This document shows, in pieces, positions 1 through 64,000 of a stretch of DNA of 64,000 nt. The translations under genes were made by a program, and so were the position numbers. The stretch covers positions 96,001 through 160,000 of IMG/VR virus record IMGVR_UViG_3300013426_000018. The stretch is one strand, 5' to 3'. Source of the stretch: a virus (Duplodnaviria > Caudoviricetes). The notes beneath the pieces are model-generated. The model was not told the origin of the DNA, did not search any database, and was given only the letters and a program-made list of their open reading frames with translations. Each line of letters starts with the position of its first letter. Within the stretch, counting starts at the first letter, position 1.

Positions 1-142
1 GCCGAACTAAGTTTAAGTCTTATTAGATTTAATAAATGCGTAGAGAGCATATACCGACCCCTAAGTCAGTAATGATATGGTGAAGACGTGCTCCGGACTA
101 CAACGATATTTGATATCGGCTATAGTGATATAGAGTAGTGTG
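1..142 (+). mobile_element. Group I intron (3' part, truncated by window start) inside a tRNA gene
   Basis: Core motifs GCCGAACTAAG...GTAGAGAGCATA...GAAGACGTGCTCCGG. Closely similar to the intron at 394-645. Ends in G142 directly before a tRNA 3' half. Confidence 0.8.
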
Positions 143-183
143 AAAACCTTAGGTTGTGGGATCGTACCCCACCTCCCCCGCCA
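143..183 (+). tRNA. tRNA 3' exon (Trp-like scaffold; anticodon N-N-A not fully visible)
   Basis: A-AA-ACCTT-AGGTT-GTGGG ATCGTAC CCCAC-CTCCCCC-G-CCA gives the anticodon 3' side, T arm, acceptor strand, G73 and CCA. The 5' exon lies outside the window. Confidence 0.75.
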
Positions 184-227
184 TTGGGTGTCTATTATGA
201 CACTTATGGCGTTCCGCAGGAACGCAA

Positions 228-333
228 TAGACGTTAACAGCAATTTTATAATATTAAAAAGAAAAGTTTTTCATATTTTTTATACACTCCTTTTCAACTG
301 TGCCTCTCGCAGGTAAATTCATTAAAGCGTCTA
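228..333 (+). ncRNA. ACAGCAA-motif stem RNA copy 1 (candidate Y-RNA-like)
   Basis: TAGACGTT(228-235) pairs with AGCGTCTA(326-333) and is followed by AACAGCAA. Same layout as copies 2 and 3. Confidence 0.55.
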
Positions 334-358
334 GTGATTTAAAATTGTAATTTAATAT

Positions 359-687
359 GGCCCATTATCCCAATCGGTAGAGGAAGAGGACTTTGATGTG
401 TTTCTTACTTTAAAGTAAGCTACTTTTTTAGTAGAGAGTGCCTAAGAGGAAACTCTTAGAGTAGAAGCTGGCTAAAACGGCGAAGGCAAACACAAAACGC
501 CGTGCTAAGTTTAAATCTTATTAGATTTAATAAATGTGTAGAGAGTATATACCAGCTACCTAAACCAGAAATGGCATGGTAAAGACGTATTCCGGACTAC
601 AACTTATTTTTATTAACAAGGCCATGGTAACATGGAGTAGTGTCGAAAATCCTTACAGTGTGGATTCGAATTCCACATGGGCTACCA
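359..687 (+). tRNA. tRNA-Leu(UAA), short variable arm, split by a group I intron (exons 359-393, 646-687)
   Basis: Acceptor GGCCCAT/ATGGGCT-A-CCA. Anticodon stem GAGGA/TCCTT with spliced loop CT-T|AA-AA. T arm GTGGA TTCGAAT TCCAC. Confidence 0.8.
394..645 (+). mobile_element. Group I intron in tRNA-Leu anticodon (after U34), no ORF
   Basis: U before and G at the end. Core motifs AAAACGGCGAA...GCCGTGCTAAG...GTAGAGAGTATA...AAGACGTATTCCGG. Confidence 0.8.
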
Positions 688-716
688 GGAATACCCCCTC
701 GATATGAGGGGATATT

Positions 717-810
717 CAAGACATATACAGCAACTCTTTAATGAATAACAAAAAATTCTGATAAAATTTTTTTAAGTGGGTTCAAATCCCGCAAACTTAA
801 ATGTGTCTTG
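717..810 (+). ncRNA. ACAGCAA-motif stem RNA copy 2 with tRNA-like anticodon and T arms
   Basis: CAAGACATAT(717-726) pairs with ATGTGTCTTG(801-810). ACAGCAA at 727-733. Internal hairpin AAAATT-CTGATAA-AATTTT and T arm GTGGG TTCAAAT CCCGC (776-792). Confidence 0.6.
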
Positions 811-839
811 TCTTAAATTTGTAGTTTTGTTACAAACAT

Positions 840-985
840 GCGAATGTAGCTCAGCGGCAGAGCATCGCCCTTTATCTGGTTCGATTAATGAAAGTCACTA
901 AACTTATTTTAGTTATGTTAGTTCAAGTCTAACACCAGATTCCATAAGGCGAGGGTCGAGGGATCAGCACCCTCCATTCGCACCA
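840..985 (+). tRNA. tRNA-Lys(UUU) interrupted in the anticodon by a 71-nt tRNA-like insert (exons 840-873, 945-985)
   Basis: GCGAATG/CATTCGC-A-CCA, D stem GCTC/GAGC, anticodon stem TCGCC/GGCGA. Removing 874-944 gives loop CT-TTT-AA. Confidence 0.75.
874..944 (+). ncRNA. Nested tRNA-like element with CCA end
   Basis: Acceptor ATCTGGT/ACCAGAT-T-CCA, D arm GATT/AGTC, stem CTAAA/TTTAG with non-canonical loop, T arm GTTAG TTCAAGT CTAAC. Confidence 0.75.
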
Positions 986-1006
986 GCTTCCTTTCATGGC
1001 AATCAA

Positions 1007-1086
1007 AAGACAGCTACAGCAAATTTTTTATGAAAAAGTTTTAATATAGAAGATATTTGGGGATTCCTTTCAATTTATACTGTCTT
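1007..1086 (+). ncRNA. ACAGCAA-motif stem RNA copy 3
   Basis: AAGACAG(1007-1013) pairs with CTGTCTT(1080-1086). CTACAGCAA follows the 5' strand. Confidence 0.5.
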
Positions 1087-1090
1087 GTTC

Positions 1091-1119
1091 TTGAAAAATA
1101 AAAAAATTTATGCTATAAT
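1091..1119 (+). promoter_or_regulatory. sigmaA-like promoter, extended -10
   Basis: TTGAAA-N17-TATAAT with TG extension. Member of a motif repeated across the window. Confidence 0.6.
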
Positions 1120-1507
1120 ATATATAGAAAAATTGAGAAATTATATTTCTCAAAAAGGTAAAGTAAATCTATATATATTATAGCATATTTTTTATTTTAG
1201 GAGTTGTTAAAAATGGTTTTTGGATTATTGTTTTTTCTCTGATTTTACCCTTTTTGTTTATTTTAAAACTATTTTTGATAAAATTAAATATAGAATCTTT
1301 AAGAAGATTACTTATTGGAAAGAGAAAAAGTATGAGCAGCAAAAAAAAAGCAATCCATTCTATCTGCTAAAACTGCTGAAATGATGCGAGTATGGTCTGA
1401 AGATATTGAATCTTATAAACTTGAAAGTATTAAAGAACTACAGTCTATAATTGATGAAAATAATAAAAAGATTAATGAGTATAAAAAACGTGTGGAGGAA
1501 TTAAAAA

Positions 1508-1750
1508 ATGAAACTTAAGAACTCTAAGGAGATTGCAGCTTTTGAAAAGGCAATTGCCTCTTGCTCTGGTGAAGTATGGCTTGAAACCCCAAATGGGGAT
1601 AAGCTAAACCTAAAATCCCTTTATTGTAAATATATTGCTATCGATAAGATGCTAGAAGATAAGGGAGATGATCTTGAACTCTTCTGTCAGTATAAAGAAG
1701 ATGAAAGACTGTTCTTTGATTTCTTTAGCAATTATCCAGACGCACTTTAA
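1508..1750 (+). CDS. Small protein, possibly HPr-like fold
   Basis: 80 aa with GGAGG RBS. Pattern F...I..C.GEVWL....GDKLNLKS resembles small HPr-fold Clostridia proteins. Confidence 0.45.
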   Translation: MKLKNSKEIAAFEKAIASCSGEVWLETPNGDKLNLKSLYCKYIAIDKMLEDKGDDLELFCQYKEDERLFFDFFSNYPDAL

Positions 1751-1805
1751 ATAAAAATATAAACCTACAGACTTGAAAAAGTCCAAGAGAAAAGGAGATA
1801 AAAAT

Positions 1806-3401
1806 ATGAACAATTTTATGAATGGTATGAAGCAGGCTACTAATTTTGGATATACCGCTAATGGCGGTCTTCAGCATAACCATCTTGCCGGTGCAGTATA
1901 TGAAATGTACGCTAAGTGCGGAGCTTATAGACAGCGTAGTGACGAAGATTGTATTTTTGCTTTCAAGCAGGCTTTTGATGAGGATGAGGAACTCGCCATG
2001 AAATGTCTGTTTTACCTTCGGGATGTATGTGAAGGGGCAGGGGAAAGACGCTTCTTTCGCGTATGCTATCATTGGTTGGCTACTAAGCATCCTGACGCAG
2101 CTCTCCGCAATCTAAAGTATATTCCTACCTATGGAAGATTCGATGATGTTTTTTCTGTCGTAGGCACTTCTCTAGAAGATAACGCTTTTGCCCTGATTAA
2201 GCATCAGTTGGCTATGGACGCAAAGGATGTTATGACTCCCAATGGGGCTATCTCTCTGTGCGCTAAGTGGGCTCCTAGTTGTAATACTAGCTCTCAGAAG
2301 ACTCGTGCGTTGGCTACTAAGCTGCGTAAGTATATGGGATTTAGCGAAAAACAGTATCGAAAGTTGCTAAGCACTTTGCGTAAGCGTATTAATGTTCTTG
2401 AGCGTCTTATGAGTGCTAATGAATGGGATAAGATCGATTTCTCAGCTATTCCTTCTCAGGCAGGTATTAAGTATCGCAAGGCATTTATCAGACACGATTT
2501 GGAACGTAAGAAGGCTGACCCCAAGGCAGTTACTTATGAAGAGTTCGTTAAGGACGATTCTACTAAAGTAAATGCTGGGGCAATGGCTCCTTACGAAGTT
2601 GTCCATAAGGCAGTTGATTATTTGCGTAAGAATTATACTTCTAAGTATGATTATAATACTAACACGCATACTTTTTATACTTCAAAGAGTATGGATGATA
2701 CTGAACGTCTTGCTATTAACAAGTATTGGGATAATTTGGCTGATTATTTCAAGGATGCTACTTTTAATGGCATTTGTGTTGTTGATACTTCTGGTTCTAT
2801 GACCTGTGGTCGTGGGGCTGCCACTCCTATTGATGTAGCTATCTCACTGGGTCTGTATTGTGCTGAACGCAATCATGGGCCTTTCGCTAATCACTATATC
2901 AGTTTTGCCTCTCGTCCTCAGATGATTGAGACTTCTGGCATTGATTTTGTTGATAAGGTTCTGCGTATTTACAAGACTAACCTTGTTGATAATACTAATC
3001 TTGAAGCTGTCTTTAATCTGATGCTACAAACTGCTATCGATAATAATTGTTCTCAGGACGAAATTCCTCAGACGGTTCTTGTTATTAGTGATATGCAAGT
3101 TGATTCAGCTGTAACTTTTGGTATGGGTTATGGCTGGGGTAGTTATGGTAATAAATCTGGTCAGATCCGCACTATGATGGAAAAGATGCGTGAACGATGG
3201 GCTGCTAGAGGATATCAGATGCCTAAAATCGTATATTGGAATGTTAATGCGAGCCAGGACACATTCCTTGACGATGGCCCTGATGTTACTTACGTTAGTG
3301 GAGCTTCCGCAACGGTCTTCAAGCAGGTTCTCACCGGGAAAAGTGGATATGATCTTATGATATCTACGCTGTCTAGTGACCGCTATAAGGATATCCATTA
3401 A
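1806..3401 (+). CDS. TROVE/Ro60-like protein with C-terminal vWA domain (DUF2828-type)
   Basis: RBS AAAGGAG before ATG 1806. Helical N-domain with LFYLRDV..GAGERRFF and AKWAPS. MIDAS motif VDTSGSM, VISDMQ, IVYWNV. No TAG codons. Confidence 0.8.
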   Translation: MNNFMNGMKQATNFGYTANGGLQHNHLAGAVYEMYAKCGAYRQRSDEDCIFAFKQAFDEDEELAMKCLFYLRDVCEGAGERRFFRVCYHWLATKHPDAALRNLKYIPTYGRFDDVFSVVGTSLEDNAFALIKHQLAMDAKDVMTPNGAISLCAKWAPSCNTSSQKTRALATKLRKYMGFSEKQYRKLLSTLRKRINVLERLMSANEWDKIDFSAIPSQAGIKYRKAFIRHDLERKKADPKAVTYEEFVKDDSTKVNAGAMAPYEVVHKAVDYLRKNYTSKYDYNTNTHTFYTSKSMDDTERLAINKYWDNLADYFKDATFNGICVVDTSGSMTCGRGAATPIDVAISLGLYCAERNHGPFANHYISFASRPQMIETSGIDFVDKVLRIYKTNLVDNTNLEAVFNLMLQTAIDNNCSQDEIPQTVLVISDMQVDSAVTFGMGYGWGSYGNKSGQIRTMMEKMRERWAARGYQMPKIVYWNVNASQDTFLDDGPDVTYVSGASATVFKQVLTGKSGYDLMISTLSSDRYKDIH

Positions 3402-3406
3402 TAACT

Positions 3407-3450
3407 TTTAGGAGAAGGCTTTTGCTTTCTCCTAAAATTTTTGGTATAAT
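3407..3450 (+). terminator. Intrinsic terminator overlapping the next sigmaA-like promoter
   Basis: TTTAGGAGAAGGC/GCTTTCTCCTAAA hairpin, then TTTTTGGTATAAT. Confidence 0.6.
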
Positions 3451-3761
3451 AACAAAAAGGGCAAGATAAATAAAATAGTGCCCTTTCTTTTTTATTTTTT
3501 ATAAAGAGAGAAAGGAGAATAATTGTATTCTATACTATTTTATTGCGGGAATGCTCTTTATTTATTTTGTAATTCCCCTCTCTGAAAATATTTTATCTTT
3601 TTTAGGGGCTTGGTTAAAATACCAAGAAACTAGATTTAGCACAGAAACTTATAAAATTAGCAAAAGAGCCTAGAAAGAAGTAGAAGAAAGCTCTTCTATT
3701 CACGCAATTGGCTTTACTTATACCGATGAAGAAGAAACTCCAGAAGAAGAGGATGAAGAAG

Positions 3762-5003
3762 ATGACTCATAAATTTTATGATACTTGTAGTTTGTTATTA
3801 AAAGCTGGGCACGTTTTTGATGAAGAAGATACTACTTTAGTAATTTCTTCTATTACTTTAGAAGAACTCGAGAATATTAAAACATCCAGTAGAAAAGATA
3901 ATAATGTTAAATTTGCGGCCCGCAAATTAACACATGAATTAGATGAACATTTTGGTGAATTTGAAACTATTATTTATGTTCCTTCTCTTTTGGAAGAACC
4001 TAATTTTGATTAGTATGAACCTACTAATGATTTAAAAATTATTGCTTGTGCCAATGTAGCAAATGAGCTATGGGAAGATTTAATTTTTATAACTAATGAT
4101 TTATGCTGTAAAAATTTAGCTTTAATGCTTCTAAAGTGCCCAATAGAGAAATATGTACTAGACGCGCCAGATTATACTGGTTATAAAGTAGTATCTTTAA
4201 CAGAAGAACAATTATTAGAATTTTATGAGAATACTACAAAAAATTTCTATAATTTATATATTGGTCAATATTTAATTCTAAAAGATTTGGATGGTAATAC
4301 TTTGGATGTCCGATGTTGGACCGGAGAAAATCATCGTTATATAAATACTAAACCAATAGATTCAAAATGGTTTGGTAAAATTTCCCCTTATAATGGAGAT
4401 ATTCTTTAGAAATTAGCTATTGATAGCCTTTATAATAATCAATTAACTGTTTTACGAGGCCCCGCAGGCACAGGAAAGTCAATGCTTGGATTATCTTTTT
4501 TATTCTCTCAGTTGGAACGTCATATAATTGATAGAATTTATATTTTTTGTAATCCAGTAGCAACTAAAGATGCGGCCAAACTTGGATTTTATCCAGGAGA
4601 TAAGAATATGAAACTATTAGATTCTCAAGTAGGTAACTTTTTAGTTGGTAAGCTTGGTGATTATACTGCGGTAGAAAGACTTGTTACCGATGGGTAGATT
4701 GTTTTAATTCCTGCAGCCGATTGCCGAGGAATGGATATAACTAATAATAGTGGAGTTTATATTACAGAAGCTTAGAACTCTACTATTGATATGATGAAAT
4801 TAATGGTTTAGCGTATTGGCGAAAATACTAAATGTGTAATTGAGGGCGATGATAAAACTTAGGTAGATTTAATTTCTTATGAAGGAACTAATAATGGTCT
4901 ATCAAGATTATCAGAAGTTTTTAAGGGACAACCTTATTATGGAGAAATAACTCTATCTAATTGTTATCGTTCTAAATTAGCTAAACAAGCTGAATTAATG
5001 TAA
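3762..5003 (+). CDS. phoH: PIN-domain PhoH-like ATPase (TAG=Gln readthrough)
   Basis: Track ORFs 3708, 4125 and 4482 are one frame joined by TAGs. PIN YDTCSL, Walker A GPAGTGKS, LGFYPG, ITEA*N (cf. DEAQN), GDDKT*VD. Ends TAA. Confidence 0.85.
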
Positions 5004-5056
5004 AAGGAGTAGTATTTTTACTACTCCTTTTTTAAAATATGTAAGGAGTACTTATA

Positions 5057-5840
5057 ATGGAAAAAGAATGGTGTGTTTATGTTCATATCTCTCCAAGTAA
5101 TAAATATTATGTTGGAATTACATGCTAGAAGCCAGAGCTTCGTTGGAGAAAAAATGGAACTGGATATTTTTATTAGGAAAATGAACATTTTGAAAGAGCA
5201 ATTACAAAATACGGATGGGATAATTTTTAGCATGAAATCATAGCAAGTCATTTAACTGAAGTTGAAGCTAAAAATTTTGAAAAACTATTGATAAAAAATT
5301 GAAATCAAATAATCCAAATTATGGATATAATAAAACTGCTGGGGAGATGGCTTCCTAGGAGTTCAACGTTTTGGTGAATCTAATTCTTTCTATGGAAAAC
5401 ACCATTCTGAAGCAACTAAAAAAATTATATCAGAAACTCTTGGAAAACTAGTGTGTCAATTTGATTTAAATTATAACTTTATTAAGAAATTTAATAGTAT
5501 AGCAGAAGCTTCTCGACAAACGAATATCCCAGCATCAGATATTTCATTTGTAATATCTGGGAGAAACAAAACCTCCCATGGATTCATTTGGATTACTCAA
5601 GAGGCAATTGATAATTTATCTTTAGAATAGATTATTGAAGAAAGAAAGAAAAAATTTCCTGAAAAAGTTAAAAAGCAAGTATATTAGTTTGATTTAAATA
5701 AAAATTTAATTAAAGTTTATGACAGTAGAGTTGATGCTGGAAAAGCTATAGGTGTTACTCCACAAGCAATAGGAAGTGCTTGCCAAAGCAAAAGTCATTA
5801 GTCCAAAGGATTTTTATGGTCATTTGAAAAGGAGATTTAA
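5057..5840 (+). pseudogene. Free-standing GIY-YIG/NUMOD homing endonuclease with two apparent 1-nt deletions
   Basis: WCVYVHISPSNKYYVGIT, FYGKHHSEAT (NUMOD3), V.QFDL repeats. Frame breaks in A-run ~5293 and G-run ~5341 (decay or sequencing error). Confidence 0.65.
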
Positions 5841-5842
5841 AA

Positions 5843-7213
5843 ATGTCAGATATTGAAAATGAAGTATATAATTTTTTAAAAAATAAAAATTTTACATTAT
5901 CTGGTATCGCTGGGATTTTAGGTAATGCTAATGCTGAAAGTAACGTAAAATCAACTTGTTTAGAAGATATTGGAAAACAATAGCTAAAAATGACTGATTA
6001 GGAATATGCTTTTAAAGTTGATAATGGAACATATACTAATTTTATTTATGATGGATATGGATGGGGGATCTTCTAGTGGACTTGGTACGCGCGTAAAAAA
6101 GCATTGCTCAATTTTTGTAAACAAAAAAATAAGTCAATTGGAGACTTATCCACACAATTAGAATTTTTTGTGAAAGAGCTATAGTAGAGCTTCTCCAGTG
6201 TGTATAAAACATTAATCACATCCAATGATGTAAAAGAATGCTCTGACGCAATGCTTTTTAAATTTGAAGCACCTGCGGCCGCAAATTCCAAAAGCCAGCA
6301 AAGATATAATATGTCAATGGTTTATTATAATAGATTCACGAAAGGAGAGAAAACTATGGGAACAAATACTTATCCAAAAGGCATAAAAAAATAGTTGAGC
6401 AAATATTTTAACTCAACTGAATTTGATTGTCATGGTTCAGGTTGTTGTTCAATGACTTTAATTAATTCAAAATTAGTAGAATATCTAGATAAAATAAGGG
6501 AACATTTTAATGCTCCTGTTACTATTTCTAGTGGATATAGATGTGCTATTCATAATAAAAATGTAGGTGGAGCTACCGGGTCACGCCATAATAAGGGTGA
6601 CGCTGCTGACATTGTTGTAAAAGGACATAGCCCACGAGAAGTAGCACAATATGCAGAAAGTATTGGAATTAAAGGCATTGGCCTATATGAAACCGCAAAA
6701 GACGGCTATTTTGTCCATATTGATACCCGTAACTATAAATCTTTCTGGTATGGACAAGCTCAAGTTGCTAAAACTACTTTTGGCTCTAGCTCTAGCTCTT
6801 CTACAGGAATATCTACTACTAAAAGTTACTTATCAATAGGAGATACCGGGAGCCGAGTTAAAAGCTTATAGCAATCTTTAATTAAATTAGGTTATTTAGC
6901 TTCTGGAGAAGATGATGGCATTTATGGAAATAATACTGCTAATGCAGTTAAAACATTCCAAAAGAAGCAGAATCTTGTGGCAGATGGCTATGCTGGGCAA
7001 AATACCTTAAATGCTATTGCTAAGTTAGATAAAACCTCTGGGGCAAAAGCTGTTACAGTAACCGCAAATGTTTTAAATGTACGGACTGGCCCAGGAGCTC
7101 AATACCCAATTATAGACAGAATATCTAAAGGAGCCTCGTATTAGTTATTGGAAGAACAAAATGGATGGGGCCGGATTCCTAAGGGTTGGGTGAGCATGGA
7201 ATATGTCTCTTAA
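5843..7213 (+). CDS. Multidomain endolysin: phage tail lysozyme + M15 peptidase + PG-binding + SH3
   Basis: One frame through several TAGs, 456 aa. AGILGNANAES...GWGIF*WT; SGYRC..HN..VGG...S.H..G.AAD, FVHID; DGIYG..T..AVK.FQ; LNVRTGPG...GWV. Confidence 0.85.
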
Positions 7214-7505
7214 AAGGAAAAAGAAAAAGAAAAATGAATTTTCCAAAAGTCTTTTAATTTAGGAAAGTATTCTAGTTTGGATAGTTACAATTAGTTGTTT
7301 ATCTTTTTGTTATATGTGTATAAGTCGAGGGAGCTTTATTGAATTGCCTTGGCTTTCCGTATTAATAGGTTCTGTTTGGGGTGCATATGGAGTATCTCAA
7401 GCATTCTATTATAAAAAGAGTGAAAAAGAAAATACTAAAGATGGTATTACTTATTTAAAAGCTCAAAAAGCTTTTCTCGCAGAAGATGAATCTGCTGTTG
7501 GATAA
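7203..7505 (+). CDS. Probable holin / two-TM membrane protein
   Basis: Basic N-terminus, one TAG, two hydrophobic stretches. Overlaps the endolysin stop. Confidence 0.55.
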
Positions 7506-7507
7506 TT

Positions 7508-7546
7508 AATTTCCCTGATTATTTTTATTAATCAGGGAAATTTTTG
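7508..7546 (+). terminator. Intrinsic terminator
   Basis: AATTTCCCTGATTA/TAATCAGGGAAATT followed by a T-run. Confidence 0.65.
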
Positions 7547-7709
7547 TTTTTTATTAAAAATTATTATATAATATAACTATAAAGGAAAATTATATTCTAA
7601 TGACTACAAATAGATTATACCTTAAAATTTTTGGAAAGTCAAGAAATTTGAAATTAAAGAAAAATTTTGGTATAATATTAAAGAGTGAAAAAAAGGAGAT
7701 TTCAGTGTA

Positions 7710-8510
7710 TTGGGAAAATTTATAGATTTAACAGGTAAATAGTTTGGAAAATTAACTGTCATTGAACGAGATTATAACTATGCTAGTGAGCATAATTTAA
7801 AAAGTAATGGAGTCTTTTGGAAGTGCCAATGCATTTGTGGCGGTAAAAAAAAGACTTCTGCTAAATCTTTAAAAAGTGAAACAAAAATTTCTTGCGGTTG
7901 TGTTCCAAAAACAATGATAACTGAACTAGGGAAAAATGCACTCAAAGATTTAACTGGGAAAAAATTTGGTAAGTTAACAGTTGTAAATCGTAATCTATCA
8001 TATGCGGTTGAAAATAATATTGTTAGTAAACATACTTATTGGAATTGTGTTTGTGATTGCGGTGGAAAAATTACTGTTTTAGGAGCATCGTTAAAACAAG
8101 GATTAACTACATCTTGCGGATGCATATCTTCTTTGGGTGAGGAAAAAATAAGAAATATTTTAATAAATAATAATATTAATTTTGAAGCATAGAAAACTTT
8201 CCCAGATCTTCGGGCTAATAACATCTGGTTTTATCGTTATGATTTTTATTTGCCCGACTATAATCGACTTATTGAATTTGATGGAGAACAACACTATTCT
8301 TACTCTGGTAAAGGATGGAATACTGAAGAATATTTTAAAAAAGTTCAATATTCTGATTAGATAAAAAATGAATATGCTTTATCTAATCATATAGATTTAA
8401 TTCGTATACCATACTGGGAACGAAATAATATTACTTTAACGATGTTATTAGAAAATAAATATTTAATCAAAGAGGTTAATAATGAAGAGTAGTCAGAATT
8501 TATATACTAA
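7710..8510 (+). CDS. Free-standing endonuclease (DLTG.KFG.L/WxCxCxCG repeats + PD-(D/E)XK Vsr-like domain)
   Basis: Two DLTGK.FGKLTV...W.C.C.CG...SCGC repeats. C-terminal RYDFY...LIEFDGEQH...LIRIPYW after TAG readthrough. Confidence 0.7.
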
Positions 8511-10596
8511 AGATTCTATTCAATCATTGAGTCCATTGGAATTTGTCAGGTTACGACCTTCTGTCTATTGCGGTAGTACAGAATATTCTACTCAATTATT
8601 GACTGAATTATTTGCCAATTCGACAGATGAATTTCAAATTGGAAATGCTCATACTATTATTATCAATTCCCTTCCTAATTACACCTATGAATTAAGTGAT
8701 GATGGACAAGGAATCTTACCTAATGTTTTACGAGAAGATGGAAAAACAATTTTTGAAGCAGTCCTAGGGCAGCTTAATACTAGTGGCAAATATAATGCCG
8801 ATGGAGTATACGAGGGGAGTTCTATTGGGGTCAATGGGATAGGGCTAAAGCTCGTCACTTTTTTAAGCCATTGGGTAGAAGGCCTTACATGGCGAGATGG
8901 AAAGTATGAGCGGGTTTGGTTCAAAGAAGGAGAGTTTGAAAAAAGAGAAACTGGTGAATGGACAGAAAAAAATAACCCTCATGGTACAAAAATTATTTGG
9001 CAGCCTAATGAAGAATTTTTTGTTCATCCAGAAGTTGAAGATAATAAAGTTAAAGAATTAATTCAATCAACTGTTTGCCTTTGTCAAGGTTTAACCGTTA
9101 AGTTTAATAATGAAACTTATTTTTCTTCTAATGGCATTGATGATTTAATTGATAGCAAAGATGAAATTCTAAAGAATCGTTTACGAATTAAATATCAAAA
9201 TGGTAAACACAAATTAGATTTAAGTTTAACTTATACTAGTTCGTATTCTTCTTCCATCATTTCATATGTAAATACTGGATTCACTACATCAGGTCCTCAT
9301 ATAACTCAAATAAAAACAATTCTTACTCGAGAAATGAATAAATTCTTTAGAGAAAAAAAATGGTTAAAAGATAAAGACGAGAATCTTTCTGGCGATGATT
9401 GTCAAGAGGGGTTGAGATTAGTTTTTCATTTAATCACAACTGATATTGGGTATGATGGACAGTTAAAAGATAGAATTGTCAAACTTGACATGACGCCTTT
9501 TACTGCTGTAATTTCAGAGGAATTACAAAATTGGCTAAATAACAATGAAAAAGCTGTCAAAGTAATTGCAGATAAAGCAATTAATGCTCGTAAGGCAAGA
9601 GAAGCTGCTAAAAAAGCTCGTGAAGCTGCTCGACAGCCAAAAGAAAAAGGCTTAAAGGCAAAATTAGCTTTAAGCACTAAGTTCACAGACTGTATTAGTA
9701 AGGATCCTAAAAAGAGAAACTTGCTGTTAGTTGAGGGAACTTCGGCCGCTAGCTCGGCGATAGAGGCTCGCAACACGCGCACAGATTGTATCTATCAGTT
9801 GCGAGGGAAGATCATTAGCCCGCTCAAAACGGATGTCTCAAAGATCCTACAGAATCAAGAAATGAGCGATATTATTCGAGTGATAGGTGCGGGATTTGGG
9901 AAAGATTTTGATGTCTCAAAGATGAATTTTAATAAGGTCGTGATCACAAGCGATCAAGACTCGGATGGCTTCGACATCGAGTTGCTCCTTTTGACATTCT
10001 TTTACACTTATATGCGTCCATTGGTGGAAGCTGGTAAGTTATATCGAGCAGTAACTCCTCTTTATATTATTCGCCAAAAGGATAAAGAATATTATTGTTA
10101 CAGTGATAGTGAATTAGAAGAATGGAAAAAATCTCATTCTGGTAAATATGATTTACTTAGAGCAAAAGGGTAAGAAAATGCGTCTGGCCCTTATCTTTTT
10201 AACCAGTTTATCGCTGGGGTTTGCTTAATAGCAAGCTAACGAGGTAGTCTTAAATAGATAATCTCGTGAGAACTTGTATAAAAATATGAGTTTTCGTATC
10301 GACTATCTCCTTTGTCGGAGAGTAAGATTGCTATTGATATGCAATTTGAAACATTAGATTGGTGAAAACCAAAAGAAATAGTCAGCTCTATTAGAAATAA
10401 TAGAATCAGTGTAGGCGAACTCAATGCAGAAGACCTTCAAAGAGTTTGTTTTATGAATGAACGATATAAACGAATTACTATTAGTGATATTGAAAAAACT
10501 ACTGAACTTTTAAATATTCTTCAAGGGCCTTCTGTTGAGCCTAGAAAGAAATATATTTATGAAAATGCTAAAGACCTTGGCTTTGAATTTGATTGA
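8482..10596 (+). CDS. gyrB: DNA gyrase subunit B, spliced (exons 8482-10171, 10412-10596)
   Basis: VRLRPSVYCG, E...NSTDE, DDGQGI, EGTSA, LRGK, DQDSDG. Splicing restores RAKG-L-GELN. Confidence 0.9.
10172..10411 (+). mobile_element. Group I intron in gyrB, no ORF
   Basis: U|...G boundaries. GCTAACGAG, ATCGACTA and GAAATAGTC core motifs. Splits KGLGE. Confidence 0.85.
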
Positions 10597-10607
10597 GAGG
10601 AGAAAGT

Positions 10608-13600
10608 ATGGAACAAAAGTCTTATATTACAGAAGTGGATGCACTAGATGAAGCAAAAGAATGTTTCTTAACTTATAGTGCGGAAGTTCTTACTGATAGA
10701 GCAATTCCAGCTGCTGAGGATGGTTTGCTTAGCTCTCAAAGAAAAATTCTTTGGACAATGAGCGATTTTCTTGGAATGGATTCAAAAGGTAAAACTAAAA
10801 AGTGTAATGCTCTTATAGGATCAACCCTCGCTACCTCATACTATCACGGAGATCAAGCATGTTATGGTGTTCTTTGTAAAATGTCTCAAAAGTATCTTAT
10901 GAGATATCCTCTTATCCATGGCCAAGGATCCCTTGGAACCCAAGAAGATAATGATCTCGTCGCTAGTTCGAGATATTGTATGACTGGAGATACTTTAATT
11001 CCTACTTCACAAGGTACAATTCAGTTACAAGATATTATTCCAAACTCTAACCTATCAGAAGAATATGATATTAATTTGGATGTCTTAGGATTTGATGGAC
11101 AAATTCATCATGCTTCTAAATTATTTAATAGCGGAAAATGGCCAGTGTTAAAAATTACTCTTGCTAATGGAATGTTTATTACAGTAACTGAAAATCATCC
11201 ATTAATGGTTTTAAATGATGATTTAAATTTAGTATGGAAATTGGCAGGACAATTAACGACAGAAGATAAAGTTTTATTATTAGTGCCGGATAATAGTCCA
11301 GTTACAGGTCATCATAATGATTACCTTGAAGCCGCAATGTTGGGAGCTATGATCTCTGAAGGCTATGCCACTACTCAAAATAAGATTGGTATTAATAATA
11401 AAGACCTAGAAATGATTGAACCAGTTGTTGAATATGTCCTTCGAGAATTACCTACTTGTAAAGCTTCGATCTGTGAAAATAAAAAAAGAGGTTATTACGA
11501 ATTTTGTTTTACTGATAAATATTTTTATCCTCAATTTATTAAAGAATTTGAATTTGAGAAGTCATTAACAAAACATTTACCATTACAATACTTTAAAGGA
11601 AATCCATCTTACAAAGCTACTCTTTTAAGTTATTTATTTGAAGGAGATGGCTCAGTTGATTCAGAACGTGGTATCACTTATTCTTCTATTAGCGAAACTT
11701 TAATTCATCAATTGCAAGTATCTTTATTACAAGATTTTGGTATTGTATCTAATATCGTTAGAGCAAAAAAAAGGAATGAAATAAAATTACATATTAATAA
11801 TGTTTATGCTGAAACGTTTAAAAATAAAATAAATTTTGTATCAGAGAGAAAACAAAAAACATTAAATGATCTAGTTATTAAAATAAATAATCAAAATACT
11901 ATTGCTAATGGAAATTTTTGTAATATTTATAAGGTTACACAATATATTCGTAATCATTATAAAGGAAAATATTTTAGAAGTCATGGATTTAGTAATAAGA
12001 AGTCTTATAAACAAGCTAAAGACTATATTTCACAACAAGATTACGAAAAGATTAGTAATTTAATTGAAAATTATGTTGAAATTAAAGTAGCAAGTATCGA
12101 GCCACAATCTAATGAAGAAATAGTATATTCTTTAAAAATTGATGATGAAAGTCATGCTTATATTGGAAATGGTTTTATTAATCATAACACTGAAGCGAAG
12201 CCTTCTATTTACACAGACTTAATGATGCTTGATTATAAAAAGAAACCGGTTCCAACAAAGGAGACTTATAATGGTGAATATATGGAACCAGTTGTACTAC
12301 CTTCTCTTTTTCCAAATGCCATTTGTAATGGAAGACAAGCTATTGGTATTTCTATGTCTCATAATTCTGTACCTAATAATTTACGGGAAACTTGTGATGC
12401 TATTATTGCTTATATTAAGAATCCTGAATTAACGATTGATGATATAATGCAATATATGAAAGGTCCTGATTTTCCTCTTGGCAATGTAATTATTAATCAA
12501 AAGGACATTAAGCAGGCATATGCTACTGGTAAATCTCAAACTTCTTTAAAGGTAAGAGGAGATTATGAAATTGATGGTGATAAAATTATTTTTACCACTA
12601 TTCCATATAGGACTTATCGTAATAAAATCAAAGAGCAACTTGAAAAAAATGTTGATGCTTTTGAAAAAGTTCTTGACGATTTTAATGATGAATCTAACAT
12701 TGGTAATAACAGATTAGTATTTTTTGCTAAACCTGGCCAAACCAAGATTCTGTTAAATAAACTATTTACTTTAACAGACTTACAAACTTCAATTTCTTTT
12801 AATATGAATTACATTGTCAATGGCACTCCTAAGCTTTGTTCTATTAAAGACTTAATTAAAGCTTATGTAATTCACCAAAATAATGTAATGATTAATATCG
12901 CAAAGACAGACCTTTCTAAGGCCGAAACTCGTAAACATACCCTTGAGGGTCTTCTTATCGCAATTAAAGATATCGATACAGCTATCCAGCTTATTAAAAA
13001 TTCTTTAGATAAAAATGAAGCTTGTAAAAAGTTAATGGAGCATTTTAATATTACAGAAGCTCAAGCTAGTGCTATTCTTGATATGAAATTAGCTAAATTA
13101 ACTAAACTTGACAAAGACGATTTACTTAAAGAGTTAGAAGAATTGCGGCAAGCTATTCTTAAGTACCAAAAGGTTATTGATGATCAATCTTATAGAGATT
13201 CTCAGCTTATTGAAAAAGTGACTTGGTTGCGTGATAAATATGGTGATGATCGCCGTACCAAAATCATGCAAATTGAAGACACTCCAAAAGAAGAGAAAGA
13301 AATTGCTAATGTAGAACCTGAAAAGTGTGTTGTTATTTCTACTGTTTCTGGGAACATCAAACGCATTCCCACTACTTCTTTTAAAACCCAAAAAAGAAAT
13401 GGTAAAGGAGTAAAAACACAAGATGATATTACCGACACAATCATTAAAACTAATACCATTGATTCTCTCTTAATCTTTAGTAATAAGGGTAATGTCTATC
13501 GCTTACTCGTAAATGATATTCCAGAAGGAACAAATGCGAGTAAAGGCCAACCAATTACTTCTTTAATCGAGATGCTCCCCGGCGAGAAGCCCACTATTAT

Positions 13601-14189
13601 TTATTCTGCTTATAGAGATACTGATGCTGAGTATATTTTCTTTGTAACTAAAAACGGTCTAGCCAAAAAAACCTCTATCAAAGAATATACTTCTATTAAG
13701 AAGAAAAATGGCACAACCGCAATTAAACTCAAAGATGGCGATGAAATTGCAGCAGTTGCCCTTATTAAAAATGAATCAATTATTCTTACTACTTCTGGTG
13801 GTAATTGTATCCATTTCGATAGTAAAGAAATTGCAGCTTCGGGTAGAGTTACTCAAGGTATGAAAGCAGTGACTTTAAAAGATGATGAAGAAGTTACTGG
13901 AATGGCAATTGTTCGTGAACCCACTGATAATCTTGCTGTATTTATGCCTAATGGAGTGGCAAGGCAAATTCCTTTAAAGGATTTTCCTTTACAAAAGCGT
14001 GCGGGAAAGGGCATTAAAATTGGGGAAGTAGCTGATATGACTCTTGTCGCACCAAGTGATACTTTACTAGTCTCTGGGCAAAAGAAGAACATTTGTATTG
14101 CCGCAAGTGATATTCCTGTTTTAGGCCGATTGGCACAAGGTAATCAAATTATTAAAGGTGACAGAGTTATTTCTGTGAGTAAAATTTAA
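10608..14189 (+). CDS. gyrA: DNA gyrase subunit A with intein
   Basis: DRAIP..EDGL, YYHGD, SRY|TE active site, GPDFP, GyrA-box-like QKRNGKG, beta-pinwheel repeats. Confidence 0.92.
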   Translation: MEQKSYITEVDALDEAKECFLTYSAEVLTDRAIPAAEDGLLSSQRKILWTMSDFLGMDSKGKTKKCNALIGSTLATSYYHGDQACYGVLCKMSQKYLMRYPLIHGQGSLGTQEDNDLVASSRYCMTGDTLIPTSQGTIQLQDIIPNSNLSEEYDINLDVLGFDGQIHHASKLFNSGKWPVLKITLANGMFITVTENHPLMVLNDDLNLVWKLAGQLTTEDKVLLLVPDNSPVTGHHNDYLEAAMLGAMISEGYATTQNKIGINNKDLEMIEPVVEYVLRELPTCKASICENKKRGYYEFCFTDKYFYPQFIKEFEFEKSLTKHLPLQYFKGNPSYKATLLSYLFEGDGSVDSERGITYSSISETLIHQLQVSLLQDFGIVSNIVRAKKRNEIKLHINNVYAETFKNKINFVSERKQKTLNDLVIKINNQNTIANGNFCNIYKVTQYIRNHYKGKYFRSHGFSNKKSYKQAKDYISQQDYEKISNLIENYVEIKVASIEPQSNEEIVYSLKIDDESHAYIGNGFINHNTEAKPSIYTDLMMLDYKKKPVPTKETYNGEYMEPVVLPSLFPNAICNGRQAIGISMSHNSVPNNLRETCDAIIAYIKNPELTIDDIMQYMKGPDFPLGNVIINQKDIKQAYATGKSQTSLKVRGDYEIDGDKIIFTTIPYRTYRNKIKEQLEKNVDAFEKVLDDFNDESNIGNNRLVFFAKPGQTKILLNKLFTLTDLQTSISFNMNYIVNGTPKLCSIKDLIKAYVIHQNNVMINIAKTDLSKAETRKHTLEGLLIAIKDIDTAIQLIKNSLDKNEACKKLMEHFNITEAQASAILDMKLAKLTKLDKDDLLKELEELRQAILKYQKVIDDQSYRDSQLIEKVTWLRDKYGDDRRTKIMQIEDTPKEEKEIANVEPEKCVVISTVSGNIKRIPTTSFKTQKRNGKGVKTQDDITDTIIKTNTIDSLLIFSNKGNVYRLLVNDIPEGTNASKGQPITSLIEMLPGEKPTIIYSAYRDTDAEYIFFVTKNGLAKKTSIKEYTSIKKKNGTTAIKLKDGDEIAAVALIKNESIILTTSGGNCIHFDSKEIAASGRVTQGMKAVTLKDDEEVTGMAIVREPTDNLAVFMPNGVARQIPLKDFPLQKRAGKGIKIGEVADMTLVAPSDTLLVSGQKKNICIAASDIPVLGRLAQGNQIIKGDRVISVSKI
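10977..12188 (+). mobile_element. LAGLIDADG intein (404 aa) directly after the GyrA catalytic Tyr
   Basis: Starts CMTGDT, block B TENHP, LGAMISEG and LFEGDG, ends GFINHN followed by T. Confidence 0.92.
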
Positions 14190-14221
14190 GGGGCTGAAAT
14201 GCCCCTTAAAAGGAGTTATAT

Positions 14222-16189
14222 ATGGTAAAAAATATTGACCTTTTAATTAAACAAAATGAAATCCGTAAAAGAATTGATATTTTAAAAAGATATTGTAAGC
14301 TTTATGAAGAAGGTAGGCCAGCAATTTCTGATAGTGCTTACGATAGACTTTATTTTGAGCTTAAACAAATTGAAGAAGACACTGGAATTATTTATCCTGA
14401 TTCCCCTACACAGTCTATCTCTTATGATATTGTAAATAGCTTAACTAAAGTCGAACATAATCATCCTATGCTCTCTCTTGATAAGACAAAAGATTTTGAA
14501 GAAGTAAAGAAATATTTTGGAGATTTTGTGGTTGTTGCCATGTGCAAAATGGATGGTCTTACTTGCTCTCTTACATATCAAGATGGAGAATTGATTCGTG
14601 CCGAAACTCGCGGCGATAGCAAAGTGGGAGAAGATATTACTCATAACGCACGAGTGATTCCTTCTATTCCCAAAAAGGTTCCTATTAAAGGGGAGCTTAT
14701 TGTAGATGGAGAGATAATTTCTACAAAAGAAAATTTTAAGAGATTTGAGGACACTTATAAAAATCCTCGCAACTTTGCTTCTGGAAGTATTCGTCTTTTA
14801 AATTCTAATGAGTGTGCTAATAGAGGTTTAACTTTCGTAGCTTGGGATGAAATTACTGCAAGATATGATGATAACCATGAATATTATTTCCATGAGAAAC
14901 TAGATCATCTTTCTTCTCTTGGATTCACAGTAGTTCCTAATTATGTGCGGCCAGACGTAAATGAAGATGTCATTGAACTTTTAAAGAAAAACGCAGAAGA
15001 ACTAAGTTATCCTATTGATGGCCTTGTTTTTAAATTTGATGATGTTGGATACGGCAACTCTTTGGGGGCAACAAGTCACCATTTGAATTCTGCTTATGCA
15101 TTTAAGTTTTACGATGAAGCTCTTCCTACGACACTACGAGATATTGAGTGGAGCCTGGGGAGGACTGGTCGGATTACCCCCATTGCCATTTTTGAGGATA
15201 TAGATTTTTCTGATTCTGTTGTTAATAGAGCGAGTCTTCATAATCTCAGTATTATCGAAAATCTTTTTGGTCCAGAAGGCCCACATAAAGGGCAAACTAT
15301 TTATATTTCAAAACGAAACATGATTATTCCAACAGTTGAAGAAGTCGATGAAGCTCCAGAAGAAGCAGAAAGATTAGAGATTCCTACTATTTGCCCTTGT
15401 TGTGGTAAGCCAGTAGTAAAGAAAACTGATTATGAATCTACTTTCTTAATGTGTAACAACCCTGATTGTCAAGGACAAGTTATTAATAAAATTGAACATT
15501 TTGCAAGTAAAAAAGGACTTGATATAAAGGGACTTTCTAAAGCAACTCTTGAGAAGCTAATTGATTGGGGCTGGGTAAATAATTGCGGTGACTTGTTTAC
15601 TTTACAAGGCCACAGAGATGAATGGACTAAGAAAAGCGGTTTTGGAGCTGCCTCGGTTGATAAAGTATTAAATGCAATTAATATTGGTGCAACTTGTGGA
15701 TTAGATAAATTTATTTGTGCTCTTGGAATTCCATTAATTGGATCAACTGCTTCTAAAGCATTGGCAAAAGAATTTCGCACTTGGAATAATTTTATTAATG
15801 CAGTTGAGAATAAATATAAATTTTATCAAATTAATGGATTTGGTAGAGAAATGTCTAACGCTATTAACACATTTGATTTTACTGAAGCAAAGTATATTGC
15901 TCATAATTTTATGACTTTTGGAGATGAAGAAGCGGTAGCGACCTCCACAAATAGTAATATCACAGGTAAGACTTTTGTTATTACGGGTAAGCTTCAAACT
16001 ATGAATAGAGATGCTTTAAAAGAAAAAATTGAAAAATTGGGTGGAAAAGTCACTAGTTCTGTTACCTCTAAAACAGATTATCTCATTAACAATGATAAAG
16101 AATCTACTAGTAGTAAAAATTTGAATGCCCAAAAGTTGGGTGTACCAATTCTGTCAGAAAAAGAATTTTTAAAATTTTTTGAGATTTAA
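14222..16189 (+). CDS. ligA: NAD-dependent DNA ligase
   Basis: ISDSAYD, HPMLSLDK, KMDG, TRGD..VGEDIT, NPRN, GRTG, Zn finger, BRCT. Confidence 0.95.
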   Translation: MVKNIDLLIKQNEIRKRIDILKRYCKLYEEGRPAISDSAYDRLYFELKQIEEDTGIIYPDSPTQSISYDIVNSLTKVEHNHPMLSLDKTKDFEEVKKYFGDFVVVAMCKMDGLTCSLTYQDGELIRAETRGDSKVGEDITHNARVIPSIPKKVPIKGELIVDGEIISTKENFKRFEDTYKNPRNFASGSIRLLNSNECANRGLTFVAWDEITARYDDNHEYYFHEKLDHLSSLGFTVVPNYVRPDVNEDVIELLKKNAEELSYPIDGLVFKFDDVGYGNSLGATSHHLNSAYAFKFYDEALPTTLRDIEWSLGRTGRITPIAIFEDIDFSDSVVNRASLHNLSIIENLFGPEGPHKGQTIYISKRNMIIPTVEEVDEAPEEAERLEIPTICPCCGKPVVKKTDYESTFLMCNNPDCQGQVINKIEHFASKKGLDIKGLSKATLEKLIDWGWVNNCGDLFTLQGHRDEWTKKSGFGAASVDKVLNAINIGATCGLDKFICALGIPLIGSTASKALAKEFRTWNNFINAVENKYKFYQINGFGREMSNAINTFDFTEAKYIAHNFMTFGDEEAVATSTNSNITGKTFVITGKLQTMNRDALKEKIEKLGGKVTSSVTSKTDYLINNDKESTSSKNLNAQKLGVPILSEKEFLKFFEI

Positions 16190-16208
16190 AAAAATTTTTG
16201 GTATAATA
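16179..16208 (+). promoter_or_regulatory. sigmaA-like promoter (repeated motif)
   Basis: TTGAGA...AAAATTTTTGGTATAAT. Confidence 0.55.
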
Positions 16209-16240
16209 AGTATGTAATCAATGAGAAGGAAAAATTTCAA

Positions 16241-16438
16241 ATGAAGAAAAAAGAAATTAAAAACTTAGCACAAAAAATTGCTAAGTATGAAAGAATTATT
16301 CAAACAAGCGATGACAAGAAAGCTATTGCTCAAGCCGAAGAAGAAATTATGAAAGTATCAAGCAGCGTACATAGTCTGGAAGATATGATGGCTATTGACG
16401 AGTTAGTTCTTGAATTACTTAATGAAGAAAATTCTTGA
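16241..16438 (+). CDS. Hypothetical protein
   Basis: 65-aa ORF with RBS and upstream promoter. Confidence 0.6.
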   Translation: MKKKEIKNLAQKIAKYERIIQTSDDKKAIAQAEEEIMKVSSSVHSLEDMMAIDELVLELLNEENS

Positions 16439-16529
16439 AAATGAGAAATTTTTTTGGTATAATCTTAGTGTAATTAATAAGAGATTACAAATTAAAAATT
16501 ATTTATGATTAAAAGGAGAAAAAATTATT

Positions 16530-16796
16530 ATGGCTATTTCTGTTAAGACTATTAATGTTCTGAATTTTCTAAAGGCTCACACTGGTGAGAATCTGACTGC
16601 GTAGGATGTTGCTGATGCTCTGAACATCGATGTGAAGGTTGTTAATGGTACTTTCACTTCCGGCATTCAGAAGAAGGGCTATGGCAAGCGTATTGAAGCC
16701 GAGGTTGAGCTGGATGATGGAACTCACCGTAAGGTGAAGTTTTTGACTCTGAGTCCCGAGGGCATTGCCTTTGACCCCACTGTGGATGCTGAGTAA
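16530..16796 (+). CDS. Small winged-helix DNA-binding protein
   Basis: MAISVKTINVLNFLKAHTGENLTA*DVADALNIDVKVVNG... Strong RBS, one TAG, followed by a terminator at 16813-16846. Confidence 0.7.
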
Positions 16797-16865
16797 TTTA
16801 TATAGATAATTTATAAGGTAGAGAGAGTTAATTCTCTCTACCTTATTTTAATAATAGGAGGAATC

Positions 16866-17849
16866 ATGATTACATATATTCTTTTATCTTTGCCTATTAT
16901 TATTTTAATTGTTCTTACTTTTATTTAGTCAAAAGCAATAGTTAAATATAAAAAAATGGCTTCTGAAGAAGAACGAGAAATTCATCAACGTATTCAAGAA
17001 TAGTATAAAGATGAAATTGAATCTTACTAGTAGAGAATTAAAAATTTAAAAATCCAATAGAAGCAAGAAGTTGATTCATTAGATAATATTAATTAGCATA
17101 TAGAAGAATCAAGGGCAACCGCAAATCGAAATGCTGAACAATATTACAATTAGTGTCTAGCTACAGTAGAAGAATAGATTAAATTAAAGCATGAGCAATT
17201 ACTTCAAAATTATCAGAAAGTAAAAGAAATTCTTGATAAAGAATATGAGTAGAATAAAGTTCTAAAACAACAAGAATTAGAATAGTTTGTTCAGCAGTGT
17301 GATAATCAAATAAATATCGCTCAAGCTTCATTAGATGAAGTCCAAAAAAAAGTAGACAGTACTACTGAAGTCGCTAGAAGGGCAGAAGCTGAATAGAATC
17401 AAAAAGATTTTTATCGGATTCAATTAAGTGCGGAAGATATTGAAGAAATTCAAAAAATTCGTTCTATTGAACCTTTTTTGCGTAATAAAGAGCCTTTAAA
17501 TAAAATAATTTGGAAATATTATTATGAGAAGCCTGTTAATGAAATGATTGGCCGAGTTATTGGTCCAGGCATTCGTATTGGAATATATAAAATTACAAAT
17601 ATAGAAAATGGTAAATGCTATATAGGGCAAAGTACAAATCTATCAGACAGATGGAAGCAACATGTAAAAAAAGGCATCGGGGCAGATGGTTTAACAAGAA
17701 ACAAGCTCTATCCAGCTATGCTAGCTATTGGCCCTGAAAATTTTACATTTGAAATTATCGAAGAATGTAAAAAAGAACAACTAGACGAACGAGAAGACTA
17801 TTATCAACAATTTTTTCATGCCATTGATTATGGCTATAGTATAAAGTAA
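16866..17849 (+). CDS. Membrane-anchored coiled-coil protein with C-terminal GIY-YIG domain
   Basis: N-terminal hydrophobic helix, E/Q/K-rich middle with many TAGs, in frame with GIYKITN...CYIGQS. Confidence 0.7.
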
Positions 17850-17860
17850 AGGATGTTTAT

Positions 17861-18139
17861 ATGATTCAACAAATTATTGGGAAGCGCAGTAGCGGCAAAA
17901 CCTCTTAGCTTATGCTTTTGGCTAAAGAAAAGAATGCCAATTATGCTTGTATGAATCCTTATGCTATGAGAGAAAAAGCATTAGCATATGGTCTTACTGG
18001 AATTAATTTTATTAGTTTTAGTGATTTATTTACAGGTAACTATATAGATTAGCCAGTAGTAATTGATGAACTTGAGATGTTCGTTAAACGTTATACTGAT
18101 TGTAATTTAATTGGTTATACTCTGACCGAAGGGAATTAA
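17861..18139 (+). CDS. Small P-loop-like protein
   Basis: IIGKRSSGKTS* and VVIDELE motifs. 92 aa with TAG readthrough. Confidence 0.55.
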
Positions 18140-18987
18140 ATGAGGACTGAAGCTGATTATTATTTATATGAAAATATTGATAAGATAGAAGAAAGCGGAT
18201 ATGTTGATGTTAATCCCCGTCCTAGATATGCAGATGGGACTCCTGCATATACCAAATCTATAAATCATCAGTATCGCACTTATGATTTATCTACTGGAGA
18301 TTTTCCAATTTCTACTTTGCGACCAATAGCATGGAAAACTGCAATTAAGGAAATTCTTTGGATTTATCAAGATGCTAGCAATAGTTTAGATTTGCTTCAT
18401 AATAAATATGGCGTTTACTATTGGGATGAATGGCCTAGTAAAGATGCGCCTGGAACTATTGGAGCCCGCTATGGCGAAGTTGTGCGACGGTATAATTTAA
18501 TGGGCAATTTACTTCAAGACATTAAAAAAGATCCCTATGGACGTCGGCACATTATAGATCTTTGGCAATACAAAGAATTAAATGAAACAGATGGTCTTTA
18601 TCCTTGTGCTTTTCTCACTGATTGGAATGTGCGAGGTGAGTACCTTGATATGCTTCTTTTTCAGCGTAGTGGAGATATGTTAATGGCTTCTGGAGCCGGA
18701 GGAGTTAATGAAGTTCAATATGCGGCTTTGTTAATGATGGTGGCTCGTCATTGTGGTTATAAACCTGGTAAATTTACTCATATTATTTGTAATGAATAGA
18801 TTTACGACAAACATTGGGAAGCAGCTCATGAACTTCAAAGGCGTTTTGAAGAAGCTGTGCCTAATAAAGGTTCTGTGCATTTGATTCTTAATCCAAAGAA
18901 AACTAATTTTTATGATTTTACAATTGATGATTTTGCTATTGAAAATTATAATCCTGTTAAGCCACAATTAAACTTGGAGATTGCTAT

Positions 18988-18991
<4 letters not shown>
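18140..18991 (+). CDS. thyA: Thymidylate synthase
   Basis: LYPC, FQRSGD, NEVQY, NE*IY..H. Ends TGA 18991. Confidence 0.92.
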
Positions 18992-19467
<476 letters not shown>

Positions 19468-19530
19468 TTTTATAAAAATTTTATGGTATAATATTTATAT
19501 AAAGTAAGAAAGTGAGAAATAGTAAATAAA

Positions 19531-19896
19531 ATGAGAATGACTAAAAAGCAAGAATTTATCAATTTTGTTAGTTCTCTTATGGAAAAATGCCCAAATGAAA
19601 AAATGAACGAAGATGCTTCTCTTTATTGGGAAGGGTTTTGTAGTTCTAAAGATTCTAGCGATAAGCCTTTGCTAAGTGATAATGGAAAAATCATTCTTGA
19701 ATTTCTTCAGAATCAAACCGAAAAAAGGACTTGGACTAGTAAGGCTCTTGGTGAAGGAATTGGTATTTCTTCTCGTTCAGTTTCGGGTTCTATGCGGAAA
19801 CTTGTTGACGCAGGTTTTGTTGAGAAATGTGGGGCTGACCCTATTGCTTATGTAATTACGGATGAAGGAATTAATTTTAATTTAGAAACAATTTAA
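19531..19896 (+). CDS. Winged-helix transcription regulator
   Basis: TSKALGEGIGISSRSVSGSMRKLVDAGFVEK...Y.IT.EG. Confidence 0.7.
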   Translation: MRMTKKQEFINFVSSLMEKCPNEKMNEDASLYWEGFCSSKDSSDKPLLSDNGKIILEFLQNQTEKRTWTSKALGEGIGISSRSVSGSMRKLVDAGFVEKCGADPIAYVITDEGINFNLETI

Positions 19897-19959
19897 AGAT
19901 TTTGGACAAAATTAGACATTTTCATCAAATGAAAGTTAATAAACATTGAGGTGATAAAA

Positions 19960-20841
19960 GTGTCTTGTGGTATTTATAAATTTGAAAATTTAATTAATCA
20001 TAAAATATATATAGGTTAGTCTGTTGAATTGGAAGAGCAGTATTATAGACATAGATACCATTATGAAAAGAAAGATATTGATAAACGTCTTTATCAAGCT
20101 TTTTGGAAATATGGGTGGGATAAATTTTCTTATGAAATAATTGAATATTGTTCTCCTGAAGAATTGGATGAAAAAGAAATTTATTACATTTAGCTCTATG
20201 ACAGTTATAATAATGGATATAATGCTACTAAGGGAGGTAAAGGCGGGGCTAATCACCCGTCTAAATCCGTACAGTAGTTTGATTTAGATGGAAACTTTAT
20301 AAAAGAATTCTCATCAATGTCCTTAGCTGCGGAAGAAGTTGGAATTAGTCCTAATATTTTAACAAAGTGTTGCCAAGGAAAAACAGACCATTGTGGATTA
20401 TATCAATGGAAATATAGCAATGATGATAGTCGTATCATAAAGTAGCTTTCTAATAAAGAAGTTTCTTTATATGAAAGAAAAATTCTATAGTATGATTTAA
20501 AAAAGAATTTATTAAATACTTATAATTCAATGGATGAAGCGGCTGAATAGACAAATGTTGCGAAATCCAGTATATGTAATGTTTGCAAAGGAAGAAAAAA
20601 TACTGCTGGGGGATATGTGTGGCGTTATTTTGATGACCCACTAACTGAGTAGGACCGTGTTAAAACAAAAGAAAAAAAGGTTTTACAATTTGACAAATTA
20701 GGGAACCTGATACAAGAGTTTCCTAGCTTATCTAATGCTTCAAAAGAAACTGGAGTATGCCTAGCTGCAATAGGACTTAATTGTCAGCAAAAAAGAAAAT
20801 CAGCTGGTGGATATGTATGGAAATATAGAGATAATATTTAA
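19960..20841 (+). CDS. Free-standing GIY-YIG homing endonuclease with NUMOD1 repeats
   Basis: GIYKFENLINHKIYIG*S, GYN.T.GG, three V.QFD..G...AGGY.W.Y repeats. TAG readthrough. Confidence 0.8.
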
Positions 20842-20867
20842 TATAATAACAAGGAGATAATTTTAAT

Positions 20868-21824
20868 ATGCAACGTATGAAGAACTCTATAGAGTTATTT
20901 GGAAGAATTTATGAACATGATTTAAAGAAGGCTGTTACGGGTCTGAATTCTAAGAATCCAGGCACTGAATATATTACAGGCACAGTTAGTATCGCAACTG
21001 ATGACGATTGTTTTAATGTAGTTCCTGTTCATTACACTTTTGTGACAGCGGCAACTAAAAGTGGTAAGCCTAATCCTACTTTTGCTGTCCTATCCAATAT
21101 CATTGATGGTGTTTATGGCACTGTAATGAAGACTAGTAAGGATGATGCGGCATTTGCTCGTATTGATACCCAAATTGGTCTGAATGAATTTTATACTGAT
21201 CGTTCTGGCGAAACTACTCTAGTAAGTGCCAAGCGAGCTGAAGGCGGTTTTATTCATATCCAGGGGAAGAATGAAGAGCCTCCTAAGATTACTAATAAAT
21301 TCACTTGCGACATGCTTATTACTAACGTGCGTCATATTGATGCAGATGAAGAGAGAGGTCTTCCTGAAAAGGCTATCGTTAAGGGGGCTATTTTTAATGA
21401 TTATAACAAGACTTTAATGCCTGTTGAATTTACTGCAGCTCACCCCGATGCTATTGGTTATTTTGAAGGCCTTGATGCTACTGGTAAAAATCCTACTTTC
21501 ACTCAAGTTTGGGGTAAGATTATTAATGAGACCATTGTCCGTACTATTACTGAAGAGAGTGCTTTTGGTGAAGCTTCCGTTCGTGAAATTAAGAGTAACC
21601 GCAGAGATTGGGTGTTGACTGGTGCTAAGCCTGAGCCTTATGATTTTAATACTGAAGGAACTCTTACTACAGAGGAAGTTAATGAAGCTATTAAGACTCG
21701 TGAGATCTATCTTGCAACTCTAAAGAGTCGTAGTGATGAATATAAGGCTTCTCGTGCGGCAGCTACTACATCCAAGCCTACTACCAAGACAACCACTGTG
21801 GCTCCTGGGGATTTTGATTTTTAA
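20868..21824 (+). CDS. Probable single-stranded DNA-binding protein
   Basis: Beta-rich, with an acidic/aromatic tail DFDF. Sits next to the AAA recombinase. Confidence 0.6.
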   Translation: MQRMKNSIELFGRIYEHDLKKAVTGLNSKNPGTEYITGTVSIATDDDCFNVVPVHYTFVTAATKSGKPNPTFAVLSNIIDGVYGTVMKTSKDDAAFARIDTQIGLNEFYTDRSGETTLVSAKRAEGGFIHIQGKNEEPPKITNKFTCDMLITNVRHIDADEERGLPEKAIVKGAIFNDYNKTLMPVEFTAAHPDAIGYFEGLDATGKNPTFTQVWGKIINETIVRTITEESAFGEASVREIKSNRRDWVLTGAKPEPYDFNTEGTLTTEEVNEAIKTREIYLATLKSRSDEYKASRAAATTSKPTTKTTTVAPGDFDF

Positions 21825-21879
21825 GAAAATTTAATTTTAATATAATATGATTTAATTTAATAAGGAGAAAAAGATTTAT

Positions 21880-24800
21880 ATGGCATTTGATTTATTAAAT
21901 ATTTAGCCCAATGTTGTTTCACGAGATCTCTCCGGATATATTACACTTTTATATGGCCCTCCTAAAATTGGTAAAACTACTTTTGGTAGTAAGATGCCTA
22001 AACCTCTTCTTTTGGCTGCAGAACGTGGATATTCGGCTATACCTGGTATTATGGCTGTTGACGTAACTTCTTGGGGTGAATAATATTGCCCTCTTTTTTG
22101 GAAACAAAAAAGTAATAAATAGAGTAAAAAACTGGAACCCTGAGATGGGAATCAGAGCGGAAGTCTTGATTTAAAAGTCAAGACACGCACAACGCATAGA
22201 ATAAATAAACTTTAAAAGTATTAGGAGGTTCAGTAAGATGCCTAAACTAAATTATCAAATGAAGAATTAAATAATATTTTAATAGATTATAATAATGGAA
22301 TGTCTATGAGCGGTATTACTAAGAAATATCATCATGATAAAAATACTTTAAAAAAATATTTTATAGAACACAATATAAATATACATATTCGTAATAAATC
22401 TGAATCATTATCTTGTTCTCAAGAAAAGAAGAAATCTGATCTATTAAAGCGGTCTTATATGGTTAATGATAATTATTTTTCTTCTCAAAATAATAAAATG
22501 GCTTATTTTTTAGGATTTATAATGGCAGATGGAAATGTCGCCAAAAATAGTAATAGAATACAAATTTGTTTAGCTGAAAAAGATTCTGAATTTTTAGAGC
22601 TATTTTATAAAGAAATTGGCGGCACCCCTGTTGCTCATTATTTTGCTAGAAAAGGTACTCAACCAATTTGTCGATGGGAATGCCTTAGCAGTAAAATTAA
22701 AAAAGATTTAAGTATTTATGGAATAATTCCTCATAAAACGGGATTTGCTAAAATTCCTAATACACTAAAAAAAGAATTTTATTCAGATTTTATACGAGGT
22801 TATTTTGATGGGGACGGTAGTATTTGGATTGAGGAAAATGGCGCCGCAGGTTTTGGTATCACAAGTCATAATCCAGAAATATTACAACAAATTATTGATT
22901 ATTTTGAAGAAAGAGATATTCCACCTGTTAAAATTAATATAGATAATAGAAGTAATATAAATTATAGTTTTAAATATAGAAAACAAGCTATTAAAAAGAT
23001 TTATAAAATTTTATATTATGATAAAGAAATTTTTTATTTAAAACGAAAATTTGATAAATTTAATGAAATCCTTTTAAAGAAATAAAATTCCACGAGACTC
23101 TACACCTAAAAAAATGGTGAAAAGATATGCTGAACTTATACAAAAAAGAAGTATAAGAAATAAGGATAAAAAGCCTTATGATAACACATTGGATATGAAG
23201 CAAATTATGCGTGAACTTAAAAAACCAGAAGTAAAAGAAATGTATAAAAGTATTATTATTGATACAGCAGATATACTTAGTGATTACTGTCAGAAATATA
23301 TCTGTAATCAATTAGGTATTGAAAATATTGGAGACGGTGGCTGGACCATCAATGGCTGGGCAAAATATAAGAAAGAATTTGAAGATGTTTTTCGCACTCT
23401 TTCTCAGCTTGGGTAAATAAAATATAGAGGAGATTAGAAATGGACTTATTTCAGTTAGAAAGAATTACTTCTAATCGTATCAATTGGAAACCAGGACAAA
23501 AAGAAAAAATAGTAAAGCTTTATTCACAAGGAACTTCAATTAATCAATTAGGAAAAATGTTTAATGGATTACATTATAATACAATTAAAAAAATTTTAAT
23601 AGAATATAATATACCATTAAGAACTCGAGTGCAAAGTCATTATACAGACCATAGAAAAGAAGACATATTTAAAAAAATAAACAGCGAAGAAAAAGCTTAT
23701 TGGTTAGGATTTTTAGCTGCTGATGGCTGTGTAGCTGGTAATTATATTAAAATTGGACTACAGGAAAAAGATGTGACTCACTTAGAAAAATTCAAACATT
23801 TTCTTCAAGCTGATTCTATTAAAATTTTAACTTTTACTAAACAAAATAAATATGAAATAGGAACTTATTGTTCTTTTTCTATTGGTTGCAAAGAAATGGC
23901 AAATGATTTAAAGGCTTTAGGTGTAGTAGAAAATAAATCATTAATTTTAAAGCCTCCTATCGGTTTAATCCCAGAAAAATTTTATTTAGATTGGATTAGG
24001 GGTTATTTTGATGGAGATGGAGGTCTTTCATATTCTGAAAAAGATAATCGATGGCAAAGTTATGCTAACTCTACCAAAGAAGTCTTGGAATGGATTGTTC
24101 AAATGCTAGAATTGAATACTAAGCCTTTTAATCAACAACATTATGGAAAAAAAGATAATGTTTGGAGAATTCATTTTAATGGAAGAATTAATGTTTATAA
24201 AGCTTGGAATAAAATGTACCATAATGATACTGCTACTATTTTTTTAGATCGTAAACATGATAAATACTTACAGCTTTGCTCAAGCTTTAAATAAAATGCG
24301 GTTAACTACTAGATGGTAGGTGTGACTTTAAGTTGCTAACGATGAAAATCTCTTAGAAGAGAAAACATCGTGCCAAGTCTGTTTTGTGAAAGACAGAAAG
24401 GTGTAACGACTAGAATATACGGTCTTTATAAAAATAAAGATTATGAAATTCGTAATTTATAAGCGAAATTCTTATAGATGAAATGCCGCACCCTTTATAA
24501 TAAAATATAAAGGTGAAGAGATAGTCTAAACTATATAGTGATATATAGAATAATTGATGCTATTGTATTTATCAGCCATGATAAGGAAAAAACTATTAAG
24601 CCTCAGAACGGTGCTGAATATCAGCAGATTGGTTCTTCAATGCAATCTTCAGCTCTTGCTATTCTTGAAAATATGAGCGATATTATTGCTTATGCCCACA
24701 CTAAAGTTGATTCCGATGGCAACTCTGATAGAGTTTTAACTCTTCGTTCTCTTGATAATAGTGTACGTTGTGGGGGCCGTTTTAAATATATTAAGCCGGA

Positions 24801-25125
24801 AATTCCTTTTAGTTATGAAGCTCTTACTCAGGCTTTAAATGATGCTATTGACAAGGAAGCCGCCGAAACTAATAATAAATTTGTTACCGATGAACGTATT
24901 GAAACTGCCACCCTTAAAACTTATGACTTTGATGCTCTTGCCGCAGAGTTCCAGGAGTTAGTTGGAAAGATTATGACTAAGAATCAGTCTAACGCTCCTA
25001 AGATTAGTGCTATTGTAAGTAAATATCTTGGTAAGGGTAAGAAAGTTTCTGATGCTACTCCCGAGCAAGCAGAATTTATTTATCTTATCAATACTGAGCT
25101 TAAAGAAGATCTTTTAGATAAGTAA
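21880..25125 (+). CDS. AAA_24/Sak4-like ATPase, spliced (exons 21880-22077, 23192-23414, 24557-25125)
   Basis: YGPPKIGKTT, IIIDT. Splicing gives SWG|DMKQ and QLG-Y-AIVFISH. Confidence 0.85.
22078..23191 (+). mobile_element. Group I intron with LAGLIDADG endonuclease
   Basis: U|...G. AAAACTGGAA, AATCAGAGC, CAACGCATA and AAGATATGCTG motifs. Confidence 0.85.
22300..23085 (+). CDS. Intron-encoded LAGLIDADG endonuclease
   Basis: AYFLGFIMADG and FIRGYFDGDG. Confidence 0.85.
   Translation: MSMSGITKKYHHDKNTLKKYFIEHNINIHIRNKSESLSCSQEKKKSDLLKRSYMVNDNYFSSQNNKMAYFLGFIMADGNVAKNSNRIQICLAEKDSEFLELFYKEIGGTPVAHYFARKGTQPICRWECLSSKIKKDLSIYGIIPHKTGFAKIPNTLKKEFYSDFIRGYFDGDGSIWIEENGAAGFGITSHNPEILQQIIDYFEERDIPPVKINIDNRSNINYSFKYRKQAIKKIYKILYYDKEIFYLKRKFDKFNEILLKK
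23415..24556 (+). mobile_element. Group I intron with LAGLIDADG endonuclease near its 5' end
   Basis: U|...G. Core (GCTAACGATG, CATCGTGCCAAG, AACGACTA, AAGAGATAGTC) lies after the ORF. Confidence 0.85.
23440..24294 (+). CDS. Intron-encoded LAGLIDADG endonuclease
   Basis: AYWLGFLAADG and WIRGYFDGDG. Own RBS. Confidence 0.88.
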   Translation: MDLFQLERITSNRINWKPGQKEKIVKLYSQGTSINQLGKMFNGLHYNTIKKILIEYNIPLRTRVQSHYTDHRKEDIFKKINSEEKAYWLGFLAADGCVAGNYIKIGLQEKDVTHLEKFKHFLQADSIKILTFTKQNKYEIGTYCSFSIGCKEMANDLKALGVVENKSLILKPPIGLIPEKFYLDWIRGYFDGDGGLSYSEKDNRWQSYANSTKEVLEWIVQMLELNTKPFNQQHYGKKDNVWRIHFNGRINVYKAWNKMYHNDTATIFLDRKHDKYLQLCSSFK

Positions 25126-25221
25126 GATATACAACCCCAAGATGAAATATTCTTGGGGTTGATTTTTTTAAAATTTTATGGTATAATATAAAAAAGAATA
25201 CTTTTAAGAAAGGAGCTTAAT

Positions 25222-25746
25222 GTGGCACATTATGTAATTTGCCCAATATGTAATAAAAGATTTGATCGTGATAAAGTTGAATTTATTAAAGAAGGTCGAA
25301 GATATTTACATGTTGAATGTGCTCAAACCGCAGAAGAACGATTAAGTAAAGAAGAAAGAGATAAGATTGCTCTTAATCAATATATAACGCAGCTTTTTGG
25401 TACTGAATATGTTAATCCAAAAGTTCAAGCACAGATTAAAGATTACGTTACAAATAAAGGATTCACTTATAATGGAATTTTAATGTCTTTAAAGTATTTC
25501 TATGAAATAAAGCATGGAGACATTGAAAAGGCTCATGGGCGAATCAGTATTGTTGAATATATTTATTAGGATGCTAAAAATTATTATTATGATATTTGGC
25601 AAGCTCAACAAGTAAATAAAGAAAAACAAATAGATTTATATATTCCCGCAAATAATGTAAAAGAGATAACAATTAAAGCTCCTGTTAAGAAGCCTTTTTT
25701 AAAAAGAATTTTTTCTTTTTTAGATGAAGAAAAGGAGGATAATTAA
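25222..25746 (+). CDS. Hypothetical Zn-finger protein upstream of the helicase (possible loader/inhibitor)
   Basis: CPIC...HVEC. One TAG at 25567. Confidence 0.6.
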
Positions 25747-28700
25747 TGCCTTCAAAGTATAATGATCCAGCTGCAGTTGTGTAGGTAATTGGTTGTGTTT
25801 ACAATAATCCCTCTCTATTGGATATTGAAGATAAATATACAATTACAGAAGATGATTTCCAAGATAAATTTCATCAAATTGTTTTTGGTTCTATATTTAA
25901 GCTTCATGAATTAGGAGCTTAGGAGATTACTTTAAAAAATATCGCTGATTTCCTAGCAGATAGGCCTAAAAGTGAAGCGATATATAAACAAAATAAAGGC
26001 GATGAATGGTTAGCTAAAATTGCGAAAAATGCTACGCCACTTACTTTTGATTATTACTATGGACGATTGAAAAAGTTTTCTTTATTACGGGCATATGATA
26101 ATTTTGGGGTAGATGTCAGTGATGTTTATGACACAGATAATATTCTTGACATAAAAAAGAAGCAATTACAAGAAGAGTTCCTTGATAATTCATCACTTGA
26201 AAAAATTGCGGATATGATTGATAGTAAACTAGAATCTATTCGTATTAAATATGTTACCGGAGAGAATGGCGTTTGCCATTAGGCAGGAGAAGGTATTAAA
26301 GAACTTCTTGAAAGCTTAAAAAAATCACCTGATGCCGGTGTTCCACTTTATGGTCCTCTTATTAACACAGTAACAAGAGGAGCTCGGCTTGGAAAGCTAT
26401 ATTTGCGCAGCGCAATGACAGGTGTTGGTAATTTATTTGCCGTCTTTAAAAGGAATTTTAAAGATGATTACAGAGGAAAAAATCTGGAAGCCTAAGTCTT
26501 ATTAGATAAGGTAATCAGAGGTGAAGGCTATATTAAATATAGCCAGCCGCAACGCATAGGGAGTGAAAAGATATAATCTCCCCACGAGGCCTCTGCTCTT
26601 AGCACATAATGGTGAAGATGAAAAGATATGCTGAGCTTATAGGAAACTATAAGAACTATTGGATAAAAAGCCAATAGGATAACAAAACTGAAAACACGCT
26701 CCATGGTCGCCGACTTTTGCTTTATAGGAACCGACTGGATATATGATGAAACTTTTGGATGGATAAGAACTACTTTGGCCCAACCATGTTTATTTATTGC
26801 TACAGAATAGAATTTAGGCGAAGTCTAGACTATGATGTTAGCTTTTCTTTCTAACGTAAATGAAGAGCATATTAGAAGTGGTCTTTATGTAGATGATGAA
26901 TGGGAAAGAGTAATAAGAGCCGCAGAAATCATCGAACAGAGTCCTCTTTATATCGAAGAGATTCCTGATTTCTCTCTACAAGATATCGAAAATATCATAA
27001 AGAAGAACATTCGGGAAAAGGACATATCGTATGTGTTCAAAGTAAAAAAATAGGACTGTGTAATATTTTACTGATTAATTATCAGGGTTTAGTTTTTTTA
27101 ACTAAGCTAACGGGGAAACCTTAACAAGTAAAGTTGAAGGTAATCCCGTGGGAAAATTTTTGGACAAATATAATCAAATAGTATTCGATGATATTTATAT
27201 TTTTTATATAAAAAGGAATGGAGTTGAATACTATTATGGCTATTGTATATAGTTATACTAACTTAATAAATGGAAAAAAGTACATTGGACAAACTGTTAA
27301 TCCAGAACAACGAAAATGTACTCATAAAAGTTCATATCAAAATGAAAAAGATAAGGAATATGATTCTTTATTTCATCGAGCGTTAAGAAAATATGGTTGG
27401 GATAATTTTGAATATGAAATTCTTGCAGAAAACGATAATTTAGAACTTATTAATGAATTAGAAATCTTTTATATTGATTTTTATAATACAAAAACGCCAA
27501 ACGGATATAATATCTTAGATGGTGGAAAAAATGCTAAAAAACCTATGAAAGAATCTACTAAAGAGAAGCTAATGTGGTCCCATGGAAAAATGACTCAAGA
27601 AGAAGTTATTTATCTTCGTATGGCATACGCTAATAAAGAAAGTCCAAAAGCTATCTATGATAAATATTTTAAAGAACGGTTAACTTATTCAAGTTTCTTA
27701 AATATTTGGGATGGCCATCGATACGCTAAAGTTATGCCAGAAGTTATTCAAAAAGGGCGTAGAAAAAAATTGACAGATGATCAAGTTCGAGAAATAAAAA
27801 TAGCTTTATCATAGGGAGAAAAACAAACTAGTATAGCGAAAAGATATAATGTTGATAAAAGTATAATAAGTTTAATATATCGTAATAAAAGTTATAAAAA
27901 TATTGTCTAAAAATTGCCCGTATCGACTATCCTAGAATCGTAGGAGTAAGATTATTATTAATACATAATTTGAAATGGTATCCTATAACTTATAAAAGTT
28001 ATAGTAAGAGATAGTCAGTGCTATTAGGAATAATAGACAATCATGTTACGATTACATTTTTACGAGCATGAAGATATTAGAAGAGATCACACGAAGATCC
28101 GGTGGAGTAAAATTGAGAGAAGATAATGCTCTTTTTATGTTATCAAATAAATTAAAAGATATCTGTAACAAATATGGGGTTTTTATTATGACTGCTACAC
28201 AGCTCAATGGAGACGCGAAGGAAGCTAAAATCCCCGACCAGAATGTCCTTAGAGGTGCCAAATCGATAGCAGATGTCCTCCAGTGGATATCCAATGGAGA
28301 TTACGTCGTCCTTAATAGAAATATTAAGGATAATAAAATCGTGAATTGCTGGGAACTCCTGAAAAGGACAATCAGCATCTTAAATAATTTTTAATTAAAA
28401 AGTTCAACGACTATCCAGACATGGAGTAAATTTTTTATTGAAGTGCGATTTATCTAAAGTATATAACTATGATAAAGATATAGTCTATTCCTTGTAGTAA
28501 TATAAGGTAAAAAAGAAAATTGATTATGGCTCAATCCTTATGAATGTTACAGATGAAGATTTAGTTTCTTTAAATGAAATTTTAGCAACAGGAGCGTTTG
28601 CGACTCCTAACGTAAAATTATCAATTTATAAAAATCGTGGTGGACGTTATAAAAGTTTGTATCTCTGGTGTGCTGCTGATTTAGGCACCTGCCGGATAAA

Positions 28701-28788
28701 GCCTATGTTTGCTACTGCTTATAATTATGAATTAATCCCAATGGATGATATAAAAATTAATGTGGAAGAACCTCCTTCCGCTTTTTAA
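25746..28788 (+). CDS. dnaB: DnaB-like replicative helicase, spliced (exons 25746-26429, 26691-27037, 28046-28274, 28516-28788)
   Basis: Splicing restores TGVG|KTRSM, YVF-YDYI, TATQLN, LRGAKSIAD|KID, KNRGG. Confidence 0.85.
26430..26690 (+). mobile_element. Group I intron in DnaB Walker A, no ORF
   Basis: U|...G. AATCTGGAA, AATCAGAG, CAACGCATA, AAGATATGCTG. Confidence 0.85.
27038..28045 (+). mobile_element. Group I intron in DnaB Walker B with GIY-YIG endonuclease
   Basis: GCTAACGGGGAA, AATCCCGTG, ATCGACTA, AAGAGATAGTC. Confidence 0.82.
27218..27910 (+). CDS. Intron-encoded GIY-YIG endonuclease
   Basis: IVYSYTNLINGKKYIGQT. Continues through TAG 27812 to TAA. Confidence 0.8.
28275..28515 (+). 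mobile_element. Group I intron in dnaB, no ORF
   Basis: AATTGCTGGGAA, AATCAGCA, TTCAACGACTA, AAGATATAGTC. U|...G. Confidence 0.88.
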
Positions 28789-28804
28789 ATAAAGGAGAAT
28801 TATA

Positions 28805-29026
28805 ATGGCAAGAGTAAAAGATTTTGGAAGTAAAAAGGATACCCAGATTAAGGCCCCTGAAGTAAATGCGGGACTTGTAGAATATAAAATGTCTCGAGCT
28901 ATGGCTGAAGATATTGTTAAAACCGCAAAGGGTAATAAAAGTGACCCACAAACAGTTTTATGTAATTTTGTAAATAATTTTATGGGCCTAAAAGGTTATT
29001 GTGTAAAGGTTCTTGTCGATTTGTAA
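28805..29026 (+). CDS. Hypothetical protein
   Basis: 73 aa with strong RBS. Confidence 0.6.
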   Translation: MARVKDFGSKKDTQIKAPEVNAGLVEYKMSRAMAEDIVKTAKGNKSDPQTVLCNFVNNFMGLKGYCVKVLVDL

Positions 29027-29045
29027 AATAAAAAGGAGAATACTG

Positions 29046-30146
29046 ATGCTTAGCTATGATAAAGATTATGTGAAAGAACAATTAACAATCGAGGATGTTT
29101 TTTAGCTTCTTGATGAATTTGGGGCAGAGCCACAGTATTCTCCTTTTGGCATTTTAAGCTCAACAATTTGTCATAACCCTGTAGGATGTGGATCAAAAAA
29201 ATTGTATTATTATTCTAATAGTCAGTTATTTCAATGTTATTCCAATTGCCAAAGTATTGATATATTTCAATTAGTTATTAACGTAGCAGAAATACAATGG
29301 GATAAAAAATATGATTTAAATGATGCTATTAGATGGGTAGCTAATCACTTTGGAATTTCAGGAGCAATCATTGAGGAAGATGATTTAAAAACTCTTGAAG
29401 ATTGGAAAATTTTAGAAGAATATGAGCGAGTTGAAGAAGTGCGACCATCTTCTAAAGAAGTTGTTTTACAAGAGTATGATTCAAGTATTTTAAATAATTT
29501 TGATTATAATATAAAAATAGCTCCTTGGCTCAATGAGGGTATTAATGCAGAAAGCCTTCAAAAAGCACAGATTGGATATTATCCAGGAGGAGATCAAATA
29601 ACTATTCCACATTTTGATGTTAATGGAAGATTTATAGGATTGCGTGGACGCTCACTTTGCAAAGAAGAATGTGAACTTTATGGTAAATATAGACCTCTTA
29701 AAGTAAATCAAATTCTTTATAACCATCCTCTTGGAATGAATCTTTACGGATTAAATTGGAATAAGAAAACTATTGCCGCACTTAAAAAAGCTATTATATT
29801 AGAATCTGAGAAATCAGTACTTATGTTAGGTTCTGCTCTTGGATGGGAAAATAACTGTTCAGTAGCTTGTTGCGGTAGCAACATTTCTCTTTATCAAGTA
29901 GAACAATTGCTTAAGTTAGGTATCGAAGAAATGATAATAGCTTTTGATAGGCAATTTCAAACTATTGGGGACGATGAATTTCAGAAGCTGAAAAATAATT
30001 TATTAAAGCTAAAAAAACGGTATAAGAATGATGTAAATATTTCTTTTATCTTTGATAAGAATATGATTACTGATTATAAAGCTAGTCCAATAGATGAAGG
30101 AATCGATAAGTTCATGAAACTATTTAAAGAAAGGATAATAATATGA
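29046..30146 (+). CDS. DNA primase (Zn finger + Toprim)
   Basis: TICHN...FQCYSNC, ITIPHFD..GR.IG.RGR, NLYGL, ESEKS, IIAFD. Single TAG at codon 20. Confidence 0.8.
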
Positions 30147-30430
30147 TTGGAATTGTTTGGGGAAGTACTCAAGGAAGAGCTATTAAGAAATTAGAGGAGA
30201 TCAGAAAAAACTATCTTAGTTATCATATTAGTATTACACGAGTTGGTAGAGATTTCTTTGAATCTGAAAATGGAGATATATGGCGTGCTGTTGTGGCAGA
30301 TAATTCTGCAAGAGGGTATAGATGTAATATTTCCTATATTGATGAGCTAATTCCAAATGAAGTAAAGAATGGTCTTATAGCTCATGCTACATCAGCTTAT
30401 CCTTACCAAGCAACCCATTATTACGAATAA
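30143..30430 (+). CDS. Hypothetical protein
   Basis: 95-aa ORF overlapping the primase stop. Confidence 0.55.
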   Translation: MIGIVWGSTQGRAIKKLEEIRKNYLSYHISITRVGRDFFESENGDIWRAVVADNSARGYRCNISYIDELIPNEVKNGLIAHATSAYPYQATHYYE

Positions 30431-30433
30431 TAT

Positions 30434-33414
30434 ATGGAATATGAATTAATAAATAAAACAGCAAAAGATTCTAATGTTTTAAATTAGATTTTATTAAATC
30501 GAGGATTTAAAACAGTTTCTGAAATTTAGCATTATCTAAATACAACTAATGATGATATTCTAGACCCTTTGCTTTTGGACAATATGCGGGAAGGGGCTTA
30601 GATGTTAATACGACATGTATCAAACAACGATAAGACACTACTCTGGTTCGACTGTGATTAACTGAAAATGGTCTCAGTCATAAAATAAAATCTTGTAAAT
30701 TGCGGGAAGTTCCTTAATGCTTTAATAACCAAACTAATGCAGAAATGTATTAGTGGCGAAGGTAATGACTAAGGTATGGTAAAATCATTAAAGTTGGATA
30801 ATCCGCAGCGAAATCTCAATAATTTGAGAAACGTTCAACGACTATAATCAGGAGGTATAATTATTAATGTATAGTCTAAACCCTTTATTTAGTTCAAGAA
30901 AAGCAAATGCTCCTTTTTCTTAGGAGCAGTTAGACCAAATTAAAAAATACTTAGAAGATGGTTTTTCTAAAAAAGATATACAAGAATTAACGGGAATTAG
31001 TGCTAAAGCATTAAATAGAAGAATTAAAGAAAACGATTGGTCTTCTTCTCGTAAAAGACATAGTGGATTAACTTAGAAAGAACTTACTGAAATTAAAGAA
31101 AAATATGAAAAAAAAGAAAAAACTCTAGAAGAGTTGTCTAAAGAGTACAATATTTCTTTAAGTAATTTAGCCGATCGAGTTAGTAATAATAAATGGAAGC
31201 GGACCAAGAAAAAAACTCAATATAATTGTAATGAAAATTATTTTGATAATATTAATGATGAGCATAAAGCTTATTGGCTAGGTTTTTTATTTGCCGATGG
31301 TTACATTCTTTCAAAAAGAGAACGAGGATTAAATGAAAGTCAAAGTTTTGGGTTTTCAATTAGCGTTCAAGATATTGAACTTTTTGAAAAATTTAAACAA
31401 GATTTAAGTAGTAATTATCCAGTTAATATTTATGATGTAAAATCAGGCTTTAAAACAGATAAAAGTTATGGAAGAATTCTTATTACTTCTCAACACATGG
31501 TAAATCGTCTTAAAGAATTAGGTATGACAGAAAACAAAACTTATACTATAAAGATACCTAATATCGCGTTAGAGCTAATACCTCATTTTATTAGAGGCTA
31601 TAGTGATGGAGATGGAAGTATCATTATTTCTCGTTTAAAGTCAGGAGAAATTAAATATGAATGGACTGTAACTTCTACTAAAGAAATGTGCCAATCAATT
31701 TTAAATTATATAGAAAAACCTGAACTAAAATTATCTCAACGATGGCCTGAAAGGAATGTAAATAATTGGACTTTAAGGATATCTGGGAATAAACAAGTCC
31801 CTTTAATTTTGTCCAAAATATACGATAATGCGACGATATTTCTTGAACGAAAATATAAAAAATATGCAGAAATGCAGGGTAAAGATGCTTGATGGTTACA
31901 CAAGCGGAGCCGCATTCCTTAACTATTTTCATTATTTATTCCCTACTTTCATAGAAAATAGTGTTAGCTATTAGACTAATGAAGGTAAAAAGCATGGGCT
32001 AATTTTAGATAATGTGCCCGAAGGAATTAAATTTATTATAATGCCTGACGCAGGTTCAAACAATATAGAAGAATGCCGAGTTTTAAAAGAACAACGAAAT
32101 ATTGATGTGCTTATTTTAGACCATCATATGTGTGAAACTTAGAATTCTTATGCGTGCGTGATAAATAACCAAATGTGCGATTACCCTAATAAAACGCTCT
32201 CTGGTGTTGGTATTGTCTATAAATTTTGTTAGTATTTTGATAGTTTATTGGGGACTAATTATGCTAATAATATTATTGACTTAGTAGCTTTAGGAATGAT
32301 TGCGGATGTCATGGATTTGCGTGATTTCGAGACTAAAAGACTCATAGATATGGGGTTAGCGCATATTACAAACCCATTCTTTCAAATAATGGTGTTAAAA
32401 CAAGAGTACTCTTTGAAAGGTGAAATAACTCCAATCGGAGTTGCTTTTTATATAGTGCCTTTTGTAAATGCTGTTGCCAGAATAGGAAAACCGCAGGAAA
32501 AGCTCTTAATCTTTGAATCTCTTTTGGACTATAAAGGTAATGAAATGATTTCTTCAACCAAAAGAGGATGTAAAGGACAAGAAGAAACACGTGCGGAATA
32601 GGCTTGTCGCACAGCTTCAAATATAAAAGCCCATTAGCAAAAAGAACGAGATAAAGCAATCAAAATTATAGAAGAACTTATTGAAGAGCAAGGTCTATTG
32701 AAAAATAAGATTCTTGCAGTAAGATTAGATAAAGAACATTCTATTAATCGAGCACTTACTGGTTTATGTGCAAACGTTCTTATGGGGAAATATAAACGTC
32801 CAGTTTTACTTTTAAGCCAAACAGAAGATGAACATGGTTGTATCTGCTGGGAAGGTTCTGGTAGAAACGTGGGGCATTCTAAATTCGATAATTTTAGAGA
32901 GTTCTTGCGAGAAAGCGGATATGTAATGTATGCAGAGGGCCACAATAGCGCTTTTGGTACGGGCATCTGTGATGACCTTTTCGATGCCTTCATTGCATAC
33001 TCTAACGAGGCTCTTAAAGATTATGATTTTTCTGCTTGTTATCAAGTTGATTTTATTTTTAATCAAGAAACTCTTACTGGAAGAAATATTCTTGATATTG
33101 CTAATCTAAATCACCTTTGGGGAACTGGCATAGAAGAGCCTTATATTGCGATTGAAAATATTAAAGTGACTGACAATATAATTCTTATGTCACCTGATAA
33201 AAATCCTACAATGAAAATCCTTCTTCCTAATGGAATTACAGCTATTAAATTTAAATCTTCTGCTGAAGAAGTCGAAAAGTTAAAAGGGAGTAATGGCTTA
33301 ACTACTTACATTAATATAATTGGACGTTGTGCTTCTAATATTTGGCAAGGTAATGTTACTCCTTAGATATTAATAGAAGATTACGAGATTTGTAAGAAAG
33401 CATATGACTTTTGA
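30434..33414 (+). CDS. recJ: RecJ-like DHH ssDNA exonuclease, spliced (exons 30434-30658, 31888-33414)
   Basis: DCD|LDGYTS, HGL, ILDHH, LSGVG, LGMIADVM, GSGR, GH.SAFG. Many TAGs. Confidence 0.85.
30659..31887 (+). mobile_element. Group I intron in recJ with LAGLIDADG endonuclease
   Basis: AATTGCGGGAA, AATCCGCAGC, TTCAACGACTA, TATAGTC. The ORF lies after the core. Confidence 0.85.
30867..31892 (+). CDS. Intron-encoded LAGLIDADG endonuclease
   Basis: GGAGG RBS and ATG 30867, TAG readthrough. AYWLGFLFADG, FIRGYSDGDG. The stop lies in the 3' exon. Confidence 0.8.
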
Positions 33415-33562
33415 TAGAGAAATTAGTTGCTCGGGTCGAACTGGGTAGCTAATTTCGCTTTCAGGAATCAAAAATGCTTTTAGTAATTTTTGGAGAAAAG
33501 TTGGAAAATATAAAAAAAATATGGTATAATATAATAAAAGAGAAAGGAGGAAGTAGAGCCAA

Positions 33563-34755
33563 ATGGAACTTACTGAGAGATAGAAACAAGGTTTGAAAAT
33601 CGCTGTAGCCAGATATAAAGCACATGAGCATTATACTGTGATATCTGGCTACGCTTAACTGGGACAGGCAAGAGTACACTTGTGCGATTTATAATATCCG
33701 CTCTTGGATTAAAAGATCGACAAGTAGCGTATATAGCTTTTACTGGAAAGGCTTCACAAGTGCTAGTATAGAAAGGATGTCCGAACGCTACTACTGCACA
33801 TAAATTACTTTATTATTCTCATAGAAATAAAGATGGAACTTTTACTTTCCATCCAAGAGGAAAACTAGAAAATCCTTTTCTTAAACTAATTGTAGTAGAT
33901 GAAGTTTCAATGCTGCCAATGTCGCTTTGGAATACGCTTTTGTCTCATCATATTTACGTCATAGCTTTGGGGGATCCCTTTTAGATCCCTGTCATAAATC
34001 CGAATGAAGATAATCACGTTTTAGACAGACCGCACATCTTTCTTGATGAAATTATGCGACAAGCTTTAGATAATGAAATCATTCGATTCTCCATGTGGAT
34101 TCGTAATGGCGGAACAATAGCAAATTATCATGGAGAAAATAAAGAAGTAAAAGTATTGAGTCCAGAAGAATTGAATACTGGAGTTTTAGCTTGGGCTGAT
34201 TAGATTTTATGTGCTACAAATGCCACTCGCAATAAAATGAATATGGAAGTCCGCAAGATTAAAGGATTTCCTGAAGCCCCGCAAATTGGAGATAAAATTA
34301 TTGGTTTAACTAATCATTGGAGCTTTTCTGATCCTCCTCTTACAAATGGTTCTATTGGGACAATCACTGACGCACAAACTGAGTTTATTAGACTTCCTAG
34401 ATATATTAGTTCAGAACCTATTAAAATATTAAAAACTACTATGGTAGATGAAATGGGAAACACTTTTTATGATATTCCTATTGATTATAATTGTTTAATG
34501 ACAGGACAAAAAACTTTAAGTGTGAAACAAGAAATACAAATTAAAAATAATGAATTATTAAAAGAACAAGGAATTGAAGCTCCTTTTGATTTTGCTTATG
34601 GATATGCTATTACTTGTCATAAATTCCAAGGTAGCTCTGCTCCAAAAGTTTTAGTATTTGAAGAGCATTTTCCTTTTGAGCCTGTTGAGCATGCTCGATG
34701 GATTTATACAGCAGCCACAAGAAGTGAGAACCGTCTTGTGCTTGTAAAGAGGTGA
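33563..34755 (+). CDS. RecD/Dda-like SF1 helicase, interrupted by a 5-nt insertion in Walker A
   Basis: ISGYA[TAACT]GTGKST, AFTGKA, VVDEVSM, LGDPF*I, EIMRQ, YAITCHKFQGS, YTAATR. Confidence 0.75.
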
Positions 34756-34760
34756 ATTAA

Positions 34761-37700
34761 TTGACACTTGTTTACCCTGGAAGTTTACATAATCATACTG
34801 AATACTCAAATTTACGCTTAAGAGATTCTATTAACCGTATTGATGATTTAATTAATTATGCTATTGAGTTAGGACAAGAGGTAATTGCCATTACAGAACA
34901 TGAAACAATAGCAAATGCCTTAAAGATAGAAAAATATTATGAGAAAATTAAAAAAGAACATCCAAATTTTAAAGTAATTCTTGGCAATGAGATTTATTTG
35001 TGCCGTAATGGATTGACTAATGAAAATTTTCAAAAAGGAATAGATAAATATTATCATTTTATTCTCTTAGCGAAAGATAGTATTGGTCATCAGCAAATTA
35101 GAGAATTATCTACTAGAGCTTGGAATCGTTCTTGGATGACTGGTAAAATGCGGCGAGTACCTACTTATTATAGTGATATAATAGAAATAATTGGGGCTAA
35201 TCCTGGCCATGTCATAGGAAGTAGTGCCTGTTTAGGCGGTTTTCTTGATTCTAAAATTCTTGAATGGTATAACAATGAACAATCAAAAGAATTATATCAA
35301 AAAATTAAAGAATGGTGTTTAAGCATACAAAATATTTTTGGTATTAATAATTTTTATCTTGAAATGCAACCTTCCGCAAATAAAGACCAACTTATTGCCA
35401 ATGAAATTATTTATCAATTATCAGAAGAATTAAACATTCCTTTTATTATTACGACAGATAGTCATTATTGTAAAAAAGAAGACGCAGCTATTCATAAAGC
35501 TTTTCTTAATTCTCAAGAGGGTGATAGAGAAGTTGATGCTTTTTACGCTACTACCTATTTAATGGGAACAGAAGAGCTTGAAGGATATATGAATAATTTT
35601 AACAAAGAAGTTTTTTCTAAAGCTTATGAAAATATCTTAAATATTAAAAATTCTTGTCAAGACTATTCTTTAAAGAAAACATTAAAAATTCCTTCTCTTT
35701 ATTGGAAAACCCCAAAAACTCAAATAATTGAACCTATTTGGTTTGAAAGAATTCCTTATTTTAAACAATTTGAAGAATCTACTTTTAATGGAGATAAAAT
35801 TTTAATTCGTTTAATTGTTGACAAACTCTTAAGTGATACTAGATTACAAAATAAAGAAACTTATGATGAAATTAATGATAATTTAAGAATTACATGGATT
35901 TCTTCTGAAGTAAATAAAGCGCATTGGAGTGCTTACTTTTTAAATCTTCAAAATATTATTGATGTGTGCTGGGAAGCAGGAACTATAGTAGGGCCAGGTC
36001 GTGGTTCAGGCGTTGGGTTTTTATTATTATATATTTTAGATATTATTCAAATTAATCCTATGTGGGAAACTACTAAAACTTTTTCATGGAGGTCAACCAA
36101 ATCGGTTTAAAGGCTTCCTCTGCTTGGCGACAAGCTTAAAATAAATTATATGAACACATAATAACGTGGTGTAAAATTATAAAATAATTTTGCTAACGGT
36201 GGACAGTTTTAAATAAACTAAATACCGTGCTTTTTACATACACTTGGAGAGCCAATCGTATGTAAAAGTGTATCGACTATGGGTATAACCCAGTAGATTA
36301 GATTTTATTACTAATCGAAGCGTATAAACTCTCCATAATATATTAATAAAGGATATGATATTATGGGATGTATTTATAAAATTACAAATACTTTAAATAA
36401 TAAAATTTATATTGGTTAGACGGTAAAAACTATTGAAAAAAGATTTCAATAGCATAAAAACAATAGCAATAAACCCTATTTTTCTCAAATAGTATTATAT
36501 AAAGCCTTTAATAAATACGGAATTGAAAATTTTATTTGTGAACAAGTAGAAGAAGTAGATAATGAAAAATTAGATGAAAGAGAAAAATATTGGATTGAAT
36601 ATTATGATAGTTTTTTTAATGGCTATAATTCTACTTTAGGAGGACGAGCTACTCAATTATATAATTGGGACATTGATGATATTATTGAAAAATATCAATA
36701 GTTAAAATCTGCCCGTAAAGTAGCAAAAGAAATTGGATGTGACCATTCTACTATAGATAGATTATTAAATGAAAACGGTATAATACGTTTTACCCCAGCT
36801 TAGTAGTAGTCCAAGGCGTTAAGTATAATTGATAAACAAAATTAGATTCATAATTTCGATACTACTACAGATGCTGCAAAATGGTTAATAGAAAATAAAT
36901 TTACCAAAATAACCAATCCTGTTATTGTAAGACAAGAAATTTGTGTTAGATTACGAAAAAATAAAAAGTATTTGGGATTAAAAATGTATTATTAGGAGAG
37001 TAAGAGATAGTCAGCACTTTCAGTGATGGAAGATTAATGCGTTTTAAATCCTAATCGAGTTTCTGTCCTTGATATTGATACAGATATTGAAGGAGGGCGT
37101 CGCCCACAGGTTCTTCAAGCCCTTCGAGATTATTATGGAGAGGATAGAGTTGCTAATGTTGTTACTTTTGGAACTGAAAAAAGTAAAAGCGCAATACAAA
37201 CTGCCGCAAGAGGTTTGGGCGTTGATAATGATATTGCTTTATATATTTCATCACTTATTCCAGCTGATCGAGGTATTACTAGAACTTTAAAGCAATGTTA
37301 TTATGGTGATGAAGAAAATGATTTCAAACCTATTCCTGATTTTATTAAAGAAATGAATAATTATCCTGAACTTTGGAAAGTCGCTCAAAAAGTAGAAGGA
37401 TTAACGGCAAAAACTAGTCCTTCAAAGATTTAAAATATTTTTTCCTAATATATTATTAGGGGTTATATAAAATTATAGCTAACGGGGAAGCCTTAACAAG
37501 TAAAGTTGAAGGTAATCCCGTGGGATTAATTTCTTATGGTTAAAAGAGTTTAACAGCATTTTTTATTTTTTTATTATTAAGAAAGGAGGATAAGAAAAAT
37601 GAATTATATTTATGGTTATTTGAATAAAATTTCTAATAAATGGTATGTTGGACAAACAACTTTACCTATTAAAGAACGTCATAGGTTACATCTTTCTGGA

Positions 37701-40700
37701 GCCAAAAATAAAAATAGTTCTGATTACAATTGTTTGTTTCATAAAAAAATACGAGAATATGGAATAGAAAATTTTGAACTTTTTATTTTAGAAAAAGTTC
37801 CTAATAAAGAAGATTTAGATAAAAAAGAGCAATTCTGGATAAAACAAAAAAATAGTTTCGTTAAATATGGACAAGGATATAATATTACTACTGGTGGATA
37901 GAAAAGAAAAGTTAATGAAGATTATTGGGATATAAGATGTTGCTTATCAAAAGAAGAAGCTTTGAACATAATAAGACTTTTAAAAGAAACAGATATTCCA
38001 TAGACTGAAATAGCGAAACAGTATAATATTAATATTGGTATTGTCAATCAAATAAATAGCGGTAAAAAATATCGTTTATTGGAAGAAAATCAATATCCAA
38101 TAAGAGAAAAAAAAATTCTCCCTTTATCTACAGAAACAGTGGAAGTAATTATTGCTTTATTGCAGTAGGGTTATGGTAATGCAGAAATTGCTAAGATGTT
38201 CAATGGAGAAGTAAAACCAGGAACTATTTCAGCTATTAATATTGGAGATAAGCATAAAAGCCCAAAATATTCTTATCCTATTCGTAAAAAGACTAATGAA
38301 AAAATAAAAAAACAAGAACAAGCTGAAAAAATTAAATATCTTTTAGAAGAAGGAAAATTAAATAATAAACAAATTTCTGAAATTATAGGTTGTGATCCTT
38401 CTATTGTTTCTAGAATAAATTATGGGAAAACTTATAAAGATGAAAATAGAAAATATCCTATAAGAAATTAACCTGTATCGACTATAGTGGGTCAATCCGC
38501 TAGTAAGAATACTATTAATAAGTATTTTGAAACATTTATTACCTTTAAGGTTAAGATATAGTCAATACTAGTAGAAATACTAGATTTTATGTAGTATGTC
38601 GTGTAGGAGAACACGCGGGTGGTATTGTTTTTGTAGATGAACCTTTTACCAACTCTACAGCCCTTATGAAAGTTCCTAATGGAGATACAGTTACTCAATT
38701 TGATCTCCATGATGATGAAGATGTGTCCCTTATTAAGATAGATATGTTATCTGTAGAAGGTTATGATAAAATTCATAACTGTCTTGATTTATTGTGTGAT
38801 GCTGGATATATTAAAAAAGAAGCTACATTACGAGAAACTTATGAAAAAGTATTGGGTATTTATAATCTTGAAAGAGAAAATCCTAAAATGTGGGAAATGG
38901 TTTGGAATCATAAAATTCAATCATTATTCCAAATGGAACAGCAAAGTGGAACTCAAGGTATTGCTTTAACCCACCCAGAATCCGTAGATGATCTTGCTGT
39001 TTTGAATTCAGTTATTCGATTAATGGCGCAAGAAAAAAATGCTGAACAGCCATTAAATAAATATGCTAGATTTAAAAATAATATTTCTTTATGGTATAAA
39101 GAAATGGATATGTATGGTCTTACTAAAGAAGAACAAAAACTTCTTGAGCCAATAGTTAAACAGTCTTATGGTATTTGTGAATCTCAAGAGAAATTTATGC
39201 AATTAGTTCAAATGCCTGAGTGCGGAGGTTTTGACCTAACTTGGGCAGATAAATTGCGTAAATCAATAGCTAAATTTTTGGCGTTTTAAAAAGAAATTTT
39301 TAAAATTATTATTGGGCAAAATCGGTGAAGGCTAAATAAAGAATTTTTATAATTAACGACAGATAGAATATGAAAGGTCGTTGAATATGAAAAAAATAGT
39401 AAGTGAAGAAGAAAAAAATATATGGAAACAAAGATACCTAAACGGTGAAACAGCAAGAAATATTGCTAAAGATTTCCCTTAGTATAACGAAACTACAATA
39501 AGTAGACATATTAAAAAGATGGGAATATCCAGAGGAAAAGGCAAAATTGCTGAATATAAAGATTTAGAAGAAATTATTATTTAGGAATATCAAGACGATA
39601 AAATGGCAACTTGTTCATCATTATCCTTGAAATATAAGATTAATGATAGAACAATTTCTAAATGGTTAAAAAATCATAATATTCCAATAAAGCAGAATAG
39701 TGGTTATATTTCTAAAGCAGATTAGAATTATTTTAAAATAATAGATACTCCAAGCAAAGCTTATCTATTAGGTTTTATTACAGCAGATGGCGCTGTAACT
39801 GGAAAAGTAAAAGAAAAACCAACTTCTTGTAGTATTGAAGTTTAGGAAAAAAATAAAAATATAATACTATTTGCTCAAAAAGAAATTAATCCTTTTGCTA
39901 CTATTACTAATTGCCATTATAAAGGGAAAAATAATTTAAGAATAAGTTTTAATGGAGTTTAGCTATGTTCTTATTTAGAACGATATGGAATAGTTTAGAA
40001 TAAAAGTAAAACTATAAAAGAAGTTCCCTATGATTTAATCCCTAAAGAATTATTGTGTTTTTATTTTAGAGGATTAATTGATGGAGATGGTTGTATAGGA
40101 AAAAGAGGACAAGTTTCTATTTATTCGGGAAGTAAAGATTTTTTAATTTCAGTTTAGACCATTTTATGCAATGAACTTGGCTTAAAAAAATTAAAAATTT
40201 ATTAGGGAACAGCATATTTTCTTACTTGGACAAGTAAAGAAGATAGAGAAAAACTTTTTAATTTTTTATATAAAGATAATTTAAATATGACTTACTATTA
40301 TGAAAGAAAATACAATCGTTTATATAATTCTTTATATGCTAATACCGAGGTAACTTCTTAGATTACGCAAGGCTAAGAAGCACCGTAGAGCGTAGATAGT
40401 GAATAAATATAATCTATCCAAGAGTGTCCGACATCTTAATCTTATAAAGAAAGATGAAAATGTACGCCGAACTTATAAGAAATTATAAGAATTATTGGAT
40501 AAAAAGCCAATAAGATAACATATTGAAAAAAAACCCCAAAGGTTTCCTTGAATTACAAAAAGAATTTTTTAAAAACGCAAAAGAAAAACATTTAAGTGAA
40601 CATTTTTGTAATTATGTATGGAATGTGCTTGTATCAACAAGTAAAGGCTATGGATTTAATGCTTCACATACATTAGCCTATTCTCTCGTTGGACTTCAAG

Positions 40701-42034
40701 AAATGAATCTTGGCTTTAAGTATCCTATTATCTTTTGGAATACTGCGTGTCTTATTACTGATAGTGGTGGAGCAGATGAAGATATTGGAGATAAAAATAA
40801 TAACTATGATAAAATTGCTACAGCAATTGGTAAAATGCAACAAGCAGGAGTAAGTATAGCTCTTCCTAATATTAATAAATCTGAATATACATTTACCCCA
40901 AAAGTAAATGAAAATCAAATTTATTTTGGCCTACGAGGTATGCTTAATATTGGTGATGAACTAATCCAAACTATTATTGCTAATCGTCCTTATGAGTCTC
41001 CTAAAGACTTTGTAAATAGAGTGTCGCCCAAAAAACAATCTATGATTTCTCTCATTAAAGGTGGCGCTTTCGATGAAATGGCTGACCGCAAATTTGTTAT
41101 GGCTTGGTATTTATGGTCTGTTTGTGATAAAAAAACTCGTTTGACTCTCCAAAATATGCCAGGATTAATTAAATATAATCTCTTACCTCTTGAAATCCCT
41201 GAGCAAAAAATGGCAAAAAGAGTTTATGAATTTAATCGTTATCTTAAAGCTATTAACAAAGGTAATAAATCTGATTATTTTGAATTAGACAATAGAGCTA
41301 TTAATTTCTTAATTGAAATTGGAGCAGAAAATTTAATTCATCAAAATACTTTATTAAATCAAAAGATTTGGGATAAACAAATTTATCAGAAATATATGGA
41401 CATTTTTCGTTCTTGGATTAATGAACATAAAGATGAAATTCTTCAAAAAATGAATGATTTAATCTTTATGGAAGAGTGGAATAAATATGCGGGTAATGGC
41501 AATATCTCAGCTTGGGAAATGGAAGTTCTTTGTTTTTATTATCATAACCATGAATTAAAAGATGCCAATAAGACTAAATATGGCTTTACTAATTTCTTTA
41601 ATTTACCTGAAAATCCAATAGTAGAAAAAAGTTGGAAAAAAGGCGATAAAGAAATTAAAATCTTTAAACTTTCAAGGCTCTGTGGTACTTGTATTGCGAA
41701 AAATAAAACTAAAGGTATTGTTACAATTCTTACTACTGATGGAGTTGTAAATGTTAAATTCCGAAAAGAAGTATTTGCTCTTTTTGATAAACAAATATCT
41801 CAAAAGAATACAGATGGAACAAAAAAGATTATTGAAAAGTCTTGGTTTAATCGTGGAAATATGATTGCAGTTACTGGTATACGATCAGGTGATAATTTTA
41901 TTATGAAAAAATATGCAGCGACTCCTGGGGCGTCTCTCTATAAGATTAAAGAAGTTTGCCCAAATGGAGAACTTATTTTAACAGATCAGCGCGCGCAGGG
42001 AGAACTTGAAGAGGAGGAAGAGGGAACTATTTAA
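34761..42034 (+). CDS. dnaE: DNA polymerase III alpha, spliced (exons 34761-36093, 37042-37401, 38592-39271, 40526-42034)
   Basis: PHP domain LHNHTEYS, GPGRGSG, WR-F-LNP..VLDIDTD, EG-L-VCRVGEHAGG, KSIA|KK, GYGFNASH. Confidence 0.9.
36094..37041 (+). mobile_element. Group I intron 1 of dnaE with GIY-YIG endonuclease
   Basis: GCTAACGGT, ATACCGTG, ATCGACTA, AAGAGATAGTC. U|...G. Confidence 0.82.
36363..37037 (+). CDS. Intron-encoded GIY-YIG endonuclease (TAG-rich)
   Basis: MGCIYKITNTLNNKIYIG*T...GYNSTLGG. Open only with TAG readthrough. Confidence 0.78.
37402..38591 (+). mobile_element. Group I intron 2 of dnaE with GIY-YIG endonuclease
   Basis: P1 GAAGGAT/GTCCTTC with a U-G pair at the junction. 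ATCGACTA, AAGATATAGTC. Confidence 0.87.
37599..38471 (+). CDS. Intron-encoded GIY-YIG endonuclease
   Basis: YIYGYLN...WYVGQT. In frame with the 38196 track ORF through TAGs. Confidence 0.8.
39272..40525 (+). mobile_element. Group I intron 3 of dnaE with LAGLIDADG endonuclease
   Basis: AATCGGTGAA, AATACCGAG, GTAGAGCGTA, AAATGTACGCCG. U|...G. Confidence 0.85.
39387..40376 (+). CDS. Intron-encoded LAGLIDADG endonuclease (TAG-rich)
   Basis: AYLLGFITADG and YFRGLIDGDG. Open only with TAG readthrough. Confidence 0.8.
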
Positions 42035-42046
42035 GTCCTTAAAGCA

Positions 42047-42808
42047 ATGAAAAAAAAGAAAATTATTAATGCTTTTTTATATGAAAATAAATGTGAGACT
42101 TGCGGAGAGACTCTCCCAAATTACGGCTATATTTTTGAACATTCTGTGAAATGTCCGAATTGTAATTTTCCTAATTGGGTACTAAAAGATATTAAGTATG
42201 TTTTTGAAGATAATGGAACTCCAAAAGCATACTATCCAAAATATAATATTATTGCTTTAACTGGCAAGAGTGGTAGCGGAAAAGACACTATTTTAAAAGA
42301 ATTTAAGAAAAATCATTTTCCTGGGATTCTTCCTGTTGTACAAGCAACAACTCGTCCTAGACGCTCTCCCTCTGAGCCAGGGTATCTTTTTTATGATGAT
42401 GAAGAATGGGCTGCTCTTGAAGAACAAGAAGCTTTTCTTGAATCAACAGTTTTTAATAATTGGCATTATGGAACATTAACTTCTTCGTTAACTTCTAATC
42501 CTGACTCTTGGAACATTGGTATCTTTTCTCCTGCGGCAATTGAGCAACTGCGCACTAACCCAAAAGTAGGCAAGTTAAAAGTTTTTGAAGTTTGTTGTGG
42601 CGATAAAACTCGCATAGAAAGAAGTCTCGCCAGAGAAAAGACTCCAAATATTATGGAAATTTGTCGTAGAATGTTAGCTGATGAAGAAGATTTTAAAACG
42701 CTATCTCCCCTTCTGGATATTAGACTTTTAGGAAATGATTGCCCAGATGATATTGATACATGCGTAAATACTATATTAAAATATACCACAGGTCAAGAAA
42801 GAGAATAA
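42047..42808 (+). CDS. gmk: Guanylate kinase-like protein with N-terminal Zn ribbon
   Basis: CETC...CPNC, then GKSGSGKDT, TTRPRR..E..Y.F, WHYGT. Confidence 0.75.
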   Translation: MKKKKIINAFLYENKCETCGETLPNYGYIFEHSVKCPNCNFPNWVLKDIKYVFEDNGTPKAYYPKYNIIALTGKSGSGKDTILKEFKKNHFPGILPVVQATTRPRRSPSEPGYLFYDDEEWAALEEQEAFLESTVFNNWHYGTLTSSLTSNPDSWNIGIFSPAAIEQLRTNPKVGKLKVFEVCCGDKTRIERSLAREKTPNIMEICRRMLADEEDFKTLSPLLDIRLLGNDCPDDIDTCVNTILKYTTGQERE

Positions 42809-42890
42809 CTATTATGTAAAATCCCATATTAATTATGGGATTTTATTCCCTACTCAAAATTAATTTATATATATGAGGAGGACTTTAACT

Positions 42891-45398
42891 TTGGTTAATG
42901 TTAAAATTTAGAAACGAGATGGACGAATAGTTCCATTTGATGAAAATAAAATAGTTGATGCAGTATTGGCAGCTTTTAAAGAAGTAGATGGAGAAATTAC
43001 TGAATATGCTGAAATTAAAGCTGGAAATATTGCCGATTATGTTTATGACTATTGTGAAAATCTTCCAGATGGAAAAATACTAAATATTGAAGAAATTCAA
43101 GATTTAGTAGAACATGGTTTAATGAGTTTAAAGAAAAAGGATGTCGCAAAAGCTTATATTCTCTATAGAGATAAGCGCAATGCCGCAAGAGGTAATTTAA
43201 CAGACAAGACTTTCCTTGATTTTCTAACTGGGCAAAGTGATTATTGGAATACCGAAAATTCTAATAAAGACGCAAAAATTGTAACTACACAACGAGATTA
43301 TATCGCTGGCATAGCAAGCACTGATATAGCAAGACGTTTTCTTCTCCCAAAAGATGTGTGTAATGCTCACGATTTAGGAATTATTCATTAGCATGATGTT
43401 GATTATATGGCTCAAAATGCTTTAACGAATTGTTGTCTAATTAATTTACATGATATGCTTCTAAATGGAACAGCAATTAGTGGAGTTAAAATCGACCCAC
43501 AACGTCGTATTACAACTGCTTCAACAGTAGCTACTCAAATTATAACGGCAGTTGCAAGTAGCTAGTATGGCGGCTGTACAATTACTTTAACCCATTTAGC
43601 CCCTTTCGTAAGAATGAGTTACCAAGAAAACTATCAAAAAGGATTAAAGTATTTCAATGATGATAAGGAAAAAGCTGAATTCTTTGCCGAAAAAGAAACT
43701 AAAATTAATATAAAAGATGCAGTTCAAACTTTTAATTATCAAATTAATAGTATGAGCACAACAAATGGGCAAGCACCTTTCTTATCTGTTTGTATGTATA
43801 TTAGTGAAGATCCCGAATATGAAAAAGAAACTGCAATGTTAATTCAAGAATTTCTTGAACAAAGAATTCAAGGAATGAAAAATAGTAAAGGTGTTTATAT
43901 TACCATTGCATTCCCAAAATTATTATATGTTCTTGATGAAAATAATATTTATCCAGGCGGCGAATATTGGTATTTAACACAATTAGCAGCAAAATGTACA
44001 GCTAAACATATGGTTCCTGATTATATTTCTGCTAAGAAAATGCGTGAATATAAAGTGTCACCTGTAAATCAGACTCATGATGTATATGGTTGTATGGGTA
44101 AGTGTAATACTATAGCTCATATAAAATTTTTTGAACTTTTCCAAAAGGTGTTTTATAATTATTATAAAGCTAACGGTTAGGTCTAAATTGGTTAGATGAG
44201 ACCGTGTAAAAATTACTTTAGAACTTTATAAAATAACAGTTCTAAATTAATTTTATGTATCGACTATTCCTGATGAATGTAAGGAAGTAAGACAAGGATT
44301 GGATCTTGTTTGAAGCGAAAAACAACTCTACAAATTGTAGAATGAAGATATAGTCAGTACCATTAGTGATAATGGAATAATATGTGTAGAAGTTTTTTAA
44401 CTCCCGATCGATGTACAAAAAACTATGCAAAAGCTTTAGATTATATTCCAGGAGTATCAAAATACTATGGAAGATTTAACATGGGCGTAACAACTATAAA
44501 TCTCCCTGATGTCGCTTTTTCAAGCGAAGGAGATCTTGATAAATTTTGGGATTTAATGGAAGAAAGAACTGAACTCTGCCATAAAGGTTTATTAGCAAGA
44601 ATTAAACGTCTTGAAAATGTAACTTCTGATGTAGCTCCTATACTTTGGCAAGACGGAGCTTTTGCTCGATTAGACAAAGGCGAAAAACTACATGATTTAA
44701 TCCATCACGGATATTCTACTGCTTCTCTTGGATACGCTGGTCTTTATGAATGCGTAAAATATATGACTGGGCAATCATTAAGCCAAGAGGAAGGCAAAGA
44801 GTTTGGTCTAAAAGTTATGCAATTTTTAAACGATAAATGCGCTCAATGGAAAAGTGCTGAAGATATAGATTATTCAGTTTATGGCTCTCCCATTGAAAGC
44901 ACTACTTATAAATTTGCCAAATGCTTAAAGAAACGTTTTGGTGATGATATTTTTATTAAACTTGATGGTCATGATAGAAGTTACATAACTAATAGTTACC
45001 ATTTGCCAGTATTTGAAAAAATTGATATTTTTTCAAAATTAAAAATTGAGAGTGAATTCCAGAGACTTTCTCCAGGTGGAGCAATCAGTTACGGAGAGAC
45101 AGCTAATCTGCAAAATAATATTGATGCAGTATTAACTGTTATTCAATTTATTTATGATAATATCATGTACGCAGAATTAAATACAAAAAGTGATTATTGT
45201 CAAAAATGTGGTTACGATGGAGAAATCTTAATAGATGATAATATGAACTGGTATTGTCCTAATTGTGGTAATAGAGATCAAAGAACCATGAATGTAGCTC
45301 GACGCACTTGTGGATATGTGGGTAGTCATTTTTGGAATTATGGTCGCACACAAGAGATAAAAGAACGCTATGTCCATCTTGGTGGAGATGAAACTTAA
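42891..45398 (+). CDS. nrdD: Anaerobic (class III) ribonucleotide reductase, spliced (exons 42891-44099, 44385-45398)
   Basis: ATP cone I*KRDG, ENSNKD, IH*HD, TNCC, GQAPF, MG|CRSFL, YITNSYH, RRTCGY. Confidence 0.92.
44100..44384 (+). mobile_element. Group I intron in nrdD just before the MGCR cysteine, no ORF
   Basis: GCTAACGGT, GACCGTG, ATCGACTA, AAGATATAGTC. U|...G. Confidence 0.87.
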
Positions 45399-45889
45399 TG
45401 AAATATGCAGATATAAAATATAATGACATAGTAAATGGGCAAGACATATGTGTGTCATTTTGGTGTCAAGGATGCCCCATACATTGCGAAAATTGTTAGA
45501 ATTCTGTTATATGGGACTTTAATGGGGGTAAAGAATTTACCCCCGCAACCATGTCAGAAATCATTCAAGCCATTTCTGCGAATGGTATTGAACGCAATTT
45601 TAGTATTTTAGGTGGAGAACCTTTATGTGATGAAAATCTATTTTTAACAACTTTAGTCATTCAAGAAGTGCGTAAAGTTTATCCAAATATTAAAATTTTC
45701 CTTTGGACAGGTTATTATTATGAAGATTTATTAAAAAGAGAAAATCCTCATCTAAAATATATCTTTGATAATATTGATTATCTTATTGATGGCCCGTATG
45801 TTCAAGCGTAGAGAGATATAACTCTTAAATTAAGAGGTTCCCGCAATCAGCATATTATTTCTATGCCAGAAGGAAAAGTTGAAGAATAA
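45398..45889 (+). CDS. nrdG: Anaerobic RNR activating radical-SAM protein
   Basis: GCPIHCENC*N, SILGGEP, LIDGPY, LRGSRNQ. Confidence 0.9.
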
Positions 45890-45932
45890 TAAAATTTTTG
45901 GTATAATATAAAAAAGAAAAAGGAGAATTTTA

Positions 45933-46289
45933 ATGAATCTATATTCTCTAAATAAACAATTAGTAGTATAGCTTCCTGATATAGAAGAATTTAAAGAAAG
46001 CATTGCTCTCTTTAATGAATTCGCCCGAACTAAAAATAATAAGTATTATATGCTTTTAGGCAAAGAAATTTCTTATTATACAGTGTTTGAACGCTCTCTT
46101 GGACTAACTGAGTCTATTGGGGAAGCGACCATTGATTGTTTAAAGAATATTGGGCCTTCCATTAAATCTATACAAAAGAACGAAGACGAAGAATCTATTG
46201 AATGTTGGATTGTTCCAAAAGCATCAAAAGATCCAATTGTACTTTATTTCTTTCCTTATGATTATGGTATGTGCCCCGTTGGAGTGTAA
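45933..46289 (+). CDS. Hypothetical protein
   Basis: RBS and ATG 45933. One TAG; in frame with the track ORF. Confidence 0.6.
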
Positions 46290-46292
46290 TAA

Positions 46293-46559
46293 ATGAAAAC
46301 AATTTATTGTTATTTTAATCTTTTTGATATGCAACAGTGGATTAGCTTATATGATGAGGAAACAAAAGATACTATTCCGCTAACTGTAATTCCTACAAGA
46401 GAGTTCTCTAAAAATATTGTGTTACAATGTCATAAAATAAATACTAAAAATATTCATCTTTATGGGAATGAGCAATATTTAAATTCAATCGCAGAAGAGA
46501 TTAAAACTATTGGAAAAACCGATTATTCTTATGATGATATGATTGTGGAGGTAAATTAA
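46293..46559 (+). CDS. Hypothetical protein
   Basis: 88-aa ORF in operon. Confidence 0.55.
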   Translation: MKTIYCYFNLFDMQQWISLYDEETKDTIPLTVIPTREFSKNIVLQCHKINTKNIHLYGNEQYLNSIAEEIKTIGKTDYSYDDMIVEVN

Positions 46560-46561
46560 TA

Positions 46562-46771
46562 ATGACTAGAATGTCAAAAGTTGTAGAAACCTATAGAGCT
46601 GATTCTGAAGATGAAGTTAATGATTTAATCGAAAATGCCAAGGCAGATTCTTCTTTTGACCTTGCTAAGTATAGTAGTGAATATAAAGAAAAGAAATCTA
46701 AAGGCGATGTAGTGGATAGCGGCTGGGTGACTTAGCTTACAAAAGTCTACTCTCAAATGTGGGAGGAATAA
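46562..46771 (+). CDS. Hypothetical protein
   Basis: GGAGG RBS. 69 aa with one TAG. Confidence 0.55.
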
Positions 46772-46774
46772 TTT

Positions 46775-47326
46775 TTGAAAGATTGTAGATTTGAATTTAT
46801 TGAAGGTTACGAAGATAAAGGTTTAATTCTTCCTTAGCGTAAAACCACTGGGGCAGCTGGATATGACTTTATGTGTGCAGAAGATACAGTTATTCCTTCT
46901 TTAGCTAATATGACTAAAGATGTTCTTGATAATATTAATGTTAATATTCAAAGTGATGAATATATTAATATAGCTACGATGGAAGAATTAACTAAATAGT
47001 CTGGTTTCCGTCCCTCTTTAGTCCCTACTGGCGTGAAATGTAAAATTCCCGAAGGATATTATTTACAATTAAGCGTCCGCAGTTCAACTCCTTTAAAAAC
47101 TTGGCTAATTCTTGCTAATTCGGTAGGAAATATAGATGCCGATTATTACAATAATATGTCAAATGAAGGACATATTTATTTCCAAATAATGAACCTTTCC
47201 CCTTTTAATATTCAAATTAAAAAAGGAGATATTATTGGACAAGGTATTCTACTTCCTTATGAAATTACGGAAGATGATATTCCAGGAGAAGAAAGAACTG
47301 GTGGATTTGGTTCCACTTCTAAGTGA
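46775..47326 (+). CDS. dut: Trimeric dUTPase
   Basis: LP*RKT.GAAGYD, VPTG, RSS, GNIDADYY, GQG, RTGGFGST. Confidence 0.9.
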
Positions 47327-47817
47327 TAATTTTAGCTTTTGATTAGGCTTCAAGGTGCAGTGGGTACAGCGTCTTTGAAGATTAGAAATTAATTGCTTAG
47401 GGAACTTTTACATTTACAGATAGTAATATTGGTGTGCGGTTAACGCAAATTCGTAATAAAGTTATTGAATTAATCACATAGTATAAACCAGATTTAATTG
47501 CTTTTGAAGATATCCAAATGCAACAAAACGTAGAGACTTTTAAAGTATTAGCTCATGTCTTTGGAATTATATGGGAGCTTGCAGAAGAGCTTAATATAAA
47601 AAATGAGCCTATTCTATCAGGCACTTGGCGAAAAGGTTTAGGCATAGCTGGGAGAACTCGCTCAGAATAGAAAAAAAATGCCTAGAAATGGGTTAGTGAT
47701 AATTTTAATTTAAAGGTTTCTGAGGATGCTGCTGATGCAATCTGTATAGGGGCATATTCTACAGGCATTAGATGCAAGAAACAAAAAATTTGTCAAAAGC
47801 CCTTTGACTGGTCGTAA
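47323..47817 (+). CDS. RuvC-like Holliday junction resolvase
   Basis: ILAFD*ASRCSGY, IAFEDI, WRK.LG, EDAADAICIG. Confidence 0.8.
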
Positions 47818-47885
47818 ATTATTAATAATCATTCCCTTTTTTTTATAATACTTTGGAAGGTTTATAAGAAAGGGGAAGTTTACTG

Positions 47886-48353
47886 ATGGAGTTTCTCTCT
47901 GAATGGGGCTCTCAAATTGTTCTTTCCTTGGTCGTTGCTGTTTTTACCTATATATTAAATAAAAATATGAAGGAAAAAGATGAATCTATGAAACAATATC
48001 AGGAACTTCTTATTAAAGAAGCAGACAATAAGACCAAAAAAGAAATCGATATTTAGTTAGAGCCAATCTATAAAGAACTAGAAGACATTAGAAAACGTAT
48101 TCTTTCTTTATAGGATAAAGAAAACAAAGACCTCGAGGACATTAATGAAAATTTTGAATTGATAATAGCTTCGTATAAATACAGACTTGTGCAATTGTGT
48201 AAAGAACTTTTAAAATAGGGATTTATGTATTAGTATCAATATGAACACCTCAATGAGTTTTATACTTTGTACCATAACCTCGGCGGGAATGGCTCGGGAA
48301 CAAGCTATTATGAAAAAGTCTGTAGTGAATTAAAGATTAGGTCCAATCCATAA
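47886..48353 (+). CDS. Membrane-anchored phage protein (YHxLGGNG family, holin-like)
   Basis: N-terminal TM helix, coiled coil, YHNLGGNG. TAG readthrough. Confidence 0.55.
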
Positions 48354-48392
48354 AAAAATAGGGGAGACTTTTTTAGTCTCCCCTGAATTTTA
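48352..48392. terminator. Bidirectional terminator at the convergence of the + and - arms
   Basis: A-run then GGGGAGACT/AGTCTCCCC hairpin. Confidence 0.65.
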
Positions 48393-48693
48393 TTTCTTTA
48401 TAAGCTTTATTCGTTAATCTATTTATTTTTCTTCCATAGTTAGTAATAACTTCAACCACAGTTTCTTCCTCTCTTGGCGTTAAAGCGATATTATAACTAT
48501 AAATTACTGCGTGAGTAATTTCATGGCATATAACTTTTTTGATTTTTCTTTTAGGCAACTCTTTATTAATATAAATAATATGAAAAAAATTATCACAACA
48601 CCCAAGAGCCTATTTACCTTCTGGGGTTAGAAGAACAGGATTAAATGATGGTACTAAGGCAAGATTCCACCTAATCCCATTTATTATAATCAT
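48373..48693 (-). CDS. Small HExxH metallopeptidase-like protein
   Basis: LGCCD...IYIN...VICHEITHA...EE. One TAG. Confidence 0.6.
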
Positions 48694-49145
48694 TTCATTG
48701 AGCCAATTTTAGTTGCAAGAGCAGAAATTTTCTTCTCAAGATACTGCTTTTCTTCTGGAGACGAGTCCTAAATCATATCCACAATATCAGCAGTTAATTC
48801 TTGCATATATCTTTCTAGTTCTTTTAACTAAGTGGCTTTATCTTTGTGCATTTCTTTAGCTTCCATATACATACGACGATTTTTATGGCTATGCCCTTCA
48901 TATTCATCATTATCGTCATTATAATCTTCATATAGATATCTTTTATGGCTACCAGCTCTTTGTTGGTAGTCATTTTTTTCGTTCATCGCTTCTGTTATGG
49001 TAGCATAATAAATGGCTTCCTCCAAATCCTTTAACATATCAATAGCTTCACTCAATTCATGAGTATCTGCGTTAGCGATATCACAAAGTTCACACTCTAC
49101 AGCACAAGCGATTTGACGTTTCATTTCATGTAATTTTTGCAACAT
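48690..49145 (-). CDS. Hypothetical helical protein
   Basis: Track ORF extends through TAGs to TGA 48690. Confidence 0.6.
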
Positions 49146-49159
49146 ACCAAAAAACCTCC

Positions 49160-49585
49160 TTAAGCAGTTCTAATAGCTGTTAAGTTAGCATTCTGGACGT
49201 TTATTGCAATTGTAGAGGTATTTTCTACGCTTACAGAAACACAACAGCCACGGGGGACCTCAATAAAAGTATCTCCATGAACATTAAAATAATTATCAGC
49301 TACAGCTGGGGTTACTATCATAGTAGTTGCGGGAATCGTCTCTCCATTTAAAGCAATTGCTAATTGAATAGGACCAACTGTCCCGCCAGTAGGAATAGCA
49401 ATATTGCCAGTAAAAGTAACACGATATCTTGCTCTGCACTGATCGGTTAAACCGCGGAGGGTGACTAAGCCACTACCTGATCTGTGGATAATATTACAAT
49501 TGCCACTTATCACTGTATTGGTAAAATAAACATTTTGTCCAGCATTAACAGTTTGTACTGCGTCAGCAATAATTTCCATAATCAT
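49160..49585 (-). CDS. Beta-sandwich hypothetical protein
   Basis: 141 aa, beta-rich, RBS present. Confidence 0.6.
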   Translation of the reverse strand: MIMEIIADAVQTVNAGQNVYFTNTVISGNCNIIHRSGSGLVTLRGLTDQCRARYRVTFTGNIAIPTGGTVGPIQLAIALNGETIPATTMIVTPAVADNYFNVHGDTFIEVPRGCCVSVSVENTSTIAINVQNANLTAIRTA

Positions 49586-49601
49586 TAATCCTCCTTAAAA
49601 A

Positions 49602-50324
49602 TTAATTTCCACAATTACAAGTGTTATAGCCATAAAGACCATAATTATAGCATTGAGGAGGACTTACCTGATAAGCAGGGATTGGGCTTGGACGCAATGT
49701 ATTTACCAGATAATTATTCTGAGCCTGCTGAGAAGCCGCAAACTTCAAGGTCTAGTTCTCGTTCTGTAAAGTAGCAATTTTATCCTAAGTTAAGAAGTCT
49801 AAAATAGAACGAATACCAGCATTATTATTATCAATAATATCACGAGTACTATCACAAATAGCCCTACGAGTATCGCAAGACTGAGTAGCTAAATTATAGT
49901 TAGTATCAGCGAAACCTCTTTCGAGAGTTCTCTGTGTGGTACAACAGCAACTAGAAATCTAATTAGCAATGTTATTAAAACCTTCTTGAGTCTGATAACC
50001 TAAAGTGCAAACAGCATTATCAACGCCATGGAAGCCATTAGTAATACCGTTATTTAAAGCATAAGTAGAATCAGCTAATCCATAAGTCTATTGATCTAAT
50101 TTAGAAATTAAAGTCTACTGATCAACAGCAGCCCGCACATCAGCTTGAGTGGCACAAGGAATGTTATTGCCTTCACCCCAGCCTCCACGGCCCCAGATGA
50201 ACAAGAACAGAAGGATAATCCACCAACCGGAATTCCCACCAAACATACCATCATTGTTGTAGTCATTGCTACGAGTAGCCGCAGCAACATCCGCTAAGCT
50301 ATAACCATTATTACTATTAAACAT
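49602..50324 (-). CDS. Conserved Firmicute-phage hypothetical protein (GGWWIILLFLF type)
   Basis: Opens through TAGs. Gly-rich TM segment, CC motif, RPSPIPAY, Cys-rich tail. Confidence 0.65.
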
Positions 50325-50339
50325 AAAATTTTTTCCTCC

Positions 50340-50570
50340 TTAAAGTCCCATATTTCTTCGGAAATTATTGAACTCTTGGTCAAAATCTACGCCTTTCTCT
50401 TTGCAAATATTTCTTGCTATTTTTTCGATTTCGGCAATTTGACCTTGTTGAGCCAATTGTAGGAGATTAGCTCCTAATGGAGTATTTGCTTGCTATTGTA
50501 ACATCATCATAACAAGCTATTGAGGGTTTTGTCCTTGTTTAATTAGTTGAACGATTTGCGTAGGATTCAT
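50340..50570 (-). CDS. Small Gln/Met-rich hypothetical protein
   Basis: MNPTQIVQLIKQGQNPQ*LV... with RBS. Confidence 0.6.
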
Positions 50571-50582
50571 AACATTTCCTCC

Positions 50583-50990
50583 TTAAAAATTTAACAGTCC
50601 AGAAGAAGCCGACTAGGTCTCAGATGCTTTTGGCTATTCTTTTTGCGGTTTAAGCGAAGCTTTTATCTATTCTAATGCCTATTGGAATTCTTCTCTTGTC
50701 ACAAAATTTGTGGCCATACTCTGCTATGTGTCCTACTGTATTTGAATAGGTCGTAGTTCATACATATTTAAAGTAGCCGTGCCATCAATATTAATCTGTT
50801 TTGTATAAATGCGTTTATTGGCTAAATCTGGGAAGTAGAAAATTGAACCATCAAAATCAATAGGCGAAGCCTTTGCCTCTTCTATTGAAGAAACCATACG
50901 TCCTTTTAAGGCCATCGTTTGTGGCTATCGCATATATTGATTTATTGGTTGCTATTGTGGATAATAATTATAGTTCTAATTTGGGTACAT
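50583..50990 (-). CDS. Hypothetical protein
   Basis: MYPN*NY...LKGRMV...IYTKQIN.DG...FVTREEF. Many TAGs. Confidence 0.6.
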
Positions 50991-51148
50991 ATGAGAGTAT
51001 CTCCTTTCTATCTCAAAAAATCTTTTATCCTTTCCCTCATTATAATGTAAATTTTGTGACAGATTTATTACATATTTTTGACCTGAAAATGGCAAAAAAA
51101 AAATTTCCCCGACAAGTTTTACTATCTTGTCGGGGGTTTTTATTATTT

Positions 51149-51547
51149 TTAAGAATTTTTTTTAGCTAATTTAACTTGAGCTTCAATCATACTTTCAATG
51201 AATTTATCTAAATCTCCATAGATACTAGCTAAATACTTTTTAGCTTCATCACTAAGAATATTCATAACAGCTTCTTTGGTCTTATTAAAAGCTTCCTTTT
51301 GAGCAGCTTCATCAAAAGCTCCAGTTTTCTTTAAAGCTTCTACATAAGTCTAATTCGTTGCTTCGACACAAGTACAAATAGTTTCAGTCAACATTTTAAT
51401 ATATTTACTTGCTAAAGCATTATCTGTGCTATCAGCTATTTGATTTCCCTTCGCTTTTAGATATTGAACTAGATAAGTAGTTAAAACACCTAGAAGAGGA
51501 ATAACGCAAACATAAAAAATTTCTTGTAAAAGTTTTACCCAATCCAT
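51149..51547 (-). CDS. LL-H-family-like holin
   Basis: One N-terminal TM helix, then CVEATN*TYVEALKK...MIEAQV. Confidence 0.65.
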
Positions 51548-51564
51548 AAATTTTCTCCTTTATA

Positions 51565-52185
51565 TCAAAGAATTTCCCAATAGAGATCAAATCCATTTTC
51601 TAAAGTAGATAATCTATTATAGATTTCTTCCACTGTAGAAACATCGTATTGATAATTTTCACTATCATTGCCAACAAATTCCATACCATGTAAGACTTTA
51701 CTTTTTGAAGGCTAAGTGTTTAAATTATATAAATATTTTATACTTTTTCCGTCTTCTGTGCGGGTAGTCTAATAAAATTTAATAGAAAAAGTTACGTCCC
51801 CCGCAAAAACGGTAGCAGGGCCTTCAATGACCCAAGGGAATGCTATTTTTTCATCTTCAGCAAAGGTGGTCACATCTTTATAAGTTGGGACATATATATA
51901 ACCGCTCTTTCTGGCTTCTGGGTCAGCATTTTTATATTGAATTAAAACAGTTATATCATCTGACCCTAAGTCCTTCATATCAAAATAACGGTCACATTTA
52001 AAATAGATAGTTTCCGCACGATGGTCATATTGAACACTTAAAAACTAAGGAGCATTAATGATTCTAGTTTCTAAATTTATTTCATAAATAGGCTCATCTT
52101 TTGGAAGTGGAATAATTTGATTCTATTTATTCTTACTATTTATTTGATGTAATAATTCATTATAATCAACAGGAGAAGTAATCAT
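51565..52185 (-). CDS. Baseplate upper protein (BppU-like)
   Basis: EINLETRII..P, DHRAETIYF..DRYFD, FPW.I....T...G.V.F.I.FY, LNT. Confidence 0.6.
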
Positions 52186-52207
52186 AATAATTCACTCTCC
52201 TTATTTA

Positions 52208-53992
52208 TTATATAGAAAGCACGAACAACGCAGTAGTTAACTCAGGGCTCTCATTAAGAACTGAAGTATCTTTATTATATTGATTAATTACTTTTGCGTA
52301 ATAAGTGCCAGTATGATTAGGAGTACAAGTTTCTCCAAGGCCTAAAGAAGTAGCTTCGGTTTTACTTAATTTCTCAAACCACTCAATGGTATAGCTATCA
52401 GTCCTTTCAGGATTAGCAAAGTCTATCTCAACAGAAAGAGGAAGAATTGAATCTGGGTCAAAAGTAGCTCCTGTAGCCTCCTAATCTCCGTACCGATAAG
52501 TTAAAGTAAAATCACTAGCGGGATAAGTAACACGCATATCTTCGCTAATAGTTTCCTTTATATCTTTATTTCTCTCGTTAATAGCTTTGATAGAGTAATA
52601 ACCTTCCTCGTTGACAGTTAGAGTTTCGTTGGTTTGTCCTTCTAAAATAGTAGCCTTATCACTTTCATTGACTTTTTTATACCATTGGTAGGTAGTTTTT
52701 CCGCCATTAGAAGTAATTATTGGGCTTAGAGTAATAGAGTCATCTTCTATTTTATAATGCTCAAAATCTTCCTCAATATTGGGAGCTTCCGCAAAATTAA
52801 TAAGCCATTTTTCAGAGTTGACTTCAGCAGAATTACCCCGTCCAGCGGCATTAGTAGCTTTTACATAATACCATCCAGCTTCTTCTGGCATATAAGAAGT
52901 ATACTTATAATAAAGGACTTCTCCGCTTTCAGTTTTACCTCCACTAATATTGCCAGAATACTTTTTATAACTATCTCCATCTTTAATATAATAAATTTCA
53001 CTAGAATCATTTGTGTTTATAGTAGATTCAATTTCTGTATAAGATTCTTTTTTATTATTTTCTGTTATTTCATTCCCTTTATCATTTTCGATCACAGAAT
53101 GATACCACTTATAACTGATTGTACCGAAGCTATTAGTATCTTCTTTCTTGTCAAATTTGGCTCTAGTATTAAGACCTTTAGCTAAATCAATAAGGTCATA
53201 ATTGCCAATAAGAGGATTGTAAAAAGATGATTCAAAAATAGGAATAGAAGCAGGGTAATCAAGTCCATAAGAAGAGCTATTTTTATATAATGCCATAACC
53301 GCATCCGTGTTATCTTCCAATAAAGCTTGATAATAAGCATCATCACTTAAATCAAAATCTAAGCCAGGATTTATTTTGATAGTTGCAGTTAAAGTGCTAA
53401 AATTATATTTTAAAGTAAATTTACTAGAATCTTTTTCATCCTATTCTCTTGTAAAGAATCTAACAGAAAATTTTAAATTGCCAGGGATTTTAGTGATATT
53501 TTCACTAATGGGCCAACCAAAAACAACTTTTCCAGGGATTAAATTTACTGTTTTATTAATAGCAAGTGTTAAACCAGTATCTTTTTGGTTTACTCCTTGG
53601 GCTGGAGCTTCCCATTGGATAAAAGCTTCTTGTTCAAATAAATCAGTAGCATCAAAATATCTATCTATAGAAAAATAAATAACTTCAGCAAAATGATCGC
53701 CCTAAACTCCAATGCCATTTTTAAAAGCATCAGGAATCTTAATAGTTCTTGTATTAGCATTTATTTCAAAAGGTTCTTCATCGGTTATGCCAGGTAAGAT
53801 GAGAAAATAAGGATCTGCTTTTTTCTCTACTACTAAATCTTTAAGGTCTTCTAATACGGTAAAATAGTCATTAATATCATCAAGACTATCATCATTACCA
53901 AGAACTCCTGAGTTATATTCCTTTAAGATTTTAGTAGCCTCAGCACATAATTCGCTATAGTTATTACCATTATCTTTAGTAATCATGTACAC
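52208..53992 (-). CDS. Baseplate/tail structural protein (BppU-like N-terminus + Ig-like repeats)
   Basis: Track ORFs 53702 and 52481 are one frame via TAG. INANTRTI.IP, GDHFAEVIYFSIDRYFD, Y.WY...GYY repeats. Confidence 0.65.
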
Positions 53993-54075
53993 CTTTTCTT
54001 CCTTTCTTATAGAATAGGGAGTCCTTTTTCAGGACTCCCCTCTTTTTTTTATTAAAAAGTTTTTATTAATAAGTA

Positions 54076-54282
54076 TTACTCTTGACCATTTATTTCATAC
54101 CAGCTATCTAAATCCCTCTCAGAAATAATAACTGTTGATACTTTCTTAACTCCATTCGTTAAAAGTTTATCTTTACTAGCAGTTAATTGATATTTCTTTA
54201 CGCAAGGAGTCCCAGGTAAATAAATACCAGTAGTAATAGTACCATTATCACCTAAATAAACAAAAAGTTCATTTTTTATCAT
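54076..54282 (-). CDS. Small tail-associated hypothetical protein
   Basis: 68 aa, coupled to the giant gene stop. Confidence 0.55.
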   Translation of the reverse strand: MIKNELFVYLGDNGTITTGIYLPGTPCVKKYQLTASKDKLLTNGVKKVSTVIISERDLDSWYEINGQE

Positions 54283-57200
54283 TTATTTGTTCCTCCTTTA
54301 TAGAAAGTCCAATTGAATAAACCAGCTTCTTGATCACCTCTTACGAAATACTAAAATAGCTAATAATTGCCAATTGTATCATCAATCTTAGAATACTTAT
54401 TACTATAAATAATAATATTCTAAAAACCTTGATCAAAGGTTCCTGTTATACCATAATTTTGGCTGAATAAGGCAGAAGGCTCTTGCCCAAGGGAGTTATA
54501 ATACTCAAAAGAAAGTAAAGAAGGTTTATCAGAACTCCCAAGCTATAGTGTCCATCCTTGCAACATATACTAACTATTAAAGGCATCTGGATTAGCGTAT
54601 CTTAATTCTCCGGGAATATATAACGTAACATTAGAATTAGTTGGACAAGAAAAAGCTCTGTTAAAAGCCTGCTATCCAACTATAAACATCTTTGAACTTA
54701 ACCCATGGTTTGGCTATGAATAAATTTCAGCATCTAACTCACAATTGACAAATGCTTTTGTATCAACAAATCTGATTGTATTTGGTGTAAAATCGAAATA
54801 CTTTAAATAAGATACTTGAGTTCCATAATTATCTATATGGGTTTGTTCATTCTCGAAAGCACTAGCTCCAATTTTTAAAATATTACTCTTTTCTTTCTCG
54901 CAGAATACATGAGTAATTTTCTGTTTATCTGCAAAATTGCTATCTACTAAAATAACTGTTGCAGTGACTTCATTTCCGGAAGTATCAATATAAGTACCAG
55001 TGGCAGGAAGTGTAATTTTACCCTATAAAATTAATCCAGGTTTAATTGAAATTGCACATCCTTTGAATCCACCTTCATAAGAAGGAGAAGGTACTCTATC
55101 ATTTCTATTTGAAAAGTAACTATTCATACTCAAATAGTAATCATCATCGGTATAGGTAGCTGGGGCAAAAGTAAACCATTCTGGATGAATAATGGTGCGA
55201 ACATCATTAAGTTTACGATATTTAGCATAAAATACCATGTCGCTCATAGAAATCATGCTCTCAATATCATCAAGCTTATCTCCACCATTAGTTAAACTAT
55301 ATCCTACAAAATCCCAAGTTTCATATAACCCCATATCAACGTCTTCAGGGTGATAAGGAATAGTATTAGGAGTTATTAAATTCTTACCATAATCAATCTA
55401 AAAAGATTCAATTTCACTATCATCATAATTTTTATAAATAATATTAAAGGCATGAATACGAAATATAGCATAATAAGTATAATCAAATTGATTCTCAGTA
55501 ATAACTTCTTCCCAAGCAGTACCTTTAGTATATTTTGGGGTCTTAGTATTCCTGTCTGTATCCCAACCCAAGAAATCATAATAATCTTTTTCAGGTTTAT
55601 ATAAAATCCAAGGGTCTTTAAAAGCAGTATTTCCTGCATTAAACTCTTCAATAGAAATTTTCTAAATAGAAGGCTAAGTTATATTAATATCTTTAAAACT
55701 AACATATTTTTCACTGTTGGTTCCAGCATCCCAAATAACAAACTTTGCACTATACCCTTTAGTAACTCTATTAACAAAAATTGTTAAATCTTGATATTTC
55801 TATTGTAAAGCATAAATGTCCCCTTCATCGATGGCCGTATCATTATCTATATAAATAATACCACTAATTATCGGCTTAGTTGAAGAAGTCTCTCCTTGGA
55901 AATGTGAATCCGTATCCTATAAAGCTACAAGCATATCAAAACTATCATTGTTTATCATTAAAGAATCCTCAAAATATCCTTCATTATAATAATACATTTG
56001 ACCGCTTAAAACTTTTCCAGTGAAATCTTTATCCGTAGAATAAGTATAAGATTCAAGCCCATAATGCCCATTGTCATAATAATATTTAGTACTGTTATTA
56101 GCGTCATAGATAGCTCCTTCAGTTAACTATTCATATGGACTCCAATTAATATCTTTCATAACAATAGTAGGAGATTTATCGGTATCTTTATAAGCTAAAT
56201 ATAATCTCTTTAATAACTTATAACTACCATAATGTAAAGAATCTTCACTAATTCTTAAAGACGTAATTGAAGAGTTCATTGCTCCTGAATAGATGTCTTC
56301 GCTACCTTCATTAAAATATCCTTCAAGATATAAACCTTGGGGAGGTATTGGACGACCGTCTTCTGAGACATTGTCATAATTAATCTATTTTTCTTTACTA
56401 GTAATTAAAATGGTTAAAGCATATGGATTAACAAGATTTAGTCCTGTCACAGAAGCAGGTAAATATAAAGTATTTAAAGCCGGAGACTCAGCAAATTTAA
56501 TACTTACAAGATTACTTGCACCAATAGCACGAAAATTCTCCAGTTTCTAAGATGCAGTTAAATCAACAACTTGCTCATTTTTAAAACCTAAATTACTTAA
56601 ATTCATTTCTTTAAGTAAGGGCATTGTCGCTAAAGACGTTTTACCAACATTATGATTATACCAAGTTTTTTTAATAGTCTAAGCATTATCTAAAAAATCT
56701 GTACTACTAGGAGCATCATGCCCAAGTTCAAACCGAATCATTTTATCAAATGAGCCATTCATCTCAATTTCTGCCCAGTATAAATTATATAGATTGCTTA
56801 TTTCAGACATTAAATTCATTCCATAAATATAGCATAACTATTCATGATAATTAGCTTTTGTAGCAAGTCCTAACCTCAATCCGCTCATTTCATACTAGAC
56901 AGTATTTATACCATCAAACTTTTGAGAGGGGTAATTAGTATCTTGGTCTTCACCAGCAATAACATAACTACTGCGAATAGGACGCATATTTATCCAATAC
57001 TCACCATCAAAATCATGTCTCTTAATTCCGTATTCTATATTATCCTACCAATAATTAGTAATTTTATCATCTGTATACTCACCAATCCAATTATCAGAAA
57101 TACTAGGATTAGAGGACATATCGTTAGCAGAAATACGACCAACAATACTATTAGTACCACCACGAGCATAATTACCTTGGCCCAACCAAGAATCAATATA

Positions 57201-60200
57201 ATCCATACGATTAGATAAGAATTGTTTTCTTGACTATTGTCTATCACCTTGAAGAGCATAGAAATAAGTACCATTATCAATTTCGTGATAAGCACCATTC
57301 CCTATATACCAACCAACTTTTAATTCATTAGCTTTTGAATTAGTAATAGTAATATATTTAAAATACATATCCAAATTGGTAGCAATTAAAGGCCTAATTC
57401 CGCGACAAGCAATATTATCAGTAATTTCTGGATCAAAATTATACCATTTTTCAATATTCTCAATAGAAGTTAAAGGAGCTTTATCAGTATTAATTTTATC
57501 AAAAACATTCTAATCAGTTCCTTTTAGATTCTTATAGGCAGCAAGGATATAAGAATCTTTAAAACAACTATAAAAATTATTCCATAAAACACTATCAGAT
57601 GTTGAAAAGTTATTCGCTTCAGTAGCATCAACATTAAATTCAAAAGAGGGGATACCAGAATTGTTAATTCCTAATTGAGTATCAATATCATAGAAAATAG
57701 GATACCAAATATACTCTCCACCCTCTTCTTGCGGACCCCAAGAAGCCATCATACAGTTTTTACCACGAGAATCATAACATTCAAAGAATTCAGTCATAAT
57801 GAAATAAACAGATAAATATTCCATATCAAAATGTTTATTTACTTCACTCTTGAATTTTGCAATACGATATTCTTTTGTCTCATGGGTATAAGAGATACCA
57901 TAATAAGTTACTGTAATTGGTTCATAATATAATCCCTAATTAAAGGCTTCCTCTGTAGGAGTTTCTACTTTCGTATAAGCATCAGATTTCTTTGGATTGC
58001 CATTTTCATCATACTAATGAGTTTTATTAATAAAAGTATAATATTCTTTAGATATATCAAATGCGCCACTTGCGGGAGCCATTATTTTATCACAGATTTT
58101 ATCTAGCTCTTCTTCATTTAAAGATATTAATTCATAATAATCAGAAATCTAGCTATCAAAAGAATCAGCATCAATTAATTGATAAAGATCATCAACTTTT
58201 TTATAATAAGTATTTTTCTTATAAAGATATTTTTCTTCACAGATATAAGCATTTCGATAAACGTCTTCATTTTCATCATACTCATAATATGTTTTTGAAG
58301 AATCGTAGCTTACAGCTGGAGTATATCCACCATTATCATTTTGCTCATAGAATTTACCTACAACAAAAATCTATTTACCAACAGGGGCTATTGAATAACC
58401 ACCTTGAGAAGGGACAGAAGACGTATCAGTGCTCCAAACCCATTGGCAAACTTTTTCCCAATTTCGATATAAATAGAGTAAATACTTACCGGCCTTAAGA
58501 GCTTCATTTGGATTTTCAGAATTAACCACTCCAGGAATAGGATAACCATTTTCTTCAGAAAGACCAAAATCTTTCTACATTCCAGTAATTGTGTCAGCAA
58601 GATCCTAGGGGTCTGCTGCAGCTGGATTCATTAAAACATCTAAATAATCTTCATTAGCATTGTATCGATATTCAAAATTATCTACGATATTTAAGCCCAT
58701 ATTTGCATTAAAACGACCATCTTTAGCATCTTCTTCCTTATCGCGTAAGAAAGAAAGTTTTACTCTATTCTGAGGATCTTTAAAAGAGCAATACTATCTA
58801 TTATTGGCTGAGAATTCCCAACATTCAGCGATATCTTTAACTTTAGCGTCTTTACCTTTAATAGTTTTTACATATTTGGTAGTAATCTTTTTATTTGGAC
58901 TGAAACCTAAAACATCATCACTACCCTTATCCAAAAGCATTCTATAATAGCCAATGAATAAATAACTACCATCGGTTCTCTTTTGGAACATCATAAGAGG
59001 GAAGCCCTCCATTGAAGTCCTATAATCATCCCAAACTATTCTATTTTTAATAGGACTATTTAAGTTTTCTGTCCCATCAAAAGCTTTTTTATCAATATAG
59101 TCTTTTAAAGGATGCTTAGTATAAGCATTGCCAGCCATATTAGCAAAACCTGCGTTATAAGATCCAGAAGATTCCATATAATCAACCTTAAGAGTCCATC
59201 TATCAGTAGCATTAGTATAATTATTTAAATACCAGCCATCATTTAAACGACATTCTTCATGACCATAATATTTGGGGTCTTCTTCTACTTTAGAAGATTC
59301 CTCAACATATTTATTAGCATAGGGGCCTCTATTCATATATATGCTTAGAAGACTTTCTTTTTCAAAAGTTCCACCCTCTGGTTTAGAAGCATCTTCTGTC
59401 CAAACGTCTACATCTTTACATTTAGTCTTTCCTTTAAAATTTTTTCTAGGATAAAACTAAGAAGAAGTTCCTTGTAAAGTTAAAGAAATTCTTTCCTTTT
59501 CTGGAATAGCTTCATCAATTAAATCCTCAGAAATAGTTGTTGTAAAAGAAGGACAATGGTGTTTATAATAAATTTTAACAGCTTCTTCAATTTTATCTCT
59601 ATTAGTTTCACTCTTTGAAATTAAACCATCATTTTTACATAAATCTTCAAGTTCACCATTTCGATAAGCAAGTTCCAAAGGAATATTAACGAATTCTGCT
59701 TTCACACAAATTGCGTTACCTGCTTTACTATAAGGTAAATCATCTGTCTTATTGACAGAAGTATCTAAAATCATATAGGGCATCAAATAAGTATTACTTA
59801 AATGAGTTTCGTTATAAGTATTTATTTTATTAAAATCTAGCTAATATTCACCCAATACATCATTACTTATGGCTAAAGACATAGTCTAATCATAAATTAC
59901 AACGTCTTTACGATCAACGGCATAATTAATACAAACGTCACTAATATCCAAAAAGTCATTATAAACTCTTAATTTATAAAGACTAATATCACAATTGTTT
60001 GAATTAAAAACAATTCTAGCATCTCTAATTTGGAAAGTTTCATTTTCCAAGCTATTCTTAATAACACCGGTAATAACACCATTGATAAAAATAAATAACA
60101 ATTTTAAGTAATAATTATATGAAAATGTTAAATTTATCATTTCCTTTTCGACAAAAGAAACACTTAAAGTATTCTATCCATTAGTAAAGAAAGTATCCTA

Positions 60201-62129
60201 TGTACCAATGCAAATACCAGTAGAACCAGTATATAAACTCATAACAAGATTTTTTGTATTTATAATTTTTAGGATATAATCAAAAAGTAAATTATCATAT
60301 TTAATGCCTTTAGGGTTTAAATTTTTTCCATTAGAATCTAACCAAGAGCTCTTGGATAAATTAGCCTATAGAAAAGCATCATAGTTATTATACTAAGTCT
60401 AATTCTAATCAATGAAAGCATTATACCAATCAGTATCTTTAAACTCTGGGTCGTCATCGCCTGTAGCAGCTGGGTCCTTGTATTTATATCTTGTAACATT
60501 TGTAACTAAATTAGAATAGTTCTAAATATTCGTTAATTTTAACTACACTTCAACAGTATTACTTAGTTCATTTGCGGTTGAGCCACTAAAAACAAGATTT
60601 CCAATAGGAATCTCCAAAGAAGCTCCATTAGAAATTTTTAAACTGGTTTGAATATCATCATCCCATTTGCCCCAGCCATTATTATGCCAGTTGAAATTAT
60701 TAAAACTAGCACTAATACCATTATTACTATACTTTTGTCTATTAGCTTTAGACTCATTATTAGAACGACCAGTAGGATCAAAATTAAATTTTAAAGCACT
60801 CTGTTTAATAATTTCCATAGGTCTTTCTGGGTCCCGTTCAATGGTAATAGTAAATTGACGAAATACATCGCCACAAATAATTTTATAAGTACTAACACCT
60901 AAACCCTCATAAGGGATTTCCCAATAAGTGTATTCAGTCATATTGGTAATATTAACTTCACCAATATTTGAATTATTTCTATTATAAATAATATGAACAC
61001 TATTCACATTGCTTGGATTATAGACCATATAAGGAATAGTAATAGTTTCGTAATTATAATATTTATTCTTAAAAGTTCCCATCCAAATGATAGGCGTAGA
61101 ATTGCCCTATTCATAAATAGGAATCTCATATTCCAAAGCTGGAATTTCAATGTTCTCATCTTTGACAGGAATGTCATAGGTTCCACTATTATAATGCAAT
61201 TGAATCTTAACTTTATGATATCCATGAGTACAATACTCAGAGGGAACTGTAATAAATTGGGTGCCAGACTCACTTGATTTTAAAGGAACTTCTTTAATAA
61301 TATCATCATCAAAATAATATGTTAAAATTTTCTAAAGATTACCTTCAACCACACAAGTCAAATTAACAGGATTATTTGCATTATATCTAATAGTTGAAGA
61401 AAATCCACTCGGATAATTTAAACTCAATGGAGAAGTCATTACAGTAAAAGATTTTACATTAGGCTTATCATGACCTTGGCTAGATAAAGTTAATGTAATT
61501 TCAGAAGTAGCAGATTCTCTTAACCCTTCTAACTCTACATAAGTTCTAACTTCATTATCAACAGTCATCTAACCCTGAATATATGGGGTATTGGTTGTTC
61601 CCAAAGAAGATTTAATAGCCACGCTCCAGCTTAAAGTCATTCTATCGTCTACTGGAACTCCATCTACTTTTGCAGCAACAGGTGTAAAATATATTTTCAA
61701 ACTTTGCCCATTAACCATATTCGCAGGAACGTCTTCAATATTTAATCGAGGTCTTAAATTATCTCCTCCACCACCGCCAGATAAAGCAAGAATTTCGCAA
61801 ATATAATACTCATCATTAGAATCAAGAACTTTGTAAAAAGTCCCATCAGCGTTAATAATAACATCATTTTCTTTTGGAGAGTCTTCTTTCTTTTCCATAG
61901 CACTTTTTGGAAAAAGATAATTCTTTGTTACAGCGTCTTCTTGAACAGTATCAGCATTTCCATAATAAATTGCGGCCCCTGAGCCACCTAAAGGGATACG
62001 TCTATCTTCGGTATCTAAATAAATTTTTCCGCTATCAGTAGCACAGTAAAAATATCCTTTAGTCAGTTCATGTTCAGCAATTTTTGCTTCTGTCCCTTGG
62101 ACTGGACGGAAAGAAACATTATTGTCCAT
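54279..62129 (-). CDS. Giant (~2616 aa) virion-type protein with CotH-kinase-like and LRR-like segments
   Basis: Eight track ORFs (61569, 61332, 60543, 59886, 59457, 58794, 57510, 55023) share one frame and end at TAGs. LQGTSS*FYPRKN, DYMESSGSYN, DSRGKN...WYPIFYDIDTQLG. Confidence 0.75.
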
Positions 62130-62263
62130 CCATAAATCTCCTTTCTATCCTTGTATAAAAAAAATGGGAGAGGATCACATAAAAATCCTCTCCCAAAGTG
62201 ATTTTTATTTCTTCATAAGAAATAAAAAGTTTTTTAGAAAAATTATTCTACTTTAACCAGAGA

Positions 62264-64000
62264 TTAGAAAGAACCCCACTCTAAATTCATAGTAATTGTA
62301 TTATTACTTGCCGCAATGTTTAAAGAGCTAGAGCTAATTTTAGCTTGAACCGTACCAGCGTTATTATTGCTAGAATCAGTTAAAGTATTAGAAATTGTAG
62401 CCACATTATTGCTTGCTGCAGTAGCACTACCAGATAATTTATAAGTAGTATTATTATCAGCAGGTAGAGTAAATACAGTAGTATCAATCTCAGAGAGGTG
62501 GCCAGTAGCATCTCTCTTAACTCCAGTAACAGCGGTAAAAGTTCCTTTAGCTGTTAAAGTCTTAGGATCTTGAGCAGTTGCAGCAAGGGTCGTATCATAG
62601 GCCGCATGATTTACAGTGATAGTCCCTTTAGAAGCATCATCTGCCATAGTAATCTTAGTACCAGGAACCAGCTTAATAGTACTAGAAGAACTGCTAGGAC
62701 CATTTAAAGTAATAGAATGATCAGTGCCAACTTTTAAGGTATGAGAAACATCCTGCGCAGAAGGCATCGTAATGGCAGTAGTTTCAACATTAGTAACATG
62801 GCCCTAAGCATTTACAGTTACGCCAGTAACAGCATTAAACTTACCACCGTAGCCAGACACAGCAGTTCCGGCAGAAGTGCCATTAGTTACATCGGCATGA
62901 CCAATAGTAATCTTGTTAGCAGAGCCAGTTACACTAGTAGCAGTACCAGCAGCTAAAGCGACAGATGTAGAGTCGCTACCAACACTGGGGGTTAAGGTAA
63001 TTGTAGTACTATTATTATTACCAATACTGTAATGAGTATCGGTATCATCACCAGAAGGGACATAAGTCCAAGCAAGATCACTGGTAATAACATCATTGGT
63101 TTCCGTACCAGTAGCAATTAGTAGATCACCAATTTTGCACGCATGAGAGCCGAAAGTACCCACAGCCGCAGCCATATAAGTATCACCAATAGCAACTCCG
63201 GAAGTAGGCAAATTCTTAGTAGCACCAGTGCTATCTTTATCGCCGACAGTCCCACGATAAACCATAGCATTAATACCATTAACTTTTTCATCAATCTGTG
63301 CTTTAGTATAGAAATCAATAGCACCTTGATTATAAACCTTGGTACCATTAACAGTCATATACAAAGCACCTTTAGAGGAACCTGTAACAGTATTATTGCT
63401 ACTATCGGTAACAGTAAAAGTTAAATCTCCAGAAGCATTAGCGGAAGCTGTAGCGCTCTTATTAGTGGTATTATTATCAGTGGGAAGAGTAACTTCTTGA
63501 GTGGTATAGCCAGTTAAATGTCCACCATCATCTCTGGTCATATCAGAAACAACAGTGAATTTACTACCATGAGTAGCACTAATAGCGGTCCCTTTGGTAG
63601 CTGTTAAAGCAGAATAAGTTTTATGAGTTGCTTTTACTCCATTAGTTGCATCAGCAGTTAAAGAAACATAACCATCACCAGCAACAGCAACAGAACCAGA
63701 AGCAGTAGAACCAGCGGTTAAATTTAACTTATTAGCAGCTGCACCAAAAGAGTACTTAGTGTCAACAGCAGAAATAGTAATATTATTGCTACCGTCATCA
63801 CTAATAGTAACATTGGAGCCCTACTTTAAAGTTACAGAGCTAGCTTTAGACCCAGCTCCAGAAACAGAAATAGTAGAACCACCGGTTACAGCTTTAGAGC
63901 CAATAGCAACTGCAACAGAGTTAGCAGTAGCAATATCGCTTGAGTTAATCTTAAAGCTCACCGGAATATCGGCTTTGGGAGTAGTATTATTATTCTTTTT
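62264..64000 (-). CDS. Tail fibre/adhesin-like repetitive protein (5' end outside window)
   Basis: Thr/Ser/Gly/Ala-rich repeats F..V.GV..D..GH(L/V)T.....T.P. Frame continuous through TAGs at 62804 and 63821. Confidence 0.7.

Follow-up and report, generated by a model that had tools for sequence, protein, structure and literature searches.

The only lysine tRNA gene of phage G000 (by genome-wide tRNA calls), a tRNA-Lys(UUU), is interrupted in its anticodon loop by a 71-nt insert which itself has the shape of a tRNA, and exact deletion of this insert restores an ordinary anticodon loop. The same design occurs in seven tRNA genes of related phages, always with borders that coincide with the ends of the inner tRNA-like unit. 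The insert may be an intron removed by the nucleases that process tRNA ends, with a phage RNA ligase joining the exons. The IMG/VR record of G000 comprises 173,969 bp (174 kb) and is complete according to CheckV. Bases 96001-160000 of this record, a stretch of 64 kb, are referred to as the window, and coordinates are those of the window unless assigned to the genome.

The interrupted tRNA-Lys(UUU) gene and its insert

In intron mode, ARAGORN predicted a tRNA-Lys(ttt) at positions 840-985 with a 71-nt intron at 874-944, and the outer gene scored 45.5 bits with Infernal (RF00005) despite the insert. Both programs confirm the preliminary description of this locus, in which the insert had been placed at the same positions within tRNA-Lys(UUU) and its removal had been seen to restore CT-TTT-AA. 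The nested gene is composed as follows:

840-873, plus strand: 5' exon with acceptor strand (840-846), D arm (849-863), anticodon stem (865-869) and loop positions 32-35, CTTT (870-873)
874-944, plus strand: tRNA-shaped intron, 71 nt, with acceptor helix 874-880/934-940 (7 bp) and D arm 883-886/893-896
897-902/908-913, plus strand: anticodon arm of the intron, stunted, with a 6-bp stem and a 5-nt loop (903-907)
917-921/929-933, plus strand: T arm of the intron with a 5-bp stem and loop TTCAAGT (922-928)
941-944, plus strand: 3' end of the intron with discriminator T941 and CCA (942-944)
945-985, plus strand: 3' exon; its first part holds loop positions 36-38, TAA (945-947), anticodon stem (948-952) and variable loop (953-957), its second part the T arm (958-974, loop ATCAGCA 963-969), acceptor strand (975-981), A982 and CCA (983-985)

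The anticodon loop is thus interrupted between positions 35 and 36. In-silico deletion of 874-944 yielded a 75-nt tRNA-Lys with the loop CTTTTAA in the standard mode of ARAGORN, and this loop was obtained at no other offset. The 23-nt spliced junction matched exactly to at least 120 uninterrupted tRNA-Lys genes on metagenome contigs, hence the exons represent an ordinary lysine anticodon arm cut in two. The intact tRNAs of relatives nearest to the outer gene were likewise tRNA-Lys(ttt). The outer T loop, ATCAGCA, is without the usual T54 and A58, which weighs against a functional tRNA; odd T loops are also present in other tRNAs of G000. Contigs from two other public runs cover window positions 1-5468 with zero differences within 840-985, so the nested gene is not an assembly artefact. 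The contigs from a further run (X5, guessed to be RNA) cover positions 1654-3005 only, in the DUF2828 gene described below, and none of the tRNAs. The joint 873/945 was not seen in the public-run data, all of which consist of assembled contigs. Positions 700-1100 had no match among cultured phages (blastn), and an exact 28-mer from the 5' exon had none in IMG/VR.

The insert matches the Rfam tRNA family at 41 bits (gathering score 29; E = 2.9e-5 for the 64-kb window, 2e-7 locally) and is the only match to any Rfam family above gathering score in the window. Run alone, the 71-nt unit gave no tRNA match on the plus strand, which was taken as a filter or edge effect. In its minimum free energy structure (-43.3 kcal/mol, z = -3.5, none of 200 shuffled sequences as low), the 146-nt precursor forms one cloverleaf within another, and the insert alone also folds into a cloverleaf. 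Its acceptor helix, T arm, discriminator and CCA are all canonical, and the 7-bp acceptor helix directly abuts the 5-bp T stem. Over 18 nt the T arm is identical to genuine tRNA genes of other phages; apart from one stretch that is not a tRNA, this 18-mer matched only ordinary tRNA genes of phages. In global alignments of the inner units with 327 tRNAs, similarity was at the level of shuffled sequences. The anticodon loop of the insert comprises 5 nt in both the Infernal alignment and the energy fold, where a canonical decoding tRNA has 7 nt and U33. The cloverleaf proposed in the preliminary description therefore stands with respect to the acceptor, D arm, T loop and CCA, although the element is not a normal tRNA. 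A reading as ochre suppressor (ARAGORN call tRNA-Stop(tta)) was rejected, since it needs C33, the alternative being the 5-nt loop. As modelled, the insert is a tRNA mimic and not a decoder. It has the anatomy of an acceptor-T minihelix (7-bp acceptor helix, 5-bp T stem stacked under it, 7-nt loop, tail of N73 or N73-CCA), which is the minimal substrate of RNase P, RNase Z and the CCA enzyme, and its cleavage is a prediction.

Group I introns possess a conserved catalytic core and a terminal G and are typically 200 nt or longer. No Intron_gpI match was obtained within positions 700-1150 at E values up to 10, and the insert has 71 nt and ends in A instead of G. As it contains no group I core, it is not capable of self-splicing by that chemistry. 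The earlier statement that a group I or group II core is missing is in line with these data and with the lack of any Rfam intron match to the insert. The bulge-helix-bulge motif has, at the splice sites, a 4-bp helix between two 3-nt bulges. It was not found in the fold, in which single strands of 4 and 7 nt flank a 7-bp helix.

Genome context and the tRNA cluster

The GC content of the window is 33%. Coverage by open reading frames of at least 100 codons rose from 0.52 to 0.87 once TAG was read as sense, and hence G000 is a TAG-recoded phage; a Sup(CUA) tRNA is present in its tRNA cluster. The cluster spans 91 kb to 97 kb of the genome, with the nested tRNA-Lys as its last member. ARAGORN in default mode called zero tRNAs in the whole 64-kb window because every tRNA there is interrupted. 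AAA is the second commonest codon of G000 (59 per 1000). We judge the host to be bacterial from an encoded peptidoglycan hydrolase.

Two further interrupted tRNAs are located just upstream of the nested gene, at 1-183 (gene start at genome position 95888) and 358-690. Their introns of 220-260 nt each match Intron_gpI below the gathering score, one at 34.1 bits (E = 7.6e-7) and the other at 18.6 bits (E = 0.033). If spliced after U and after a terminal G, the predicted anticodon loops are CTCTAAA, that of an amber suppressor (CUA), and CTTAAAA. A wastewater contig (run X6) connects position 383 to 646, as though it derived from a relative without the second of these introns. Before the window, at genome positions 95284-95361, a free-standing AT-rich tRNA-like gene with a CCA end scored 39.3 bits on the tRNA model; its anticodon loop appears oversized and its T arm is similar to those of the inner units of the related phage G016. 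This gene may represent a copy of such a mimic in unintegrated form. A weak tRNA-like fragment (737-794, 18.2 bits, E = 0.4) has a good T arm and, in CTGATAA, a loop of the Ile type, but a matching 5' acceptor strand is missing.

Mobile elements are unusually abundant in this genome. The gyrase A gene (10593-14186) is split by an intein with a LAGLIDADG endonuclease, and free-standing GIY-YIG endonucleases are encoded at 16866-17846 and 19951-20838. The gene for a DUF2828/DUF7788 vWA protein (1773-3398) lies 0.8 kb downstream of the nested tRNA-Lys, followed by a gene of the PIN-PhoH2 RNA helicase/nuclease type (3708-5000), 2.7 kb downstream of the nested tRNA. The Rfam family YrlA, a bacterial Y RNA-like family, gave a sub-threshold match at genome positions 95759-95857 (positions 420-518 of locus L006; 32.7 bits, gathering score 69, E = 1.6e-4). 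This match precedes the DUF2828 gene by 2 kb.

Nested tRNA genes in related phages

Relatives were collected by means of the DUF2828/DUF7788 vWA protein, which gave 19 phage contigs, most with a tRNA cluster upstream of that gene. Intact tRNA-Lys(ttt) was present in many of them, and several of their tRNAs carried short anticodon-loop inserts, so that the same tRNAs are intact in some of these phages and interrupted in others. Together with the tRNA-Lys of G000, seven genes of relatives make up eight cases, affiliated to Lys(UUU) (two), Asn(GUU), Sup(CUA) and Leu(UAA) (four). The genes of the relatives are:

Lys(UUU), phage G016: CTTT, a 67-nt unit ending in ACCA, then TAA; interrupted at 35/36, the same site as in G000
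Asn(GUU), phage G016: inner unit ending at the discriminator
Sup(CUA), amber suppressor, phage G017: inner unit ending at the discriminator
Leu(UAA), four phages: 49-nt unit ending in ACCA; interrupted at position 32/33

A search for the same nesting in related phages had been proposed, and such nesting was found in kind, in one case at the same 35/36 site of a tRNA-Lys(UUU). In each of the eight genes the insert begins at position +1 of the acceptor helix and ends at N73 or N73-CCA, and deletion of exactly this unit resulted in a tRNA accepted by ARAGORN in standard mode. All eight inner units have an acceptor helix with 5-7 of 7 possible pairs, an abutting stem with 5 of 5 pairs and a 7-nt loop. 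As MAFFT alignments of the inner units were out of structural register, pairs were counted by position instead. For each interrupted gene, the intact tRNAs nearest in sequence to the outer body had the same identity. On the Rfam tRNA model the two inner units of G016, in which the anticodon arm is truncated or missing, reached 44.5 and 41.9 bits. According to these models, the introns of this class share a T arm on which an acceptor helix is stacked and have no usable anticodon loop; a D arm is optional. ARAGORN had called the interrupted genes of G016 and G017 as Gln(ttg), Lys(ctt) and Stop(tta); these calls were overturned by the identity of the bodies and the border rule in favour of Lys(UUU), Asn(GUU) and Sup(CUA). 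A search with an exact 15-mer of the Leu-type intron returned mostly chance matches and four real ones.

The sites of insertion vary between genes (32/33, 34/35 and 35/36), and the inner sequence of the tRNA-Lys of G016 has diverged from that of G000 despite the shared site. In the Leu(UAA) family of four phages, covariation was seen in base pairs formed between the two exons, in the acceptor as well as in the anticodon stem, whereas the loop is constant (CTTAAAA), which argues for selection on the outer tRNAs as tRNAs. The inner acceptor helix covaries in this family as well.

Spacers behind tRNAs repeatedly contain a hairpin with ACAGC(A/T)A after it, in G000 at 728-735 and 1012-1022. The same combination constitutes a second kind of insert, of 31-49 nt, in or beside anticodon loops of tRNAs of the relatives (L033 7830-7963, minus strand; L030 17682-17805; L032 14209-14331; L034 12765-12883). 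In the Leu and Sup inner units, the T-like arm is closed by a related heptamer, GGCAGCA, as its loop; the outer tRNA-Lys has ATCAGCA in its T loop. The ACAGC(A/T)A-type element may be a shared signal for protein binding or processing.

Proposed excision of the insert and comparison with known systems

RNase P measures the 5' end of a tRNA, and nucleases of the RNase Z type cut at N73 or, in some species, after CCA. Their products, a 3'-OH on the upstream piece and a 5'-phosphate on the downstream piece, are substrates of ATP-dependent RNA ligases. Since both borders keep to the inner unit although the insertion site moves from gene to gene, the cutters appear to measure from the inner tRNA shape and not from the outer tRNA. 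To judge from the sequences, the fixed borders point to RNase P and an RNase Z-type enzyme.

For the joining of the halves, the preliminary description had named RtcB, Rnl and Pnk enzymes as candidates. Searches of the G000 genome retrieved an Rnl5-type ligase together with a P-loop kinase and a metallophosphoesterase:

genome 80215-81528: Rnl5-type ATP-dependent RNA ligase (PHA02142 OB domain PF21189; TIGR02306 below cut-off)
genome 85347-85904: AAA_33 P-loop kinase
genome 77218-77796: metallophosphoesterase, calcineurin-type

The ligase consists of an N-terminal OB domain and a nucleotidyltransferase domain with the KxDG lysine motif, as in Rnl5 enzymes. It aligned over both domains with the structure of Rnl5 from Naegleria (PDB: 5cot, E = 6e-21), its KCDGSS opposite KLDGSS. 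Genes for the kinase, the phosphoesterase and a DEDD exonuclease are located within about 8 kb of it; the second ligase of G000 is an NAD-dependent DNA ligase. RtcB, Rnl1, EndA (PF01974), an RNase Z-like protein and a CCA-adding enzyme were not found in the genome. The ligase was present in all five insert-bearing relatives in which it could be assessed and absent from four complete relatives, whose fetched tRNA-cluster regions showed no insert. At least seven ligase-bearing genomes are without inserts, however, and 313 matches to the ligase family were obtained in cultured phages. Loci centred on the ligase held few tRNAs and no inserts, and five ligase-bearing genomes had no over-long tRNA matches. 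The co-occurrence of ligase and insert is weak and confounded by kinship. With the family this common in insert-free phages, the ligase is permissive rather than diagnostic, and we claim no specific link between ligase and intron.

Considering borders, folds and gene content together, we propose that the tRNA-mimic intron is removed by the nucleases of tRNA end processing and the gap sealed by the phage ligase, an explanation which we credit with somewhat less than an even chance of being correct. The transcript of the cluster would fold into a tRNA within a tRNA. Host RNase P would cut at 873/874, where the inner acceptor helix begins, and leave a 3'-OH on the 5' exon; an RNase Z-type 3'-end nuclease would cut at 944/945 behind the inner CCA, or behind the discriminator in those relatives without an inner CCA, and leave a 5'-phosphate on the 3' exon. 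The exons would be held together by the pairing of the outer acceptor and anticodon stems until the Rnl5-family ATP-dependent ligase closes the anticodon-loop nick, and the phage kinase and phosphoesterase could repair ends of other chemistry. The scheme extends an earlier suggestion of RNase P plus a cut after CCA as splicing route, with which the borders agree in all eight cases, although no RNase Z-like gene was found in G000. Several points count against it. Many bacterial RNase Z enzymes are inhibited by CCA, which speaks against a cut after the encoded CCA; the characterised Rnl5 enzymes seal nicks in duplex RNA and not in loops; and the 5' hairpin which precedes the tRNA module in the introns of Lak megaphages could not be removed by RNase P alone.

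Given that Lak-type introns require more than RNase P, a dedicated, unrecognised endonuclease of phage or host might instead read the tRNA shape. The insert would again be a real intron, and its excision would leave a 2',3'-cyclic phosphate and a 5'-OH, ends which the phage kinase and phosphoesterase would heal and which either the phage ligase or host RtcB would then seal. Such a pathway would account for the full heal-and-seal set of G000, needless if the ends already are 3'-OH and 5'-phosphate, but these sets are common in phages as repair systems against anticodon nucleases. About half of the open reading frames scanned near the cluster affiliate with no family and the PIN-PhoH2 gene is close by; nonetheless, no candidate nuclease was found among the G000 genes scanned, and both an EndA-type domain and a bulge-helix-bulge in the fold are missing. 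As the exact borders at +1 and N73 or CCA are most simply explained by RNase P and a tRNA 3' nuclease, we regard a dedicated endonuclease as unlikely. The remaining explanations do without splicing. RNase P and 3' trimming might release the inner mimic, the tRNA-Lys halves or both as functional products from an outer tRNA serving as scaffold, and these products could be decoys for tRNA-targeting defences or partners of the neighbouring DUF2828 protein. A scaffold, however, would have no need of U33, an anticodon or A37, and in all eight cases the seven loop bases are canonical and the anticodon is right for the body, though split across the exons. That the exon-exon covariation takes in the anticodon stem, and that the nested gene provides the sole Lys tRNA of an AAA-rich genome, likewise make functional fragments quite improbable, notwithstanding inner units which are conserved in shape and CCA-ended like stable tRNAs, a DUF2828/vWA gene which adjoins the tRNA cluster in most of the 19 relatives, and a sub-threshold YrlA-like match 1 kb upstream.

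The coexistence of intact and interrupted alleles is what would be expected of a mobile insert, and the non-canonical outer T loop would fit a tRNA-Lys gene that was inactivated by a selfish tRNA-like element and has been retained because the event is recent. Odd T loops are not confined to this gene, though, and the outer cloverleaf is intact at 45.5 bits. The same design at the same site of the tRNA-Lys of another phage, with a diverged inner sequence, and the compensatory changes in the exons and inner helix of the Leu family from four phages render a dead gene very improbable.

Bacterial and phage tRNA introns are thought to be self-splicing. Removal by end-processing enzymes would establish a third route of tRNA splicing, in which the intron is a mimic, the universal enzymes of tRNA end maturation act as splicing nucleases and a phage ligase joins the exons; we put this forward tentatively and consider it possible rather than probable. 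If the route exists, the maturation of phage Lys, Leu, Asn and amber-suppressor tRNAs depends on a phage enzyme and the inner mimic is freed as a by-product. A new splicing pathway would explain the interrupted suppressor and high-demand tRNAs of recoded phages and would change annotation, as such genes are missed by standard tRNA finders. If the model is false, the inserts are selfish or decoy elements, still relevant to phage-host conflicts over tRNA. The locus offers a minimal test substrate of 146 nt, with an intron that is exactly a +1-to-CCA mimic and a phage that supplies a candidate ligase, and the model of RNase P, RNase Z and ligase is thereby testable in vitro with standard enzymes.

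Similar to group I introns, which are carried by two neighbouring tRNAs of the cluster, the insert is located in the anticodon loop; it differs in its length, its missing P3-P9 core, its terminal A and the lack of an Intron_gpI match. With the introns of archaeal and eukaryal tRNAs, which are processed by EndA/Sen and by RtcB or Trl1, it shares the short length, the position in the anticodon loop and, in the proposal made here, protein-dependent removal and exon ligation. In contrast to these systems, G000 has no bulge-helix-bulge, EndA or RtcB, the host is bacterial, and the element recognised would be the tRNA shape of the intron itself. The mascRNA of MALAT1, plant mitochondrial t-elements and mitochondrial tRNA punctuation are precedents for a tRNA mimic which recruits RNase P and RNase Z to both of its ends. 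In those cases the flanks are not rejoined, whereas in G000 the flanks are the two halves of a tRNA.

In phage T4, PrrC breaks the anticodon loop of tRNA-Lys(UUU), and Pnkp and Rnl1 reseal it. Both cases concern the same tRNA species and phage-encoded healing and sealing of an anticodon-loop break. In T4, however, a host defence nuclease breaks a mature host tRNA, whereas the break in G000 would be programmed in the phage's own gene and the ligase is of the Rnl5 type and not Rnl1. The idea that the insert might shield this anticodon against PrrC-type nucleases is purely speculative.

The closest resemblance is found among large phages. 'Enigmatic' introns, one of them predicted to encode a tRNA, were described in tRNAs of Lak megaphages (Devoto et al. 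2019; PMC6784885, Fig. 4, Table S6), and tRNA introns which 'could encode another tRNA' were noted for 262 alternatively coded jumbo phages (PMC13037316, 2026). Neither publication offers a mechanism for tRNA-shaped phage introns, nor was later work found that gives one, in accordance with the mention of embedded tRNAs in Lak introns, without a mechanism, in the preliminary description. By our own reading of Table S6 (PMC6784885), all four Lak intron types contain a module of acceptor plus T arm. G000 resembles these phages in reading TAG as sense and in having a short, protein-less anticodon-loop insert with such a module, and a 7-nt loop results on removal of its tRNA-like insert. The four Lak introns differ from the G000 insert by an extra 5' hairpin and an A-rich linker before the module and are placed at or near position 37/38, whereas G000, with 174 kb, is not a jumbo phage and its intron consists of the mimic only, from +1 to CCA. 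Introns of tRNA shape in phage tRNAs are thus already published as an observation, without a mechanism, and the G000 locus is a further example, notable for its minimal form, its occurrence in a sub-jumbo phage and its same-site counterpart in the tRNA-Lys of another phage.
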